64,000 nucleotides of DNA. It comes from an uncultured virus (IMG/VR IMGVR_UViG_3300005961_000014). Lineage: Duplodnaviria > Heunggongvirae > Uroviricota > Caudoviricetes. This document shows, in pieces, positions 1-64,000 of this stretch (position 1 is its first letter; the number at the start of each line of letters is the position of its first letter). The position numbers were made by a program, and so were the translations under genes. The notes under the pieces were generated by a model. That model made no database searches and was not told the DNA's origin. It saw only the letters and a list, made by a program, of their open reading frames with translations. The stretch is taken from IMG/VR virus record IMGVR_UViG_3300005961_000014, positions 1-64,000 of that record, one strand, 5' to 3'.

Positions 1-81
1 GCCACCAAAACCGCCTTCACCCTCATCACCAAAGTCATCAAAGGGCAGATCGCCAAGATCGATATCGTCTCTGTTAGCCAT
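1..81 (-). CDS. 5' end of a gene running off the window (acidic N-terminus MANRDDIDLGDLPFDDFGDEGEGGFGG); possibly the tape measure/tail protein
   Basis: ATG at 81 with GGGAG upstream on the minus strand; open to the edge; divergent from the vRNAP genes. Product inferred from synteny only. Confidence 0.4.
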   Translation of the reverse strand, partial: MANRDDIDLGDLPFDDFGDEGEGGFGG

Positions 82-149
82 ATAGGGACTCCCCCAGTAG
101 ATGTCGTGTCATATAGATTCCCTCTCTTCACTGCATATAGGACGAGGCT

Positions 150-1784
150 ATGCAACGTACCAGTATTCCTGCCAATGTGGCACTGCTCAAACTGACGCCG
201 GAGCGTCTGCAATATCTGCGGCCGACAAGATCGTTGGATATGTTCGAAGGAGGTAGCACCTCAACCTTTCACGAAGACGGGTTGTTCTCCGTACTGACCT
301 TTGGTCGCCCTGGGAGCGATGAACGAGATCGACGTTTTTCCTATATCGACTTGAAGACCACGTTGTTACATCCGTTTTACTACAAGCAACTCTGCCGTCT
401 GAAGCAGCTTTACGCCGGCATCTTCTCAGGACGGGAATACGCGGCGTGGGATGAAACTCTGGAAGACTTTGTTCCTTCGGATCAAGTCGACGGTGACACC
501 GGCTTCACCTTCTTCATGGACTATTGGGATAAGATCCAGTTCAAAACCAATGACTCGGATGTTCGTGGATTACGAATCGAGTTCATTGTCAAGGGGCGTG
601 AACGAGCGCTGTTGGACAAACTGCTTATTCTTCCGGCGGGTCTTCGGGATGTATCGGTGGACGAATCCGGAAGAACCAAGCAGGGCGATATTAACGGCCC
701 CTATCGTAACATCCTCGCGGCGAATAACGCATTGTCGGTGGTGAGTAGTACGGATAACCGTCTGCAAAACAACACGCGCTACGCCATGCAACAAACCTTT
801 CTGGAAATCTACGAGTACTTCAATGCCCTCGTGAGTGGGAAGGGTGGGTTCTTCTTAGGGAAGTGGGGCTGTCGGCGGATCTATAACGGAACGCGGAACG
901 TTATCACGGCTATGCCGATTGCTAAGCCTATATTGGGTGGACGCCGTGGCGCTGGATTGAATACTACCTTCATTGGTCTCTTTCAGTTGGCAAAGTCTGT
1001 GCTCCCAAAAACCATTCACATGCTGCAAAATGGCTGGATCGGTCGAGTCTTCAGTCAGGATGGTAATGTAGCGCTGGTGAACCCCAAAACCTTGCGACGT
1101 GAAATCATTCGTGTTTCATCGTCAGCCATTGATAAGTGGACATCGACTCCGGGATTGGAAGGTGTGCTGAATAGCTATTTCTCCTTCCAGAACCGTGTCA
1201 AACCCATTGTGGTGGATCGGGGGTATTACTTGGGATTGGTGTATCGAGGTCCTGATAACACGTTTAAGATCTTCAATGACATCACGGAATTACCTGTCGG
1301 GAATCCGAAGTTTGACAAGAAGTACGTGCATCCCTTAACCTTGACAGAGTTGCTTTATATCTCTGGGTATCGGGAGTGGACTAAAATCCCACTGGTCCCA
1401 ACCCGTTACCCCATTACGGGACTGGGGAGTATTTACGACTCCTATGCTTACGTCAAGACCACCGAGGGCGCCGTAGCCAGACGGGAATTGGATGACAACT
1501 GGATTCCAATGGATGCTGAGTACACCGCGTTGGAATACCCCAATATGGACGAGCCGGTGTTCTATGACGCTATGTCAGTACACCCGTCGCGTCTTGCATT
1601 GGCAGGGGGTGACCACGACGGTGACACCATGTCGGGGAATGCGCTTTACACGGACGAAGCTGTAGAAGAAGTCCAACGACTGCTTAACAAGGCGAGTTCC
1701 TATGTTAATCCACGAGGGGGTCTCTTGGCTAGTCCTTCGATTGAATCCGTCCGGCGGGTCGTTATGAATTACACGGGAGATTGA
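150..1784 (+). CDS. Virion RNA polymerase beta'-like subunit (catalytic part; phiKZ gp180-like)
   Basis: GLFS..FG, ILPAGLRD, RYPI and GGDHDGDT (DxDGD metal-binding) motifs of beta'. Confidence 0.9.
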   Translation: MQRTSIPANVALLKLTPERLQYLRPTRSLDMFEGGSTSTFHEDGLFSVLTFGRPGSDERDRRFSYIDLKTTLLHPFYYKQLCRLKQLYAGIFSGREYAAWDETLEDFVPSDQVDGDTGFTFFMDYWDKIQFKTNDSDVRGLRIEFIVKGRERALLDKLLILPAGLRDVSVDESGRTKQGDINGPYRNILAANNALSVVSSTDNRLQNNTRYAMQQTFLEIYEYFNALVSGKGGFFLGKWGCRRIYNGTRNVITAMPIAKPILGGRRGAGLNTTFIGLFQLAKSVLPKTIHMLQNGWIGRVFSQDGNVALVNPKTLRREIIRVSSSAIDKWTSTPGLEGVLNSYFSFQNRVKPIVVDRGYYLGLVYRGPDNTFKIFNDITELPVGNPKFDKKYVHPLTLTELLYISGYREWTKIPLVPTRYPITGLGSIYDSYAYVKTTEGAVARRELDDNWIPMDAEYTALEYPNMDEPVFYDAMSVHPSRLALAGGDHDGDTMSGNALYTDEAVEEVQRLLNKASSYVNPRGGLLASPSIESVRRVVMNYTGD

Positions 1785-1785
1785 G

Positions 1786-4700
1786 ATGCAAACGTATGCG
1801 ATTTTCTATCGCCAGCACGGGATGCGGAACGTGTCGCAGTTGCTGAGACCGCCCTTGAGCGATCTGGAAACCCTGCGGTTGCCAGTCAATTCGGCGTATC
1901 ACTACGTCACTACCGATGAAGAGGATGATGGGGTTAGTCCGGACGATCAGTTGCTGAATGGCTACGCTAACAACATCGTCGTGGATCACATTGTGGATAT
2001 GCCTATCCAGGGACTCCGTGGGGAGCCGCATTCTCGGACGTTCAATGATGCCAGCTACGTTCAAGAGTTCCATCGGCGCTACAAGAACTTTAAGCGTTTG
2101 GCGAGTAATGCGCAAGCCGTGAGAAACCAGCGGATGCTGTACGTGGTGAATTACGCACCCTTGGCGAAGCATTACCGATATCTTCCCATGGGACATGCGG
2201 CTATTATGCAGTATGATCGTTGGGCGAATGCCATGTCTATGGTCTGGATCAAGGCTGCTGAGATCGCCAAAGACACCGGGCGGCAGCAATTCATACGCGT
2301 CGATCTTCCAGTTCGACTCCCCAGTATTGCTCAACTGAACATGGTTAAGGATCACAGTAAGAATAACGTGATCCAAAACCTGCATGGTGAAAGCAGTTAT
2401 TTCCTATCGGACATGTGGCAGTGGTTGGGAGAAGAACGCTCGCAGTCTACGCTGGCACGTATTCCGAGCGAAGCCGTTGAATACATGAACTTGGTGTGGC
2501 TGGTGGGTGGTAAGTGGGCTACGCTGAATCTGGGTTTGTTGGAGCGCATGCGAAAGACGCCGGATAATAAACAGGGAGTGGCTACGCCTGAACAACTGCA
2601 ACGGCTCTATCTTCGGATGAATATGTCATTGCAAGAATCCGTTACGGTGGTCACTGAAGATGCTTCGGTGACGGAAGCAGCACCTGCCGCAGATAAAGAC
2701 AGTAATCCATCCCCTGCGAAAACCCTAGACGAAGTCATGAAGGCAGCCGATAAGCTACCTGAAAATGAAGTCGACAAAGAAGACACCTCCCAGTTGTTGG
2801 GGGAAGACTCGCAGGATACTGCGGAAGTCCTTCAGCAGGTCGATAAGGATCTGGACGCTATTCCCGATGAAGAAGCTGCTCCTGAAGAAGAAGAAGGAGT
2901 CTATCAGGGATACGTGGCTAAAGAAGTCACTATAGACAACGCAGTGGAAACCAAAGCGATGTCTTTGGTAAAGAAGGGATTACTTTCAGCCGGTGAGCAC
3001 GGACGGTTGGTGGCTATTAGCCAACGGTATAAGTCCCTACCTAACCCTTACGGGGATGGTAAACTGACGGATCTTCTGGAGATCAAACCCGAGGAACTCC
3101 AGGTTCCGGAGACCGCGGAGATGATTGGTCCAGTGACGGGAGTGTTGGATAACTCCATGCGATCCTGCTCTCTTCAGCATTTCGATGAACGCTATATCGA
3201 GAACATTCTTCCGAAAGACATTGTCTCGACGGTCATGTCGGTTCAAAGAGCTGGGATAGCCGTGCAGGATTACAATATCCGACGCGTTGATACGATGCAG
3301 GATTCCTACGAAATCCACACCGTGCGATTGGTCCCAGCGATTGGTAAACCGAACACCATTAGCTTCCGACTACCGATTGTGAAGCCTGATGGAACCTATC
3401 TGGCTGGGGGGACAATATACCGTTTGCGTAAGCAACGCGGAGATTCCCCTATTCGTAAAACTGCGCCAGACGAAGTCTCTCTGACAAGTTACTTCAGCAA
3501 GATGTTTGTTCGCAAAACGGAACGAGTGGCGTTTAGTTACGATCAGTGGCTGTGTAACCAGATCATTAAGATCAGCCGAATTGGGAACCAGGAGGGCGCG
3601 CTGTCTGACATCAAGTTTGCCAACTGCTTCACGAAGGATCACGCTGTTCCTCCGGCGTATGCTGCCATCGCCCAACGCATTCGGTCATTTGTAGTGGCTG
3701 GATACACCTTTAACTTTGACTACAAAGCCGGTCAAGATTTCTTCGGTGCCCAGGTTGTCAAGGATGTATTACTCGCAAGCAAGGGGGAACTGATTCCGGT
3801 CGCCAAAGGAACCGAAGGGGTTCTTGTCATGGACTTTGACAATGAACTCTATCACATTTCGCATCTGGGAAATCTGGATGAGAAACGTGCTATGGGGCAA
3901 CTGGATACCTTTCTGGGTCTCCCTTCGGAAAAACGTCCCACGGACTACGTGGAGGTTGGCGTCTTTGGTAAAGACATTCCTGTGGGGATTCTCTTGGCCA
4001 TGCAGGCAGGTCTTGGAAACTTGCTGAAAACCCTTAAGGCAAGACATCGTCGGGTCCTGGTGGGTGAGCGAGAGACCTTGGGTCCTACGGAGTACGTAGT
4101 GCGGTTTCAGGATGAGAAACTCATTCTGGATCGACGTGATGCGGTAGCGACGTTGTTGATGCAAGGATTCAATCGGTACCACAACGAGATCAAGCGATAC
4201 AGCATCTATCATTTCGACAAGCCCGAAGTCTACGCCAACATCCTGAACGATGTGGACATCCGTGCACGACATCTCCGTAAGATCGACCTGATGTTCAACC
4301 TCTGGGTGGATCCTATTACCCGGGGGTTGCTGGTGGAAATGGATGAACCCTTAACACTGTTCGAACTCTTCATTTCAGCGACCAAGAAACTTACGCTCAA
4401 TACGTGTCCAGACCCCATGGACATGGAACATATGCGAATCAAGGGCTATGAACGGTTTGCTGGGATACTTTACGATCAGCTCATGCGATCACTGACGGAT
4501 TACAGCATGAAGGCCAGTACGGCTAACGCCATGGTGGACATGCACCCATACGCCGTGTGGTCAGCGATCAGTGAAGATGAAACCAAGATGCCGGTAAAGG
4601 ATGCCAATCCTATTCACGCGCTCAAGGAACAAGAAGTCGTGGTGTACTCAGGACATGGGGGTCGGTCAAGCCGCTCCATGACTGCACCTTCGCGGAAGTA

Positions 4701-6015
4701 TCACAAGAACGCCATGGGGGTCATCTCTGAGGCTACAGTGGATTCCGGGGAAGTGGCTACTATCACCTATCTGACAGCAGATCCCAATTTCAACAGTCTG
4801 CGTGGCACGACTCGGCGCGTCAAAGACCCGGTTAAGGATCCGGCTAAGATGCTAAGTACGAGTGTGATGCTAGCACCAGCAGTTGATCGTGATTCGCCTA
4901 CTCGGGGGAACTTCTGTAATATCCAGAACTCTGCCACCACTCACGCCGTTGGTTACACTCCTCTGCCTACACGTACGGGTTACGAGCGCGTAATCGCACA
5001 GCGGAGCTCTCGCTTGTTTTCACAAGCTGCGAAAGAAGACGGGAAGATCGTCTCGATCCAGAACGACGTGATGGTGATCCAGTATGCATCGGGTGCGGTG
5101 GATAGCTTTCCCATGGGGCGACAGTACGGAAAGTGGGATGGTGAAGACGTGCCCCATCAGCTTGATACGGTGTTCAAAGTCGGGGATGAGTTTAAGAAGA
5201 GTGATATCCTGCTATACAACAGCATGTATTACACACCCGACATCATGAACCCCAAGAATGTCTTGCTGAAGTTCGGTGTATTGGCCTATACGGTCTTCTG
5301 TGAGGTCCAGGCGGTCTTCGAAGATTCGTGCGCACTGAGTGAATCCTTTGCGGAGAAGATGGCTACCACCATCACTCGTGTCCGTGAGGTCTCGGTCGAT
5401 TTTGATAAAGAGGTTCGTAATCTGGTCAAAGTCGGAGAAACACTCACTACTGAAAGTATTTTATGTACTATCCACCACGCGAGTGGCGGTAATTCCGATA
5501 TTTTCAGTGATGAAGCACTCAGCACACTGATGTCATTATCACAAACCTCCCCCAAGGCCAAATACCCTGGCAAGGTGGAACGCATTGAGGTCGTCTATTG
5601 CGGCGATACCGAAGATATGTCACCCAGTCTGAAAACACTGGCTGAACAATCGGACACCAAGATGCGCCGAACCAATAAAGAACTCCGTCGAGCTGTCGGT
5701 GAAGCTAATCTTGAACGCGGTACGCGAGTCAGTGGGAAACCCATTGATGATAAACAAGCCGTTATTAAGATTTACATTACTGGACCTAACCCCATGGGGG
5801 TCGCTGATAAGTTTGTCTTTGCTAATCAGATGAAAGGGACGGTAGGGGAAGTCTTTACCGGTGTTCTGGAAACAGATGAAGGGGTTTCTCTGGATGCTAA
5901 GTTCAGTTATCGTTCGTTCGATAAACGGATTGTGAACTCCGGGGATCTCATTGGAACCACCTCCACGCTGGCCGTGGAGATCGGTAAGCGAATGATTGCC
6001 GCCTACCGAGGATGA
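1786..6015 (+). CDS. Virion RNA polymerase beta-like subunit (phiKZ gp178-like)
   Basis: 1409 aa; beta motifs SEATVDSGEV, FEDS, ADKF..NQMKGTVG; adjacent to the beta' subunit. Confidence 0.88.
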   Translation: MQTYAIFYRQHGMRNVSQLLRPPLSDLETLRLPVNSAYHYVTTDEEDDGVSPDDQLLNGYANNIVVDHIVDMPIQGLRGEPHSRTFNDASYVQEFHRRYKNFKRLASNAQAVRNQRMLYVVNYAPLAKHYRYLPMGHAAIMQYDRWANAMSMVWIKAAEIAKDTGRQQFIRVDLPVRLPSIAQLNMVKDHSKNNVIQNLHGESSYFLSDMWQWLGEERSQSTLARIPSEAVEYMNLVWLVGGKWATLNLGLLERMRKTPDNKQGVATPEQLQRLYLRMNMSLQESVTVVTEDASVTEAAPAADKDSNPSPAKTLDEVMKAADKLPENEVDKEDTSQLLGEDSQDTAEVLQQVDKDLDAIPDEEAAPEEEEGVYQGYVAKEVTIDNAVETKAMSLVKKGLLSAGEHGRLVAISQRYKSLPNPYGDGKLTDLLEIKPEELQVPETAEMIGPVTGVLDNSMRSCSLQHFDERYIENILPKDIVSTVMSVQRAGIAVQDYNIRRVDTMQDSYEIHTVRLVPAIGKPNTISFRLPIVKPDGTYLAGGTIYRLRKQRGDSPIRKTAPDEVSLTSYFSKMFVRKTERVAFSYDQWLCNQIIKISRIGNQEGALSDIKFANCFTKDHAVPPAYAAIAQRIRSFVVAGYTFNFDYKAGQDFFGAQVVKDVLLASKGELIPVAKGTEGVLVMDFDNELYHISHLGNLDEKRAMGQLDTFLGLPSEKRPTDYVEVGVFGKDIPVGILLAMQAGLGNLLKTLKARHRRVLVGERETLGPTEYVVRFQDEKLILDRRDAVATLLMQGFNRYHNEIKRYSIYHFDKPEVYANILNDVDIRARHLRKIDLMFNLWVDPITRGLLVEMDEPLTLFELFISATKKLTLNTCPDPMDMEHMRIKGYERFAGILYDQLMRSLTDYSMKASTANAMVDMHPYAVWSAISEDETKMPVKDANPIHALKEQEVVVYSGHGGRSSRSMTAPSRKYHKNAMGVISEATVDSGEVATITYLTADPNFNSLRGTTRRVKDPVKDPAKMLSTSVMLAPAVDRDSPTRGNFCNIQNSATTHAVGYTPLPTRTGYERVIAQRSSRLFSQAAKEDGKIVSIQNDVMVIQYASGAVDSFPMGRQYGKWDGEDVPHQLDTVFKVGDEFKKSDILLYNSMYYTPDIMNPKNVLLKFGVLAYTVFCEVQAVFEDSCALSESFAEKMATTITRVREVSVDFDKEVRNLVKVGETLTTESILCTIHHASGGNSDIFSDEALSTLMSLSQTSPKAKYPGKVERIEVVYCGDTEDMSPSLKTLAEQSDTKMRRTNKELRRAVGEANLERGTRVSGKPIDDKQAVIKIYITGPNPMGVADKFVFANQMKGTVGEVFTGVLETDEGVSLDAKFSYRSFDKRIVNSGDLIGTTSTLAVEIGKRMIAAYRG

Positions 6016-6071
6016 CTCAACAGTGAGGGAGGTAACTCCCTCACTATTTTTAACACTACTGAGGATTCAGC

Positions 6072-6275
6072 ATGAATACCGATAAGGTGATTGGATCGTA
6101 CGTGACTTTGGGGAACCTGACCGAAGTAGCGTGCGGTGTGGTGCGGGAATTGGTAGGCGACGCACTGTCCCCTACGATTCGCGGAGAGAGCGTGGTGGGT
6201 CCTGATTCTGATTTCCTCATGGATCTGGTGGCGAACACGGTGAATACCAAACTGGCGGCTTTGCCGCGTCAATAA
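6072..6275 (+). CDS. Small hypothetical protein
   Basis: GAGGA RBS; 67 aa ORF in operon. Confidence 0.6.
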   Translation: MNTDKVIGSYVTLGNLTEVACGVVRELVGDALSPTIRGESVVGPDSDFLMDLVANTVNTKLAALPRQ

Positions 6276-6287
6276 GGAAACGCAATC

Positions 6288-7763
6288 ATGCTGAACAGAT
6301 CCGTAATCAACGCTGTTGCACCCATGGTTCGTAACCTGACGGCAGCCAACGTCACCGTGGAACCGATCCCGAATACCCCGCTCGGTAATCTGGTGGCTGA
6401 ACAACATGTCCCCATCGTCGATACGCGCGCTTGGGAAGCATCGGCTCAACCGGTGGAAGAAAAGCTGAATATCCTGCTGGACCAGGTGGAGCTCACTGAC
6501 CGTGCTGGGACTGGCGAACACCAAGTTTGCTTGGACGCCCAAATCAAGGTGGCCGCAGATAGCCTCCGCGGTAGTATCCTGTTCACCCGGACGGTGGTGA
6601 AACCTCAGATTGACGAAGTCGTGGGTCAGGTCAACCAGGCATTGAAAGATAGCGACACTCGTATTGCCAATTCCATGGCGGTAACGCCGGATATGTACGA
6701 ACCGGTCTGGGATTCGACGTCGCTGGCTTCATTGGTTGAACCCTTCCAAGACATCCCCAAGCTGGGACAAATCGGTGATCCTCGTGTGCACCCGCAGCGG
6801 ACATCTGACGAAGTCGTTGCCATGCTCACCACTGGGTCATCCCGCTTGGATAAGGAGCTGAAGGATTGGGTCGCCACCATTGGGCAAGATCAGGTCTTCT
6901 CGGTCTATCAAGGTTTCTTCGCTGCACGGCCGGAGGTGGGTGTTTACGACGCCAACTTCAACGTCAACGACTGGCTGGACGGGACAGGGAAAGTGTACCG
7001 CACCAACGCGTTGATCATCTTTGCACTGGCGCACTACATGCTGGCCAATGTCATGGAAGATATCAATGTGCCTCTGGGTGCATACGAACAAATGATGACT
7101 GCGGTCATCGCCCGCGCGGGCCTCACGATCAACAACGTCATGGAATGGCGTCAGAACTGTAAGGAAGCGAAGCGTCTTGTGATTTCTTGGCCGATCGCGG
7201 GTGCTGAGTATCGCACGTTCTGGAGCGAAGGGGGTCAGATTCTGGTCAACAATGACGTCTATCTGGAATGGCTCGACAAGGGAGGGGCTCCGGAAATCCT
7301 GATGGGTGCCGCGATCAGCGATCGCGTATCCGACGGCGAGTTCCTGTTGGAAAATGCTGAGAAGTATCTGGAGCAATGGCGTCGTCGTGCCGCACTGGTC
7401 CGCAGTGCTCAGTACAACGAACGCATCGTGGTGATTATCAACACCCTGCGTGACGTCATGACTGCGTTGATTAACAGCATGAAGGACGAGGATCAGATTC
7501 TGGGAGATCGTGCTCCCTACCACCAGAAACTGGATCAAGCACTGTCACACTGCCGTCACGAAGACCCCGACCATATCTACCAGATCGTTCGTCGGGTGGT
7601 TTGTAAGACGCTGTATGATTACCGCGACTGTCTTCAGATTCTGGAGACTATCGATGCCGTGGCTGCACGTGAACCCGATCTGGAAATCGACGAAGTGGCT
7701 ACCTTGGCTGTGGTTGACATTGTGGTTGCGTGGTTGGTGAAACAAGTCATCGTGAGAGGGTAA
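6288..7763 (+). CDS. Conserved phiKZ-like protein (gp177-like, probably virion-associated)
   Basis: 491 aa ORF with RBS; synteny between vRNAP and prohead protease. Confidence 0.6.
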   Translation: MLNRSVINAVAPMVRNLTAANVTVEPIPNTPLGNLVAEQHVPIVDTRAWEASAQPVEEKLNILLDQVELTDRAGTGEHQVCLDAQIKVAADSLRGSILFTRTVVKPQIDEVVGQVNQALKDSDTRIANSMAVTPDMYEPVWDSTSLASLVEPFQDIPKLGQIGDPRVHPQRTSDEVVAMLTTGSSRLDKELKDWVATIGQDQVFSVYQGFFAARPEVGVYDANFNVNDWLDGTGKVYRTNALIIFALAHYMLANVMEDINVPLGAYEQMMTAVIARAGLTINNVMEWRQNCKEAKRLVISWPIAGAEYRTFWSEGGQILVNNDVYLEWLDKGGAPEILMGAAISDRVSDGEFLLENAEKYLEQWRRRAALVRSAQYNERIVVIINTLRDVMTALINSMKDEDQILGDRAPYHQKLDQALSHCRHEDPDHIYQIVRRVVCKTLYDYRDCLQILETIDAVAAREPDLEIDEVATLAVVDIVVAWLVKQVIVRG

Positions 7764-7767
7764 CATC

Positions 7768-8502
7768 ATGGACTTTGCAGCGCTGAAGCGTGATGCAGCG
7801 GCTATCAACGCTGCGTGTCCGGTGGTTGAAGGCGGCAAGGTATGGATTACCACGGCTGGGTGCCGTATCTACGTCCCTTGTCGTTATGAGACGCACAAGC
7901 TCATGACAGTGGGTGACGAGATCCGTATTCTTGGCATCTTCGCAATAGTCGTTGGGGAAGGAACTCAGGCACGGTACGGTATCTCCAGTGCGATTGCCAT
8001 GCTGACTGTAACCCCTTCCTCTACGGCAATCATCAAGATTCAGGGAGACGATTACTACGAGCTGAGCTTTGATCCGGGGGCTGAGATTTGCGGTAACTTG
8101 GATCTGGTGAAGAATGACACTTTGGTGTTTCCGGTGTACGATGAGTTTGTGGCTAAGGGACATATTCCCGCATTCTTCTCGTACGAGGATATGTGCACCT
8201 TGTTCATCAGTTCGGAACGGCATGCGGCGATGGGGCTGGATGCGTCTAATGCTGTCTTGGAAATGATCGTGGGGTCTATCGCGCGCCACCGGGATGATCG
8301 CACGATCTATTATCGCCAGACGCTCACCGAAGATGCCGCACTGAAAGTCCCGCCTGCCTACATCGCGTTCCGAAACGTCATCTATGGCGCCACCAGCACG
8401 GTATCGAAACTCCTAGGGTCCTATATGGACGACGGGATGATGTCGGCTCTGGTTAACCCCAGTGAAAAGGTGGAAGGTATTGAATCCCTGTTGCGTATGT
8501 AG
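7768..8502 (+). CDS. Conserved phiKZ-like protein (gp176-like)
   Basis: 244 aa ORF directly upstream of the protease; synteny. Confidence 0.6.
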   Translation: MDFAALKRDAAAINAACPVVEGGKVWITTAGCRIYVPCRYETHKLMTVGDEIRILGIFAIVVGEGTQARYGISSAIAMLTVTPSSTAIIKIQGDDYYELSFDPGAEICGNLDLVKNDTLVFPVYDEFVAKGHIPAFFSYEDMCTLFISSERHAAMGLDASNAVLEMIVGSIARHRDDRTIYYRQTLTEDAALKVPPAYIAFRNVIYGATSTVSKLLGSYMDDGMMSALVNPSEKVEGIESLLRM

Positions 8503-8513
8503 CCGAGGAACAC

Positions 8514-9293
8514 ATGACAGTTATCACGTATGAAAGTAACATCCTGAGAAACTCAGGTAAAAAAGGCATTCTGAAACCGGATGCAGATGGGCGGTACGAA
8601 TTGGTGTTGGGAGCGTTCAATTACGCCAACAACCACAAGGACTTCTACCCACTGGGTCCGGTTAAAGATATGTTTGAAAGCTCATCCCCGTTTCAACGAC
8701 GCATTGCCGCCAACGCATTGCGGGGCGAATACGGGCACCCTAAGCGCGATAGCGTTCGCACGGAGAATGATTTCATTCGCCGGGTTATGGAAATCCGTGA
8801 AACCCAAGTCTGCTGTTACTTCAACCGGATTCAGTTGAATGAACAAGACCGTGTGGCTATGAACGGAGAACGCGAAGTCGTCGTTACAGGGTTGGTGAAA
8901 CCCTCGGGTCCGTTTGGAACTTATCTGGAAGAAAGTCTGAAAGACCCTAACCAGAATGCGTCGTTCTCGGTGCGTACACTGACCAACGATGTACCCGGAC
9001 CACAGGGTGGGATGATCAAGACAGTACGGATGCTGGTAACGTGGGACTATGTCAACGAGCCCGGTATTGCGCTGGCGCACAAGTACAACTCCCCGAGTCT
9101 GGAGTCCATTGATGGTCACAGTTTCGATCTCAATACCCTGATGACGGCTGCTGAGCAAGTACGCAGCGGTCGGTTCGGTGTCGGGATGGAAAGCGATGAT
9201 CGTGATCGTCTCTATGAGGCAGTGCGACTGTTCCGTGAAAAGACGACTGCTCCGGCGTCACGCATCTATCTCCCCCCATCCGCCAAATGGTAA
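8514..9293 (+). CDS. Prohead (head maturation) protease, phiKZ gp175-like
   Basis: LRGEYGHP (His), ASFSVR (Ser), TWDYVNEPG motifs; SPSLE|S autocleavage-type site near the C-terminus. Confidence 0.85.
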   Translation: MTVITYESNILRNSGKKGILKPDADGRYELVLGAFNYANNHKDFYPLGPVKDMFESSSPFQRRIAANALRGEYGHPKRDSVRTENDFIRRVMEIRETQVCCYFNRIQLNEQDRVAMNGEREVVVTGLVKPSGPFGTYLEESLKDPNQNASFSVRTLTNDVPGPQGGMIKTVRMLVTWDYVNEPGIALAHKYNSPSLESIDGHSFDLNTLMTAAEQVRSGRFGVGMESDDRDRLYEAVRLFREKTTAPASRIYLPPSAKW

Positions 9294-9300
9294 ATCCTCT

Positions 9301-9332
9301 ATCTCCCCACTGGAATTACCCAGTGGGGAGAT
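9301..9332 (+). terminator. Hairpin terminator after the protease
   Basis: ATCTCCCCACTGG...CCAGTGGGGAGAT inverted repeat. Confidence 0.6.
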
Positions 9333-9348
9333 ATGATCCTAATTCAAA

Positions 9349-9370
9349 AAACATACACACTACTTAACTG
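9349..9370 (+). promoter_or_regulatory. Putative phage early promoter motif
   Basis: ACATACACACTAC-like motif repeated before accessory gene blocks. Confidence 0.5.
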
Positions 9371-9464
9371 GAAGTAGAGCTAGACTGCTTTCGGTGTCTT
9401 AAGTTTTTACACAGACGCCTCATTTCATGGTCAATTAACGACCGTAACCTCCGGAGAGAAAAAC

Positions 9465-9905
9465 ATGAGTATCAATGCTCAAGTCCGCGCGATGGCTGAT
9501 GCTATCAAACCCAAACTGACCGTGGCTGGCTCGAACATCGAGCGCCCCGATGACCTCTATGCCCAAACCCTGACTGGCAACGACCTGACCATGGAAACCG
9601 TGGAAAAGGTGCAACGTCACCGCCAAGACTTCCTGGCGGCGACGGAGCTGGCAGCGGGTGAACTGGTAATCGAAGCCATGAAGGCTGACAAGGAACTGGA
9701 GCAATCCAGCATGACCCTGAAGGTCGGTTCCGACAAAGTGAGCGTAACGGTTCACCGCACCTTCGAAACCAAGGCGCCGGGGAGCGACACGTCAATCACC
9801 AACTACGGCTGGGTGACCAGTTCGTACAAGGCCAAGGCCAGTGCGCAAGCAGCGCATGTTCGCACGGCGTTGAAAGCAGCGGGCGCTGCTGCCTTCACGT
9901 CCTGA
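9465..9905 (+). CDS. Hypothetical protein, probably highly expressed
   Basis: Strong GGAGAG RBS; biased codon usage; followed by a hairpin. Confidence 0.75.
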   Translation: MSINAQVRAMADAIKPKLTVAGSNIERPDDLYAQTLTGNDLTMETVEKVQRHRQDFLAATELAAGELVIEAMKADKELEQSSMTLKVGSDKVSVTVHRTFETKAPGSDTSITNYGWVTSSYKAKASAQAAHVRTALKAAGAAAFTS

Positions 9906-9961
9906 CGCGCGGCATACAGCCTAGGTGGGCTAATTAGCCCACCTATTTTTTGGAGAGTATC

Positions 9962-10453
9962 ATGACAGACATGAACGCGGTTTATGCCTTTAAGGGGGCT
10001 CTGGCGCAGTTTAAACAGGTATTGCAGGAGACGGGTGCATCCGCTGCCGTAGAACACCGCTTTGGTCCCACTGACGAGAACCCTGGAGGAACCAGTATTC
10101 GGGACATCCTGACTGATTCCGATCCCAACTACTCGTTGGAGCAAAGGAAGCTTTACGTCGTATCCCTTGTTGCTAAGCAATTAGAAACAACGGGTCATGA
10201 AATGGCAGAAGCTGCAAATGTGCTGCAATCCGCGCATGATCGTAGCGATAAGGTCTTTCGCTCCCAGGCGGCGGCTTTTGCGGCACTGGATAGTAACTAC
10301 CAAAGACTGAAGACCGACGTGAAAAACCTTGGATCAGCTTTCGAGGTAGACTTCACGGAATACGCTTTGGCACGCGGGTTTGCAATCCCTAACGAATTGC
10401 TGGATCTGATCATGCGTTTCCTGGATGACGAAGTAGGGAAGATCGTAACATGA
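9962..10453 (+). CDS. Hypothetical coiled-coil protein
   Basis: GGAGAG RBS before ATG 9962. Confidence 0.65.
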   Translation: MTDMNAVYAFKGALAQFKQVLQETGASAAVEHRFGPTDENPGGTSIRDILTDSDPNYSLEQRKLYVVSLVAKQLETTGHEMAEAANVLQSAHDRSDKVFRSQAAAFAALDSNYQRLKTDVKNLGSAFEVDFTEYALARGFAIPNELLDLIMRFLDDEVGKIVT

Positions 10454-10887
10454 AAACGAAACGTGCGTTTATCATCGATGCCGTAATCCGGTATATCAGC
10501 GAAGGGGGTCAGACGCCATACGTGGTTGTTGACGCGGGTCATCCGGATGTCATAGTTCCGGATGAATATGTCCAGAATGGCTTCATTACCCTGAACATAT
10601 CGCCGCGGTCCGTTCACAACTATGAATTAGGAGATGATGGATTACGATTTAGCGCGCGTTTCAACCGAGTATCGCGTTTCATTTCGGTGCCTTTGAGTGC
10701 TATCTGCTCCATTTTCCCGAAGGAAGACATTCGGGATAGCATTGTTTTCGTGAAAATCGAAGACACGCATTTTAGCGGCACATTCACGGACGAGTTTGAA
10801 CAACCAGCGGTGCAAGAAATTGCGCCCCCTGTAGTAAGAACCAAACCTACGTTGTCAATTGTGAAGGTGGAGAAACCTCATGAATAA
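10450..10887 (+). CDS. sspB: Stringent starvation protein B (ClpXP adaptor) homologue
   Basis: TPYVVVDA..PDVIVP.EYVQNG.I.LNISP..V, FSARF, VPL.AI; C-terminal KPTLSIVK resembles the ClpX-binding RPALRVVK tail. Confidence 0.85.
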   Translation: MKTKRAFIIDAVIRYISEGGQTPYVVVDAGHPDVIVPDEYVQNGFITLNISPRSVHNYELGDDGLRFSARFNRVSRFISVPLSAICSIFPKEDIRDSIVFVKIEDTHFSGTFTDEFEQPAVQEIAPPVVRTKPTLSIVKVEKPHE

Positions 10888-11674
10888 GCTGACCTTGCTG
10901 CAAGCGCTTTTAAAACGCGGTGATTTTAAGAACTTGATTTGCTTGTGCTCTTTCGAGCTGGATGGCAATATCGAGATGCTGCCAGGTTTCCGCGAGTCTC
11001 TGTCACAGATGCTGCCATCGATCACCACGATTACGATTTCGCGCGATAGTACCGGCGATACCAATCATGGTAGCAACTTGTTCGTGACGCTCACTGCTCA
11101 CAAATCCATCACCGCGACGTTTATCCTACCCGATCATGTCTATATCGACACGCTGGCCGCCATTGAGCGCACCATGCGAGATACGATGGCGGGTAATCGA
11201 CTCCGGCGACCGGATGGGGTCTCAGCTAACTACAATGATCTGGTGATGGCCTCCATCATGAAATCTTGTTCGGAAGACGATATCGATTCCGACTTCTGTG
11301 ATTTCCTGATTGATCAGAAATCGTTTACGCTGTCTATCTCGGAACATGGTGTGTCTGTCGCTGGATACGACAATCAGGATAAGGGATTCTCTGGGGATAC
11401 GTCCTCTGGTGAACGTATCTATCGTGACCGTGTGAGCATCACTTCGCTGGACCCCGTCGAGAATCCGCTTATCTTTAGTCCGTACACGGGAGTGCGGTTT
11501 GATACGGATAAACGCACCGCGGAATCTGTACGAACTGTAAACCCACTGGGTGTGTGGCGGTATAACCCATGGACCGGCGAGTCGCGTTCCTCTGATGAAA
11601 TTCTGACTGACCCGGTGGGGTGTAACCTGAACGGTGGAGCTGCTGAGACCGAGTCTCACAACGCGGTGGGATAA
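10880..11674 (+). CDS. Hypothetical protein with C-terminal WRYNPWTG module
   Basis: 264 aa ORF; module shared with the 12067 ORF. Confidence 0.65.
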   Translation: MNKLTLLQALLKRGDFKNLICLCSFELDGNIEMLPGFRESLSQMLPSITTITISRDSTGDTNHGSNLFVTLTAHKSITATFILPDHVYIDTLAAIERTMRDTMAGNRLRRPDGVSANYNDLVMASIMKSCSEDDIDSDFCDFLIDQKSFTLSISEHGVSVAGYDNQDKGFSGDTSSGERIYRDRVSITSLDPVENPLIFSPYTGVRFDTDKRTAESVRTVNPLGVWRYNPWTGESRSSDEILTDPVGCNLNGGAAETESHNAVG

Positions 11675-11680
11675 GGTGAT

Positions 11681-12055
11681 TTGATGAACTCATTATTACT
11701 AGCGGGCGTTGCTACCTTTTCCATGGTGTTTCTGAGAGGGTTTCAGCAGAAGAATGTTCACGGCAATCACTACATATCAGCAGCGGTCACATCCGCTGCG
11801 ATGTGTGTTGCTGATATCACTGTGGTGCTCTTTGCGGTTCAAAAGGGGTGGGTGGTTTTACCGTACACCGTTACTGGAGGAGTGATCGGAATCGTAGGCT
11901 CCATGTGGATTCATGACAAATTGACCACATGGTTCAAACAGCGAAAGGTTAAGGTACAGGGGCATTCTAAGCATCTGGGGGTGTTGGTACAAACCTCCTC
12001 ATCGTGTATGGAATGCGGAAAGACACGTAAAGATTGCGAATGCGATCGCTGGTAG
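11681..12055 (+). CDS. Small membrane protein with C-terminal Cys cluster
   Basis: Three hydrophobic segments; CMEC..CEC at the end. Confidence 0.65.
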   Translation: MMNSLLLAGVATFSMVFLRGFQQKNVHGNHYISAAVTSAAMCVADITVVLFAVQKGWVVLPYTVTGGVIGIVGSMWIHDKLTTWFKQRKVKVQGHSKHLGVLVQTSSSCMECGKTRKDCECDRW

Positions 12056-12066
12056 GGGGAACTCTC

Positions 12067-12579
12067 ATGAAACCGATGCTGTATGATCCAAAAACGGGGG
12101 TGGCGTTTGGGTGCGAGCCGGATATTTATCGGAATAAGTTCCTGAACGCTGTATGGCGATACAATCCGTGGACGGGAATTGAAAGAACCAGCGCTGCGAT
12201 AGCCAGTGACCCGCGTGGGTATGTTTTGGAAACAAAGTCGGAACTGCATACCCATCCCGAAACAATGGATGGGTTGTTGAAACTCATTGAGGGCACCTTT
12301 GCGTGGGCTATACTTATGCTTGAGCGCGGTAAGCGTGTCCGTATGCATGAATGGCGGGACAAGGGTACCTGGGTCATGTTGGTTAAGGGTGCGGTTTTGT
12401 TTCCGGATGATCATCCGTTCTCTGAAGTTCGGCGTTTGGCGGCCAAACGCAGGCGTCATGAAAGCGTGCAAAACACCTTCGTGTACTATACGAAGGATGG
12501 GAATTTTCACTACGGATGGATTCCGACCCATTGCGTTATGCTTTCAAAGACTTGGGAACTTGTTCCCGAAGGAGAGTAG
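12067..12579 (+). CDS. WRYNPWTG module fused to a DUF2829/Tad2-like domain
   Basis: TFAWAILMLERGKRVRMHEWRDKG...GWIPTHCVMLSKTWELV fits the DUF2829 pattern F..A...L..GK.V.R..W...W......D.L..DW. Confidence 0.6.
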   Translation: MKPMLYDPKTGVAFGCEPDIYRNKFLNAVWRYNPWTGIERTSAAIASDPRGYVLETKSELHTHPETMDGLLKLIEGTFAWAILMLERGKRVRMHEWRDKGTWVMLVKGAVLFPDDHPFSEVRRLAAKRRRHESVQNTFVYYTKDGNFHYGWIPTHCVMLSKTWELVPEGE

Positions 12580-12580
12580 A

Positions 12581-13030
12581 ATGAACGTGTTGATAATGGA
12601 TTCAAGGGGTGATAAACTTACTCGCCTGCTTGGAAAGGTGTTGAAACTTTGTATGGATGAACAGCATCGCCGGTATGGGGTGCAAACATTTGTTACTGAC
12701 CTGAAGGATGTGCTAACATTCGGGCTTAGTGATAAGGTCATCCTGACTTCGTATGCTCCGGAATACCTGTCAAAGATCTATAGTCTCCCCAATGCGGACC
12801 GAGTGAGATACGAAGGGTTCTTCCCGGAAGATGTTCTTTTGGTCGCTCCACCTCGGATGGCTAGCTCCATGGTCGTTCATGATGCCAAGATGCTGTTTGA
12901 GCCATGGACTACCACAAAGAACCGGTCACAAGCTGATGGAGCGCTGGTCCGTGAAACATGCTCTTGGCAATACATGCCGTCGGAGGATGATAAGTCGGTG
13001 TTGGCGCAACACGGTATTCCACTACCATGA
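12581..13030 (+). CDS. Hypothetical protein
   Basis: GGAGAG RBS, ATG 12581. Confidence 0.6.
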   Translation: MNVLIMDSRGDKLTRLLGKVLKLCMDEQHRRYGVQTFVTDLKDVLTFGLSDKVILTSYAPEYLSKIYSLPNADRVRYEGFFPEDVLLVAPPRMASSMVVHDAKMLFEPWTTTKNRSQADGALVRETCSWQYMPSEDDKSVLAQHGIPLP

Positions 13031-13326
13031 TCATCGCCATCGACTACGATGAGACCTATGACATGGACTTTGACTTGTGGGAGGCATTTGCCGTGCATGC
13101 TGCAAGTCGAGGACACCGTGTCATCTGTACGACCGCACGACATCAACCGCCGGGTACCTTTGATCGCAGGGAACGTATACCTTCTTTCGAGGTCTTCTGC
13201 ACGCAGAACCAACAGAAGCGTCCTTTCATGGAAGCGCTGGGGATTAAGGTTGATATCTGGATTGATGATCATCCGGAGTCTATCGCGAGTTATGCGGAAT
13301 CGGGAGGTCTCTTGCTGCCTCGGTAA
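13027..13326 (+). CDS. Minimal HAD-superfamily hydrolase
   Basis: Motif I IAIDYDETY, motif II CTTAR, motif IV WIDD. Confidence 0.75.
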   Translation: MIIAIDYDETYDMDFDLWEAFAVHAASRGHRVICTTARHQPPGTFDRRERIPSFEVFCTQNQQKRPFMEALGIKVDIWIDDHPESIASYAESGGLLLPR

Positions 13327-13369
13327 GCGCCATTTTATGTACCTGTCCCACTCGCACTAGGAGCCCAGT

Positions 13370-13801
13370 ATGGCTATCCAATATATCTTTGACAGCGCCA
13401 AGGTTCGATCCAAACTGGATGCCTCCCTTGTGGAGAACACCATTGCGCTAACCACCAGTATTCGTCAGTTCTTCGACAATAACGGAACTCCCAACAACCA
13501 CGCTCTGACCGTGTGGGGGCATCGCTCTGCGATTCTTCCCAATATGGGAATTTCGATCAGTGTCTCTGATGAAGGGGCGTTGGGTGTCTCTGAAGATACT
13601 CAAATGATTGTTACGCTGTACATGGATGACGGTGCGTTCTATGAATCGTTTTCAAACGATCAAGGCGAAGCATCAAACGGACCATCGTGCGTACCGCGCG
13701 TTAAGGAGCGTTTTCTGCAACTGGTGGGGGAGATGACCGAACTTTATAGCACCCTATCCGCGTTCCCAGCGGGTACAACTCGGTTGGTGAAAACCGCATA
13801 A
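13370..13801 (+). CDS. Hypothetical protein
   Basis: AGGAG RBS; 143 aa. Confidence 0.65.
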   Translation: MAIQYIFDSAKVRSKLDASLVENTIALTTSIRQFFDNNGTPNNHALTVWGHRSAILPNMGISISVSDEGALGVSEDTQMIVTLYMDDGAFYESFSNDQGEASNGPSCVPRVKERFLQLVGEMTELYSTLSAFPAGTTRLVKTA

Positions 13802-13842
13802 AACGAGGAGGCTTAGGCCTCCTCGTATGCCTTCATTATTTT

Positions 13843-13864
13843 TTACATACACACTACTGATGTG
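13843..13864 (+). promoter_or_regulatory. Putative phage early promoter motif
   Basis: TTACATACACACTACTGATGTG following a terminator. Confidence 0.5.
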
Positions 13865-13890
13865 AATATCAACGACGTGGAGAAACGTTC

Positions 13891-15231
13891 ATGAGCAACA
13901 AACAGGTGTTTACCAACAACGGATCCGTCCGTACGGCATTCTCGGGTAAAGCTGTTCCGGCCTATGCCTGCTGGAAGAAGATTGAAACGATGACCAAGGG
14001 AGACGAGCGATGGAAAGTCGATCCGGTCTTTCTGGAATATAGTTCGTTCCACAGGTGGCATACTGCGCGGGGAACAACGGACGGGTTAGTCATCGCATAT
14101 AACTGCGTTGGTTATGACGATTACCGGATTGGTCCTGATGTATCAGCGATGTTGCCGAAGCCGGTGTGGCAGGCACTGCTATCCAAAAAGCCGGGGTTGA
14201 CTCCCACACAACGGCTGGAGATCTTGAGAGCTGTCATGCGGGAGTATGAAGGTTTCTTCAAGATCATTCCCAAGATTCGCACGCTGCTTTGGGATTACCG
14301 GTATGAGCCTGAAGAAGCCACAGAGTCTTCTGAAACGGGTAATGTTGCTGCTGACCCTTATGCCGCTATTACGGTTGCCATTGCCGAGAAGGTTAATTAC
14401 GACTACGATACGCTGTCAGACGATGTGCTGTTCCAGTTGTACTTTGATCTTCAAGAATCACTGGTGGTAGAAGCTTCGAGGATTCGTATTCCGGCTTGGG
14501 TGCATCTCTATTCCCGCATTCTGGAAGCGGTGAAGTCGGTTCCTATGCCGAAACCTGCTGAGCCTGAAAAGCCGCTGACTGTGGAAGAACAGGTAGTGGA
14601 GCTGACTCGCGATGTCAAGATGGTCACGGATTCCATGGGGGAGTTTGAAACTCGTCTGGACAAACTGGTTGAGATGATTAAACCCTCCACGATTACCGAG
14701 ATTGGTAAATCCGTTGCACAGTTTCGTAACTCGGTAAATGGGTTAGAGTTGCGGATGATGGGAATTGTGGAAGCAGCTAAGAAGGAAAATGCTCAATACG
14801 ACATGGTGCTCACATCGCTTGTGAATCGTATCAAGCATCTTGAAGATCTTCAGCTGGAAAAGATGGAACCTCCTAAGGTTTCTGTTGAACCGGCGAAGGA
14901 TGACAAGCCTGAAGCGCCGATTGCTACCAAGGTGAAGCCTGACGTGAAGACGTTGCCCGAGGTTGTCATTGTCGGTTTAGTTCCAGAAACCGCGCAGCGG
15001 GTTAGCAAGGAATACAATGGTCGTATTAACTTGATCATTCTTCCGTTGAACGTGGATAACAAGCGGCTGAAAGCTGTCTGTAAGGATCGTAATGTCCTGC
15101 TGATGACTGCCTTTTCCGGCCACAGTATCACCAACACCATCAAGTCGGTAACTAACAAGGTGACAACCGTGGGTAACGGTGTTACTTCTCTTACCCGAGA
15201 GTTGGATACGTACTTACCACTGGCGCAGTAA
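13891..15231 (+). CDS. Hypothetical coiled-coil protein with C-terminal alpha/beta (DUF2325-like) domain
   Basis: 446 aa; heptad region; VVIVG...LLMTAFSGH...G.TSL pattern. Confidence 0.6.
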   Translation: MSNKQVFTNNGSVRTAFSGKAVPAYACWKKIETMTKGDERWKVDPVFLEYSSFHRWHTARGTTDGLVIAYNCVGYDDYRIGPDVSAMLPKPVWQALLSKKPGLTPTQRLEILRAVMREYEGFFKIIPKIRTLLWDYRYEPEEATESSETGNVAADPYAAITVAIAEKVNYDYDTLSDDVLFQLYFDLQESLVVEASRIRIPAWVHLYSRILEAVKSVPMPKPAEPEKPLTVEEQVVELTRDVKMVTDSMGEFETRLDKLVEMIKPSTITEIGKSVAQFRNSVNGLELRMMGIVEAAKKENAQYDMVLTSLVNRIKHLEDLQLEKMEPPKVSVEPAKDDKPEAPIATKVKPDVKTLPEVVIVGLVPETAQRVSKEYNGRINLIILPLNVDNKRLKAVCKDRNVLLMTAFSGHSITNTIKSVTNKVTTVGNGVTSLTRELDTYLPLAQ

Positions 15232-15251
15232 TAACACACAGGAGAATCACC

Positions 15252-15707
15252 ATGCAAGCTGATCACCCATTGACTCGTCAGGAAGTCATTGATCGTTACA
15301 AGGCCATGTGCGAGGCCTACAAGCTGGCTCCCGGTCAGGTCTGGCTGGGGGGAGGAAGCGCTCTCATCATTCATGGACTGCGAGAAACTACCATGGATTT
15401 GGACGCTGGCTGCACAGCCGGCACCATGCGTGTGCTGGAAGATAACTTAAAGATGTCCGCATCCCGCAAAACGGTTTCGGAAGGTTACATCGAAGACTGC
15501 ATGCTTCTTCCGATACCGGAGTTCGATACGGATCTCCATACAGAAGCTGGTACTACCTGGGAAGATCTGGAGTCCATCGATGGGGTTCGTGTTTACACCC
15601 TCGAAGCCTGCTTGCGTCAGAAGCGCCGGTTGTTGGAACGACTGGGGCGTGAGAAGGACCAGAAAGATATCGACGCTATTTTGGCAGCGATGGGTGGTTC
15701 AGAATGA
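15252..15707 (+). CDS. Nucleotidyltransferase-fold protein
   Basis: LGGGSALIIHGLRETTMDLD (GG.A...G..R.T.D.D) and C-terminal REKD..D. Confidence 0.65.
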   Translation: MQADHPLTRQEVIDRYKAMCEAYKLAPGQVWLGGGSALIIHGLRETTMDLDAGCTAGTMRVLEDNLKMSASRKTVSEGYIEDCMLLPIPEFDTDLHTEAGTTWEDLESIDGVRVYTLEACLRQKRRLLERLGREKDQKDIDAILAAMGGSE

Positions 15708-15958
15708 CTGCACTTATAACGGCAGAAAAACCCCTAAGCGTGCGAGACACTACGCGCTTAGGGAGTATGCGTCGTGAACACGGTGCAAGTAAGGGGTTAG
15801 CTCTGGAGTTTGAAAAGGAGTTAGCTGCAAAGTTCAAAATCCCCGTAGAAGGTGGGGCGTACCGGATTGTTCTGGTACCGCCCAATGCTACGGCCACACA
15901 AGAGCAGCGTATGCATTTGCAGTGGTATGCTGATTCTCTGGAGAAGACAAATGTCTGA
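15704..15958 (+). CDS. Hypothetical protein
   Basis: Overlapping start/stop coupling with neighbours. Confidence 0.55.
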   Translation: MTALITAEKPLSVRDTTRLGSMRREHGASKGLALEFEKELAAKFKIPVEGGAYRIVLVPPNATATQEQRMHLQWYADSLEKTNV

Positions 15959-16454
15959 CGTTACTTTGTATGATTTGTTTGAAGAAAAAGGGATAACCTT
16001 TAATAACGGTGGTGGTGACACCGAAAGTGATGTGTGTATTGAGTTTAAATACTCAGACCACGATCAGGATCCTGGTGTTGTGGCTGTTGCGAAACTCTGG
16101 ATTGATGATCCGGCTTTCATGGATGAATTGTTTGACGAAGGCGCGCAGTTCTTGGGTGAGCATTTTGACCACATCTTCGACATGCCGGACCATGAAATAA
16201 ACGCCGAATTGGACAAGCTGATGGTTCCGCTTCACGCACAGTCTAAGCCCGGTGTTACGGGTCAGCGACTGACGACTTCGCCGGTTCCTGATCACTTCTG
16301 GACGTTCGCGGCATACACCGTTGAAGATGAAACTACTCACGTACTCTGGGTTGCCTTTGGTGCGCAGAACTTGACAACAGATACTGTCAAAGAGATCGCG
16401 GGTAAGTTTGCGGAAGAACATCTGCTGAATCGCCAAGCCCCAGTTGCTCACTGA
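15951..16454 (+). CDS. Hypothetical acidic protein
   Basis: GGAGA RBS, ATG 15951. Confidence 0.65.
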   Translation: MSDVTLYDLFEEKGITFNNGGGDTESDVCIEFKYSDHDQDPGVVAVAKLWIDDPAFMDELFDEGAQFLGEHFDHIFDMPDHEINAELDKLMVPLHAQSKPGVTGQRLTTSPVPDHFWTFAAYTVEDETTHVLWVAFGAQNLTTDTVKEIAGKFAEEHLLNRQAPVAH

Positions 16455-16514
16455 GCAACGTAGTAAGGAAAGGGAGCAATCCCTTTTCTTTTTTGTCTCT
16501 AAATGCAGTTTTTT

Positions 16515-16537
16515 TCAGATACATATCACTTAGGTAG
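16515..16537 (+). promoter_or_regulatory. Putative phage early promoter
   Basis: TCAGATACATATCACTTAGGTAG after a T-tract; near-identical copies at 35621 and 51141. Confidence 0.6.
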
Positions 16538-16588
16538 AGAAGTGAGAATATCTCTCACACTAACCACGCCCGAAGGAGGGCAAAGAAA

Positions 16589-16927
16589 ATGGCAATTATC
16601 CATGCTGGCAATACTCGCGATGGGCGGTATCAGCCTATCTGCTTCACTGACCTAGACTCCGTTGCTATCCGCAATGGTAAGGTCCTCGGCCATGCGATCC
16701 GTCTGGAGGACGGCGACGTGGTGGTCACGCGACACCCCGCTGAGATCGCTCACGGTGACATCGACATTCCGCTCAACGGTGTTTACTTCACCAAAGGCGT
16801 TTTCCCCGCCTGTCATCTTAATGGATTGATTGAGCGTATCCAGCCGGAGGAAGCCTGTGGGCTTCTGTACCTTGGCGGGATTGACGCGAAATCCAGCCGG
16901 CTGTTTGCCCGGCTGGATGAGGAGTAA
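16589..16927 (+). CDS. Hypothetical protein (standalone early gene)
   Basis: AGGAGG RBS; own promoter motif and a UUCG-loop terminator. Confidence 0.7.
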   Translation: MAIIHAGNTRDGRYQPICFTDLDSVAIRNGKVLGHAIRLEDGDVVVTRHPAEIAHGDIDIPLNGVYFTKGVFPACHLNGLIERIQPEEACGLLYLGGIDAKSSRLFARLDEE

Positions 16928-16932
16928 CATCC

Positions 16933-16962
16933 GGGACCTTCGGGTCCCACTCTTTTTTTTTT
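16933..16962 (+). terminator. Intrinsic terminator
   Basis: GGGACC-TTCG-GGTCCC followed by a long T-run. Confidence 0.8.
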
Positions 16963-17010
16963 GGTATACGGCATAGAGGCTGGGCAACTGCCCAGCCTCT
17001 ATGTTGACCG

Positions 17011-17880
17011 TTAGGTCGGTTGCACCACAGTGCGCGCAGCATTCGCGATTTCTTCCGCGATGCCGGAATCCGCAGCCTTGACATCAGCCGAGATATCCTG
17101 CATGAACGCTTGACGCATGTTCGGGTTAGCACCCGTCAGACTCATCTGACTCAAGAACTTCTGAGCCAATTGGTTCACGCCTTGACCCACCATGGTTGTT
17201 GCCGTCCAGTTGAGTTGGATCTGGATCTTCTCACCTTCGGCAGTCGGATCTTTCTTTCCTTCAATCGGAGGCAACTCACCCATGGGAGCCATGTTACCCG
17301 ACAACCAGGCCTTGTCGATGCTGGTGAACGTGGCGTTCGGTTCAAAGAACAGAACCACCATCGATACATCGGACTGAAGCAGTTGAAGCGGTTTATCCGC
17401 CAAGGTAGAGATCAGCGGGGTTTGCGTATCGGCGCTACCCAGCAGCCATTCCACCCAGTAGTTGAAGAAGGTCGTCATCGGTCGACCCAGCAGTTCTGCC
17501 CCGTAGGTGAACTGAGGTTCGGACCGAGCACGACGAGTGCTCTTCCAGGCTTGAATCATTTCACCCGCCGGACCGAAGGGGGTGTCTTCGTAATCCGTGG
17601 TGAGTGTAGACTTCAGCCCTTCAATGGTTTGCGGCCACATTTCCACCAGTGCTTTCAACGTAGCGTTCAGTTTGTCAGCATTGGGGAGATACTTGAAGGC
17701 AGCAGGGGCACTGATCAGTCGAGCCACCAGATTACGACGAACGTACAGCGTGTTCGAAGCCATCTGGGTAAACTCGGGTTGAAAACCGAACTGACCACCC
17801 TGCTGAATGTCGACCATCGGGGTTCCACGACCAATGCCGTAGGCCTCTTGACCAAGAATCGTTCCAGCGATTCTGCTCAT
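17011..17880 (-). CDS. Tail tube / major virion protein (phiKZ gp30-like)
   Basis: 289 aa directly downstream of the sheath; GGQFG..P, IEGL.STL, GANP motifs; synteny. Confidence 0.7.
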   Translation of the reverse strand: MSRIAGTILGQEAYGIGRGTPMVDIQQGGQFGFQPEFTQMASNTLYVRRNLVARLISAPAAFKYLPNADKLNATLKALVEMWPQTIEGLKSTLTTDYEDTPFGPAGEMIQAWKSTRRARSEPQFTYGAELLGRPMTTFFNYWVEWLLGSADTQTPLISTLADKPLQLLQSDVSMVVLFFEPNATFTSIDKAWLSGNMAPMGELPPIEGKKDPTAEGEKIQIQLNWTATTMVGQGVNQLAQKFLSQMSLTGANPNMRQAFMQDISADVKAADSGIAEEIANAARTVVQPT

Positions 17881-17909
17881 AGCGTTCTCCAGAAGGAGGA
17901 ACTAACGGC

Positions 17910-20294
17910 TTACGCCGTCAGCTCCGACAGGTTATGGGATTCGACCGTCATGACACCCACCGTCTTCATGGTGTTGCCATAGATCTTCACCTTGGTGGAC
18001 CAGCGCCAGCCGAGCTGACGATCCGTCGAGGTGAAATAGGTTTCCGGCTCGAAGACAAAGTTGTTGTCAAAACGACCAGCCAGTGCTTCCGAGATCAGGG
18101 TATTACTGCGTTCAATGAACTGGTCTTCCGTCAGGCTGCTGTTACCCGTCAGACGAGCCCAGACGCGCTGGCACACCAGCTCCACTTCACAACAAGCCAG
18201 CATCATCAGAGCGCTGTTCAGCACCGACGTATCGTCCGGATAGACGGTCTGTGACGACGGCCAGAAGACCTGCCGAGTATCAAACGATTGCACCCAGTTC
18301 AACCCCTGTTCCCAGTCGCTGTCGGCTTGATCGTCGTCACTGTAAACCACATTGATATCGCGGAAGAGCGACACAATGTTGCCAGGGTTTTCATCGAACC
18401 GCTGACCTGATGCCCAGCGACCATCCGCAGCACCCATATAGGCCGCCATCTTGTAACCCCGTTCGACGGACAGCGGGAGCAGTCCTGTGTACAACGAGTT
18501 ATTCAGATAGCCTGCTCGACCCCAGAATACCGCGCGGACACACGGAGTACCGTAGATTTCCGATTCCGGATAAGCTTGTGCCGTCTGACGCAGGATGCTG
18601 GCAATTGCGTTGTCCTCTGCCGCGGTGTTCAGCGGACGATAACTCCAGACATTCCCGCCAGCCGACGGATGCTGTGCGTCAGACCATTCAGCGATGGATT
18701 GCGGGGTCCAGAAAATGCCCACATCCTTCCGGCGTGAAACCGGAATGAGCATCTTCATCTTGGTAGACAGCGAGAATCCAGTATCATGGATACAGCGGAA
18801 GGGATACTTCAGCATATCCTTACCCGCCCAGCCTGTGGCTGCCACGTTGCCAAAGTTGGTGAGTTCAGCCGCGACCAACTGGTCATACAGCTTCAGGATG
18901 TTCAGCTTATCGGGCTTCCCATGGGAATCCAATGGCAGACCATCGTCACCACCCACTGCGAAGAGATCTGTATTCGGACCAATCAGTGCGCCACCAAAGT
19001 TGGTGGAAGCTTCCACGTCGAAGGTGTAATAGGGAACTCCGTACTGATCCTTACCCGTGAAGGGATTCAGCAGAGGACGATGTTCCGGAATCGGAGCGTT
19101 GGTGGTCGTCGCAAAGCGCCAGTTATCGCCGCGCGGGCTGAAGGTAGCCGTCGGAGTGATTTGCAACGGGATATAAGATTCGTCGTAAGCCCCTTCGCCG
19201 ATCGTCGGTGTACCCGTCCCGTTCGCGGTTTTGCGAACCATTTCGCCGCCATCCGCCAACAGTTGCAATACGGCAGCAATCTGAGAACGATAGACATGAA
19301 CGCGACCAAAGGGACCGTAGACCGGGTTGAAGCCCGACAGGTTCTTGGATTCGTAGCGATCAATGATGGCGCTGTCCACAGACAGATCCTGCGCGGTCAC
19401 GGGGTGCACGATGCCGTCCAAGAACGACAGATCGAGGTATTGGTCACCTGCAAGAGTTTCCTGCACCACAGAAGACGATACGGCGTCCGGTCGTTCAATC
19501 AGTGCAATCCGGTACAGGTAGGATTGAATCTGATTCATCAGTGTCGGATTTCCCGGCAGCAGATCCGCTGCGTTCGGAGCCCACAGGCGAACCCCGACGT
19601 TGTTGCCGTAATCACCGAAGGTTGAAACTTCCAAATCCATCCAAGGATAGACTTTGGACTTAACTGCCACACCGTCACCCGAGGCAGGATTGGTAAACAG
19701 TGTGGACAGCGGAGCGTTGGTTTCATCCAACGTGGTGGCGCCGTCGCGTACGTCACTGATGGTTGCCCCGCCACCAAATGCTTTCAGCGCATTCGTGGCA
19801 TACGGGGTCAGATCCGTGCGCCAGATCAGCCGCTGGCCGACCACATAGGTGGGAGTCGAGTCGACCAGGTGGGTTGCCTGGATACGTTGCCCCAGCGCGT
19901 TGTACTTGTAAGCCCCGGTACCGAGCTCACGTTCCCAAACGGGAACCAGTGCGGGAATGACTTCCACCGAGATCCGCAGCATAGCGGTCTTGGCGGCATC
20001 GGGCTTCAGGCGCTTCCACATGATCAGGTTGCCGGTACTGGTTTGCAGGTTGGCAAGAACCGTCGCATGGTTGGCGTATTTGCCTTGCAGGTCAACCGAC
20101 TTGCTACCGAAGAGTTGGTTAAACTCGTCGCTGATGGCAATATGAGGGGTGGTTGCATCGCCCCGCTCCATGAAGTGAAACACAAGGGGCAGGTGCTGCG
20201 GCAACAGTTCGGGAACAGGTGTAACTTGGGCGCGAGTGGTATCTCGGATACCTCTCAGAATTGCCCGCGGTGTAGCCTTGAGATTATCACTCAT
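17910..20294 (-). CDS. Tail sheath protein (phiKZ gp29-like)
   Basis: About 795 aa; PQHLPL, HDTGFS, QTVYPDDTSVLNS, C-terminal sheath fold; start moved to MSDNLK. Confidence 0.8.
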   Translation of the reverse strand: MSDNLKATPRAILRGIRDTTRAQVTPVPELLPQHLPLVFHFMERGDATTPHIAISDEFNQLFGSKSVDLQGKYANHATVLANLQTSTGNLIMWKRLKPDAAKTAMLRISVEVIPALVPVWERELGTGAYKYNALGQRIQATHLVDSTPTYVVGQRLIWRTDLTPYATNALKAFGGGATISDVRDGATTLDETNAPLSTLFTNPASGDGVAVKSKVYPWMDLEVSTFGDYGNNVGVRLWAPNAADLLPGNPTLMNQIQSYLYRIALIERPDAVSSSVVQETLAGDQYLDLSFLDGIVHPVTAQDLSVDSAIIDRYESKNLSGFNPVYGPFGRVHVYRSQIAAVLQLLADGGEMVRKTANGTGTPTIGEGAYDESYIPLQITPTATFSPRGDNWRFATTTNAPIPEHRPLLNPFTGKDQYGVPYYTFDVEASTNFGGALIGPNTDLFAVGGDDGLPLDSHGKPDKLNILKLYDQLVAAELTNFGNVAATGWAGKDMLKYPFRCIHDTGFSLSTKMKMLIPVSRRKDVGIFWTPQSIAEWSDAQHPSAGGNVWSYRPLNTAAEDNAIASILRQTAQAYPESEIYGTPCVRAVFWGRAGYLNNSLYTGLLPLSVERGYKMAAYMGAADGRWASGQRFDENPGNIVSLFRDINVVYSDDDQADSDWEQGLNWVQSFDTRQVFWPSSQTVYPDDTSVLNSALMMLACCEVELVCQRVWARLTGNSSLTEDQFIERSNTLISEALAGRFDNNFVFEPETYFTSTDRQLGWRWSTKVKIYGNTMKTVGVMTVESHNLSELTA

Positions 20295-20405
20295 GGGAGC
20301 ATGTCTCCATAGCGTTGCGGATTCTATGTACGATGTGTGGGTGGACACACATCATAATGTTAACTTCTACCGCCATTCATGCGGACAAACAGAGAGTGTG
20401 CAGTT

Positions 20406-21383
20406 ATGATCATCAACCCCTTCGATACTATTCCGTGTTTGCATTATGTCATTCAGCCCACGGTGAAGGCGCTGCGGGAAACCCGTCTAACCTCTCAGGA
20501 TCAGATATTCCCAGTGAATAGCCCGGTGGATGGAAAACCCATGCCGGGAGTTTACGGTTTGGTACATGGAGATTCTGGTATTAAACCTTTTGCGCACCCC
20601 ATTGTGGTGATGCGTCCGTCCCGCGATCGCCCGGGGTATCCGGAGGCGGATGGGATTTATCTGGACTTGCGGGCGTGCACGACCCCGCTGGGTGAAGGAA
20701 TGGGGTACCGAATTGGCGGGAGTATCGAGCACCAAATGTGGGCTTGGCGTGCTATCCTGATTCACAAATCGCTGCGCTCCGACACCCCGGGGTCGGACAT
20801 CTTAGGTCTGGGTATCTGGCCTATGACTATTTACATGCGCTGGATCAGTCAAGCGCTGACGCGCCGTTTGGCCTTACCGCCCGAAGTCCAGATGCGAGTC
20901 GCGATTTTGGTAGGGTACTTTTATTTCTGCATGGCGCTTGACACTCAAATCATGTCAAGCGATCCGTTGTCAGAACGCGACCTGTTGCGCGCATCGACCT
21001 TGATCAGTCGCGCCGGCAATTTCTCAGTGAATGATATCGTATCAGTGATTGGGGATTTGCCGCGCGCCAACAATACGGAAGATCTGGTAAATCTGTTGGT
21101 AAACCACACGCAAAGCTTGCGTTTTGAAGCAGACCGCTTTAATCTCCCTGTGTTGTATGCGGCTATTGAAGGCAGTTGGCTGAGAGGGATTCCGGGTGAA
21201 GTTGTGCGGGTGGCTATGGAACATTTGCCGACGTGGATGACGCTGGTGCTGCTGGCCACCAAGGAACGCGGTGTGAACAAAACGGGCATTGGCGATATTG
21301 CTCAACAGCTGATGCGTAGTCAGGGTGATGAATCTAAACACTTTACCACTCGGTTGTATGATCTGGCTACAGGTAGCTGGTAA
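20406..21383 (+). CDS. Virion structural protein (gp28-like)
   Basis: Divergent from the sheath; synteny. Confidence 0.55.
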   Translation: MIINPFDTIPCLHYVIQPTVKALRETRLTSQDQIFPVNSPVDGKPMPGVYGLVHGDSGIKPFAHPIVVMRPSRDRPGYPEADGIYLDLRACTTPLGEGMGYRIGGSIEHQMWAWRAILIHKSLRSDTPGSDILGLGIWPMTIYMRWISQALTRRLALPPEVQMRVAILVGYFYFCMALDTQIMSSDPLSERDLLRASTLISRAGNFSVNDIVSVIGDLPRANNTEDLVNLLVNHTQSLRFEADRFNLPVLYAAIEGSWLRGIPGEVVRVAMEHLPTWMTLVLLATKERGVNKTGIGDIAQQLMRSQGDESKHFTTRLYDLATGSW

Positions 21384-21402
21384 CCACATGTAGGGGGGGG
21401 GT

Positions 21403-24117
21403 ATGGCAGACTATCTGCGGAATCACGCACTGGTTAATCTCTGGTGTGAGCCGATTCAAGATTATCAGTACACGTTTTCTCCGGCGCGAATCACCGCGGG
21501 CAGCGGCGTGCTGCGATACGCAAGAGTGCTGGGTGAAGCTATTCCTCTCCCAGATTTCGATACGCCGGGGGTTTCGGCATTGTTCCACGTCTATCAGATT
21601 GGACAATTGCCGCCGGAGATCTTCAAGTTTGAACTTGACTACGAGACATGGGTAGACTTCGCTACTCTTTCGATCTCAACGGAGATGATTGCTGAGGGGG
21701 TTGTGCAGAACGGATGTAAGCTGGCGCCTAGCGATATTTACATCCGCCGGAATCGGGATAAAAATCTGATTGTGGCTGTCAAAATGCGCGCTGGCTATAA
21801 CTTGGGGACAGAGTCTTACTACGACGAATCCATCGGGGGAGTAAATACTCGCCCCGTATCACTTAACAATGTTGCTCTGACCATCCGGTTTTACAGCAAC
21901 GCACGAGTGGATACTCTGGAGTGGGAAAGACTATCTCCCCTACCAACCTCAGCCATCGCAATCCTGTCCCGCTATATCGGGAGTGAAGCCGATTTTGTCG
22001 ATTTCACTTACGAAAAGAGTGTGATCATAACTCGGTATAATGGTCAAGGAGCAGGTGTGTTCTACACCGACGGGTACGTCTGTTCTGATCCGATTGGTTG
22101 GTCAACCGTCTGGCAAGGTAAAACACTCACCATGGTGTATGATGCAACAATTAAAAGGATTGTTCGAACCCCTTTATCGTCGCTCTTGGTCTTCACCAGC
22201 ATACTGGATCACACGGTCCAAAAGTGTGCCGTGGTTTTACCGCCTCCGTACACCATGATTGACTTTCACGATGATGCGGACCTGTTTTTAGTAAAACCCG
22301 GAACGGGAAGTGAGTTCAAGGGGGTTTACTTTCCACGGAAAACCGTTTCATCGGTCAGGCAGTTGACCCATACGGCCTACTCGGTGCACGTTGCTCAGAT
22401 ACAGACATTGATCGATGCCCACTCCGACCTACTGACCGGCGATGTAGAAATAATGGTCGTTGTTCGGGAAGGGGGGATGGTGCGAGGATTGTATCCTCAG
22501 GCATCACGAGTCGATGAACTGTACAAGCTTTCGCTGTCCCAAATCAAAGAAGCGATGAGTCTCACGAATACGCAGGTGCCAGAGTGGCAGGCGGCACAGC
22601 TTGAGGCCTCGGATTATAATCGACTGATGCGCTCGTCGGTTGCTAATATCACGCGCGGCCTGACGGAGGGTGCATATGGGTACAATGCTGCTGTGAAAGC
22701 AGTAGCCGACCCCCTCTGTCAAACGTATATGGACGGGCCGCGTGTCTTCATCAATATCCCGAACATTCTCAACATATCGGATAAAGCAACCGGGATGGGA
22801 GTTAGGGGCTTCTACTATTACCAAGAAGGTAAGCTGGTGGGGTACTCTCAAGACAGCGGGCTGGTGGACGAAGTTCAGCTCCCAGCTCTGTACAGCGATG
22901 CGGATTTGGTGGAATGCTTTAACGCGGTCATCAGCGGAACAGATGACGGTGTTGTCTTTGATAGCGACGTTTCATCTAAGGAACTCGCTCAGTACGGGTT
23001 TCGATGCTACGCTTGCCCTATCGTGGGAGGTGTCCCGTCAGAAATCTGGGAAGACGTCACGGATACTGCGTTCTATACATACGCCCCCGAGGGTGACGCT
23101 GGGAATGGGTACCTACCCAAGATAGACTGGAACAACTACCTGTTGTCATTCGCCAATATGTATCCAGCGGTGAAGATCCTGAAGACCCACTATGTCCATA
23201 CTGCAACCGCAAACACTCTGTCCACAGATGGCGTGATTGACATTGTCTTGGAAGGTGACACTGTGTGGATGGGGGGTCCTGTTACCCGCCCGCTATCGAT
23301 TCCCGCAGGTGCTGTCGATGTCTACCTAGATGGCTTCTTGCTAATTCCGAATGTGGATTACTACCTGCGGTGGCCCAGAGTTGTCATCTATCGGCGAAGT
23401 GCCGGACTTGGTGATGATTCAGACATTGTGATTCGTGCGTATGGACCTGCTAATCCTCAAACGTGTCAGCCTTACGAACCTCGTGACGTGGGGTATATCA
23501 AACAAGGCATTGCCTCGGTTAACGCACGGTATGATATCCGCAACGATCGTGCATTCCGAGTTAGCGTCGCCGGCGAAATCAAAGATCGTGACGTGGTCCG
23601 TTTCTCCGAAGCACCGGGAGGGTTATTACAAACGGATGGCCGACCGTACATGGTATCGGACTACCTGATCCCGGTAGAGAACTTTACGGATAAAACTTTG
23701 GTTCCTTATCGGGAAGACTCGCTGGATTTAGATGCACGGGTGATGACGTATCTGAACACACGGCTTCCCGAAGTCCCCCCTCTGCATCCGCACATTGTCA
23801 CTGAACGTTGGGAAGCCTTTAGTCCCTTCTGTAGTGCAATTATTCACGCAGTACTTTCGGGAGCTATCAATGCTACCTTGTTCGATACTCCGTACACCGA
23901 TGGTGACATCGAGGGATGGGTGACTCCGTACAAGGATTTGCTGGACTTTGATCCCTGTGTTCAGGGGTTTGACTTTGCGTATCAAGTGGTTTACCCACAT
24001 CCGTATTCGGACATCGTTACGCTGACCAGCAAGCAATACGCTTTTGTTGAAGCGGTTATTCGTCTGTATCTGAACCAGCAAACAGACTTGTCTTATTTTG
24101 TCGATATTGGGGGATAA
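21403..24117 (+). CDS. Virion structural/baseplate protein (gp27-like)
   Basis: 904 aa; N-terminal DYL..HAL.NLWC.P.QD typical of this family; synteny. Confidence 0.65.
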   Translation: MADYLRNHALVNLWCEPIQDYQYTFSPARITAGSGVLRYARVLGEAIPLPDFDTPGVSALFHVYQIGQLPPEIFKFELDYETWVDFATLSISTEMIAEGVVQNGCKLAPSDIYIRRNRDKNLIVAVKMRAGYNLGTESYYDESIGGVNTRPVSLNNVALTIRFYSNARVDTLEWERLSPLPTSAIAILSRYIGSEADFVDFTYEKSVIITRYNGQGAGVFYTDGYVCSDPIGWSTVWQGKTLTMVYDATIKRIVRTPLSSLLVFTSILDHTVQKCAVVLPPPYTMIDFHDDADLFLVKPGTGSEFKGVYFPRKTVSSVRQLTHTAYSVHVAQIQTLIDAHSDLLTGDVEIMVVVREGGMVRGLYPQASRVDELYKLSLSQIKEAMSLTNTQVPEWQAAQLEASDYNRLMRSSVANITRGLTEGAYGYNAAVKAVADPLCQTYMDGPRVFINIPNILNISDKATGMGVRGFYYYQEGKLVGYSQDSGLVDEVQLPALYSDADLVECFNAVISGTDDGVVFDSDVSSKELAQYGFRCYACPIVGGVPSEIWEDVTDTAFYTYAPEGDAGNGYLPKIDWNNYLLSFANMYPAVKILKTHYVHTATANTLSTDGVIDIVLEGDTVWMGGPVTRPLSIPAGAVDVYLDGFLLIPNVDYYLRWPRVVIYRRSAGLGDDSDIVIRAYGPANPQTCQPYEPRDVGYIKQGIASVNARYDIRNDRAFRVSVAGEIKDRDVVRFSEAPGGLLQTDGRPYMVSDYLIPVENFTDKTLVPYREDSLDLDARVMTYLNTRLPEVPPLHPHIVTERWEAFSPFCSAIIHAVLSGAINATLFDTPYTDGDIEGWVTPYKDLLDFDPCVQGFDFAYQVVYPHPYSDIVTLTSKQYAFVEAVIRLYLNQQTDLSYFVDIGG

Positions 24118-24118
24118 C

Positions 24119-25759
24119 ATGCCTACGGTCGTACCTATTGAACCGGATGCCGCGCGAGGGTTCCGGGTGTGGAACATCTCGCAGATCTACACGGGTCCAG
24201 CGGGGCCGGGTCGCTACGTCCCTAATGTGGACGACATGGTGCTGGATTGGGACACGGGTTTCTATCGCGTGGTAAGCGTGGATGGATTAACACTGCTCAG
24301 CACGTTGGACTTTGTTCCTTTATCCACGATGAATGGCGGGGTATTGGAAGAGGACGTTCTGCTGGGTAGCGGTCCCGGAGGACATAGCGATTCTTACCGT
24401 GTCTATGTAGACAACGGGGAGACACCCCCTCGTCTGGCTATTTCATCCAGACTCTATATCCCGGGCGCTAATGCCTCTTATATCAAGGTTTTCCGGGGTA
24501 CTGACATCGGACCGACGGGAACTGTGGTATCTGGGATGTGGAACGGGTCTGTCTTCACTACGGAGAACATCCCACTGGTGTCGACACCCAAGGTTGCAGA
24601 ACAAGCCTGGGCAACGGAAAGCTTGGCGGATAATGAACTGGTAACTGCGGTGGTGTACACAGCCGCCGGGGTGAAAACCGGGGTCTACAAACTGGTTGTG
24701 GCTGAAACCAACTTCATCCATTCCAATGATCCGGTCAAACGCTTTGTCATGTCGGTCTCTCTGGTTTCCCCGTATCTTTCGGTTACAGATACCTCGATGC
24801 TGGAAGTCCCGGTTAATGCGATTCTGCAAAGCGCCAATCTCCAATGCCGGGTGCTCTATAGTGACGCGTCTGTGGAAACATTACCCATTGACGGATCACG
24901 GGCGCGCATCATGGGGCTGGATATGTACAGCGCCTCTATTGCAGGTCAACCCTCCCCGACCAGGCCGTTGATTTTGGTTTATACGCTCCAGCCGAATGAG
25001 TACGGATACGGTGTTAACGGCCCCTCGGGATCGCGCCAGATTCAAGTTCCGTATCGTGTTCGAACTACAGGTGCCGATGGAGCCTACACCGTCAAACTCT
25101 TCATCGTCCCGCGATACCAAGTCGTTCCCACCTCGACTTGGGTGTTGGATTACTATCTGTACGACATGAATCGTCAAACGGTCATCGATGTGACGTCGTT
25201 TATTGAGACCTCACCCTCTACGGGTGTTTTCAATGGAGGGTTACTGAATGTCCGGCAAACGATTACGGCGAGTTTGAATCTAGCCGACGTTAGTGGTGCG
25301 TACTTGCCGTACCGCTTTATCCAGACGTTTTCTATTCAACTGAAGGCTTCTGGCGCCAACACGCTGGCGGGAAACTACTGGCAAATGGAGTACAGTAACG
25401 GACACGTTTACGGGACGGGATTGATCGCGACGCGAGCTGACGATCCCTCCAATCCGTTGGATCACATGGTGACTGTATCGCTGAATCTACTGGACACTCA
25501 AGATTGGCTGGATCGGGTTTATTACCCGACAGAGCCCTTGCTGGTGCCTGGGGTTGAGGTAACTCCACCAACCCCAACCCATTTCCGAATACGGGTTAAT
25601 GGTTTCATGCGAGAAGTGGCTCTGCATGATTTCTACATCCCGATTGACGGGATCGCGGGAGTCCTGACACAGGGTACGCCAGTACGACTTGAGTTCTTCC
25701 TTCGGGATGGTAGTACGGACTATGAGTTGGGGATTGGGTCACTCACACTCAAGGTATGA
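24119..25759 (+). CDS. Virion structural/baseplate protein (gp26-like)
   Basis: W...IY.G..G.GRYVPNV.D.V.D N-terminus; beta-rich; synteny with terminase. Confidence 0.65.
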   Translation: MPTVVPIEPDAARGFRVWNISQIYTGPAGPGRYVPNVDDMVLDWDTGFYRVVSVDGLTLLSTLDFVPLSTMNGGVLEEDVLLGSGPGGHSDSYRVYVDNGETPPRLAISSRLYIPGANASYIKVFRGTDIGPTGTVVSGMWNGSVFTTENIPLVSTPKVAEQAWATESLADNELVTAVVYTAAGVKTGVYKLVVAETNFIHSNDPVKRFVMSVSLVSPYLSVTDTSMLEVPVNAILQSANLQCRVLYSDASVETLPIDGSRARIMGLDMYSASIAGQPSPTRPLILVYTLQPNEYGYGVNGPSGSRQIQVPYRVRTTGADGAYTVKLFIVPRYQVVPTSTWVLDYYLYDMNRQTVIDVTSFIETSPSTGVFNGGLLNVRQTITASLNLADVSGAYLPYRFIQTFSIQLKASGANTLAGNYWQMEYSNGHVYGTGLIATRADDPSNPLDHMVTVSLNLLDTQDWLDRVYYPTEPLLVPGVEVTPPTPTHFRIRVNGFMREVALHDFYIPIDGIAGVLTQGTPVRLEFFLRDGSTDYELGIGSLTLKV

Positions 25760-25813
25760 CCTATGGCAGATGTGGTGGTACACCACCACATCTGCTCTAT
25801 TAGGAGAACGCTT

Positions 25814-28015
25814 ATGATCCTCTTTGAAAAAGACTGGCAGCTCTATCCTACTGCTATTCCTGATTATAACACCAAGAACAGAACATTTGTTGACCTTGCG
25901 GCGAAGTACCGCAAAATGGGGGTTAAGAACTACAAGTTTTTGCTTGCACTGCACCAACCAGAATTACAAGGTGTGGACCCACACAGTCCATACCTATCCA
26001 TGGAACAACGCAGTAAGATCTCCATGGAATGTTTCCGAAATCCGTGGTACTGGTTTCGAGAAGTAGCGCGTATCCCGCCTCAAGGGTCTATGGATGGGAA
26101 ACCCTTTCGAGCGAATCGTGGTAACATTGCTTTCTACTGGTGTTTCTTTGCTCACGTATCACCCGCTAATGTGCAACCTCGTCAGACAGGTAAGTCGGCG
26201 GGGGCGGATATGTTGGATGTTTATTTGGTCACTATCGGAGCACGTAACGCGCTGATTAACGTCTTGACCAAGGATAGTGAGCTTCGTAGTGAAAACGTTG
26301 AACGTGTTAAGACGATGCGGATTTTGTTACCTGATTATCTACAAGCCTTCTCAAAGAAAGATCCGGATAACACCGTCGAAATTGCATGTACGCAATGGAA
26401 TAACCGGATTAATTACAAGGTGGCTCAGAACAGTCCAGCGGGAGCACTGAAGGTGGGTCGTGGACTGACAGCTCCGTTGAGTAAGATTGACGAAGTGGCT
26501 TTTGTCAGCTATGTAGACATTTCCATCCCTGCTATGCTCACTGCGGGTACTGCGGCTCGCGCTGAAGCTAAAGCAGCGGGGATGCCTTATGGGTCAGTCT
26601 TTATGACCACGGCTGGTAAGCTGGATTCCCGTGAGGGTAAGTACGCGTTCAATCTGATTCATGGGGGGATCCCGTGGAATGAATCCTTACTGGATTCCGA
26701 AGACGAAGCACAGCTCCACCGTCGTGTTGAACGTGGTAGTATGGGGACCAAACCGTTGGTCAACATTACACTATCGCATCGTCAGCTAGGGTATACTGAC
26801 GAGTGGGCATACAACGTCATGCGTGAAAACGATCTGACGGGGGAGGCGGCTGATCGCGATATCTTCAACGTTTGGACATCGGGGAGTTTGCGTTCTCCGC
26901 TTTCAGCTTCGCTGAATAAAGCCATTCGGGATTCTGAAGCAGAACCGGTATTTACCCAATACTTCCCGGAAGGGTACAACATTCGTTGGTATGTTCAGGA
27001 ACACGAAATAGCGGGACTATTAGCGGATCGTGGCGCGGTGGTAGGCATTGATACTAGCGATGCCGTTGGTCGGGATGGTATTTCGTTGGTGTTTTTGGAT
27101 CCACGCACTGTAGAGATTTTAGCGGTCGCCAATGTCAACGAAACTAATCTGTACGATTTTGCGCGCTGGTTAGCAGACCGAATGATCCAGTATGAGCGCA
27201 TGGTCATTATTCCAGAAAGGCGTTCATCGGGTCCATCCATCATTGACATGATTACCACGATGTTAATTGCCGCCGGAATCGATCCCTTCCGAAGAATCTA
27301 CAACCAAATCGTGGATGATTCGGTCGAGCACGAGAAGGACTATCGGTACATTCAACAAAACCTCTCACGACGTGATCCTAAACACATTACGTTATCAAAG
27401 GCTATGTTTGGGTTTACTACTTCGGGGTCGGGTAAGTTTAGTCGAAGTTCATTATACACGGACGTCCTGCTTCGCGCTGCCAAGCTATGCGCCAAGAACT
27501 GCCGCGATAAAACCCTCATTGATGAAATCACCGCGCTTGTTGAAAAGAATGGGCGCATTGATCACACGAATGGTTTGCACGACGATACAGTCATTGCCTG
27601 GCTGCTAGGGGTTTGGTTCCTAACCGTCAGTAAGAATCATCGGTTCTATGGATTGGATAACACCTTGTCGGAATCGTGCGAGTTTGATGACGACGTAGGC
27701 GTGGTTAAGAAGGCGGTGACTCCGTACGATGCTTACATGGATGAACAGCAGTCACGGGCGAAACTCTTACTGGAAGAACTCGCGGATGAACTCTCTGAAA
27801 CACGAGACCCCATACGCATTCAGCAGTTGGAACACCGGATGAGAGCGCTTTACGAGCGTGTCCCAGAACGGTCGCAAGGCTATATGACGCTGGATAAACT
27901 GTTTGAAGATGCGCGGACAGCGCGTAATCGTATGGCGCAGGCTCGTATACAAACACGTGCGAGCCCCGGTCCCTGGCGAGGGACTAATCTCTCACGGCGG
28001 TTCCCGGGTCGTTAG
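25814..28015 (+). CDS. terL: Terminase large subunit
   Basis: Walker A QPRQTGKS, GRG, Walker B IDE, TTAG; nuclease GIDTS and HDD. Confidence 0.9.
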   Translation: MILFEKDWQLYPTAIPDYNTKNRTFVDLAAKYRKMGVKNYKFLLALHQPELQGVDPHSPYLSMEQRSKISMECFRNPWYWFREVARIPPQGSMDGKPFRANRGNIAFYWCFFAHVSPANVQPRQTGKSAGADMLDVYLVTIGARNALINVLTKDSELRSENVERVKTMRILLPDYLQAFSKKDPDNTVEIACTQWNNRINYKVAQNSPAGALKVGRGLTAPLSKIDEVAFVSYVDISIPAMLTAGTAARAEAKAAGMPYGSVFMTTAGKLDSREGKYAFNLIHGGIPWNESLLDSEDEAQLHRRVERGSMGTKPLVNITLSHRQLGYTDEWAYNVMRENDLTGEAADRDIFNVWTSGSLRSPLSASLNKAIRDSEAEPVFTQYFPEGYNIRWYVQEHEIAGLLADRGAVVGIDTSDAVGRDGISLVFLDPRTVEILAVANVNETNLYDFARWLADRMIQYERMVIIPERRSSGPSIIDMITTMLIAAGIDPFRRIYNQIVDDSVEHEKDYRYIQQNLSRRDPKHITLSKAMFGFTTSGSGKFSRSSLYTDVLLRAAKLCAKNCRDKTLIDEITALVEKNGRIDHTNGLHDDTVIAWLLGVWFLTVSKNHRFYGLDNTLSESCEFDDDVGVVKKAVTPYDAYMDEQQSRAKLLLEELADELSETRDPIRIQQLEHRMRALYERVPERSQGYMTLDKLFEDARTARNRMAQARIQTRASPGPWRGTNLSRRFPGR

Positions 28016-28046
28016 CCAGGATCTGTCTTTATTGACGGAGACCACC

Positions 28047-28430
28047 ATGAAGCAATTCCTATACTCTCTCTTGACCGTCATGCGTGTACTCCTCGAAGGA
28101 GACACGTCTGTTCGGGCTGAAGTAACTGCGATAGAATACCAACGTCGACACCAAGTACAGAATCGACAAGGGTTTTATCGTTTCGTGGGTTTTCGTTGTC
28201 AGCAGCTTCGGTACATTGTCACTCGAAGTCGATGGTATCTGCGAAACCGAACACACTATCTCTACCGTGTGGAAATGGTCAGTATTGACAATAAAACCGT
28301 TACGGATCACCACGTGGGGTATTACCCCCACATGGGTCCCCGGTTTATGGTCAACACAACCTACCCCCACTGGCGTGCGGTCAATGCACACATCGATTCA
28401 GTGATGATGAGTAACCATCAGCTAGTCTAG
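28047..28430 (+). CDS. Hypothetical protein
   Basis: GGAG RBS, ATG 28047. Confidence 0.55.
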   Translation: MKQFLYSLLTVMRVLLEGDTSVRAEVTAIEYQRRHQVQNRQGFYRFVGFRCQQLRYIVTRSRWYLRNRTHYLYRVEMVSIDNKTVTDHHVGYYPHMGPRFMVNTTYPHWRAVNAHIDSVMMSNHQLV

Positions 28431-28518
28431 CCACACACCCTCTACAGAGCCCGTAAGCTCTGTAGAGGCGTGCTATGACGGCATATTCCCCACACCCGAA
28501 AGTGTGGGGAATAGGGAG

Positions 28519-29124
28519 TTAGGGAGTTAGTGACAGCTTCTCTTGCTCACGCACCCATTCCTGTAATGCGCGCAACTGCTCTTCGATACTCAAAGTGTAT
28601 TCAGATTCGATCGCATGCTGTTGGGCAATGTCGGAGAGGGTGATGTCTGAAGTGACTTCTTCAACTTGAAGGTTGAGAGACCCAGGGGTTCTCTCATCAG
28701 GATCTCCGGTGGTTTCGGGAACGTAACTTTCGCTACTACCGGCGTTGGACATGTCCCACAACTTGACAAAACCAGTGGGAATAGTACAGCGGCGATCATC
28801 AGCTTGGGTGACATACTTGGGTACCTCCTGAATGATGGTTGCAGCCTTTTGGTGGATAACCTTGACACGATCCACGTACTTAGTCACAACCTGGGTCGTC
28901 ACCTTCGTTTGCTGGGCTTCCAGACGCGCTGCAGCAGCATCTGCCTGAGCAAGAAGAAGGGCGGCTTGAGCATTACGTAACGCCATCTCACGGTCAGCCA
29001 AACGCTTAGCGTCATAGCTTCCCTTGCAATACATACCCACAAGCAGCAACAAGATGGTCAGCACGCTGACAATGTGAAACACCAGGGAACGATTCTTTCT
29101 CGCCCAGATAATAAAAGCCATCAT
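28519..29124 (-). CDS. Rz-like inner-membrane spanin
   Basis: N-terminal TM helix, Ala-rich coil, VVTKYVDRVKVI...VPKYV...C.IP.GFV.LW motif. Start uncertain. Confidence 0.75.
   Translation of the reverse strand: MMAFIIWARKNRSLVFHIVSVLTILLLLVGMYCKGSYDAKRLADREMALRNAQAALLLAQADAAAARLEAQQTKVTTQVVTKYVDRVKVIHQKAATIIQEVPKYVTQADDRRCTIPTGFVKLWDMSNAGSSESYVPETTGDPDERTPGSLNLQVEEVTSDITLSDIAQQHAIESEYTLSIEEQLRALQEWVREQEKLSLTP
28590..28814 (-). CDS. Rz1-like outer-membrane lipoprotein spanin embedded in Rz
   Basis: Alternate frame: MSPKLMIAAVLFPLVLSS-C lipobox followed by a Pro-rich segment. Confidence 0.75.
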   Translation of the reverse strand: MSPKLMIAAVLFPLVLSSCGTCPTPVVAKVTFPKPPEILMREPLGLSTFKLKKSLQTSPSPTLPNSMRSNLNTL

Positions 29125-29230
29125 GATTGCAACGCCTGTGTAAGTGAGGTGACTATAAAATAGGTTAATCGCAGTGAAAAATATGTACACACTATTTTAG
29201 TGACATTAACACTCGAAGGAGAGTAAAAAA

Positions 29231-29914
29231 ATGGGCTTAGCTAAGTGGGAAATTAAACGGGTTCCACGTATAAACCCGCTGTGGATCAGTTGGTGTGAAG
29301 TGGCTGGTGGTGGCATGATGTTCATGGCTATTGGTCGAGGCATTCCATCAGTTTGTTATTACAGCACGGATAAAGACGGTATGTCATACGTCCCCCGCCT
29401 CCACGATCTTCCGTTTGACTTCAATCGCGCTGCTACGCTGAAAATGATGGAAGAAATCACGGCAGATAAACCCTACATGCTGGCGGCTACCGAGGAGCTG
29501 GAAACCTTTGTTCAAATGATGGCTCAGTGTGAAACTTGCGATGATTTCCGCAATCATCCTAATTTCGTACTGATCTCCAATCGGAACTGGAATGTCAGTC
29601 TATTCCGCGTGCCGAATGCGAAGGATGACTGCAAAGACCTCGTTGAACATTTTCACACGGATGCATCCATGATAGCGCGAGCACCGGCAGATCTGGATGC
29701 GTACATCTACACCATGCCCGTTCCATGGATGTGTGTTACGTACCGGCGAAACGGAGAGCTGGTCTATGTAGACCACTTTGTTGTGGATGACCCCGAGTTC
29801 ATGAAGGAACACGATAGCGATATGGTTCGTGTCTGGGGAGAATGGATTCAGCGAGTCTATGACATGAGTGCTATTGCGGCTGACTATCTTAAGGCACAGG
29901 TCAACGAGCTGTAA
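29231..29914 (+). CDS. Hypothetical protein
   Basis: GGAGAG RBS; promoter-like motif at 29181. Confidence 0.65.
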   Translation: MGLAKWEIKRVPRINPLWISWCEVAGGGMMFMAIGRGIPSVCYYSTDKDGMSYVPRLHDLPFDFNRAATLKMMEEITADKPYMLAATEELETFVQMMAQCETCDDFRNHPNFVLISNRNWNVSLFRVPNAKDDCKDLVEHFHTDASMIARAPADLDAYIYTMPVPWMCVTYRRNGELVYVDHFVVDDPEFMKEHDSDMVRVWGEWIQRVYDMSAIAADYLKAQVNEL

Positions 29915-29972
29915 TTTTTTACAGCGTGTAACACTATTATAGGAAACACGCATTACATTTAGGAGATCATTC

Positions 29973-30167
29973 ATGCTAAGACGGTGGGCGTTAATCGGCC
30001 TCGGCTTTGGGTTTGGTCTTTTACACTTCGGTTTTGACATGTGGCGGATGTCGGATCTCACGATCCATGAGCCGCCTGGTCAGGGTGCGGCTGTAGCCGC
30101 AATGAGCGAAAGTCGCGTACAGCAATACGCGCATATCTACCGGATTGTGAAAGAAGAGTACGGTTGA
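29973..30167 (+). CDS. Possible small membrane peptide (overlaps the structured RNA candidate)
   Basis: AGGAG RBS; hydrophobic N-terminus. Confidence 0.4.
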   Translation: MLRRWALIGLGFGFGLLHFGFDMWRMSDLTIHEPPGQGAAVAAMSESRVQQYAHIYRIVKEEYG

Positions 30168-30403
30168 ATGAAGCGGCTGACCACCGCAATGTCAACGAGC
30201 TACAAACTTTACCTCGTTGTCAACATCCCAGGCTATGCTTTAGGACCCTTAAACGCGGGTCACTGAAATCGTTGTCATGAGGCAGCGTAAAGGAGCACGT
30301 CGGATACATGCTGTTATAGCCTGAAACTAGAGATGTCTCTGTGCGCACAGAGGATCATCATAAGTCAGTAAGGCATAGCGGCTGGAACCCTGACGCTCCA
30401 CAA
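29985..30403 (+). ncRNA. Candidate structured ncRNA with tmRNA-like ends
   Basis: Many nested helices; TGGGCGT at the 5' end can pair with ACGCTCC-A-CAA at the 3' end; immediately followed by a terminator. Confidence 0.4.
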
Positions 30404-30404
30404 G

Positions 30405-30434
30405 AGGGATCCCTTCGGGGGTCCCTTGCTTTTA
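30405..30434 (+). terminator. Intrinsic terminator
   Basis: AGGGATCCC-TTCG-GGGGTCCCT followed by TGCTTTT. Confidence 0.75.
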
Positions 30435-30477
30435 TGCCGCTACTTAATAATTCATTAACGTTCGTAGGAGAACGACC

Positions 30478-31113
30478 ATGTGTAACAAAAGCAAAGACTC
30501 GGTTATGAAAGAGGCAATTGCAGCTATTCCTCTTCTTTCCACAGCATTTTCAAAGGGAGTCCGTGCTGCGAATCCCACTAAAGATCTACCCTACGTCCGG
30601 CAGGATGGAACGCGGTACTGGGTGATGGATAACGAGACTTCGATTGAGCATCGAGCAGAGGCAGATAGCTGGCTGATTTACAGCGAAGACCAAGTGGTAG
30701 CTATCTTGTCACCTTTGGAGTTCCGTTCCAACTATGGTGACCCGTTGGTGATTCGCCGGATGGAGATTTCCATTGTCCCGAAAATGGGATTGCGGACAGT
30801 AGCACACCTTCGCGCAAGTGAAGTACCGCAGATGTCCGGTCAAGTCAATATCACCAACGTGTTTGAATATGGTGAAACGGTTATCTTCACAAGCACGCAG
30901 GCTGTCACCACGGAATACTTTATCAAGAAGGTGATTGAGGCACTGCCGGACATCTTCAATTACCAGCCTGTGCTTGATGTTGTTTGGGACGTGATCAAGC
31001 ACAAAATGGAATACGTACATGGGTACAGCAGTGTAACGGATACTCCCGGTGTCCCGCTGGGCAAACCCGTAGAGGCGTCGGAGATTGAGATTAGCTACTT
31101 CGAGGTACGGTAA
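30478..31113 (+). CDS. Hypothetical protein
   Basis: AGGAG RBS; 211 aa. Confidence 0.65.
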   Translation: MCNKSKDSVMKEAIAAIPLLSTAFSKGVRAANPTKDLPYVRQDGTRYWVMDNETSIEHRAEADSWLIYSEDQVVAILSPLEFRSNYGDPLVIRRMEISIVPKMGLRTVAHLRASEVPQMSGQVNITNVFEYGETVIFTSTQAVTTEYFIKKVIEALPDIFNYQPVLDVVWDVIKHKMEYVHGYSSVTDTPGVPLGKPVEASEIEISYFEVR

Positions 31114-31145
31114 CGGCATATGGGGCGGGTTTACCCGCCCCATGC

Positions 31146-32360
31146 TTAACCGTAATGATCTTTGGTCAAAGTCCGTAACACCACGTAAAGAAACAGGCCA
31201 GTACGAACAGAAGCAATCACGCTAGGGTTCTTGGTTTTAACCCCGAGCTTGATAATGTTCTCACCAACATCGCGCATGTTCAATAGAACGGGATCAGATG
31301 ACCTAGAAGCCATGTAGAGGGCCTTCAGACGACTCAGCATACCAGAGATATCCTGCAACGGACCCCGACCTTTAAACTGCTCTGCAAGGGCGTCAAAGGC
31401 ATGTAGTAGGGTTTCATTCAACAAGCCATCAACAACAGGGTCGCGCTTAACAGCCGCATGGTGCACATAGAGCAAGGCGTCATATAACAGCTTCTCGGGC
31501 ATAGTGGTGACCATATTACCGATGACAGTAATGAGCTCCGGTTTTATGAACCGACGTTGATCAATGACGATTTCGCTCAGATAGCGACGATACGGTGGAT
31601 AGAGCCGGCTGAGGTCCTTAACGACTGTCTTGTCATCCAAAGATACTTGGGCACTATCAGACAGGATTTTAGTCTTTTGCTGTTTAATGAACTTCAGGAC
31701 ATTAGTCAAGCGTTTGACAATCGCGCGCAACCGAATCTGAATATCACTGATCATGTAGACCACTGCACCGATATCGTCAAAGCGAATGAGTGTTTGCAGA
31801 TGGATGCTGGAATCACTATAGACATCCTGCGCCCGAGCAACCAGTAGACCCATCCAACTTCCGTGTTTCTTGATAGCAAACTTCTTGGAGAGGACAGCGT
31901 AAACCGCCATGGCGCTAGGCTCATCCACCTGAAACGGCATGTAGTGGCGAAGCAGGCTGGTTAGAAGTTTGTACTGCAAAACCAGCAGAACATCCTCCAT
32001 GGCTTTCTCTTTGACATCCGTCGGTAAATCGCTGTGATAAAACCGGTGGGCAACATAGAGACACGCTAAATTGTATACGTCAGTGGCTCGCTTCCAAGTC
32101 GCTTTGATGCCGGGTAGGCGAGTGATCTGCGGACGAATACGCGTCTCATCGATGCCGAGAATATCTTCCAATAGGGTTTCGCGGTCTGAAGGAAGAAACG
32201 CAACCTTCTGCACCCCCGTGAGGTTTCCACCAAAGAACTGGGAGTGCTCGGGATTCTTATTGACGAAACGTTGACCGAAGTCATGGATTTGCTTAGCCAG
32301 CTTGGCGTCAAAGACGACATGCTTCATGGCTTCATCCAGGATACTCTTGATGTTGCTCAT
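31146..32360 (-). CDS. Conserved phiKZ-like virion protein
   Basis: FVNKN.EH..FFGGNL.GV motif, helical; start at MSNIK. Confidence 0.6.
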   Translation of the reverse strand: MSNIKSILDEAMKHVVFDAKLAKQIHDFGQRFVNKNPEHSQFFGGNLTGVQKVAFLPSDRETLLEDILGIDETRIRPQITRLPGIKATWKRATDVYNLACLYVAHRFYHSDLPTDVKEKAMEDVLLVLQYKLLTSLLRHYMPFQVDEPSAMAVYAVLSKKFAIKKHGSWMGLLVARAQDVYSDSSIHLQTLIRFDDIGAVVYMISDIQIRLRAIVKRLTNVLKFIKQQKTKILSDSAQVSLDDKTVVKDLSRLYPPYRRYLSEIVIDQRRFIKPELITVIGNMVTTMPEKLLYDALLYVHHAAVKRDPVVDGLLNETLLHAFDALAEQFKGRGPLQDISGMLSRLKALYMASRSSDPVLLNMRDVGENIIKLGVKTKNPSVIASVRTGLFLYVVLRTLTKDHYG

Positions 32361-32431
32361 TGCGGGCACACTCATGGGGTGTAAGAAAAAACGTCTGAAC
32401 ACATAGTTTAGACCAGACCAGGGGATACAGC

Positions 32432-32674
32432 ATGATTGGTTTACCGGATGTTATTTATTGCGGACGGTTTGGGAAGTTACTTGCAGTTGGGAATGTAGCG
32501 CCTGAACGCTATCTATCCAGACTGCTGGCGGGTGGTTACACTTACTTGTTCAGTGTTTCATCCACCATTGATAAAAATGATCCGACATTGGTTCCCGCTA
32601 TGAAGCTAGCCATGTCTTGGGATCGTGTTAAAGATGATATGTCAAAAGCGGAGCTGCAACATGGATTCCGATGA
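32432..32674 (+). CDS. Hypothetical protein
   Basis: RBS and ORF. Confidence 0.5.
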   Translation: MIGLPDVIYCGRFGKLLAVGNVAPERYLSRLLAGGYTYLFSVSSTIDKNDPTLVPAMKLAMSWDRVKDDMSKAELQHGFR

Positions 32675-32852
32675 ACTCACCAGTTACCAAATGGACTATG
32701 ATCCGGAAATCGATACGGACATGGACATTGGATGTGCAACGGTTTGCATATCTGACTCTGAATGAACGCAATTGTACGTATACACTACAATAGTGTCATG
32801 GGGTAAACCGCCAACCCCTTTAATACTGGCGGATAACGCGTGAGAGGTTATT

Positions 32853-33098
32853 ATGAAACTGGAAGATCTGTATCCCGAGAACCGTGTCCTTGTTGTCAAG
32901 AAAGTGGAAGACACCGAGAACGACTATCTGGTAGCCGGCAAAGGCGTTGTGACGGGCGTGGTCAGCATTCCGACTGCTGTCAAGACTGGTGACTACATCA
33001 CGCTGAAGGCGGAAGAAGACGGCACGCTGGTGTTCGACTTCGGCGGACAGATTCAGGAGTCTATCAGGTTGGTTCAGCGGAGCTTTGGGAGCCGTTGA
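32853..33098 (+). CDS. Hypothetical protein
   Basis: GAGG RBS. Confidence 0.6.
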   Translation: MKLEDLYPENRVLVVKKVEDTENDYLVAGKGVVTGVVSIPTAVKTGDYITLKAEEDGTLVFDFGGQIQESIRLVQRSFGSR

Positions 33099-33343
33099 AC
33101 AACGTTGACCAAGCCATGGCTGTCTGTTTTGCTTTTAGTTTCGATGTCAGTCGGAAATCTCGATCGCGTGTTTGTGTGTCAACCGAGGATCGCTACGCTG
33201 TAGCTAATTACATTGATTTCAACGATACTACGCGTATTCGTAATAGTGCGGATATCGTGGTATGGGGTAAAGCGTTCTGTCACGCCACTGTTGCTTTGGC
33301 TGGTTTCATGTCACGAACTGGGATTGAGGGAAGATTGGGATGA
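33095..33343 (+). CDS. Hypothetical protein
   Basis: Coupled overlaps with neighbours. Confidence 0.45.
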   Translation: MNNVDQAMAVCFAFSFDVSRKSRSRVCVSTEDRYAVANYIDFNDTTRIRNSADIVVWGKAFCHATVALAGFMSRTGIEGRLG

Positions 33344-33708
33344 AACTGCTTGATGCATTGTTAACGCATTGGTTTGGTCCGCGAGAGATTATCCCGCGCT
33401 ATTTGGACCAAACGCAACACTTTCATACAAGCGATGGTGATTGGATCTTGCAGAAGGTCCGCTATGAAGAGACGCGACTCGGTCTGCGATTTGGGGTTAT
33501 CGAACTGAGTCCTGTCCAGATCGTGGGGTACGGATATCGCGTAGTAGCATCACCCAGACCTGTGCATCCAAACTATCTGCACCATCGTAATACGGATCTC
33601 CAGCGCGCGCTGGAGAAGGCTGAACAAGGGATGCGAATTGCTGATCGAGAACGCATGGAAAACGCTTTGCTGTTCAAGGACAAGTTCTTTCCATACCCAG
33701 AAGCGTAA
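33340..33708 (+). CDS. Hypothetical protein
   Basis: ATGA overlap with upstream gene. Confidence 0.55.
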   Translation: MKLLDALLTHWFGPREIIPRYLDQTQHFHTSDGDWILQKVRYEETRLGLRFGVIELSPVQIVGYGYRVVASPRPVHPNYLHHRNTDLQRALEKAEQGMRIADRERMENALLFKDKFFPYPEA

Positions 33709-33779
33709 GCTGGTTACTTTTCACAGTTTAGGACATCCTCTGTGATGACCTAAACTTTTATGCCACCGAGGAGAGGAAT

Positions 33780-35120
33780 ATGCGTAACAAAGTCACCCCG
33801 ACAACAATGATGTCGGAGGTTATGGTTAATGTGGTATCGGACTTCATGAAAGGGATGATCAGCAACATCCCTGATAAGCTGATCACCTTCACCACTGACC
33901 AACTCACTGTGACCCTCACGCTGTCCACCGGACAGTATTCAAACGAACCGAACTTCTACGCGTTCATGCAGTGGTTCTTTAAGCATCCCGCTTCCAAGAA
34001 GATCCGGAACATCGTGCTGGATTACTATCGCGATGAGGACTGGAACCGACTCACCGCGTTGGGTCCAGCCAACGGCAAGTATTACTTCTGGCACAAGGGG
34101 CGGTTGTTCTGGTTCAATCGTGAAACGCACAAGATGCCGAATGAGACCCAGAACACGGTCATGATCAGCACCTATGGACGTGACCAGAAACCCTTGCTGA
34201 ATCTCTTGGCAGAGTTTCAGGTGAAGGAGTCTCGCGGTGAACGCATCTACAGCTACAGTTGGAAAGGGGACGGCTGGAGCAATCAAACCAAAGTCGCGCC
34301 GCGACCCTTGGACACCATTGCCATTGACAAGGCTGTGTTGAACAAGATCATCAGCGCGATTGATGAGTTCAAGGCGGCGCGTGAGTGGTATGTTCAAACG
34401 GGTATCCCGTACAAGTTGGTCATCATGCTTTACGGACCTCCTGGGACCGGGAAGACTTCTCTGACACGGGCGCTGGCAACGCATTACAAGAGCAACATCA
34501 ATCGCCTCAGCCCCAGCGGACTCTCGGAAGAGCAGCTTTTCATGGCGATCTCATCGGTTCAGCCTGGCGATATCCTGTTCATGGATGATTTCAACGCCAA
34601 TGGGGATTTCTGTATCCGTCGCGGTATGGAAGGTGAAGCTCAGCGCCTGAAGGCAAAGCGTGAAAGTGATACGGATGCTGAAGATGCCCGGGAAGCTGAA
34701 AAGTTGGGAGGGTCTTTGGTCATTCCGGCAAAGCGTCAATTATCACTCGAGGATGAAGGCGGTGGAAAGGATTCGACGATTGAGTCGTTGCTGAAGAGTT
34801 ACAGTCTGGGCTCTTTGCAGGGATTCCTCCAAGCCATTGATGGTGTGGTTCCTCTGGATGATGTGGTTGTCATCATGACGACTAACACAATCGATCAGGT
34901 TGATCCTGCCTGCCTGCGTTGGGGGCGGGTGGACGTAACCGTTGAAATCCCGCATCTGCATCACGAGGCCATTGTTGACTACATCACGCGGATCTGGCCT
35001 GGCAAGTCGATCCCTGATGTGGTTTTCTCAGATATCCCCGGGTGTGATCTGGCGCAGGCTTTGTCTGAAAATCGTCACGACTTCAATGCGTTTATCGACG
35101 CTATTCCGAAGGCGATGTAA
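33780..35120 (+). CDS. BCS1-like AAA+ ATPase
   Basis: RPLDT, EWY...GIPYK, Walker A YGPPGTGKTS, AIDG, MTTN, DPA.LR.GRVD; BCS1-type N-domain (GP..G.Y.FWHKG..FW..R). Confidence 0.8.
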   Translation: MRNKVTPTTMMSEVMVNVVSDFMKGMISNIPDKLITFTTDQLTVTLTLSTGQYSNEPNFYAFMQWFFKHPASKKIRNIVLDYYRDEDWNRLTALGPANGKYYFWHKGRLFWFNRETHKMPNETQNTVMISTYGRDQKPLLNLLAEFQVKESRGERIYSYSWKGDGWSNQTKVAPRPLDTIAIDKAVLNKIISAIDEFKAAREWYVQTGIPYKLVIMLYGPPGTGKTSLTRALATHYKSNINRLSPSGLSEEQLFMAISSVQPGDILFMDDFNANGDFCIRRGMEGEAQRLKAKRESDTDAEDAREAEKLGGSLVIPAKRQLSLEDEGGGKDSTIESLLKSYSLGSLQGFLQAIDGVVPLDDVVVIMTTNTIDQVDPACLRWGRVDVTVEIPHLHHEAIVDYITRIWPGKSIPDVVFSDIPGCDLAQALSENRHDFNAFIDAIPKAM

Positions 35121-35177
35121 GGCATAGCAGCATAACCAAGGGAGGTGTTCCTCCCTTTTCTTTTTTGGAGAACGAAT

Positions 35178-35615
35178 ATGTACGAACCTGCTTTTGGTAA
35201 CATCCTTACGACACGGGCAGCCGGAATTGTAATCCCTGTTAACACTGTCGGGGTTCCGGGAAAAGGGTTGGCAAAACAGGCTGCTGATTTGGTACCGGGA
35301 TGGGAAGAAGATTACAAAGCCAGTTGCGATTTTCTGGAGGTTGGTTCAGTGTCGCTGTACTGGCTTGATAAATCGACAGTCTTCATTTCGCTACCTACGA
35401 AACGGCACTGGCGTGATCCCTCAAAACTTGAGTGGATTGCAGCGGGTTTAGACGCTACCATCAAAGCGTGCGAGGCTGAGAATATTCCCACTATTGCCAT
35501 ACCCATGTTGGGATGTGGATGTGGGGAACTTAATTGGGCTGATGTGCGTGCATTAATTCGTGAACGGTTTGATAAGACCGCAGTGAAGGCGTACATTTAC
35601 GGACCCTTAACGTAA
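35178..35615 (+). CDS. Macrodomain ADP-ribosylhydrolase (DarG-like)
   Basis: GNI, VNTVGV.GKGLA, LPTKRHWR.PS..EWI..GL, IAIP.LGCG.G.L.W. Confidence 0.8.
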   Translation: MYEPAFGNILTTRAAGIVIPVNTVGVPGKGLAKQAADLVPGWEEDYKASCDFLEVGSVSLYWLDKSTVFISLPTKRHWRDPSKLEWIAAGLDATIKACEAENIPTIAIPMLGCGCGELNWADVRALIRERFDKTAVKAYIYGPLT

Positions 35616-35620
35616 ACGTA

Positions 35621-35643
35621 TCCAGATACATATCACCTAGTTG
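35621..35643 (+). promoter_or_regulatory. Putative phage early promoter
   Basis: CCAGATACATATCACCTAGTTG. Confidence 0.6.
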
Positions 35644-35669
35644 ACTATACACCTCATAGGAGAGATAAC

Positions 35670-36104
35670 ATGAGTGTAAACTCTATTTCGGCTTTACTGA
35701 ACCGTTTTCGCACAACGTCTGTGAATATCCGACCGCATAAAGGGATTCAACGACCTCTGATGATGGTGTACTGTAACTCAGCCAGTTACGGTGAACTCGT
35801 ATCGGGTCTGGGGGAATACTTAACGCCTATTGATAGTCCAGTTATCCAGAATGCTTACCGCTGTCCGAAGCGGTACTGCAATGCTCTGGAAGACGGCATC
35901 ATGATGCTTGTCATTGATGACAAAGTACCAGACGGTGAGGTACTGGCGGGAGTGCGTGACATTGGTGTTGATAAGCTACTGGAAAGCACAATCCCGTGGA
36001 TCATGGATATTGACCCAGCAGTCCGTTTGAAGATTGCTGCGTGGCAACCGACTGCGGATAACATCCGTACTCATTCGGTTACATTGGTTGGAACAGATGT
36101 CTAA
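35670..36104 (+). CDS. Hypothetical protein
   Basis: AGGAG RBS. Confidence 0.65.
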   Translation: MSVNSISALLNRFRTTSVNIRPHKGIQRPLMMVYCNSASYGELVSGLGEYLTPIDSPVIQNAYRCPKRYCNALEDGIMMLVIDDKVPDGEVLAGVRDIGVDKLLESTIPWIMDIDPAVRLKIAAWQPTADNIRTHSVTLVGTDV

Positions 36105-36133
36105 CCCCCTCACAAGTTTTAAGGAGTAACATC

Positions 36134-36628
36134 ATGGAACAAAAAGTTGTAACACTGGATTCGCTGCTGAAGGTCTTGCATATGGATCGAAAACTGAGCA
36201 GCGCTGATGAGGTCCTGGAAGCTGAGAGGCTCATTGGTGACGTGCTTCGGATGTCTGGTGCAGAGATTGACACTCTCGTTGCTTTGTATGAACGAGGACC
36301 GCTTTATGATGGAGATGTCCCCAGTAAGTCCGGACGCGATGCGCTTCTGCGTTCGGATATGGCTGCTAAGGTCATCGTGGGGGGTGATGATGGGTATAAT
36401 GCTTGCACCTATAAGGGAGGGCGTGCGTATCGGGTCTTTACAGCCGGTGCACGCAAGATGCCGTTGACTGATGCGGATGTTTACCAATGTGGTAAGTGTG
36501 GTGGGACTGGTAAGGATGATGGGCTCCACTGTCACACTTGTCACGGGAAAGGACGTATTCCATCTCTGGGTTTGAAATATGAAACAACTGACATGTGTTC
36601 GGAAAGTAAAAACCCGAGACAGGTTTGA
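36134..36628 (+). CDS. Hypothetical protein with DnaJ-type zinc finger
   Basis: CGKCGGTG...CHTCHGKG. Confidence 0.65.
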   Translation: MEQKVVTLDSLLKVLHMDRKLSSADEVLEAERLIGDVLRMSGAEIDTLVALYERGPLYDGDVPSKSGRDALLRSDMAAKVIVGGDDGYNACTYKGGRAYRVFTAGARKMPLTDADVYQCGKCGGTGKDDGLHCHTCHGKGRIPSLGLKYETTDMCSESKNPRQV

Positions 36629-36860
36629 CAACAAACTAACCATCGCTGAGTTTAAACACGGTAACCTGCCTGGTTTCTTCTACCGCGTGCAAATACTTCA
36701 CCTAGAAAGCGGTAGACAGTATTTGGATTGGCGATGGTCGTTAGGTGCCATACCGGTTCTTTCGGACAAAACACTACCGGGTGGTACGGCAGGTTTGAAA
36801 TACTGGATATCGACCATCCGCGAACGACACACCACTAAACGCCGTTCATCAACAGCATAA
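36579..36860 (+). CDS. Hypothetical protein
   Basis: ORF filling the gap before thyA. Confidence 0.45.
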   Translation: MKQLTCVRKVKTRDRFDNKLTIAEFKHGNLPGFFYRVQILHLESGRQYLDWRWSLGAIPVLSDKTLPGGTAGLKYWISTIRERHTTKRRSSTA

Positions 36861-36903
36861 CCCGTGACTTGAACGGCGGAAAAACAACCCAAGGAGTAAC
36901 AAC

Positions 36904-38004
36904 ATGCAACAGTACAAGAACCTGCTTCGCGATATTTTGACCAATGGCCGTCGTCGTGGGGATCGCACCGGTACCGGTACTCTGTCTGTGTTTGGTCGCC
37001 AACTTACCTTCAATCTACAGGAAGGTTTTCCGCTCGTCACGCTGAAGCGCACCCCGTGGCGGGCAGTTGTTGCAGAATTGATTTGGTTTCTGGAAGGAAG
37101 CACATGTAACAACCGCCTGCGGTTGCTTTCTAGTGTGAACAAAGATCAACGCGGGATCTGGGACCAGTGGGTCCTTACTGAAGAATTCGCACAGGCTAAC
37201 CCGGTAACAATCGATGGGGTTAATGCTATTGACACAAGGCGAATCGGTTCTCTGGGTCCCATTTACGGCGGTCAGTGGCGCAACTGGTGCGGTGTTGCGG
37301 ATCTTTCCGATGGACAGGTCGGAAGAGAGCGTGTTGATCAAATACGTGGGTTGGTTAATAGCCTGAAACACAATCCGTATTCGCGGCGGCACATTGTCTC
37401 TGCGTGGAGCGTTACCGATCTGCCGGATGAATCCAAATCACCGCAACAGAACGTTCTGGAGGGTCGGATGTCGCTTGCACCCTGCCACCCATTTTGGCAG
37501 TGCTACGTCCGTGACATGACGCTTGAAGAACGGTTGGAGTACTACAACACCCACCTGGCTAGTATCGGAATGCGCTTGGGAATAGATGCCAGCACGGACC
37601 ATGCGGCGACGCACGAGCTGCTGGACAAGCTGGGCGTGTGCAGCCGTTACCTGGATCTGCATCTGTATCAGCGGAGTTGGGATGTCCCCGTGGGTGCACC
37701 CTTCAATATCGCCAGCTACGCGTTGTTGACACATTTGTTGGCGATGGAATGTGGTTACCTGCCGGGTGAATTGATCATCAGTACTGGTGATGCACACATC
37801 TACTCCAACCAGATGGCTGAGGTGGATATCATGATGATGCGCGACATTCGCCCCATGCCCAAGTTCCGCCTGGATGCCTTGGTGAATCTGTCGGATATCA
37901 TGAATCCGTACATCGAGGACAAATCTGAAATCATTCAGCGCATCTGTGACGGTATTGAGGGTTACGATCCTCACCCGGCAATCAAGATCGCTGTTGCTAC
38001 TTGA
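36904..38004 (+). CDS. thyA: Thymidylate synthase
   Basis: DRTGTGT, ELIWFL.G, LGPIYG.QWR, SRRHIVSAW, LAPCH, QRSWD...G.PFNIASY, GDAHIY.N. Confidence 0.95.
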   Translation: MQQYKNLLRDILTNGRRRGDRTGTGTLSVFGRQLTFNLQEGFPLVTLKRTPWRAVVAELIWFLEGSTCNNRLRLLSSVNKDQRGIWDQWVLTEEFAQANPVTIDGVNAIDTRRIGSLGPIYGGQWRNWCGVADLSDGQVGRERVDQIRGLVNSLKHNPYSRRHIVSAWSVTDLPDESKSPQQNVLEGRMSLAPCHPFWQCYVRDMTLEERLEYYNTHLASIGMRLGIDASTDHAATHELLDKLGVCSRYLDLHLYQRSWDVPVGAPFNIASYALLTHLLAMECGYLPGELIISTGDAHIYSNQMAEVDIMMMRDIRPMPKFRLDALVNLSDIMNPYIEDKSEIIQRICDGIEGYDPHPAIKIAVAT

Positions 38005-38065
38005 CCAACCATAGCCCAACTCTTCGGAGTTGGGCGCATATTGCTTATAAAAGGGGGATAGCTCC

Positions 38066-38584
38066 ATGAATCGTGTTCCACTTTCAACACCCATCGTTGA
38101 GATTGGGTTTGCTACTCGGGCACTCAATGCACTGACGGCGGATGGTGCTCACACTCTTGCTGATGTCATTGCACGAGGAAGAAAAGGAATCTCATGCTTG
38201 CCCAACGTCGGTGGAAGCACTGTGATACACATTGCCGATATGGTGACGGAGTGCGGCTATACTCTAGAAACCCATGGTCGGATTCCGCTGGTTGACAACG
38301 ATGGAATCATGCGTGTTGGGTACGATGATAAGATCGGCTTGGTTTTCCCTGAAGCTGTTGTTGAAGAGAATATCAACAGCTTGATCGAGCGTGGTTCGAG
38401 ATTTACTGTGGGTGGCCCATTGGAAGTTAGTTACTTGCGCGTATTGATCAAGCGTGGCGTGATCAAGAATCTGATCTTTGTCTGGGGTGAGCACCAAATA
38501 GTTGTCGACGACGATGGTATGATTTACAACTGGCCAACCGGCTGGTGCGATCGCTGCGATGGTTGGATGATGGAATTGTTTTAG
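38066..38584 (+). CDS. RNA polymerase alpha-CTD-like domain protein
   Basis: PI.EIGF.TRALNAL...G..TL.DV......I..LPNVG..T...I fits the alpha-CTD pattern; C-terminal DDDG...NWP.GW.D. Confidence 0.65.
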   Translation: MNRVPLSTPIVEIGFATRALNALTADGAHTLADVIARGRKGISCLPNVGGSTVIHIADMVTECGYTLETHGRIPLVDNDGIMRVGYDDKIGLVFPEAVVEENINSLIERGSRFTVGGPLEVSYLRVLIKRGVIKNLIFVWGEHQIVVDDDGMIYNWPTGWCDRCDGWMMELF

Positions 38585-38593
38585 GGGGTAGGT

Positions 38594-38797
38594 ATGCTGA
38601 TTTCTCTGGATGATGGACATACGTGGTTTGAAACAGACCACTTGAAGGTAAAGACGCAAGCTACGGAAGAAACGGAGTCCGAAATCTTCACTATTGTAGA
38701 AACGGGAGTGCGTGCTACGGCTTATCTGACAGATGGGTCGGTGTATACGGAGGGTGAAGCTTCTTGGGAACAGATTCTCAAACAAGTGGAGGTGTAA
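38594..38797 (+). CDS. Hypothetical protein
   Basis: RBS and ORF. Confidence 0.55.
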   Translation: MLISLDDGHTWFETDHLKVKTQATEETESEIFTIVETGVRATAYLTDGSVYTEGEASWEQILKQVEV

Positions 38798-38798
38798 G

Positions 38799-39092
38799 AT
38801 GTCCGAGTTAATAACAACGACCGAGGATATCGAAGCTGTCATTGCAGAATATCGTCGTGTCAACCTGAAGTTACAACAAGGTATTATTCCACTCCCCACT
38901 ACGGTAACCATGTTCTTCCTGAATGGTGGAGATGGATGTTTTAGTGTAGGGTTCCCACCCTGTTGGAAAGGTTTCTATGGAAAAGTACTACATGGGGATG
39001 TCTTCGAGCGACCACCCACGCGTAGTCCGATGTTGATTCGGCATTTTAATCGTTACGAGATCTACTCACCATACAACACATGCAACTCGTAG
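38799..39092 (+). CDS. Hypothetical protein
   Basis: GGAGG RBS. Confidence 0.55.
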   Translation: MSELITTTEDIEAVIAEYRRVNLKLQQGIIPLPTTVTMFFLNGGDGCFSVGFPPCWKGFYGKVLHGDVFERPPTRSPMLIRHFNRYEIYSPYNTCNS

Positions 39093-39206
39093 TCACAACA
39101 CCATGCATGAAAAGGGGCATTGGGTCCCCTTTTCATATGCCCTAGTTAGATTTTATTTTTTTGGACATCCTACGTGTCTACACTTTAACAACCCAACGGG
39201 GATATC

Positions 39207-42200
39207 ATGAACCAACTGCAGCTCCAGGAAGTCAGCATCGAAGTTTTCATCGAGAAGTACGCCAAAAATGGCGAAGTTACACTGGATCAGAATCGGCGGC
39301 GTGTAGCCAAAGCGCTGGCCTCTGTCGAGAACGAAAATGTTCGCGAGGACTACGAAGAGCGCTTCTACTACGCTCTGGATAGTGGCTTCATTCCTGCCGG
39401 TCGTATCTCTTCGGCAGCCGGTACGAATATCCAAGCCACATTGATCAACTGCTTCGTCCAACCAATCGGTGACGCCATGCGCGGAATGGCAAAGGACGGG
39501 CGCCCGAGTATCATGAAAGCACTGGAGGAAGCAGCCGAAACCCTGCGTCGCGGCGGCGGGGTCGGTTACAACTTTTCGCATTTGCGACCCTGCGGTGGCT
39601 TTGTTTCGGCCACTAACTCTCGCTCTTCGGGACCCGTCAGTTTCATGCGCGTCTTTGACAAGACCTGTGAGACCGTTGAGTCAGCAGGGGCGCGCCGTGG
39701 TGCCCAGATGGGTGTACTCAACTGTGATCATCCGGACATCGAAGAGTTCATTCATGCCAAGGATACGGGTGATCTGAAGAACTTCAACATCTCGATTGCC
39801 GTGACTGATGCTTTCATGGAAGCTGTCGAAAAAGATGCCGACTTCCAACTGGTTCACGTTGCTGAACCGCACCCTGAGGTCATTGCTGAACTCGGTGCTT
39901 TCCAACGTGAAGACGGTATGTGGGTTTATCGAACGGTCAAAGCGCGTGCCCTTTGGGATCAGGTCATGCAATCGACCTATGACCATGCCGAGCCCGGTAT
40001 CCTCTACGTCGACCGCATGAATCAGGAAAACAACCTGTACTATTGCGAAGACATTGAGGCCACCAACCCGTGCGTGACCGGCGATACGCGCTTGGCTACC
40101 CAATATGGTTTGGTTCGGATGGACGAGCTCTATCGGTCTCAAGAGACCCTCCAAGTAACCGTCGACAAGCGTGCGCTTGGAACTGCACCCCGTGGTGTTG
40201 ATATCCGCCCGGCAGTGCCGGTGTTCATGACCGCCGAACTTGCCGATGTTTACCAAATTACGACACAGGCCGGATATACGATCAAGGCCACGGAGTGGCA
40301 CGATTTCTACACCACCCGGGGTAAGGTTAAACTGCGCGATCTGACGCTTGATGACGTTTTGTTGGTGCAAAGCGGGCTTGGTCAGTTCGGGACAGAGGGA
40401 AGTTACGAACTCGGGATGCTGATGGGACTGATTGCGGGCGATGGTCACTTCACCGCTCGGGGTAATGGAGTTGCCGCCTGCGTCGGGCTTTGGGGCGAGA
40501 ATCGTGCAGTGGCTTCAGAATGCGTTGCCGCTGTCAACCGTTTGATTCGCGATGAACCGCGTTACCGACGTGTTGAAAGCGTTTCCATCGAAGGTCGTGA
40601 CATGGAGTCCATTCGTTCGGTGGTGCTTGCCAGTGTTCTTGATCGGGATTTCGGTTTCAACGCACGGACAAAACTGGTTGTACCTGAAGTAGTTTGGAAG
40701 GGGTCTGAGAGCTGTGTTCGGGGCTATCTGCACGGCCTGTTTCAAACGGACGGAACCATCCTCGTCAATCAAGGTAGCAATACCTGTTCCATCCGTCTCT
40801 CCTCTATCTCCGAGGACTATCTGGGTGAGATCCAGATGTTGCTGGCTAACTTCGGGGTTTTCTCCACGATAAGACTCGCGCGGGTTGCCGGTTTCCGTGA
40901 ACTGCCGGATGGGCGCGGAGGGTACGCCAGCTATCCTTGCAAGGATAGCTATGAACTGATTGTTGATGGTGAGTCGCGAAATGCATTCGCTCAACATATC
41001 GGTTTTCTGCTTCCCGAGATGAACGATAAACTTCTTGCCTGGATGGACGGGAAGAAACTGTATAAGACGCAGTCCTTTACGGCCGCTATCACCAGCATCG
41101 AGTATATCGGGGTAGAGGCAGTTTATGATACCACTCAGGCCGACAATAATACGGTCATTTTTAATGGGTTGGTAACTGGACAGTGTGCGGAACAACCGTT
41201 GCCGAATTATGGTTGCTGTGATTTGGGTTCCATCAATCTGACGAAGTTAATCATCGACCCCTTCACGGAACGCGCAACGTTTGACACCGAGAAGTTCATT
41301 GAGGTTGTTGGGCTTGGTGTACGTATGCTTGACAACGTGCTCGATCTTACCTACTGGCCGTTGGAACAGCAGAAGGAACAGTCTGACTCCAAACGCCGGA
41401 TTGGTCTGGGGTTCACCGGTCTTGGCGATGCTCTGGTCATGATGAGAATCAAGTACAACTCTCCGGAAGGCCTCCACTTCGCTGAACAGGTCTCTCGAAT
41501 CATGCGTGATGAGGCCTATCGTGCATCGGTGAAGCTGGCTATCGAGAAAGGGGTGTTCCCGATGTTCGATGCCGACAAGTATCTGGATAGCGGCTTCGCA
41601 CGTCGACTGCCGGAGCACATCCGCGACTATATCCGAGCGAACGGTATTCGCAACAGCCATCTGCTGTCGATCGCGCCGACTGGAACCATTTCCTTGTCCT
41701 TCGCCGACAACGCCTCCAATGGTATTGAGCCAGCATTTAGCTGGACCTACAATCGCAAGAAGCGAATGGATGATGGTAGCAGCAAGATTCTGCCGGTTGA
41801 AGACCATGCGTGGCGCCTGTATCGCCATCTGGGTGGGGATGTCAACAATTTGCCGAGCTACTTCGTCACTGCTCTTGAAATGTCGGCTGACGACCATATG
41901 CGGATGCTGGAAGTGGTGCAACCCTATATCGACACCAGCATCTCCAAGACGGTGAATGTTCCGGCGGACTACCCGTACGAAGAGTTCAAGGACCTGTACT
42001 ACAACGGCTGGAAAGCCGGGCTGAAAGGTTTGGCTACGTATCGCCCCAACAACATCCTGGGTGCGGTCTTGTCTGTTGCCGAGGAACCGAAAGTGGGAGA
42101 CGAATTTCCGGTGGGTGCGTTGAAGGATCTGGATCCCCTGACGGTGAAGTTCAAATCACGCCCGGCCGGCGACCTTAATGCGATTACTCGCAAAATGGTG

Positions 42201-42800
42201 TACTACACGCTGGAAGGCGAGAAGAAGATCTATCTCTCGGTCTCGTTCATGGTTGTAGATGGTGTTCACAATGGTGAAGCCATCGCGATCGAACGCCCGA
42301 TCGAGTTCTTTGTCCCTGCGGGTCAGCAAGACGATTCTCAGCAATGGGTTGCTGCTACCATGCGGCTCCTGTCTCAGATTTCAAGGTCTGGAGCGTCGGT
42401 AGCAGATGCTCTGGCGGATCTGCGTGAAGTTGTCTGGGACAAGGGGTTGGTTCGTTATGGTCAGATTGATCGGCCGGATGGAAGTAAGGGTACCCGCCAT
42501 CATGAATCGGAAGTCGCCGCCTTGGCTTACGCATTGCAAGAAATGCTGCAAGAGCGCGGTTTTCTGGATACCAACTTCCGGACTGTTGATCTGAAGATCA
42601 TGTCGTCCATGAAAGCACTCACCATGTTCAGCAACACCATGGCAGCGATCAAGAATGCCGTTCAATCTGACGCTGAGATCAAAGGGGGTCTTCAAGTAAT
42701 GGGTGGGGCCAAGTGCGGCGAGTGTGGCGAGTTTGCAGTCATCAAGGTGGACGGCTGTAAGAAATGTACTTCCTGTGGTGCTATCGGCGCATGTGGTTAA
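39207..42800 (+). CDS. nrdJ: Class II (B12-dependent) ribonucleotide reductase with intein and fused C-terminal TSCPD/Zn-ribbon region
   Basis: PAGRI, NCFV, GGGVG, RRGAQM, TNPC|AEQ, RRIGLG, IAPTGT, SISKTVN, KG..TYR; CGEC..CKKCTSCG. Confidence 0.92.
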   Translation: MNQLQLQEVSIEVFIEKYAKNGEVTLDQNRRRVAKALASVENENVREDYEERFYYALDSGFIPAGRISSAAGTNIQATLINCFVQPIGDAMRGMAKDGRPSIMKALEEAAETLRRGGGVGYNFSHLRPCGGFVSATNSRSSGPVSFMRVFDKTCETVESAGARRGAQMGVLNCDHPDIEEFIHAKDTGDLKNFNISIAVTDAFMEAVEKDADFQLVHVAEPHPEVIAELGAFQREDGMWVYRTVKARALWDQVMQSTYDHAEPGILYVDRMNQENNLYYCEDIEATNPCVTGDTRLATQYGLVRMDELYRSQETLQVTVDKRALGTAPRGVDIRPAVPVFMTAELADVYQITTQAGYTIKATEWHDFYTTRGKVKLRDLTLDDVLLVQSGLGQFGTEGSYELGMLMGLIAGDGHFTARGNGVAACVGLWGENRAVASECVAAVNRLIRDEPRYRRVESVSIEGRDMESIRSVVLASVLDRDFGFNARTKLVVPEVVWKGSESCVRGYLHGLFQTDGTILVNQGSNTCSIRLSSISEDYLGEIQMLLANFGVFSTIRLARVAGFRELPDGRGGYASYPCKDSYELIVDGESRNAFAQHIGFLLPEMNDKLLAWMDGKKLYKTQSFTAAITSIEYIGVEAVYDTTQADNNTVIFNGLVTGQCAEQPLPNYGCCDLGSINLTKLIIDPFTERATFDTEKFIEVVGLGVRMLDNVLDLTYWPLEQQKEQSDSKRRIGLGFTGLGDALVMMRIKYNSPEGLHFAEQVSRIMRDEAYRASVKLAIEKGVFPMFDADKYLDSGFARRLPEHIRDYIRANGIRNSHLLSIAPTGTISLSFADNASNGIEPAFSWTYNRKKRMDDGSSKILPVEDHAWRLYRHLGGDVNNLPSYFVTALEMSADDHMRMLEVVQPYIDTSISKTVNVPADYPYEEFKDLYYNGWKAGLKGLATYRPNNILGAVLSVAEEPKVGDEFPVGALKDLDPLTVKFKSRPAGDLNAITRKMVYYTLEGEKKIYLSVSFMVVDGVHNGEAIAIERPIEFFVPAGQQDDSQQWVAATMRLLSQISRSGASVADALADLREVVWDKGLVRYGQIDRPDGSKGTRHHESEVAALAYALQEMLQERGFLDTNFRTVDLKIMSSMKALTMFSNTMAAIKNAVQSDAEIKGGLQVMGGAKCGECGEFAVIKVDGCKKCTSCGAIGACG
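40071..41183 (+). mobile_element. Intein (371 aa) with LAGLIDADG homing endonuclease
   Basis: Starts CVTGDT, block B AT.WH, LMGLIAGDG and LHGLFQTDG, VYD block F, ends TGQ before extein Cys. Confidence 0.9.
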
Positions 42801-42869
42801 ACGCAGCACTTTCTAGTTACGTACTACTAGGTTGATGTGACTAAACCTAGTAGTACGTGGAGTACCAAC

Positions 42870-43250
42870 ATGAATCGTAAACCTGTAGTGCTTGTTGTTG
42901 TGGAAGGAGGTGTTGTGCAGTCGGTGGCAGCGCCGAAGACAGTGCAGGTAACCGTGCGCGACTATGACAACATTAAACAGGGTGATCCTATTCCCTGTGT
43001 CTGGTGTCAGCAGGAAACCATAACAGGTTGTTTTGATGGAGTGGATGATAACATCTGCCCTCATTGTAATAACCCGACTATACCGAAGCAATTCTCCGCG
43101 GTTGAAATGTGGAAGGAGTTCATCTGCATCAGCGGTGGAAAGTGGAAACGCATCAGTGCTAACATGGCTGAGTGCATGGAAAATGATTCAGGCTTCATTG
43201 TTGGGGACAAGGTCATTTTCAAACAAGGCGACGTTGTCTTCCCGTACTAA
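42870..43250 (+). CDS. Hypothetical Zn-ribbon protein
   Basis: CVWC...CPHC; GGAG RBS. Confidence 0.6.
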   Translation: MNRKPVVLVVVEGGVVQSVAAPKTVQVTVRDYDNIKQGDPIPCVWCQQETITGCFDGVDDNICPHCNNPTIPKQFSAVEMWKEFICISGGKWKRISANMAECMENDSGFIVGDKVIFKQGDVVFPY

Positions 43251-43300
43251 CGGCATAGCAGCTAGGAGAGAGGTAACCCCTCTCTCCTAGCTGTATGTCA
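43250..43300. terminator. Bidirectional hairpin between convergent genes
   Basis: CAGCTAGGAGAGAGG-TAACC-CCTCTCTCCTAGCTG flanked by GGCATA/TATGTC. Confidence 0.75.
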
Positions 43301-43315
43301 CTTTGTTTTTTGCCC

Positions 43316-43777
43316 TCATTTGGGTTTCCTGTCCACCACAACACTCCACAGCATGTAGATGTTCTGCGGTGTAATACGATACCCGTCTTCCAGCATAAAC
43401 AAGGGAGTTCCGCCAGCAGCAAATGCCCAGGCAATCAACTCACTGCAGAACCAGCTGTCATCTTCCTGCCAGTTCCTGTCACGCATCAAGATACCAACCA
43501 GCCCCGTTTTGTCATACGGTTTATCGATTTGTGTGCGTGCTGCATCAATAATAGCTTGGCGACTATGACACTGGTATTCCTTAACGATCCAATCGCTGGA
43601 GCGTTCCAGAAATACATCCAGAGACGTTTCCTTGACTCCTCCGTGTGACCATGTAGACTCAATGACTGTGTCGCCTACCAGAATACCAACATGACTCCAC
43701 TCGGACCATGTCACCATCTGGATCAGAGGACTCAGAGGAAGTTTAGACTTGCTGTATATAAGCCGAATCGTTTCCAC
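43316..43777 (-). CDS. Permuted papain-like amidase (YiiX/YaeF, NlpC/P60 superfamily)
   Basis: WSHVGI, KPYD, WFCSEL, ITP motifs; GTG start after GGAG. Confidence 0.8.
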   Translation of the reverse strand: METIRLIYSKSKLPLSPLIQMVTWSEWSHVGILVGDTVIESTWSHGGVKETSLDVFLERSSDWIVKEYQCHSRQAIIDAARTQIDKPYDKTGLVGILMRDRNWQEDDSWFCSELIAWAFAAGGTPLFMLEDGYRITPQNIYMLWSVVVDRKPK

Positions 43778-43778
43778 G

Positions 43779-44426
43779 TTATTCTCCAAAGACCTGGGGC
43801 CAGTTGGTGGTGTAGTCGTAGTTCAGAGGATCGGGATTGGCTTCCATCATCAGGCGATGTTCTTCAGCCTTGGCGAAACAGGCTGAGGTGATATCCATAT
43901 CGGCCGCAAAGATCTGGAAAGCCACGGTGTAGTCAAGGAGTAGAAAGATAGGCTGACCAGCGCCGTTAACTTCCATGGTTTTCCACAGCTTACCACTGGG
44001 GAAGGCTGGGAGGGTTGTGATGCCAACCACTACCTTCAGCACGTGGAGAATAGCAGCACCTAGCAAGCCCAGGTGCAGTGAGCGACTCACCTCATCAGAA
44101 TGAACCCAATAAGGGTTCCCACCCACAATGATCTTCACACCCAGATACTGTCGATACTGGCGGTAGTCTTTGATCTTTTCCCAAGTGGTGTCTCGCCCGT
44201 CTTGCAGGAGCTTAGGGCTAAACTCCCACGTGGTTCCATTCCATGCGTGGTACGGATCTGGACGCGGGCAATGAACGATCTCGTCGTTCAACCACTTGTA
44301 GTTGTACTGGGCTTGTTTGACCAAGGCAAAAAGAACATCATCCTGATACTCAATCCCGCCATCGAGAGCCTCGTCAGAAACGGTGACTAAGTCACCCAAT
44401 GCATTTGCAACAAAATAACTCATCAC
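43779..44426 (-). CDS. Tail fibre assembly/DUF4376-like protein
   Basis: PRP..YH.W.G..W, WEKIK..R, W.HSD..SR, WKTM, P..YDY...WP. Confidence 0.65.
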   Translation of the reverse strand: MMSYFVANALGDLVTVSDEALDGGIEYQDDVLFALVKQAQYNYKWLNDEIVHCPRPDPYHAWNGTTWEFSPKLLQDGRDTTWEKIKDYRQYRQYLGVKIIVGGNPYWVHSDEVSRSLHLGLLGAAILHVLKVVVGITTLPAFPSGKLWKTMEVNGAGQPIFLLLDYTVAFQIFAADMDITSACFAKAEEHRLMMEANPDPLNYDYTTNWPQVFGE

Positions 44427-44432
44427 CTACTC

Positions 44433-45050
44433 CTATATCTGACAGATTTCCCCATGCTCAGCAGTCATCAGGTTGCCAGCATTGCTGCTGCTATATCGCC
44501 CACCTACTGCGACTACAAGAGAAGTAGTTGTGTCTCGCGTGTTAACGGTTGGAGCACTGGTTCTGGGAAAAACTGTAGTAGCAGTGGTATGAGACAGTGC
44601 ATCAGCAGCGCAGACTAAGGCACCGGAACCACCTATGCTTCTGACAACAATGCGTCCGCGAACTACAAAAGGTTGATTCGTGATCCCAGTTCCTGGTGTG
44701 AACGAGAGGGTAATACATTGAGTACCACCAATAGATACCCAATACTCAATAACTGAGCCACCTGAGTTTGTCTTGGTGTTACGTCCGTGTATGGTGAACT
44801 CCAAGACATCACCTACCTGCAAACGATTAGCCGGAACTGTTAAAGTCATCAGCGTAAAGTTTGCAGTGGTCGAGGCACCGCCTGTCACTGGAGAGGTCAG
44901 TACCGTACGTAATGTGCGTACAGATAGAAGACTCTGGAGTTTTCCAATAGCCTGATCAATGGTGTCACCCAACTGGATCAGGCTATTATGCACCGGAGTC
45001 GTCATGACCGTTGTGACTGTCGACATGAACTTCCAGAGTCTCTGTGTCAT
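44433..45050 (-). CDS. Putative fibre/structural protein (beta-rich)
   Basis: DTIDQAIGKLQ neck motif; Thr/Gly-rich. Confidence 0.5.
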   Translation of the reverse strand: MTQRLWKFMSTVTTVMTTPVHNSLIQLGDTIDQAIGKLQSLLSVRTLRTVLTSPVTGGASTTANFTLMTLTVPANRLQVGDVLEFTIHGRNTKTNSGGSVIEYWVSIGGTQCITLSFTPGTGITNQPFVVRGRIVVRSIGGSGALVCAADALSHTTATTVFPRTSAPTVNTRDTTTSLVVAVGGRYSSSNAGNLMTAEHGEICQI

Positions 45051-45065
45051 GACTTACCTCAGGGC

Positions 45066-46133
45066 TTACCAGGACTCACCGATCAGTTCAACGATGTCAC
45101 CGGCGACCAATTCCGACACGCCACCGATGGCCAGACCACCCGTAAAGGTAACACGAGTCTTACTGGAGGCGCCGCCGGTGTAGTTGACCGTGAAGTCAAC
45201 CGTTTCTTGCTGGAAGCCACCGCCAGCCACCCAGAGCTGCACACCACCTTGGCTGAGCACCACTGTGGCATCGATGTAGCCGTTCAGGATATCCTGCGCG
45301 GTCAGCGTAACGGCCTGCTTGTAGGGCTTCTTCGCCATCACAGCGCCTGTGGACGAATCCCGGCGAGTGGTCTGGTCTTTCTCCAACGCAGCAGTGTCAA
45401 CCTTTACGCGCAACTGACCGTTGACGTTGCCGGGGTTAGTGGATTCCAAACCACCCAGGGAGGCCAGGTCGACAGACAGCGTGTTACCAGTCTTGGTAAC
45501 CATGTCGCCGCCAGACAGAGCTTGGACAGTCGGGTTCAGCGTGAAAGTCAGCACCGTGGTGTTGATCACAATGGGGTCAGCGTTGGCCACAATCGCTTCC
45601 CAGCCGGAGTACACCGTACCGGAAATGATCTTGAAGTAGGCGCCGGAAGTCACTTCCTTGCCCAGCGGGTCATCCACTTGGTCAAAGTCAGCGGCTCGGG
45701 TCAGGGTGTAGGTACCCCCCGAGATTGCCACATTGTAAACACCGTTCTGGATGCCGGTGGTTTGGTTACCCAGACCCAGACGCATCCCGTCGGTCAGGGT
45801 GCCGCTATCGACCACCAACGGGGTCGAGCCAGTCAAGGGGACGTTGACATCGGAGTAGAAGTTAACGGCGTCCTTGGGATCGGTCTTGCCGGCGACGAAG
45901 TTGGTGATGTATTCCACCGTCACCAGATCTTTCGGTGCAGACGGCATGGCCAGAGCACTGTTGAGCTGAGGGATGCGTTGGAACTCCAGAACGTTGGCGG
46001 TTGTGAGCTTCAGAATGTCCAGCTTGGTCGTTCCGTCCTGCGCAAAGCTGCGCAAGGTTTCGTTGTTCCGCAGCAGGATCTTGGCGCCGGTCACGGCGTC
46101 GTCTTGGATGAACTTCGTGGTGCGTTGAGTCAT
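45066..46133 (-). CDS. Putative head/tail fibre structural protein
   Basis: I.DDAVT.AKI, NQT...QNGVY...LTRA.DFD motif common in phage fibre proteins. Confidence 0.6.
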   Translation of the reverse strand: MTQRTTKFIQDDAVTGAKILLRNNETLRSFAQDGTTKLDILKLTTANVLEFQRIPQLNSALAMPSAPKDLVTVEYITNFVAGKTDPKDAVNFYSDVNVPLTGSTPLVVDSGTLTDGMRLGLGNQTTGIQNGVYNVAISGGTYTLTRAADFDQVDDPLGKEVTSGAYFKIISGTVYSGWEAIVANADPIVINTTVLTFTLNPTVQALSGGDMVTKTGNTLSVDLASLGGLESTNPGNVNGQLRVKVDTAALEKDQTTRRDSSTGAVMAKKPYKQAVTLTAQDILNGYIDATVVLSQGGVQLWVAGGGFQQETVDFTVNYTGGASSKTRVTFTGGLAIGGVSELVAGDIVELIGESW

Positions 46134-46216
46134 GATAAATCCTCATGAGGTGGGTGTGAGAAAAAACAGAATGCAACATATTACGATACCAACCACTATT
46201 CGCTGGAGAAATAACA

Positions 46217-46600
46217 ATGGCGGTTATCAATTTGACAGGTCGAGCTATCCCGTATCAAGTCGGGCAGCATCGTGTCGTGTTTCCAGAACATCGTAATCAG
46301 GATGACCAAGTCGTTGTCCTACAGATCCTTACAGAGTTGTACGACTGTGAGGATGTTTCGTTCAGCTTCCGATCATCAGAAACAGAGCAAGGTGAAGTAT
46401 CTGAAATCATTACCCCGGTGCTGATCAGTCGCTCACAAGTATCGCTGCCCGCCGTGGGAGGTGATGATATCATCTTGGTGAATGAAATGCACTTACCCGC
46501 ATGTCGAAACATGGCGCGGGTTTACGCCCCTCATGAGTTAACGGCCGTCCTTGATGGGGGAGGTAATGTTCTATACTACACACATCTGATCTCTAGTTAA
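46217..46600 (+). CDS. Hypothetical protein
   Basis: GGAG RBS; VINLT...I N-terminus. Confidence 0.6.
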   Translation: MAVINLTGRAIPYQVGQHRVVFPEHRNQDDQVVVLQILTELYDCEDVSFSFRSSETEQGEVSEIITPVLISRSQVSLPAVGGDDIILVNEMHLPACRNMARVYAPHELTAVLDGGGNVLYYTHLISS

Positions 46601-47094
46601 GTCACCGTTCTGGCGTAACGGATATTAACAACATCTCCTTCTTCGAGAAGGAGTTCCAACGCCAGATTGTTCCAGTTGACTTCACGACCTGTTACGGTGT
46701 AATCCACGTCCAGTCGCTGCATATCACCGTGATACGGCGTGATGCGGACTGTGTCGCGACTTGGATCATTGATTAAGATCAATCGCTTGTTCTGAAGATC
46801 ATTGTCCGTAATGATGTAGTCATAATCGTCATATCCAGCCCCATTGAGCGCCTGGACATCCACGGGTAAATACGTGACCGTGGAGAGTAGACGAGAGCGA
46901 ACGAAGAAACGTGAGCCGCCCAAGATTGTAGTCATGGTTCCTGGCAACGGGAATCCTTCGTCGCTGGCTCTTGGGAGATCATTGCTATATAGGTAGTGAA
47001 CCGGTGCACCTGACACCCGCTGCATCAGGGCGCCTTGCGGAATATCCGTAATCTCTACCCATGCTTTTTGCAGAATAATAGTACGGGCATCCAT
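46597..47094 (-). CDS. Putative structural protein
   Basis: C-terminal DY.V.G..V.W...L.EGD.V.I.Y resembles the C-terminal domain of 45066-46133. Confidence 0.5.
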   Translation of the reverse strand: MDARTIILQKAWVEITDIPQGALMQRVSGAPVHYLYSNDLPRASDEGFPLPGTMTTILGGSRFFVRSRLLSTVTYLPVDVQALNGAGYDDYDYIITDNDLQNKRLILINDPSRDTVRITPYHGDMQRLDVDYTVTGREVNWNNLALELLLEEGDVVNIRYARTVT

Positions 47095-47228
47095 TTGGAC
47101 TCCCCCCCCATGGTGGTGTTTTACAAATACGTCATAAGATGACCCTTCAAACCACGGCGTAAAGGTATTCAACTACGTGTTGGATACACATCACCTATCA
47201 GAATTCCTTCCTTATATAGGAGACCCCC

Positions 47229-47714
47229 ATGTTTGCATACGTCAACCTCCGTCACGACAAACTCCCCACTATGCTATTTCGTGTCAAGCGCGGGAATCGC
47301 TATATCATCTATTGCCGTAATATCTTAGGACTGACAGCATGTGGTGTATCCGCTAGGGTAGCGAAACAGCGTTACAGAGAAGTGGTTCAGCGCGTAATAC
47401 TTATCTGTAAACAGGTGGGTGATCACATGCATCGACGCACGATGGATCTCTATCAGAAAATGGAAGCGGGAGATAACATACCCGTGGAGGCTGATGAAAC
47501 ACTGTACACCATCATGTCCTTAACCATGGCGAAGCGGCTGGATGCTCTCGCTGAAGGCCTGAAGGGTCTAGAGTCACCCCTATTCCAACCGGGTGAGAAA
47601 GAAACCCTGCTGGCTGAAATGCAGGCGTTGTTAGCACTGCATACTCGTGAAGACTTTGCGAGTAGTCAAGAACACGTCAACATCCGTCGTTCTAAAAAAA
47701 AAATGACGGCATAA
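47229..47714 (+). CDS. Hypothetical protein
   Basis: AGGAG RBS; promoter-like motif at 47181. Confidence 0.6.
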   Translation: MFAYVNLRHDKLPTMLFRVKRGNRYIIYCRNILGLTACGVSARVAKQRYREVVQRVILICKQVGDHMHRRTMDLYQKMEAGDNIPVEADETLYTIMSLTMAKRLDALAEGLKGLESPLFQPGEKETLLAEMQALLALHTREDFASSQEHVNIRRSKKKMTA

Positions 47715-47851
47715 ACCCCCTTACCCCCATTGCGCTAACGAATCGATCCTGATTCGTTTTGGGAGACTGCAAAAAAAAAATGCGGTACTCTAGCGCATAT
47801 GACTAGGGAAAGCTGTAAAATTTTACATACCAACTCTTACGGAGAATCCTC

Positions 47852-48277
47852 ATGGATACCCAGATGATCCCAACCGTTGTGATAACCTGTCTGATCGCGT
47901 TGATCGCTATCGCCATCTGGCGATACCTCTGCGACATCAAGCGAGCCATGGTCTTGATCGAGCCATGTGCTAACACCCTGGATGAACTTCTGGATCGCGT
48001 CCGCTGGAAGCAGCACTCGCATTCCCGGAGCCTGGAATACTCGTTGACCCGATCGGGGATCTGGGACATCCTCCGAACATTGGATCGGATTGGTATCGAG
48101 AACCGGATTGATCGCTATGCGCTCACCAGTGCGCTTAACGCCTTGTGTCGACACGATGTCCAGTGGGTGGCCAGCCCACGAGGGTTCGGGGTAATTTTCG
48201 ACGAAGGTGCGCTAGTGGGAACGATTCACTGGAATCTGAACGATCGATCCATCGAAACGGTTGAGGGGTCCGTCTAG
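47852..48277 (+). CDS. Hypothetical membrane-anchored protein
   Basis: N-terminal TM segment; GGAG RBS. Confidence 0.65.
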   Translation: MDTQMIPTVVITCLIALIAIAIWRYLCDIKRAMVLIEPCANTLDELLDRVRWKQHSHSRSLEYSLTRSGIWDILRTLDRIGIENRIDRYALTSALNALCRHDVQWVASPRGFGVIFDEGALVGTIHWNLNDRSIETVEGSV

Positions 48278-48279
48278 CT

Positions 48280-49070
48280 TGATGATTCTCTGGGAGCCGT
48301 TTTAAGACCCCTCAAATACCTGGGTAGTACCTTAGTACTCCCGGGGGGTTTTATGCCGCTAGAATCTTCTCGTACGAAGTCCTAGCGGTATTTTCAAACT
48401 AGGTTTAGGGTGTTAGTTTTTTCTTTGGCTGAAAACGGGTTACGAAACCCATGCCTTCCTTAACGCCCGCGCTACTGAAGGATCGCGCGCGCCCTAAGAG
48501 TACTCACAAAACAAGTAGCGGCACTGGCCGTGTTTGAATAGATTCTGGGGGTGACGGCTGTCACATGCAGTTGCCCTGGTGGAAAAACTGCGTGTTTTTA
48601 ACGATTTCAGACTGAATCTGATCGAAATTCGAACCATCTGAATACCAGCCGGGGCTCAAACCCCGGCGGCAGAGTTCAGATTTGTGTTTTTGCCAGAGCA
48701 AAAACCTTGGTCAGATCGATTTTGATGCACTTCGGGGTCGTTGACCCCTCGTGATCAATTTAGATTATTTATAATCTTAACTTAGGGGATATTTTACGTT
48801 AGTAAAATATAAATCTAAAACAATAAATAATTTACTATACGTAATACTACGTAGTAGTATTACAAAGAAGCGGGCGCAGGCGTGATGTGCGCGCACGCGG
48901 TATAGAGTACGCGGATGCGCAGAATGCGCACACGCTAGTTGGAACCTGCGCGCGGTATAGAGTTTCGCGCACATACTGGAAGAAGACCTCTGGATCGTCA
49001 GTGAAAAATAACTGCTGATGTGATACTATGCGACGAGTCATTCGTGATTCCAAAACCAAACTGGGAGATC
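48280..49070. other. Long non-coding region with AT-rich core, palindromes and direct repeats (origin-like)
   Basis: No credible ORF; AT-rich 48755-48865; CGCGGTATAGAGT twice. Confidence 0.45.
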
Positions 49071-49074
49071 CAGC

Positions 49075-49575
49075 ATGCGTCACAGTCTGAACGAAATCTT
49101 GGCTGGTCAAGCACCGGCCAGCGCAAAGCGCAGTCATGGGGCGAAGCCTCTGCGGCTGGTACGTGTTTACGGAGTGGGTCTGGAATCTCTGTGTGACACG
49201 CTGACCGCTGGCGTGATGCCGATGGTGCGAGTTGAACCCATGGGAGTGCGGGTGAGTGCTGAAACCATGCAGGAAGACCAGCATCGGGAAACCGAAGCCG
49301 TGTTGAATCTGTTTGTGGTGCAGCCACGAGTAACGGGGTATGCTGGAGCTGTAGCGGCTGCTGCGGAAGCAGTGCGTAATCCGGAGTCTACGGGTATCCT
49401 CGTGATGGGGGATGTGCCGGGTGGGGAAGAACCGCTTTCGGATGCGGAACATCAGGACCTGAAAGAGCTCCATGAAGCCCTTGCTGAAACTGGCGGTCAG
49501 GTGTATACCACGCCGGACAACGTGATTGATTCCGTGAACGTGTCGGCGTTGACGCCGGAACCCGCGATTCCCTGA
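49075..49575 (+). CDS. Degenerate nucleoside deoxyribosyltransferase-like protein
   Basis: Aligns by eye with the N-domain of 51766-52923; GLE|S motif. Confidence 0.5.
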   Translation: MRHSLNEILAGQAPASAKRSHGAKPLRLVRVYGVGLESLCDTLTAGVMPMVRVEPMGVRVSAETMQEDQHRETEAVLNLFVVQPRVTGYAGAVAAAAEAVRNPESTGILVMGDVPGGEEPLSDAEHQDLKELHEALAETGGQVYTTPDNVIDSVNVSALTPEPAIP

Positions 49576-49710
49576 ATCCATGACGGTATAACCCTTTGAG
49601 CTAACCTCTGGCCGAAGACCCCCTCGGCCATATGGGGGTTATGCGCTTATTTTTTACACACACGGTATTAGTTATGAGACATTTCGTCTTACACGTACTT
49701 AGGAGTTACC

Positions 49711-49944
49711 ATGAGCAACAAACGTACCCCGCCGGTGGTGGTAGCGCTGGACGCTATTCCTCGGCAGCCTGATCAACATCTGCAACTGCATACGGATCCA
49801 GAACGGGTTCTGGGTGTCGTGATTCGTTTTCCTACGCCGGTGGTGAAAGACCGGAATCCGCAAGAGGTGGAGCACCCGGAAGAATCGGGTTTTGATCGCA
49901 AGATGTGTGACCCCTTGGGTCGTATTGTCATGGCCATGGCGTGA
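49711..49944 (+). CDS. Hypothetical protein
   Basis: AGGAG RBS. Confidence 0.6.
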   Translation: MSNKRTPPVVVALDAIPRQPDQHLQLHTDPERVLGVVIRFPTPVVKDRNPQEVEHPEESGFDRKMCDPLGRIVMAMA

Positions 49945-49966
49945 GTATTATCTCTAGGAGAGAGGT

Positions 49967-50242
49967 ATGTCAGTAGACCCTAAAGCGACACGACAGTCCT
50001 TAGGTTTGCAATGGAAGACGGGGATAACCTTACCCGGAGTTGTGACACACCCAGCACAGCTCCGTGGTTTAACGCGTTTAAGTCAACGCCAGCAGATGGA
50101 ACTGAGACACGGCGCTTATGCCGTTATTGAAAGAACCCCCAAGCCATTGTTCGTCTATCCGGGGGACTGGGTCGTGTACTTATCGAGTAATCGACCGGTA
50201 GTAATGAGCGATATTCAATTCAAAACGCTATTCCAAGAATAA
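49967..50242 (+). CDS. Hypothetical protein
   Basis: AGGAG RBS; V.PGDWVV...F...F motif of small phage proteins. Confidence 0.6.
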   Translation: MSVDPKATRQSLGLQWKTGITLPGVVTHPAQLRGLTRLSQRQQMELRHGAYAVIERTPKPLFVYPGDWVVYLSSNRPVVMSDIQFKTLFQE

Positions 50243-50302
50243 TATTTTACAGATATACACCATGGGTATGGACATCTGAGTCCCCACTTAGGAGAGTTTC
50301 AC

Positions 50303-50650
50303 ATGCGTATTTATACCGACCACAACGGGTTGATGGTCAATGCTTTTTCCGGTCCCGATGAACGTGCCGCGGGTCGCGATATGACGGGACATGTTTACAA
50401 AGTGATGCATGGTCAATCGGGTACCACCATCAGTTTTCAGCAAGGTCCGATTCCCGCTCATGGACTGAACGGTGTTACCAATGAAGCGCTGTTGGCGATT
50501 TTGATTCATCGCACCGAGCACCTGGATTCCCAGTTCCCCTGTGATGAAAACAAGCGGGCGATTGCGGACATGAAGAATGCATTGGTGAATCTGGAAGTCC
50601 GCACCGCACGCCGGATGGCGCGTGGGGTTGAAGGGAAAGAAGTCGTCTGA
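50303..50650 (+). CDS. Tad1-like anti-defence sponge protein
   Basis: H.Y, I.FQ.GP....G.NGVT.E.LL.I..R, F.C.EN..A....AL..L..R...R..RGV.G matches the Tad1 family pattern. Confidence 0.75.
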   Translation: MRIYTDHNGLMVNAFSGPDERAAGRDMTGHVYKVMHGQSGTTISFQQGPIPAHGLNGVTNEALLAILIHRTEHLDSQFPCDENKRAIADMKNALVNLEVRTARRMARGVEGKEVV

Positions 50651-50672
50651 TCGTTAGCTGGGGTGTGAAACC

Positions 50673-51107
50673 ATGTCAGAAATCGTTACGGCTGTCTGCC
50701 TGATTCCCATCCCAGATAGTCCTCTGTACTACCCTGAAGGATTTGAATCCCAACGTGATCTGTACGGCGCTACTGTGGACGACATTGTCAGAACCTTGTT
50801 TCAGGACTTAGCATGCGATAGACCTGATAGCAGTTCACGCGAACAAGCCTATGCGGATTTTCTGAACCATCTCAAGATGCTCTACAGTGAACCCGATGAG
50901 GACTCGGGCGGTTTTATCGTTCAAGCGGCTGAAACGGTACTGCAACTCAAGCTGCGGTATGGCAACATTTGGGACCAAGTCCAGAAAGACTTCTGTGCAA
51001 TCATTGGTGATATTGAGCGCACCATGAACGTAGTTTCAGTAGAGGGGTTTACGCGCCTCAGTGATGATACCTACCGGTTTACCTTGGGATACTTGATGCA
51101 GGCTTAG
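50673..51107 (+). CDS. Hypothetical acidic protein
   Basis: 144 aa ORF. Confidence 0.6.
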   Translation: MSEIVTAVCLIPIPDSPLYYPEGFESQRDLYGATVDDIVRTLFQDLACDRPDSSSREQAYADFLNHLKMLYSEPDEDSGGFIVQAAETVLQLKLRYGNIWDQVQKDFCAIIGDIERTMNVVSVEGFTRLSDDTYRFTLGYLMQA

Positions 51108-51140
51108 GCCTGCGTTGTATGCCGTTAAAGCCATTTTTTT

Positions 51141-51162
51141 TCAGATACATACTACCTAAGTG
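51141..51162 (+). promoter_or_regulatory. Putative phage early promoter
   Basis: TCAGATACATACTACCTAAGTG after a T-tract. Confidence 0.6.
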
Positions 51163-51192
51163 AATCTAATCAACTGTCCGTAGGAGGACAAA

Positions 51193-51708
51193 ATGGATAA
51201 CAACACTAAGCATGACATCGTTATTTCGGTGGTTCGTAATATCCCTAACCATGGGATGGATCGTGAACATTTCCGCGCAGCATTGATCAAGCGGTTTCCA
51301 AAAGCCTTTTGGATTGAGCCTGACGGTGTTGGATTTGGCTTCGATATCGAGCGTCTCACTGATGCCGATATTGCTCTGCTTGAAAGGACTCTTCTTCCAG
51401 CCAACATGTTGGTAGCACCACGTGGTTTCTGGAATGTCTCTCGCTTCTGGGACGCGCTCTGCCAAGAGCAACATCTCACTGCCAGCGAGGCTCGTGAAGA
51501 GCTTTCCCACATTGCTGGTATCTCAATGTCTGAGATCAATGACGTAGGGGTAGACCCTGTTACCGGCCTGGTTGAGATACACATCCGTGGGGGAGGAGTG
51601 TTTCAAACTTTCCTCGAAACACTCAAGGAGTTCTTGAGTCCGAAACATTACGAAGCCGTGGCCAATCGCTGGGTTAGCCACTATGGTCCGCTCTATAACT
51701 GGCTTTGA
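51193..51708 (+). CDS. Hypothetical protein
   Basis: AGGAGG RBS; terminator follows. Confidence 0.7.
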   Translation: MDNNTKHDIVISVVRNIPNHGMDREHFRAALIKRFPKAFWIEPDGVGFGFDIERLTDADIALLERTLLPANMLVAPRGFWNVSRFWDALCQEQHLTASEAREELSHIAGISMSEINDVGVDPVTGLVEIHIRGGGVFQTFLETLKEFLSPKHYEAVANRWVSHYGPLYNWL

Positions 51709-51765
51709 CTAGAACGGGGGATCTTATGATCCCCTTCTTTTTTTTTGCTTTACCTGAGGTGTAAC

Positions 51766-52923
51766 ATGCCGGGTACGTTTTCTGAGGACTATAGCTCCTC
51801 ATCGGTGAAAGTCTTTCTGGGTGGTACATGTAACAACAGTCAGTGGCGGGATCGGTTGAAGAAAGAACTGATCGTATCTGTTGGGTGGTTTGACCCAGTC
51901 GTGCCTGACTGGAAACCGGAAGACCAAGTTATCGAACGACAGGTCCGTGAATCTTCAGACTATACTCTCTATGTCATCTCACCGCTCATGACAGGAGTTT
52001 ACTCCATTGCTGAGGTTGTGGACGATAGTCACCGTAGACCCAATCAGACACTATTCACTTTGCTCGATAGTGAATTGGGCACAACTTGGACAACGGGGGA
52101 ACGTCGGTCACTTGACGCAGTTGCTGAAATGCTTAAGCGTAACGGAGCTATAGTGCTGGATAACCTTGCTCAGGTAGCTGACTTCTTAAACACCAAGGGA
52201 ATTGAGTTGGCAACAACTCCCTCTATGGAAGGTAAGAAGTGGTCCGACGATGTCACTAAGAAAGAGAAATGGCATCCTCCTGAAGACTTCTTTAAGAAAT
52301 CCGCTAGCAGTATTGCCAATGGATTGATTAAGGCGTCTAAGGATAAACGACAGGCGATCGCTCGGCTCCAGTTTTACATCAATCGCGCTGGCAAGAACTT
52401 GACCACGTCAGACAAAAAGAAACTAGATACTGCCAAACTGCTTATCCAGAAACACTACGATAAGCTGACCGCTAGTAAAGAAGACCGCACGGATAAGACC
52501 CTCACTGCTGTCATCATCCAAGGGAATCCGAAGTATATTCGAGGAAACCCGACGGCTAAGGCGTTCTATGAGTCAATTCGCAGGTATCTGGAGTCAGCGG
52601 GTTGCGAAGTATCCTTTGATCCGGGTGAGCCCTATACGCTGCCAAAAACAGCCGACATCTGGATAGGGCATAGTCGAGGTACTGACCGGCTACGCTTTGC
52701 GCCGAAGACTGTCACCGTGTTAGCCTTTGGATCATCGATAGATGGCGCGATTAACCATCCTGAGGACAACGCGGTAAAGAAGACTTGGAAAGGAGAGGCT
52801 CCTAACGCTTACCATTTCACGTTTACCGATGAAATGCGGTCAGCTATTGATAAAGTGATAGCCGGCACTCAACAACCCAGTGTGTCCCAAGAAGACATAC
52901 TCCCCCCCAGCGCTAAGTGGTAA
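51766..52923 (+). CDS. Three-domain putative head-cargo polyprotein (NDT-like + DUF3175-like + GxSxG hydrolase-like)
   Basis: KVFLGGTC...WR, FDPVV.DW, SIAE; KWS..V...FYINRAGKNL; GHSRG; linkers SME, SKE, SQE; ends LPPSAKW. Confidence 0.7.
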   Translation: MPGTFSEDYSSSSVKVFLGGTCNNSQWRDRLKKELIVSVGWFDPVVPDWKPEDQVIERQVRESSDYTLYVISPLMTGVYSIAEVVDDSHRRPNQTLFTLLDSELGTTWTTGERRSLDAVAEMLKRNGAIVLDNLAQVADFLNTKGIELATTPSMEGKKWSDDVTKKEKWHPPEDFFKKSASSIANGLIKASKDKRQAIARLQFYINRAGKNLTTSDKKKLDTAKLLIQKHYDKLTASKEDRTDKTLTAVIIQGNPKYIRGNPTAKAFYESIRRYLESAGCEVSFDPGEPYTLPKTADIWIGHSRGTDRLRFAPKTVTVLAFGSSIDGAINHPEDNAVKKTWKGEAPNAYHFTFTDEMRSAIDKVIAGTQQPSVSQEDILPPSAKW

Positions 52924-53017
52924 GACATAATTGCCCTCCCACTCATGGGAGGACTTATGTTGTTTTTAACTGATTCACTGGATTTTTTGAGAAACAGACT
53001 CTGCCACCGAGGACACT

Positions 53018-53545
53018 ATGAGCAGAATACCCAAGCTTTTTCGATTCCAACAAGACTTTCGCATCCCATCTGCTCACCTGAGTATCCAAGATATTCACGT
53101 GATACATCAAGCACTGATGGGGGGTAATAAAGATCTGGCTTTCCATTACGCAAGTGAAATAAGTACTCGGGGCATTAGTATGCTTTGCGGGGCTATTTAC
53201 CATGATCAAACTGAGATAGAGGTTGATCAGGACTATATCCAAGTTCGGCTGTTTGGTGTACTCTTTCCGGAACATACACAAGCCCTCGCACCCAAGTTAC
53301 TCGGAGACCGATTGTTTCCCACAATCCCCTTGATCCATCGACCAGATCCTGATACGGGTGAGTCGTCGGTTATCGGAGTTGCTAACCCCATTCTGCGATA
53401 TGTTAAACCACCGCCTGCTTTAGGGATTAATAAAAAATCTCGTGTCAAATACATTACCCTGACGACGTACTCGGATTATCTGAAACAGTTGGATATGAAG
53501 GAAGGACGTACGTCAACAACCGAAGCTCTCGACGGGAGACGTTAA
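53018..53545 (+). CDS. Hypothetical protein
   Basis: GAGGA RBS. Confidence 0.6.
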   Translation: MSRIPKLFRFQQDFRIPSAHLSIQDIHVIHQALMGGNKDLAFHYASEISTRGISMLCGAIYHDQTEIEVDQDYIQVRLFGVLFPEHTQALAPKLLGDRLFPTIPLIHRPDPDTGESSVIGVANPILRYVKPPPALGINKKSRVKYITLTTYSDYLKQLDMKEGRTSTTEALDGRR

Positions 53546-54040
53546 GTGAACATTGCTCTGATTGTTGCCATGAGTATGAATGGCTGTATTGGTCGCCAAG
53601 GTCAACTACCGTGGCGTATTCCCGGAGATTTGCGTTTCTTCAAAGAAAGCACGCTCCGTCACCCCGTGATCATGGGACGCAAAACGTTTGACTCAATCGG
53701 CAAACCTCTACCCGGTCGTTACAACATCATTATCTCACGCACACCGCGCGAGCCTGGCGCAGGTTACTGCTACGTCACAACGCTGACACAAGCCCTGCTG
53801 GAAGCCGAACCCCATCTGCCTGCTGATGGCACGGTGTTTATCATCGGAGGTGGGGAGATCTACAAGGAAGCGCTTCCGTTTGCTGATACAGTGTACATGA
53901 CCCATGTCCCGGAGATCGTGAAAGATGGGGACGCGTTCTTCCCAACGTTTACTGGAGAAGGCTGGGATCGTGAAACCGTCGAGTGTTTGGATGATCCCAA
54001 TCATGGAGTTATCCGTATCAGTCGGTATAACAAACGATAA
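53546..54040 (+). CDS. folA: Dihydrofolate reductase
   Basis: LIVAM..NG.IG..G.LPW, DL.FFK, IMGRKTFDS, PLPGR.N, IIGGGEIY, GDAFFP. Confidence 0.95.
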   Translation: MNIALIVAMSMNGCIGRQGQLPWRIPGDLRFFKESTLRHPVIMGRKTFDSIGKPLPGRYNIIISRTPREPGAGYCYVTTLTQALLEAEPHLPADGTVFIIGGGEIYKEALPFADTVYMTHVPEIVKDGDAFFPTFTGEGWDRETVECLDDPNHGVIRISRYNKR

Positions 54041-54093
54041 CCCCCACTGGTGTGAGATATTCCTATGAACCTCTCACACCACGGAACACCGCT

Positions 54094-54432
54094 ATGGGAA
54101 AAGTTCTGATCATGATTATCATATCGGCATTATCGCGGATATGGCAATACATTAACAAACCCCCTAAGATAGACGTCCCTCCGTTGGATGAAACTCTGCC
54201 AAATCTCTGTGTTGTTGAGAGTACGGACTATATCTTGGAAAAGGAAATCATTCCAGTTCCCAACGAGGGGACGGATGCGTACTTGATCTACCTGGACATG
54301 CCAACAATCTGCCGTTCTTCACGAATCCAGTTCGGAACACGGGGTGGGATTTACTACGAGTGGGTCAATGGAAAGTGGGTAGAACTACCCGGTGTTATTG
54401 GGGTTCTCTACAAGCAACCAACCAAGAAATGA
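54094..54432 (+). CDS. Hypothetical membrane-anchored protein
   Basis: Hydrophobic N-terminus. Confidence 0.5.
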   Translation: MGKVLIMIIISALSRIWQYINKPPKIDVPPLDETLPNLCVVESTDYILEKEIIPVPNEGTDAYLIYLDMPTICRSSRIQFGTRGGIYYEWVNGKWVELPGVIGVLYKQPTKK

Positions 54433-54482
54433 CGACATAAATCCCAGGGATCTCTCCCTGGGGTTATATGCTGTTATAAATG

Positions 54483-54680
54483 TTAACCGCCTGCGTTAAC
54501 CAGATGCTGATGCTTCCAGTAATCGTTACTCAATACCAACTGCACGTCACCATGTAGCTCGTTCCCCAGTTGATTGAGCTCCAGTTCTGTTTGCTGTGCA
54601 GAGTTAGTCGGAACCTCGGTAACCGGAGCGATTTCAGACAACTCCTCCAAACCCAGGCGATAGAACAGTTTGTTGCTCAT
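54483..54680 (-). pseudogene. Truncated paralogue (leader only) of the adjacent internal head protein
   Basis: Same MSNKLFYRLGLE start; 34 identical nt with 56136-56169; own GGAG RBS. Confidence 0.55.
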
Positions 54681-54758
54681 GGTGTTACTCCACGGAGATT
54701 TTGAATGCGGGAGTCATGACTCTCCCGCGTTGTTTACAGCAAACGGATGAAGTTAGGC

Positions 54759-56165
54759 TTAGGCAGCTGCCGGCTCTTCCTTCTTCGGCTCTTCGGCTTT
54801 CTCACCGCCACCGGCTGCCTTCAGACAGAGGTCGCCATATGCCAGATAGGCCTTGGCAGTCTTCTGAACATAGTTGACAACCATGTAGTCAGCAGACACC
54901 AGTGCAGACCAAGCAGTACCGAAGGCACGAGCAAAGTTGCTGCGTTCCTGAGCGATACGCGCTTTGTCACCTTCGTTATTACCGGTCGCTTCTTTAGCAG
55001 AGCTTTCCAGTTGCTTGATCACGAGGCCACGCAGATGCTCACGCTGTGCGTAAGCCTTCTTGTAGCTACCGATCTTCTCGAAGATGCCGGCAGCAGCAGT
55101 TGCCAAAACCTTGACGTCTTTCGGAGCAATGGCTTCGCCTTCCAGCTTGCGATCAGCGCCGCTCAACAGATCCATGATGGTGAACTTGTACTTGCCAAAC
55201 ATTCTGGAGGCTTCACCCAGATCTTTCGGGGTTTCGCCAGAAGGTATGATAATGTACAGGCCGTTGTTGCCGGGAAGAATCTTCTTGCCGCGAGCCACAG
55301 TGGCACTCTCAGGGGCCCGGGAAGGATTGGTGATGACCACCATGCCATCCAGCGGTTTCAGGACGTTTTCGTATGCAGTGTTCAACTGCTTAACGCCTTC
55401 ACCGGCGGCACTGTTGGCAGCATCAATGTCAGTGGCCTTGAAAACCTTGTCACCGATCGCTCCCATATCGGCAGCAATAAGAGCGCTGGAACCCAATGCG
55501 GCCATCAGACTGGCCACGCTTGCGGTACCAGCCACAACAGTGGCCTTGTTCAGCTTGCCGTTGATTTCAAGGGTTTCCAGCAAACCTGTGTTGGATTCCT
55601 TGAAGTCAACTGTACCGGCGGCTTTACCGGCCATTTCATCAGCCTTCTTAGCGAGGGCGTTGGCGCGGGCTGTCAGCTTGGCGGAACCATCGAAGACGGA
55701 CTTGATCCAACCGGAGAAGGTATTCCACAGCTTCTTGAGCTTCTCGATCAGTGCACGACCCAGTTCCTTGATCTTGTCCAGAGCGCCTTCCATCGAAGCG
55801 ACAACCGCATCTTCAGGAGAGTTGATGGACTCAGTAGAAACGGTCAAGGTTGTGCCACCGAACCACTTCCGATTCACGGCGTTGATCGCCATGTTGGAGA
55901 AGACTATCGCGTCCTTGGTAGGCTTACCGCTCTTCAGCGCAGCTTCCAGACCCTTCACCACTTCACCCATGGTTTCAGTGTCGGCATCAATCGCTTCAAC
56001 ATCGTCAGCGTCGCCTTCGACTTCTTCACCTTGCTCTTCAGCGGCCAGGACGTCAGATTCAGGAGAGGATTCGCCAGCGATTTCTTCCAGTGACTCCGGC
56101 TCGTCAGCCGGAGCGTCTTCGACCAGGTCTTCAAGACCCAGGCGATAGAACAGTTTGTTGCTCAT
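54759..56165 (-). CDS. Internal head (ejection) protein with acidic propeptide
   Basis: Acidic N-region with GLE/SLE/STE/SME sites, then ASME|GALDKIKE...KLW...W pattern of phiKZ-like head-protein paralogues. Confidence 0.75.
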   Translation of the reverse strand: MSNKLFYRLGLEDLVEDAPADEPESLEEIAGESSPESDVLAAEEQGEEVEGDADDVEAIDADTETMGEVVKGLEAALKSGKPTKDAIVFSNMAINAVNRKWFGGTTLTVSTESINSPEDAVVASMEGALDKIKELGRALIEKLKKLWNTFSGWIKSVFDGSAKLTARANALAKKADEMAGKAAGTVDFKESNTGLLETLEINGKLNKATVVAGTASVASLMAALGSSALIAADMGAIGDKVFKATDIDAANSAAGEGVKQLNTAYENVLKPLDGMVVITNPSRAPESATVARGKKILPGNNGLYIIIPSGETPKDLGEASRMFGKYKFTIMDLLSGADRKLEGEAIAPKDVKVLATAAAGIFEKIGSYKKAYAQREHLRGLVIKQLESSAKEATGNNEGDKARIAQERSNFARAFGTAWSALVSADYMVVNYVQKTAKAYLAYGDLCLKAAGGGEKAEEPKKEEPAAA

Positions 56166-56186
56166 GGTGCAGACCTCAACAATAAG

Positions 56187-56993
56187 TTAATTAGGACCAC
56201 CCAGCAAACGCTGGATGTGGCGACGATGCGCTTGGAAATCATTCAGGTAGGCCACCTTGCGCCACACCTTCTTCAGATGGTCACGATACTGTTCATCCGC
56301 ATCGCTGTACCCATCCACCACTTCACGGAAACGCCCAAGATCAGCACCCGCATGAATAACTCCCTTATCCATCGGGATTTGAAGATTCATGTAGATATAG
56401 GCCTTAACCGCCAATACAACCAGCTCAGCAAACGCCGGATAACTGGTGGGTTGGATATGCGACATCATGGCGTCATTTTCCAACCAGCAGCGAAGATAGA
56501 TGTTGGGTGGTAACGTGAAGTTATCCTGGATCAACACCTGATTCTCACCAACCAATATGCAGTTGGCAGTAGAAACCATTGGGATGGGTTGGTGCGACTG
56601 CAGCAATCCCTGCGCAGCATCCAGCAAATTGTTCCCATAGGAGGGTACCAGATTCGTGATGCCCGCCATGGCACCATCACCGAAAGACACGGACAAAGCC
56701 CGTGTAATAGATCGCCCCTGTGTCAAGGTTTTTGGGACCGTATAGATCACCTGATACGGGTCAATGTATTCGTAAGAAGCACGGATCAACGGGATCGTTG
56801 TTTCCACCCCACCAAACAAATTACAATCCACCATCACTCGTGCATTCAGAACCAAGTCACGAATACGAGCATCTACGGTTGCAGGGGTTGAGCGGAATTG
56901 AAAGTTAAACTGTCGAGAGACAAAAGTCTCTTTCAGAACCTCATCAGGGATCCGAAAATGGACTTGATTGAGGGCGTACGTGATCGGATTCAT
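56187..56993 (-). CDS. Conserved phiKZ-like protein
   Basis: MNPI.YAL......IP.EVL...F; LAVKAYIY; core-gene synteny. Confidence 0.6.
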   Translation of the reverse strand: MNPITYALNQVHFRIPDEVLKETFVSRQFNFQFRSTPATVDARIRDLVLNARVMVDCNLFGGVETTIPLIRASYEYIDPYQVIYTVPKTLTQGRSITRALSVSFGDGAMAGITNLVPSYGNNLLDAAQGLLQSHQPIPMVSTANCILVGENQVLIQDNFTLPPNIYLRCWLENDAMMSHIQPTSYPAFAELVVLAVKAYIYMNLQIPMDKGVIHAGADLGRFREVVDGYSDADEQYRDHLKKVWRKVAYLNDFQAHRRHIQRLLGGPN

Positions 56994-57104
56994 GCGTAGA
57001 AACCCCGCCGTCGAAAATAACAGATAAGGACATCCTATAGCATAAAGGCCACGGAGCGTGGCATATATACTACTTTTCAGAATACATCCATTGAGGATAC
57101 TCCA

Positions 57105-57440
57105 ATGCGCGATCTTGTCCTACTCATGGACGGTCTCGAACTCGAACCCCTCTTTGAACAGAACGACATACCGACGTGTGCCACCTTGGCTCACCTAGGG
57201 CTCGCGTGTCACCGCGTGTTCATACTACCCGTAGAACCCCGGTTCTGGAAAGAGATCAGCCAGCATACGCACCACGCTCAGGTCAACCCATTTTTCTATC
57301 GACAACTTGAACGCGTTGTCCGTACATACCAAGAGCTGTCCATGTATAGCCATTACAACACGGCCGACCTCTCACTCAAGGACGTGAAGCACTGTGGTGG
57401 GGACTACCGGATAGTATTAGGCAGAGGGAGTCATCCATGA
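57105..57440 (+). CDS. Hypothetical protein
   Basis: GAGGA RBS. Confidence 0.55.
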   Translation: MRDLVLLMDGLELEPLFEQNDIPTCATLAHLGLACHRVFILPVEPRFWKEISQHTHHAQVNPFFYRQLERVVRTYQELSMYSHYNTADLSLKDVKHCGGDYRIVLGRGSHP

Positions 57441-57970
57441 TCGTCATGTTTTCGTTCCAAGAAGAAGTCCAGTGGATTGTCAACGCCACCCTCACGTTTT
57501 GTCAACGCCACCAGCTCACTGAGACCCTCAAACCGGAACAGGCTTTGGAATTGATTCGGTGTCTATTGGATGACGCCGTGAGCGAACGCCTTCAGTGGGC
57601 ACCCATAGGTCACTCCTATAACAAGGTTGCGGAAGCGATGATGCCGTGGTATCACCCAGCCGCTATGGATACGTTATCCGACAGCTACTGGTCATTAGTC
57701 ATGGATCGCGTCTTTGGCCAAGTCCGACTGGCTACGCACTCCATATACCCCAATAAAACTTGGGATGTGGTTGCGGTTAATAGTCTCAAGGATGATACCG
57801 TCGTGGTTGAGAAAATCGATGACTGGCGAATCCTGCAATACGAACAACTCAAAGAAGAACAGCGGATACTACCAAGCGGTTGGCAGTGTCGTTCCGTTAA
57901 CGGGCACCCTGTCGTGATTCAGTCCTTCTGCGACCCCCTCACCCAAGTTACTGATGGGTTTACCGACTAG
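57437..57970 (+). CDS. Hypothetical protein
   Basis: ATGA coupling. Confidence 0.6.
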   Translation: MIVMFSFQEEVQWIVNATLTFCQRHQLTETLKPEQALELIRCLLDDAVSERLQWAPIGHSYNKVAEAMMPWYHPAAMDTLSDSYWSLVMDRVFGQVRLATHSIYPNKTWDVVAVNSLKDDTVVVEKIDDWRILQYEQLKEEQRILPSGWQCRSVNGHPVVIQSFCDPLTQVTDGFTD

Positions 57971-57979
57971 AGGTTTATC

Positions 57980-58348
57980 ATGAAACCTTGTATTGCGCGT
58001 CTTGCTATTGATGACTTGATCAACCCTATCAAGACCGTGTTGGGGTACACCGTCAATACCTGGAGCGGTCATGAGGCTCACGAAATTGTGGTGCGTGTCA
58101 CGGAATATGTATTAGGAACAACACCAGGCGGACTGGCGCTCTTAGAACAAGAACTGATTCAGTCATGGGGAGTGGCGCCTGATCGAGCCAGGTCTGTTAT
58201 CTGTCACGCTCTCTTTCCACTGGACGCGGTCTTGAAACCCTATGCGGAGCGCATTGCTGAACACCCCTCCACAGTGAAGCTTTCTGTATCGCGTGAAACG
58301 TTGCGCATCGAAATATACCCCATCTCCACGGGAGAGAAACATGAGTAA
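57980..58348 (+). CDS. Hypothetical protein
   Basis: GAGG RBS. Confidence 0.6.
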   Translation: MKPCIARLAIDDLINPIKTVLGYTVNTWSGHEAHEIVVRVTEYVLGTTPGGLALLEQELIQSWGVAPDRARSVICHALFPLDAVLKPYAERIAEHPSTVKLSVSRETLRIEIYPISTGEKHE

Positions 58349-58793
58349 TGAGGGTAAACGCACTCGCGTGTATCTATCGGCCGAGAAGTTTTTTCGAATC
58401 ACGGGAAACCATGGCATTCGATTTCTGGAAACACTGCACGGGGAAAGGGCTTTCTTCGAAGAACTCATGTTGCTAGTTAACCGGGGGTATTTGCAAAATC
58501 GAGCCCTTACCCCGGAAGACATCGCCATGTCTATCAACCGAGAAACGCTTACCACGCTCCTCAAGAAGGTCAACCTGAGTGTATCCGAAGAAGAAGCCAT
58601 GGATACATGGATCAGTTTACTGACCGTTGGCTATGATGCTTTTGAGGACGAGCTCTACACCGTGATTGATAAACTCCATCAGATTGAGGGGACGATAAAG
58701 ATCCCCTATCTGTCTATCAATGTGATGGACATCGATACCACTCCGGATGAAGATCTGATACTCTTTATCACGTACGATTACCTACCTTTTTAG
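58341..58793 (+). CDS. Hypothetical protein
   Basis: GGAGAG RBS. Confidence 0.6.
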   Translation: MSNEGKRTRVYLSAEKFFRITGNHGIRFLETLHGERAFFEELMLLVNRGYLQNRALTPEDIAMSINRETLTTLLKKVNLSVSEEEAMDTWISLLTVGYDAFEDELYTVIDKLHQIEGTIKIPYLSINVMDIDTTPDEDLILFITYDYLPF

Positions 58794-58802
58794 GAGGCTG
58801 CT

Positions 58803-59219
58803 ATGTACGTTTACTTCCCACTTCCGTACCATCGATCGTGGTTTAGCCAGACCATGGAGTTGCTAAACGTTCATGGTGAAGCCCACGACATTGTTGTCTT
58901 CATCTCTAGAGCTCTCCGAAACGCCTTGATCAGTTCCTACGAAAGTGAGGAACTGATCAATATGCTGTCACTTGAGTTCCACGCCGGTCCGTACCGGATT
59001 TTGGAGGATCATCAGATCATGGAGGAGGATGTCGGCGGTATCCAGAACTGGTTCTGGAACGAGGTAGAACTGGCTATTGTACGCCTCACCGATCATTTCA
59101 CAGATTATCTGGTACCTAGCGGAGAGTTACCGCGCTGGGCGTACAGTTTCATCAGTCTGGATGAAGACAGTGTCTGTTTCTTCGTGGAGAGAAGTCATGC
59201 GCCTGCTTGTTTCTATTGA
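58803..59219 (+). CDS. Hypothetical protein
   Basis: AGGAGG RBS. Confidence 0.6.
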   Translation: MYVYFPLPYHRSWFSQTMELLNVHGEAHDIVVFISRALRNALISSYESEELINMLSLEFHAGPYRILEDHQIMEEDVGGIQNWFWNEVELAIVRLTDHFTDYLVPSGELPRWAYSFISLDEDSVCFFVERSHAPACFY

Positions 59220-59652
59220 TATTCCAGCCTGGCTCCATCGTCGAATAGGGAACTTCCTCAACCTCCGGCTAAATGACTTGGAGTTTGAGGAACTCTTAGA
59301 CTGCGCGTTTAAGCGCAAGCTGGATCCCGAGTCAGATATCTTAGCGGTTGAAGAGCTACTCTGTGAGCGTATTTCCTACGCCGCGAAGAATCATGACTGT
59401 GAGGTGATGTCTGAAATGTACCGCATCGTCGATGAACTGATACGTGCAATAACGATCGATCCCATGCATCGACGAAGCCTCTCGGGTCACTCAGAGTTTA
59501 ATTACAATGTATCGGGTTTCTACGATGACACGTTCATTGTAACCCTTCATGATGTAGATGGAGACCACCATGAGTCGTGTAACGCATCTCCTCCCAACCG
59601 AGGAATTGATACAGCGTTTCTACCAACTGTATACCAGTCTGGACAATCTTGA
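59197..59652 (+). CDS. Hypothetical protein
   Basis: GGAGAG RBS. Confidence 0.55.
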   Translation: MRLLVSIDIPAWLHRRIGNFLNLRLNDLEFEELLDCAFKRKLDPESDILAVEELLCERISYAAKNHDCEVMSEMYRIVDELIRAITIDPMHRRSLSGHSEFNYNVSGFYDDTFIVTLHDVDGDHHESCNASPPNRGIDTAFLPTVYQSGQS

Positions 59653-59983
59653 CGGCGAATCGTTCGAACACTATGTGGGAGTTGCATGCACTGCGTGTCG
59701 CACCAGCCCACCCTCGCGAATTGATCTGGATCGCATCCGGAATTACTTGGGGGATACAGACGCTACAACCATCTTCTTGGTGGGGTTGGAAGAACTCACG
59801 GCACAGCTCCATGAACTATTTCATGAGTACCGTTTGTATCGCTGGCCTGGTGAAACCCGATTAGACTACCGCTTTGAGCGACTATCTGGTGATGACATTA
59901 TGATGGCTCGGATTGAATCACCCAAACAGAGCGTCAGCATATTGGAGCTCATGCAAGATGACAATAATTATCCTCGAATCTGA
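59570..59983 (+). CDS. Hypothetical protein
   Basis: GGAG RBS. Confidence 0.55.
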   Translation: MSRVTHLLPTEELIQRFYQLYTSLDNLDGESFEHYVGVACTACRTSPPSRIDLDRIRNYLGDTDATTIFLVGLEELTAQLHELFHEYRLYRWPGETRLDYRFERLSGDDIMMARIESPKQSVSILELMQDDNNYPRI

Positions 59984-60260
59984 AACACTGATCGAGCTGC
60001 TGGATGCTGTCCGGTATGAGCATTCCCCAGAAACTCCTCCAACCGATATTCGGATTACACTGACCTGTCTAGAGATTGTTAATGAATTGCTGCTGCTGGC
60101 CGGTGGTGACAATAGTGATCTCCGAGGCGTTGTTGGGGAAAGTCTCATCTATCTCGTTCAGCGAGCACGGCGTGTGCTAACCCGCGCCGTCAACCCACAC
60201 ACCCCTATCCGGTTCCGGATGGTGGACACCCTAGGCACCGTTGTCATTCACATTGACTGA
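59958..60260 (+). CDS. Hypothetical protein
   Basis: GGAG upstream; coupled to neighbours. Confidence 0.5.
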   Translation: MTIIILESETLIELLDAVRYEHSPETPPTDIRITLTCLEIVNELLLLAGGDNSDLRGVVGESLIYLVQRARRVLTRAVNPHTPIRFRMVDTLGTVVIHID

Positions 60261-60267
60261 GGATACC

Positions 60268-60696
60268 ATGAACCTGACGTTTGATTTGATCGGTAAGGTC
60301 ATCAGCTTTACCACCCGTGCGCCCAGTTTGCTGGGAACCAATTTCAATCGTGTCAAGGTGCTAGCGATTTTGGATCGCGATACTGCCTTGAATTACCGCG
60401 ATGTTACCTCCACGCATCTCAATATTTACCCCACCATCCACGCTATCGATCCGACGTTCCCACCGGAATCCAACGATTATCACTATATCAAGATCCAATA
60501 CGAAGACGGGCGGGTGGATACCTTGGGATGGCTATGGCTGGATACCAACTCTGTCGTGGAAGTCACTACCGCCACCTGTACCGTTCATGTGGATAACATC
60601 ACCTTGGGTGACATTCCTCGGATTCGGAACGCGCTGTTATCGATTGGAATCGGTAACTTTCACATCACTACTCCCTCATGGAACGAGCCGTCCTGA
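60268..60696 (+). CDS. Conserved phiKZ-like protein upstream of DNA polymerase
   Basis: SF...AP.LLG..F..V.V.AILD...A...D....H..IYP pattern; synteny. Confidence 0.6.
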   Translation: MNLTFDLIGKVISFTTRAPSLLGTNFNRVKVLAILDRDTALNYRDVTSTHLNIYPTIHAIDPTFPPESNDYHYIKIQYEDGRVDTLGWLWLDTNSVVEVTTATCTVHVDNITLGDIPRIRNALLSIGIGNFHITTPSWNEPS

Positions 60697-60994
60697 AACG
60701 CGATAGTCTCCATCGAGGGAGTCAGCTCTCTAACATACGCCGTATGTATATGTGACGCTATTCTCCAAGTGTCACATTAGGCAGCCACGCTTGAAATGAG
60801 CGAGCTTAAGCCGGAGGTGTGGTGATGCGGTGCCCTCTCCCGCGGCGTTATCCACTCCGGCTCTTTTTTACACAGATCCGCCGCCGTCAAGCTGCCGGTA
60901 TAAACTCCCCATTCTCCCCACGCCCGTGGGGAGTTTATGCCGTCTCTTTTTTTTTTCACAGACTGAGTTATCTGATGTAAGCGAGGACTTTATC

Positions 60995-63148
60995 ATGTCG
61001 CACTTCATATACCCCGACGCAGCGTATGACCGAAAAGTAGATATTCTTTCAGCGAGTATCGAACAATCCGCAACGTACCTGCATCAACTCAGAAACATCC
61101 CCTACGAGACCGCACATCGTTTCGTACACGACCGTGTCTATGGTCTGAACGGTCAACAGCAGCTATTGAAAGAACGTCGCGTGTGTGCGTTGGTTCGCGG
61201 TAAGAACGGAGACCGTGAAAAGAAAGACATCCCGTTTCGGGAATACCACGCCAAGATTCTTGAGAAGAAGATCATTCTTTCACCCTCCTTGACAGGATAC
61301 CTTAGTCCTGACGTGAAGGAATCTCTACTGGCCGTGTTTGCCCAAGGTAATATGGATCGACGCGGGACACTCAAGAAACTCAAGTTCAAGTACAAGATGG
61401 CTAAGGATGCCGCCCGCGCCAACTATTACGATGGACTCCAAGAATCCGTCAAGATTCTGAACAACTCCCTATCAGGGGCACATGCAAACGACTCAACACC
61501 GTTGGCTAACAAGTCGTCACACCCAACATTAACCAGCACCTGCCGTACCTCATCTAGCTATGCCAATGCAAACAATGAAATGCTTCTGGCGGGGAATCGA
61601 CATTTCTGGTGTCCAGCGGTAGTAACAGCATGCATGATTAACGCGTCCGTCTACACGGATTTCGACGCACTTCATGCCGCTATCGACAAGTACAACCTGT
61701 ATCTCCCCACGCCGGATGACGTCGTGGCGTGTATTCGCAGGTCTTCCCGGTATTACTTCCGGGGAGACAAATACATGGATCATTTCCGAGAACATGCGGA
61801 CCGGATGACTGGTGTGCAGCGTGCTGCCTTTGTGTATATTGGCGACATGTATCACCTGAAGGAACACAATCCTCAGGTGGTTAGAGACTTCCTATCAGCG
61901 TTATCCACACCCGCTGCGATTCCGGTGAATAACACCGAGGCATTGATCAAGGAACATAAAGGCGATGCACTCACCCTTGCCATGATGCTGCTGTCTGATC
62001 GAATCCAAGGGATTCAATTGGAGGATCTGGAAACCAAAAATCCGGAACTCTACGGGTTACTAGGTGGTACTATCCAGAACATCGCCAACACCATTGATGA
62101 TTTCCAAACACTCATCAAAGGGGTTTTCAGACCCACCACCCTTCCGACATCTATTGCGATTCTACCCACCATCATTCGTGAAGTGGTGATGACTTCGGAT
62201 ACGGACTCTACGATCTTTACAAATCAGTATTGGGCAGATTGGATGACGGGGTCAGAAGACTTTAGCATTGAAGGGTATCGCACTGCGTATGCCACTACGT
62301 TCTTGGCATCTCAAACAGTGCGACACAAACTGGGACTCATGTCAGCTAATTTGGGTATTGTCAAGCGTCACATGCACCGTATCTCCATGAAGAACGAATA
62401 CTTCTTCCCGGTGTATTCCTTAACGCCAGTGGCTAAACACTATTACGCCCTTCGTTCTATCCAGGAAGGAAACGTACTCCCAGAACTGGAACTGGAAATC
62501 AAAGGTGTTCACTTGCGTGACTCCAGCGCCCCTCCTATTGTCACCAAGAAACTGCACAAGTACATTCGATGGATCTTGGAAGGCATCATGGATAATAAGC
62601 GCTTCAGTTCACAAGAAATCTTGACACCGGTAGTTGAGCTGGAGCAAGACATTGTGACCAGTATGGAGAAAGGAGAAACTCGGTACATGCGAGCTGTACA
62701 GATTAAGGACAGCAGTTCTTATGCGGACGAAGAAGAAGCCAATCTCTACAAGAACCATTTGTTCTGGAACGAAGTCTTTGGTCCAAGCTACGGTGAAGCC
62801 CCCCCTCTGCCCTATTACGCCACTAAGGTTTCTGTCGAACTTCCGAACCGAACGCGTCTCCGTGAATGGGTGGAGGACTTGCAAGACAAAGACCTCGCAG
62901 ACCGTTTTCGTAAGTGGCTTGTCAAGTCGGGTAAGACGTCCATCGAAACGTTCTACGTCCCGCAGACAGTCATCGAGGCACGAGGGGTGCCGACTCCGAT
63001 GTGTGACGCCATGCATTATCGCAAGGCCGCCATGGGGATCACACGCCCCTTCTATCTAGTGATGGCATCACTCGGCCTCTATTGCGAGGATGACAAGTAT
63101 CGCCGCATGATCTCAGACACCTTCCGAACCTATGGTCATGCGGCATAA
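60995..63148 (+). CDS. Family-B DNA polymerase, polymerase-domain subunit of the split phiKZ-type enzyme (gp50-like)
   Basis: K..NNS..G (motif B), SDTDS (motif C), K.E, KHY, KGV; GAGGA RBS before ATG 60995. Confidence 0.85.
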   Translation: MSHFIYPDAAYDRKVDILSASIEQSATYLHQLRNIPYETAHRFVHDRVYGLNGQQQLLKERRVCALVRGKNGDREKKDIPFREYHAKILEKKIILSPSLTGYLSPDVKESLLAVFAQGNMDRRGTLKKLKFKYKMAKDAARANYYDGLQESVKILNNSLSGAHANDSTPLANKSSHPTLTSTCRTSSSYANANNEMLLAGNRHFWCPAVVTACMINASVYTDFDALHAAIDKYNLYLPTPDDVVACIRRSSRYYFRGDKYMDHFREHADRMTGVQRAAFVYIGDMYHLKEHNPQVVRDFLSALSTPAAIPVNNTEALIKEHKGDALTLAMMLLSDRIQGIQLEDLETKNPELYGLLGGTIQNIANTIDDFQTLIKGVFRPTTLPTSIAILPTIIREVVMTSDTDSTIFTNQYWADWMTGSEDFSIEGYRTAYATTFLASQTVRHKLGLMSANLGIVKRHMHRISMKNEYFFPVYSLTPVAKHYYALRSIQEGNVLPELELEIKGVHLRDSSAPPIVTKKLHKYIRWILEGIMDNKRFSSQEILTPVVELEQDIVTSMEKGETRYMRAVQIKDSSSYADEEEANLYKNHLFWNEVFGPSYGEAPPLPYYATKVSVELPNRTRLREWVEDLQDKDLADRFRKWLVKSGKTSIETFYVPQTVIEARGVPTPMCDAMHYRKAAMGITRPFYLVMASLGLYCEDDKYRRMISDTFRTYGHAA

Positions 63149-63156
63149 CCGGAGGC

Positions 63157-64000
63157 TTACGCCCCCGGAATGTAAAGCACTATCTCTCGCTCGATCATCT
63201 CTCGCACCTCTCGATAAATCTCGGGAGGTAAACGATTTTCCAATAAGCGATCATTTTTAATCCGGCGTAACCAAATCCATATGCGATTGAGGTAAGCCGT
63301 ATTAGGACCGCTCCTCCCACCGAGATTACTTCGAACCAAGAAACGGATGTAAGGAAGCAGTGCTAGGATAAGCGCCCAAGAAACTTGCCGTGTGGGTGCC
63401 GTGTCTGGAACCATCAGTAGATGTCTTAGGTTAGGCGCGGTAATCAGCGGCAAACTATCCAGAAGCTGATCAAAGCTCAAGTAAGCACGACTAACCCCCG
63501 TTAGGGTTTGGGTAATCGCGGTATCCACCCAGGAGGATCGATCTGTCCCGTAAACCGGATGAGCTCTCACCCATCGACCCAACTGACCATCACTAAATAA
63601 CGTGATAGCCATACGGTTAAACAAAGCCACGTCTAAATGGCTATATACCATATTCGTGATAGGGTATGCGTACATGAAGTGACTGGTTGCCACGTAGGTT
63701 TTCTGGTCATATTGAGATACCGTTGCGTCCTCGCACCAGCATCGATACTGAAAAGCCAGCATAGGAACATTGATGCTGATGACAGATATTCCCGGAAGAC
63801 TTCCGGGGAGATACTGTCCATCGGGTCGAGCTATCGAGAGATCCGAATACGGGTGACGCATAACCTGAATAGGTTGAAGATTCTTCCAGTCTTTTCCAGC
63901 CGCATCAACATCAAACTCTTCACCGTGAGCAATGAGGACCTCTTTGGATTTTGAACCATAGAACGGACCGGGTGACCATATTCGTCCAAAGGAAACGCTG
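63157..64000 (-). CDS. Conserved phiKZ-like protein, 3' part (start beyond the window)
   Basis: Convergent with the polymerase; IN.PML..QY, P.TRQ..WAL motifs. Confidence 0.55.
   Translation of the reverse strand, partial: SVSFGRIWSPGPFYGSKSKEVLIAHGEEFDVDAAGKDWKNLQPIQVMRHPYSDLSIARPDGQYLPGSLPGISVISINVPMLAFQYRCWCEDATVSQYDQKTYVATSHFMYAYPITNMVYSHLDVALFNRMAITLFSDGQLGRWVRAHPVYGTDRSSWVDTAITQTLTGVSRAYLSFDQLLDSLPLITAPNLRHLLMVPDTAPTRQVSWALILALLPYIRFLVRSNLGGRSGPNTAYLNRIWIWLRRIKNDRLLENRLPPEIYREVREMIEREIVLYIPGA

Follow-up and report, generated by a model that had tools for sequence, protein, structure and literature searches.

Type I toxin mRNAs are small-protein mRNAs with long folded untranslated regions. 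The standard one-piece tmRNA is represented by Rfam family RF00023, of which the database of PMC11915505 holds 79 phage sequences, and its alanine identity lies in a G3-U70 pair and A73 (PMC3985003). The tmRNA of Mycobacterium phage Phabba (NC_054714.1) keeps G1, G7-C66, A20, and a canonical T-loop, and it has a long tag with an end other than AA. The TLD-only tmRNA of mycobacteriophage DS6A (JN698994.1) is ~80 nt long and has a canonical T-loop, G1, G7-C66, and A20. Group I introns interrupt tmRNA T-loops, also just after the first U, and the smallest known intron-form tmRNA gene is 545 bp (PMC11915505).

We analyzed a 64-kb window (the whole stretch of DNA examined, 64,000 nt), which is the start of a 75,081-nt viral record whose terminase (25763-28015) is 40 to 44% identical to phiKZ-like jumbo phage terminases. 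A preliminary description had proposed that positions 29985-30403 encode a structured RNA of about 420 nt with tmRNA-like termini, either a divergent or decayed tmRNA or a novel noncoding RNA. The candidate is flanked by two plus-strand genes, o227 (29231-29914) and o211 (30478-31113), neither with an assigned function. Between them lies an orphan ORF of 64 codons that had been overlooked, o64 (29973-30167, plus strand), which covers the 5' 183 nt of the candidate. It is followed by a 236-nt tail (30168-30403) without an ORF of at least 60 codons and by a terminator-like hairpin. Our best explanation, held tentatively and at slightly short of even confidence, is that the stretch forms one transcript, an mRNA that encodes a small protein and ends in a folded tail. 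In view of the ORF with its start signal, a wholly noncoding RNA of ~420 nt is doubtful.

The candidate resembles a standard tmRNA in its similar length, in G3-U70 and A73, in a D-loop-like GG..UCG spaced correctly from the acceptor, and in the adjoining terminator. Unlike a standard tmRNA, it has no T-loop, carries U1 for G1, U7-A66 for G7-C66, and G for A20, has a connector helix that is not above chance, lacks an A-rich resume context, and has a gene-like start 12 nt upstream. In a closed-frame model, and only there, it shares with DS6A the acceptor, a stemless D region, one long arm, a T-stem, and the lack of a tag frame in the arm, but its T-stem halves are 300 nt apart, and the canonical T-loop, G1, G7-C66, and A20 of DS6A are missing. 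Like the intron-form tmRNAs of PMC11915505, it would have T-stem halves kept apart by a long folded insert, bordered by a U on the 5' side; unlike them, it has no group I core, is unspliced in one RNA run, would yield no canonical loop after joining, and is much shorter than the 545-bp minimum. With type I toxin mRNAs it has in common a short ORF, a hydrophobic N terminus, a predicted-paired ribosome-binding site, and a long folded tail; it differs in having no identified antisense partner or family match and in its modest hydrophobicity. This arrangement is not described in the largely open-access literature on phage and jumbo-phage tmRNA and tmRNA-like RNAs covered by our search.

The start of o64 is preceded by the ribosome-binding site AGGAG (29961-29965, plus strand), in the same form as at the phage's other gene starts. 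All 22 plus-strand AGGAG-n5-9-ATG sites open frames of at least 64 codons, the o64 frame being the shortest, versus 1 of 5 minus-strand AGGAG-ATG sites of the same spacing, and the plus-strand count argues for an mRNA. So does the o64 codon score (+3.0 bits), which is exceeded by 3.9% of 2615 wrong-frame windows and thus lies above 96% of them. The start signal, the open frame, and the codon bias of a small protein gene are all present, but the bias is weak: 9% of 523 coding windows score lower, and the first 42 codons have a negative score (-2.9 bits). The N terminus of the peptide is mildly hydrophobic, with a modest peak of 1.32. Searches returned no homologue of the peptide, and both this result and a codon score in the lowest 9% of coding windows count against a protein-coding transcript.

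A putative phage promoter motif, ACACTATT(A/T)TAG, is located at 29931-29942 (plus strand), 42 nt upstream of the o64 ATG. The preliminary description had placed a promoter-like motif near 29920; no sigma-70 promoter was found there, and the phage-type motif sits at 29931 instead. Four copies occur in the 75-kb record at no more than one mismatch; one of them, at 29189, has the same 42-nt distance to the ATG of o227, and another, at 65134, precedes a further gene. Because the 42-nt distance equals that of o227 and suits phiKZ 5' untranslated regions, which are mostly 31 to 40 nt long (PMC8244752), it favors an mRNA starting at this motif. The motif was matched six times in relatives, in no case followed by SD-ATG, and since it is unsupported there, which speaks against the mRNA, its role as a promoter at 29931 is only presumptive. 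An extended motif around ACACTATTTTAGTGACAT is near-identical at 29170-29205 and at genome positions 65115-65150, upstream of two unrelated genes, and is a candidate promoter for the phage's own RNA polymerase.

In the explanation that we favor, a phage transcript of ~490 nt would run from the 29931 motif to the UUCG terminator, and its predicted translation product is an orphan peptide of 64 aa. The folded 236-nt untranslated tail would likely slow decay and tune translation. The ribosome-binding site at 29961 is mostly paired in the predicted full-length fold, where pairing with 30014-30023 would occlude it. The tRNA-like ends would then be a coincidence or a functionless trace.

The preliminary description had assigned the candidate its own transcription unit, and we consider a separate unit likely. 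In metatranscriptome run X4, which belongs to a different study from the probable source of the record, a single contig with no joint covers 30019-30323 at a depth of 21.8, versus 2.3 to 2.9 for the three other pieces of that run, or about eight times their depth. This enriched contig was seen in one of four RNA-type runs. Run X7, which is RNA by guess, covers only the 5' part of o227 (29246-29412, depth 56.6), run X8 does not cover the stretch, and run X3, which is probably DNA, reaches no further than its first 32 nt. Contigs from these runs show neither ends nor strand, and absence from them is no evidence. The X4 contig is a weak hint of an abundant transcript across ORF and tail. That a single contig from an RNA library spans both is in line with an mRNA and equally compatible with a stable RNA. 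Separately, X3 contigs are 86 to 91% identical to the spanin-like gene at 28798-29137, so a diverged relative of the phage is present in that sample.

Every helix arm named in the preliminary description is present in its place. The local hairpins built on CAACGAG, GACCC, and CTCTGT are well predicted (pair probability of 0.6 to 1.0), but the long-range helices CTGAC/GTCAG, CAGGCTAT/ATAGCCTG, and GCAGCGT/ATGCTGT have a probability of 0.00, and the nested model as a whole lies 8.2 kcal/mol above the free fold. The UUCG terminator that was said to follow directly is confirmed as a hairpin at 30404-30427 (plus strand) with a UUCG loop, a short U tract, and a pair probability of ~1.0. The candidate (29985-30403) folds better than shuffled sequence (z = -2.66; 0/100 shuffles as good), but its folding is unexceptional for this genome. 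The folding is concentrated in the tail (z = -3.17; 0/200 shuffles as good), where local hairpins occur together with several long helices that exclude one another, one of them of 11 bp (30232-30242/30369-30379). The ORF part (29973-30167) folds no better than shuffles (z = -0.94), and this division supports an mRNA with a structured tail. In a genome comparison run, the tail had a z of -2.84, and at least 15 of 160 same-length genome windows were lower (mean z of -1.0); with 14 shuffles per window this comparison is noisy, and many of the windows contain terminators. The minus strand of the stretch folds equally well (z = -3.03), and among 150 shuffles, 62% contain a Watson-Crick helix as long as the longest one seen (8 bp) and 67% do so when G-U pairs are allowed (11 bp). 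As several incompatible folds lie within 10 kcal/mol, one sequence does not fix the structure.

Of 137 terminators in relatives, 10 have a gap this long in front of them, a rarity that weighs against the mRNA. The analyses of the relatives' terminators (end ranking, gap lengths, and motif) left out 14 of 80 loci as near-duplicates. Gaps of 365 to 790 nt without a 60-codon ORF precede terminators in the jumbo relatives at L043:5571(+), L009:14347(-), L068:822(+), and L052:6630(+), where small genes, tRNAs, or noncoding RNAs are possible. Elsewhere in the genome, the junction before the terminase gene (25684-25919) is the strongest folding window sampled (z = -6.6) and also the only other weak match of a covariance model built from the 5' half of the candidate.

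For comparison with real tmRNAs, sequences were fetched from bacterial genomes and 81 of 84 loci were kept, one being dropped as mis-called and two for want of an accepted ARAGORN call. The scan of the genome collection used a gap sized for ordinary tmRNAs, and 41 loci served only to fetch real tmRNAs. ARAGORN and Infernal/Rfam, the checks suggested in the preliminary description, do not call the candidate, even with RF00023 alone; ARAGORN relaxed down to 60% never called its ends, and an HMM built from the 81 real tmRNAs gave no match. Relative to these 81, 21 of 33 near-invariant terminal positions match without gaps and 12 are broken, including G1, G7-C66, A20, and five T-loop bases. The 5' end (29985-30005, plus strand) consists of an acceptor-like strand (29985-29991) and a 13-nt D-loop-like segment. 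It matches at G2, G3, G4, G13, G14, U17, C18, G19, and C21, so that GG, UCG, and C21 of the D-loop are in tmRNA register, and it mismatches at G1, G7, and A20, the last replaced by G, each of which is found in 81/81 real tmRNAs. The 3' end (30372-30403, plus strand) comprises a degenerate T-arm-like segment, an acceptor-like strand (30393-30399), discriminator A30400, and CAA. Here 12 of 21 near-invariant positions match, and the mismatches are U54, U55, C56, A58, U60, the AC of the linker, G52, and C66. The acceptor stem proposed between TGGGCGT (29985) and ACGCTCC-A-CAA (30393-30403) forms six of seven pairs, among them the G-U at position 3 and a U7-A66 pair at the seventh position; at position 1-72, U and C face each other unpaired. 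The alanine identity features G3-U70 and A73 are both present. The T-arm is noncanonical, as had been described, with an in-register loop (GCUGGAA) that breaks all five T-loop bases listed above. The encoded CAA, which had been called noncanonical, is ordinary and occurs in 11 of the 81 real tmRNA genes.

With the T-arm included, the end score of the candidate is below those of all 81 real tmRNAs. The connector duplex (-9.9 kcal/mol) is weaker than 81/81 real ones, and 61% of 500 shuffles are as good. Pseudoknot tiling gave a z of -0.8, a weak test because 11 real controls ranged from 0.0 to -3.4. The best resume-like core is a GCA at 30099 (position 115), which is in frame with o64, inside a hairpin, and without A-rich context; its core score of 6.7 is near the 10th percentile of real sites, and the full resume score of -4.4 is below the real minimum of 3.2. 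What had been taken to resemble the end of a YALAA tag reads YALGPLNAGH before a stop, inside a 32-codon frame and with no stop after the YAL motif, at position 250 versus resume codons at 87 to 103 in 80/81 real tmRNAs. Since phage tags vary, as the Phabba tag does, the missing AA end alone is not decisive. With the T-arm, G1, G7-C66, A20, the connector helix, and the resume context all failing, and these failures also favoring an mRNA, the candidate is no working tmRNA and should not be annotated as ssrA.

Anchored just upstream of the terminator, the tRNA-like ends take the top place among 331 phage terminators under each of the four scoring settings, a result that an mRNA leaves unexplained. 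Because 8 to 33 of 155,748 background windows reach the end score of the candidate and there are 25 terminators, the chance of such ends is ~0.001 to 0.005 per genome. The tmRNA-like termini noted in the preliminary description are thus unlikely to be pure chance when scored before a terminator, but the unanchored acceptor-plus-D-loop score is common, being equaled or exceeded by 8 pairs elsewhere in the genome and by 45 in the 2.1 Mb from relatives (this unanchored comparison, which also took in the T-arm, omits two loci and contains two mis-parsed rows). For a single window the resemblance is strong, but such cases are bound to turn up when very many windows are scanned. Among 25 real tmRNA loci, the 5'-half model weakly matched the 5' end in 4.

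A frame that closes on these ends can be drawn. The segment GTCAGGGT (30079-30086, plus strand) is a perfect 8-bp partner of 30387-30394, with a pair probability of 0.00 in the free fold. Within it, CAGGG (30081-30085), a possible 5' strand of the T-stem, pairs perfectly with CCCTG at the T-stem position, which gives a frame with ~300 nt instead of the T-loop. The arm of this model is an alternative long helix, 30002-30013/30062-30074 (plus strand; duplex of -15.6 kcal/mol), that competes with a local hairpin of probability 0.97. A perfect T-stem partner preceded by GG, with such an arm just upstream, was found in 2 of 20,000 shuffles in a tight test and in 145 of 6,000 in a relaxed one, both tests being devised after the sequence was seen. 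Motifs picked out by eye that look like parts of group I introns, group II introns, or RNase P were dropped because Rfam did not support them. A 291-nt tandem duplication hinted at by two short repeats was likewise rejected (alignment score of 86 versus 74.6 ± 8.3).

This frame underlies a reading of the locus as an eroded or repurposed tmRNA-derived RNA, which we regard as unlikely on balance and yet as the main rival. The frame would have an acceptor (29985-29991/30393-30399), an arm (30002-30013/30062-30074), and a T-stem (30081-30085/30388-30392), ~416 nt in all, with a folded insert of 300 nt in place of the T-loop. Excision of the RNA from its transcript would likely fall to host RNase P and 3' trimming and would take away the ribosome-binding site and start codon, and the stable product would likely be a decoy for SmpB or for tRNA-handling enzymes, damping host tagging of stalled proteins. 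The decayed tmRNA of the preliminary description survives in this form, its ends being unlikely as pure chance, although the conserved tmRNA core is missing. The first rank among 331 terminators with its low chance estimate, the 21 of 33 matching positions without gaps, six acceptor pairs that stay intact although U7-A66 replaces the invariant G7-C66, the T-stem partner and arm that are rare in the post hoc shuffle tests, and an X4 contig at about eight times neighboring depth all speak for it. There is also the precedent of a TLD-only phage tmRNA in DS6A, and a similar molecule inhibited tmRNA (PMC4131195). Set against this, the closed-frame fold costs 9.6 kcal/mol relative to the free ensemble, the unanchored end motif is common in the genome and its relatives, and DS6A and Phabba keep G1, G7-C66, A20, and a canonical T-loop, which the candidate does not. 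This reading would also have to account for 64 open codons and for the gene-like start 12 nt upstream, the enriched contig appears in one of four RNA-type runs, and no homologue was found. A combination of both ideas, an abundant dual-purpose transcript of a nucleus-forming-type jumbo phage that serves as a small-protein mRNA and is cut by RNase P into a stable 416-nt RNA and possible rescue decoy, strikes us as improbable. RNase P would cut at the tmRNA-like acceptor stem, and a 300-nt folded domain would project from the place of the T-loop.

The remaining explanations have smaller chances. In a decayed locus, o64 would be what remains of the N-terminal part of a longer gene, possibly lysozyme/SLT-like, after truncation by a stop or an insertion, and the tail would be functionless. 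We judge this rather improbable. The frame goes on for 32 codons directly after a single TGA (30168-30266, plus strand; TGA-ATG in the same frame, no family match), the folding z is unexceptional in the genome, the cassette is absent at the same position in the closest relatives fetched, and Atlas leads for o64 point to short lysozyme/SLT-like clusters. These leads score 0.80 to 0.88, under the tool's bar of 0.9 and at a level that shuffled proteins attain a third of the time; no lysozyme/SLT-like remainder was found across the 75-kb record, neither the start signal nor the terminator is damaged, and the stretch is present in one RNA run. A self-splicing intron in the T-loop, or a catalytic or structural RNA of some other kind with no link to tmRNA, is highly doubtful. 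U30086 and G30381 are possible splice-site bases, GCGGCTG is repeated at both borders (30087 and 30378), and known group I introns enter tmRNA T-loops, also right after the first U; yet no group I intron or other Rfam match was found in the candidate, the X4 contig crosses 30086/30087 unspliced and without a joint (contigs drop rare forms), the joined loop would not be a canonical T-loop, and known intron-form genes are larger. Least credible, and very improbable indeed, is a functional, highly divergent tmRNA charged with alanine and carrying a nonstandard tag, either AMSESRVQQYAHIYRIVKEEYG followed by a stop from a resume GCA at 30099 or AYSNTRISTGL followed by a stop from a GCG at 30115. 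G3-U70 and A73, a length of 419 nt versus 348 to 410 nt in real tmRNAs, the core resume score at 30099, pseudoknot-like pairings that can be tiled along the sequence, and the freedom of a phage tag to be long and not end in AA are in its favor. They are opposed by the 12 broken positions, an end score with the T-arm below those of all 81 real tmRNAs, a connector duplex weaker than all 81 and at shuffle level, the unremarkable pseudoknot tiling and failing full resume score, and the lack of a match to the HMM.

Searches for homologues returned no second version of the locus. No credible homologue of the candidate was found by blastn in isolate phages and plasmids or by nhmmer, blastn, and ARAGORN on 80 related jumbo phage loci, and the best blastn match among 49 whole related records (E value of 0.006) was on the terminator. 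Of five motif scans of the viral collection, two gave no matches and the others gave 20, 22, and 1, all judged chance. Single-sequence covariance models, one for each half of the candidate, were run over 50 records; an 18.8-bit partial match in record G038 covered 63 of 179 positions and was not accepted, and a 13.6-bit match lay inside coding DNA of the phage's own genome. Searches with the neighboring genes recovered one identical copy (L215) only. The only other copies of the stretch, in L215 and the sequencing runs, are identical, with no variant letters in the RNA.

The upstream gene o227 has two full-length relatives (58% and 45% identity), and the downstream orphan o211, which has its own AGGAG start, matches only its own cluster and no phage. 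The closest relatives fetched, L001 and L002, are 50% identical in the neighboring 418-aa gene; in both, a spanin-like gene lies within ~340 nt after this gene, and the o227-o64-o211 cassette is absent from that position. None of the three genes had a tblastn match in 80 related jumbo phage loci. Because of these two absences, the three-part cassette is likely a variable insertion. Several other regions of the window stand out. About 800 nt at 48270-49070 have no obvious gene, an AT-rich core near 48750-48870, and several inverted repeats, which suggests an origin-like or regulatory region. A BCS1-type AAA ATPase gene followed by a Macro-domain gene occupies 33780-35615, and the adjacent minus-strand ORFs at 54483-54680 and 54759-56165 begin with the same 11 residues, MSNKLFYRLGL, suggesting a possible partial duplication.

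The genome carries an SspB-family gene (10450-10887; PF04386, 61 bits), which had been offered as support for a tmRNA because SspB binds ssrA tags. That support does not hold, as SspB is found in 8 of 49 related records and none of the 8 has a tmRNA. No tmRNA above the Rfam cutoff was found in the 49 related records, and no SmpB gene was found in the 50 records searched, most of them partial. The occurrence of SspB in tmRNA-less jumbo phages suggests that it may have another use there as a protease adaptor.

If the stretch is the mRNA that we tentatively favor, it adds an orphan small gene with an unusually long tail and is of modest interest. If it is instead derived from a tmRNA, the range of phage tmRNA mimics would widen beyond compact tRNA-like domains and take in a large RNA whose T-loop is replaced. 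Such an RNA would be invisible to ARAGORN and Rfam and may offer phiKZ-like phages a testable route to disturb ribosome rescue.

Follow-up and report, generated by a model that had tools for sequence, protein, structure and literature searches.

The window, by which we mean the whole stretch of 64,000 nucleotides that was analysed, comes from a record of an uncultured phage that is a 75-kb fragment and 28% complete. It holds an ORF for a protein, P0001, with the following features.

51766–52923, plus strand: ORF of P0001, 385 aa, three domains, stop included
51805–52215, plus strand: N domain, residues 14–150, Nuc_deoxyri_tr2-like, Rossmann-like fold
52012–52014, plus strand: presumed catalytic Glu83, within YSIAE
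52222–52230, plus strand: SME, residues 153–155, at the start of linker 1, invariant in four full-length proteins
52237–52464, plus strand: DUF3175, residues 158–233, a basic, helical domain (Pfam, model)
52474–52482, plus strand: SKE, residues 237–239, at the end of a long helix (214–241), beside residues 240–242 with pLDDT below 50
52498–52875, plus strand: C domain, residues 245–370, phrog_30942, a small alpha/beta domain
52885–52893, plus strand: SQE, residues 374–376, after a Val, within the disordered C-terminal stretch
52900–52920, plus strand: C-terminal heptapeptide LPPSAKW, residues 379–385, the same as the C-terminus of the prohead protease

The ORF that the earlier note described is genuine. 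It starts at the ATG at 51766, with gaggtg 5′ of it, and ends with the stop codon at 52921–52923; an alternative in-frame start, the TTG at 51745, is less likely. Its full-length relatives are P0002 (99% identity), P0003 (75%) and P0004 (69%). A megablast search of positions 51000–54100 against phage records gave no match, NCBIfam profiles gave none for P0001 and five neighbours, and the sole match in a sequence search of PDB chains with P0001 was a chance-level WD-repeat.

The AlphaFold2 model of P0001 (mean pLDDT 86.4) has confident domains at about residues 1–150, 168–241 and 245–370, separated or followed by segments with pLDDT below 50 (155–167, 240–242 and 373–385). These domains fold independently, and the N, DUF3175 and C domains each occur apart in other proteins, which bears out the claim in the earlier note that three unrelated domains are joined here; the motifs KVFLGGTC, FDPVVPDW, SIAE, FYINRAGKNL and GHSRG that it had named were all located in the sequence. 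P0001 is best explained as one polypeptide uniting three separately evolved modules.

The N domain has the Rossmann-like fold of 4mcj, a solved member of PF15891 and putative nucleoside deoxyribosyltransferase (Foldseek against 4mcj chains: probability 1.00, target TM 0.62–0.65, rmsd 3.8–4.6 over 154–156 columns). Pfam PF15891 (Nuc_deoxyri_tr2) scores 27.0 bits against P0001, below the curated cut-off of 30 and over residues 14–63 only, and the family is included in the precomputed Pfam list of the 99%-identical P0002. Glu83 lies in TGVYSIAEV and is invariant across the four full-length proteins, and Ala stands at its position in a paralogue encoded at 49075–49575; we take this residue to be the catalytic glutamate from the active sites of NDT and Rcl rather than from a structural superposition. 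An HMM of the N domain matches 158 of 217 collected proteins, and precomputed Pfam annotations place the domain elsewhere in fusions with NUDIX, dUTPase, dCMP deaminase and methyltransferase domains. It shares fold and motifs with the nucleoside 2-deoxyribosyltransferase-like superfamily (PF15891; 4mcj), in which no PF15891 member with a known substrate was found, and is best explained as a deoxyribosyltransferase/hydrolase-like nucleotide N-glycosidase, this chemistry being a prediction.

The second domain belongs to Pfam PF11373 (DUF3175), with 34.1 bits against a cut-off of 27 and a match to profile positions 1–86 of 86. A word-indexed protein search with residues 145–245 returned only P0002, P0003 and P0004 plus three DUF3175 proteins of bacterial type, the latter with no small-x-E ahead of KKWS. 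In BcepSauron the DUF3175 gene lies in a structural region, between those for the portal and the tail tube initiator, and in RSL1 it is found near a tail fibre gene. A small-x-E triplet also precedes DUF3175 in BcepSauron, BCSR5, RSL1 and PhiXhv-15. The prohead protease of the window, used as query, found no homologue in these four genomes, and Pfam Peptidase_S77 had no match in any genome searched, control genomes included. Full-text literature searches returned no paper on DUF3175 and none on RSL1 with ORF186.

The C domain is a member of phrog_30942 (E 2.5e-21, residues 247–367, profile positions 2–127 of 156). Its G-H-S303-R-G follows a strand (298–302) and opens a helix (303–311) in the model, the arrangement of a nucleophile elbow. 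An alignment of 20 C-domain sequences has no variation at H302, S303, G305, R308, H331 and H350, and D334 is kept in at least 90%; the first position of GHSRG is Ala in 201phi2-1. S303, D334 and H350 stand in the right order for a possible Ser-Asp-His triad. The domain modelled alone is confident (pLDDT 93.4), and VIA-align relates it to 2qjw (Z 9.3, rmsd 3.5, 115 aligned) and to the cutinases 4oyl (Z 9.2; 2.8, 119) and 4psc (Z 8.9; 2.8, 120), in a list where periplasmic binding proteins and receiver domains at Z 8.5–9.3 overlap the hydrolases. Foldseek gave no match for it at E 0.001 or better, and ESM Atlas gave sub-threshold leads only. Elsewhere the domain is fused to 2H/Acb1-like, GNAT, SNF2 and HicA domains, including in large multi-domain proteins. 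The best explanation is a small serine-hydrolase-like alpha/beta module, with a hydrolase chemistry that is again predicted.

Homologues of the C domain at 36–40% identity (phrog_30942) are 201phi2-1 gp429, PhiPA3 gp373 and Psa21 gp236, which keep the HSRG, H-P-x-D and H motifs of P0001. They are stand-alone proteins of 146–156 aa with Arg/Pro-rich tails (..SRRPGVR, ..NRPRPR and ..GRPRPRG, respectively), whereas P0001 ends in LPPSAKW. These tails bear only a loose likeness to those of the proteases of the same phages (..IRKPNWLR, ..IPHYMRKR and ..RRPAYMR), and in FLC9 there is none at all. All three homologues are annotated as hypothetical; the annotators had the label 'virion structural protein' at their disposal, since it occurs in the inspected region of Psa21 and in notes to the PhiPA3 record. 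Also considered was a split DUF3175–C pair in 201phi2-1 gp428 and gp429, which share a frame with one stop between them; gp428 shows no DUF3175 motifs by eye, and the candidate was rejected.

The P0001 gene belongs to a block of same-strand genes that includes a Tad1-like gene, the degenerate N-domain paralogue (49075–49575), DHFR and genes with no assigned family, and its accessory neighbourhood also includes ThyA and RNR. The signals around it are as follows.

51138–51155, plus strand: copy of the promoter-like motif TTTTCAGATACATAYYAC, upstream of a gene at 51193–51708 on the same strand as P0001
51716–51735, plus strand: terminator-like hairpin with a T run after it, separating P0001 from the upstream gene
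52935–52952, plus strand: hairpin directly 3′ of the P0001 stop codon (hairpin search)

The TTTTCAGATACATAYYAC motif occurs 5 times in the window (0.07 expected) and is common to RNR-type and Tad1-type genes; it may be an early promoter, and the block has the look of accessory or early genes rather than of late structural ones. The loop of the hairpin at 51716–51735 holds TTATG, 42 nt 5′ of the P0001 start codon. TATG is the core of the phiKZ late promoter (PMC4666361), and 5-mers like TTATG occur in 12 of 64 listed upstream regions. The Tad1 homologue, two genes upstream of P0001 (PDB 8kbb, E 3.3e-11), has a further match in the C-terminal half of phiKZ gp184 (8y6v_I, E 1.8e-6), an inner-capsid protein processed by gp175 according to the available sections of PMC11297242; a Tad1-like fold is thus present inside the phiKZ capsid.

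Such surroundings favour a reading in which P0001 is an ordinary accessory enzyme of the cytoplasm whose several domains act within one uncut chain, the modules attacking one bond after another of a single nucleotide-derived substrate or just travelling together. The Tad1-like, DHFR, ThyA and RNR neighbours, the early-looking promoter motif, the fusion partners of the N and C domains and the C-domain homologues that carry no virion-protein label are all consistent with it. In this reading the S-x-E triplets would be chance occurrences in polar linkers, and the C-terminal tail would bind a partner other than the prohead or serve as a degradation or regulatory tag.

It is the tail that argues most directly for a different role. 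The earlier note had placed a phiKZ-type prohead protease at 8514–9293, and this holds: the phage is phiKZ-like and the protein is a head maturation protease.

8514–9293, plus strand: head maturation protease P0222, 259 aa (phrog_3014, E 2.4e-69)
9270–9290, plus strand: C-terminal heptapeptide LPPSAKW of the protease (sequence)

The specificity attributed to the enzyme, S/A/G-x-E, agrees for phiKZ with the parts of PMC5694885 available to us, which give S/A/G/T-X-E for 201phi2-1 and A-X-E for SPN3US. P0222 has SLE195, AAE212 and GME224 ahead of its C-terminal stretch, and the two C-termini (P0001, ..VSQEDILPPSAKW; prohead protease, ..ASRIYLPPSAKW) agree over the last seven residues. The codons of the heptapeptide (protease, ctc ccc cca tcc gcc aaa tgg; P0001, ctc ccc ccc agc gct aag tgg) differ at four of seven positions, Ser being TCC in the protease and AGC in P0001, so LPPSAKW is conserved as a peptide and is no recent DNA copy. 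Among 519 stop-to-stop frames of at least 50 aa, PPSAKW ends only these two proteins, and a DNA pattern for PPSxxW-stop has exactly two matches in the 75-kb record against none for a reversed-pattern control.

The tail recurs in relatives of both proteins. P0003 ends in LPPSAKW and P0004 in RPPSARW, and P0076, which has an N domain and DUF3175 but no C domain, ends in SASANW. In a 65.9-kb record (G001) the protease is 42% identical and its propeptide has diverged, yet it ends in ILPPSAKW, and an N domain that stands alone as a 149-aa protein (43% identity) ends in KLPPSQSW; the PPSxxW-stop pattern again has exactly two matches there. N-domain proteins of eight other viral contigs have no tail. 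In G002, G003 and G008 the protease's tail, PPSARW, also ends the adjoining gene, as does PPSAHW in G007, with codons that differ from those of the protease in each of the four; the only such neighbour translated, in G003, is a 237-aa protein with a phrog_5043 match. W is the last residue in 33 of 42 protease homologues and lies within the last four residues in 40, P-x-[SYWF]-[AML]-x-W fits 30, and 41 have an S/A/G-x-E within the last 60 residues. Since P0001 has no homologue in five genomes whose proteases bear the tail, co-variation of the tail can be followed in two phages only; locus searches returned one locus with alignment A1 and seven with P0076, each with the N domain only, and none with P0077. 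No paper on a C-terminal tag common to a protease and its cargo was found among the titles and abstract beginnings searched.

A shared tail implies a shared partner; it does not imply that the partner is the prohead. These findings nonetheless sit poorly with a cytoplasmic enzyme, because the sole window protein with the same tail is the prohead protease, which works inside the prohead, because the tail accompanies the N domain in three architectures (N, N + DUF3175 and N + DUF3175 + C), and because four other genomes carry the tail of the protease on an adjoining gene. An SspB-like adaptor gene at 10450–10887, 1.2 kb from the protease gene, fits a degradation tag, but we know of no degron similar to ..SAKW. 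Published data on SPN3US also count against a cytoplasmic enzyme by linking C-terminal residues of the protease to prohead incorporation: in the sections of PMC7411985 available, a protease shortened by 26 residues at the end of its 64-residue propeptide is active in vitro and absent from proheads, and the C-terminal propeptide is the proposed prohead-targeting signal. On balance we regard an intact cytoplasmic enzyme as possible, at well short of even chances.

The second line of evidence concerns the S-x-E triplets, which the earlier note had seen at every domain boundary, at positions that agree with those recomputed here. One triplet indeed falls in or beside each predicted flexible linker: SME155, SKE239 and SQE376 each fall in or border on a stretch of pLDDT under 50, where they would be accessible. 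SME and VSQE are invariant in the four full-length proteins and the second site reads SKE, SKE, SKE and SQE, S and E always being kept while the flanks vary, including those of VSQE. Related junctions are GME-G in P0076 and SLE-A and ALE-G ahead of the two DUF3175 repeats of P0077. The number of such sites is ordinary, because both count and density are at chance level (five S/A/G-x-E against 4.7 in shuffles, P of at least five = 0.52; three S-x-E against 1.8, P = 0.26; 1.30 per 100 aa against 1.16 in 64 predicted window proteins), as expected if P0001 were an intact cytoplasmic enzyme. Their placement is less so, with one S/A/G-x-E in 325 core residues and four in 60 linker or tail residues; linker-wise shuffling gives joint P values of 0.017 for S/A/G-x-E and 0.002 for S-x-E, which are suggestive only, since the tests are post hoc and followed the noticing of the pattern. 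In relatives, an S/A/G-x-E was present within the 15-aa flank preceding the C domain in 4 of 32 proteins, in the flank following that domain in 8 of 42, and in the flank following the N domain in 15 of 82.

Taken together, P0001 is best explained as a tail-docked, protease-cut, three-module capsid cargo, although as a whole we hold the chances of this account to be about even. Loading of P0001 into the capsid is plausible by itself, with the odds evenly poised, because P0001 and the protease have the tail in common, because the tail recurs and because the propeptide of the SPN3US protease has been proposed as a targeting signal; that the tail targets P0001 to the prohead is inferred by analogy with SPN3US gp245. 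LPPSAKW would act as a short C-terminal docking signal that draws protease and P0001 into the assembling prohead, where the S-x-E triplets in the linkers would be exposed to an enzyme that cuts after S/A/G-x-E. The minimum outcome would be removal of the tail after SQE376, cuts after SME155 and SKE239 would release the three modules, and these would presumably be ejected with the DNA. Against this account stands the fact that what known substrates shed on cleavage is an N-terminal propeptide (13 of the 14 sites mapped in SPN3US, according to the text of PMC10052503 at hand), whereas the N-terminus of P0001 is a folded enzyme: the first strand of the N domain begins at residue 14, no S/A/G-x-E precedes residue 145, and the first 13 residues, MPGTFSEDYSSSS, include FSE with Phe at P3, unlike a T4-type N-terminal targeting peptide.

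A tail-loaded P0001 might instead stay whole except for removal of the tail, as an ejected or internal head protein in which DUF3175 contacts DNA. In SPN3US about 80% of the head proteins escape cleavage (PMC10052503, as far as its accessible text goes), polyvalent proteins of the N4 vRNAP type are packaged unprocessed (PMC5512222, likewise), and the jumbo phages BcepSauron and RSL1 have DUF3175 genes in structural regions. This reading is made unlikely by the conservation of SME and S[KQ]E amid variable linker flanks, by the small-x-E ahead of the DUF3175 domain of P0076 and of each DUF3175 repeat of P0077, and by the single S/A/G-x-E in the domain cores.

The full version given in the earlier note, in which loading is followed by cuts at all three S-x-E sites, ejection and the disarming of Thoeris/CBASS-type immunity, shares all the evidence for capsid targeting and gains from the Tad1 homologue two genes upstream, whose fold also occurs in the inner-capsid gp184, and from the prediction of injected multi-domain 'polyvalent' proteins processed into units (Iyer et al. 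2017, PMC5512222, in the sections available), but is improbable given that SKE occupies the end of what is predicted to be a helix, that none of the three domains has a known substrate, and that the available text of PMC10052503, PMC5694885 and PMC7411985 on SPN3US/phiKZ-type proteases reports no prohead protease freeing several functional enzymes from one chain.

The tail-docked, protease-cut cargo account suggests a wider, rather doubtful possibility: that the last residues of the protease (approximately P-x-[SYWF]-[AML]-x-W) are a portable cargo-loading peptide of phiKZ-like jumbo phages, whose protease clips cargo at S/A/G-x-E linkers. Any protein that gained the tail would then enter the prohead, and a fusion of the P0001 type would deliver several free enzymes with the DNA. 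Giant phages pack and eject dozens of non-structural head proteins, and the rule by which these are selected is largely unknown. The shared seven-residue tag is a testable candidate for an address label on such cargo, and with it cargo proteins could be catalogued purely from their sequences. A tag that works could also be used to load selected proteins into phage capsids, and nucleotide-directed enzymes would be delivered ready-made, ahead of phage gene expression.

The closest precedents are the propeptides of SPN3US gp245 and phiKZ gp175, which, like the ends of P0001 and the window protease, are C-terminal stretches after S/A/G-x-E sites. In gp245 the stretch is removed by the protease and needed for prohead incorporation (PMC7411985 and PMC10052503, in their available sections). 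P0001 differs in that the last seven residues of the protease sit on an unrelated enzyme; the portions of the gp245 literature at hand describe the signal on the protease only, as a 64-residue region, and speak neither of a terminal heptapeptide nor of other proteins.

The unrelated enzymatic modules strung together in P0001, at least two of effector type, recall the polyvalent proteins of Iyer et al. (2017), for which delivery with the DNA and, sometimes, processing are predicted in the sections of PMC5512222 available. That paper makes no mention of deoxyribosyltransferase, DUF3175, KTSC, HicA, esterase or alpha/beta-hydrolase terms. Unlike polyvalent proteins, P0001 has no portal or MuF neighbours and no peptidase domain of its own (profile searches with Pfam, PHROG and NCBIfam found no peptidase family in it), and its processing would fall to the prohead protease.

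In T4, by the account in the available text of PMC7411985, a short peptide likewise admits non-structural proteins, the cargo Alt and IPI–III, to the prohead, and is removed by gp21, which cuts after Glu, the proteins being ejected with the DNA. The T4 signal is N-terminal, 10–20 residues long and found on single-function proteins, whereas the candidate in P0001 is C-terminal and serves three modules.

Loading by a short peptide is also the logic of encapsulins, whose loading peptides are comparable to the tail-based cargo system proposed here.

The window covers part of the genome of a phiKZ-like jumbo phage; its genes include those for a split multisubunit RNA polymerase, tail sheath, terminase, RNR, ThyA and DHFR. 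The source record is 75 kb (completeness ∼28%) and its tail sheath reaches at most 34–37% identity with its counterparts among the phages of the collection. P0001, the three-domain product considered here, is encoded in the following setting:

8514-9293 (+): head maturation (prohead) protease, phrog_3014
51716-51735: hairpin on one side of the P0001 ORF
51766-52923 (+): P0001 ORF, 385 aa
52935-52952: hairpin on the other side of the P0001 ORF
54759-56165 (-): phiKZ_IP internal head protein, 468 aa

The three domains that the earlier note had read in P0001 are real, with Pfam, PHROGs and the AlphaFold2 model in agreement. DUF3175 (residues 158–233) scores above the Pfam cut-off and Nuc_deoxyri_tr2 (residues 14–63) slightly under it, and phrog_30942 matches residues 247–367. 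The model (38-row alignment, pLDDT 86.4) places confident domains at ∼1–150, 168–241 and 245–370 and low-confidence segments at 155–167, 240–242 and 373–385. The N domain is a structural match (probability 1.00) to 4mcj, a solved putative nucleoside deoxyribosyltransferase. Modelled by itself (pLDDT 93.4), the C domain gave no Foldseek match at E ≤0.001; in an exhaustive structural search it lay nearest to small α/β hydrolases and cutinases at Z 8.9–9.3, a level at which generic α/β folds are not set apart. Its residues H302-S303-x-G305, R308, H331 and H350 are invariant and D334 nearly so, a pattern that would be compatible with a Ser-Asp-His hydrolase.

These domains are independent modules. 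By tblastn with P0001, none of 40 matching phage records reached 80% coverage of the protein; the N domain is present in phiCD418, Lak phages and some Erwinia and Serratia jumbo phages, and DUF3175 in Xanthomonas, Burkholderia and Ralstonia jumbo phages, while the C domain forms small stand-alone genes in 201phi2-1 (gp429), PhiPA3 (gp373), Psa21, D6 and FLC9. Only three full-length relatives were found among 5.8 billion clustered proteins (99, 75 and 69% identity). In other proteins the N domain has NUDIX, dUTPase, dCMP deaminase or methyltransferase domains as fusion partners, and the C domain has SNF2 helicases, 2H/Acb1-like phosphoesterases, GNAT, HicA and phage RNA polymerase. The C domain is unusually promiscuous; in P0145 (2123 aa) and P0113 (512 aa) it lies inside or at the start of a fused multisubunit RNA polymerase (Rpb2_6, Rpb1).

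The S-x-E sites had been located correctly. The number of S/A/G-x-E motifs in P0001 is unremarkable (5 versus 4.7 in shuffles; 1.30 per 100 aa against 1.16 in the window). Their placement is unusual: linkers and tail, together 60 residues, hold four of the five, and the 325 core residues hold one (joint P 0.017 for S/A/G-x-E and 0.002 for S-x-E when each linker was shuffled within itself). In relatives, S/A/G-x-E lies in the 15-residue junction flanks in only 4/32, 8/42 and 15/82 cases. All four full-length proteins retain SME, S[KQ]E and VSQE, and adjoining residues vary. A small-x-E motif precedes DUF3175 in P0076 (GME-G), a relative that has this domain together with the N domain, and each of the two repeats of P0077 (SLE-A, ALE-G); at this position it is absent from the bacterial-type DUF3175 proteins examined and from PhiXhv-15. 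These comparisons of the sites came after the pattern itself had been seen, and are suggestive only.

Similar short N-terminal peptides ending in Glu right before KWS are found on the stand-alone DUF3175 proteins (89–96 aa) of BcepSauron (gp253) and BCSR5, MEINAATRLVATE-KWS and MKIEAAARLRASSE..GE-KWS, and look like short removable targeting peptides; the BcepSauron gene sits between those for the portal and the tail tube initiator. The phiKZ_IP protein (468 aa) contains 21 S/A/G-x-E motifs, or 4.5 per 100 aa, where its composition predicts 13.7. They crowd its acidic N-terminal 126 residues, which end in ASME-G and so share SME-G with P0001.

Across all 519 open frames listed, the prohead protease ends in ..ASRIYLPPSAKW and P0001 in ..VSQEDILPPSAKW. 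Four of the seven tail codons differ between the two genes (for Ser, TCC against AGC), so selection acts on the tail peptide itself. The 75-kb record has exactly two matches to the PPSxxW-stop pattern, and a reversed control has none. A DNA scan of viral contigs for LPPSAKW-stop gave one real match, the protease of a second phage, G001, which ends in ILPPSAKW, is only 42% identical to the window protease and has a diverged propeptide. In the G001 record the only two PPSxxW-stop tails are those of this protease and of a stand-alone N-domain protein (149 aa, 43% identity), which adjoins DHFR and ends in KLPPSQSW. P0076, without the C domain, ends in SASANW. As far as the sequences go, the tail tracks the N-domain enzyme across three architectures, though confined to the phage group in which the protease bears it, since it is present in P0001, P0076 and the G001 copy and was not found on the N-domain proteins of eight other viral contigs.

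Of 42 protease homologues, 33 have W as the final residue and 40 have W within the last four; P-x-[SYWF]-[AML]-x-W fits 30 and PPSA[KRD]W occurs in 10, and the last 60 residues of 41 include S/A/G-x-E. In four related genomes the tail of the protease also closes the product of the next gene downstream (PPSARW in G002, G003 and G008, PPSAHW in G007), with codons that differ from the protease's. This neighbour was translated in G003 only, a complete 243-kb record:

L083:1504-2214 (-): G003 protease neighbour, 237 aa, phrog_5043

At the level of sequence, the tail is a feature of the protease family that is also borne by other proteins. Four of the 64 predicted proteins in the window end in Trp; the products of 20379-21383 (+; phrog_3227, ..DLATGSW) and 45066-46133 (-; ..ELIGESW, with weak head decoration/virion structural matches) are without the Pro of the protease motif.

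The window also holds the following features:

13840-13857 (+): promoter-like motif
16512-16529 (+): promoter-like motif
35619-35636 (+): promoter-like motif
47394-47411 (-): promoter-like motif
49075-49575 (+): N-domain paralogue, 166 aa
50303-50650 (+): Tad1 (Thoeris anti-defence 1) homologue, 115 aa
51138-51155 (+): promoter-like motif

The motif, TTTTCAGATACATAYYAC, has five window matches with up to three mismatches versus 0.07 expected, and usually follows a T run. The genes downstream of it are small accessory ones, and it may be the early promoter of this phage. Weaker look-alikes, recognized by eye, precede the genes at 50303, 39207, 47852 and 57105, including RNR-type and Tad1-type genes. 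Between this promoter-like motif and the P0001 gene is a strong hairpin whose loop contains TTATG, which forms the core of late promoters in phiKZ (PMC4666361). The paralogue is weak (HMM E 5.8e-5; BLASTP 24% identity, E 0.002) and has Ala at the position of the presumed catalytic Glu83 of P0001; the longer antisense ORF over it, 48847-49581 (-), is probably spurious. A comparable, weakly matching second copy is present in G001. The Tad1 homologue (PDB 8kbb, E 3.3e-11) has a further match in phiKZ gp184, to its C-terminal half (8y6v_I, E 1.8e-6). PMC11297242, where Tad1 and Thoeris have no occurrence, describes gp184 as a vertex protein of the inner capsid that gp175 processes. A Tad1-like fold inside the phiKZ capsid may deserve its own look. 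The RNR large subunit at 39207-42800 (+; 1197 aa) has family matches at 33–291 and 654–1193 only, and the ∼360 unmatched middle residues may represent an insertion, for instance an intein.

SPN3US gp245 cleaves off its own 64-residue C-terminal propeptide (PMC10052503) and, without the last 26 propeptide residues, is active in vitro and not found in proheads (PMC7411985); the cleavage motifs are A-X-E in SPN3US, S/A/G-X-E in phiKZ and S/A/G/T-X-E in 201phi2-1 (PMC5694885). A shared docking partner is the simplest account of the seven-residue C-terminal identity between P0001 and the prohead protease. Alternatively, the tail might be read by an SspB-like adaptor (Pfam SspB, E 1.8e-16), encoded at 10450-10887 (+), 1.2 kb beyond the protease gene on its downstream side. 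We give about even odds to P0001 being drawn into the prohead and cut there, at a minimum at SQE376, because the tail suggests a shared partner and the protease is known to work only in the prohead. Cleavage into three free enzymes, which would then be ejected and act in anti-defence, is less probable. The cargo interpretation thus stands in part, mainly on the protease tail, evidence that the earlier note had not used.

Several observations argue against P0001 as prohead cargo. Known substrates of such proteases lose N-terminal propeptides, whereas the N-terminus of P0001 is a folded enzyme. Stand-alone C-domain homologues are annotated as hypothetical only, with 'virion structural protein' labels in use in the Psa21 region and the PhiPA3 notes, and their Arg/Pro-rich tails bear only a loose resemblance to those of their own proteases. 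The P0001 gene also belongs to a same-strand accessory block, with the Tad1 homologue, the degenerate N-domain paralogue and DHFR, downstream of the promoter-like motif. Capsid-targeted cargo processed by the prohead protease is of a known kind; distinctive in P0001 are its multi-enzyme architecture and a candidate C-terminal address tag that it has in common with the protease.
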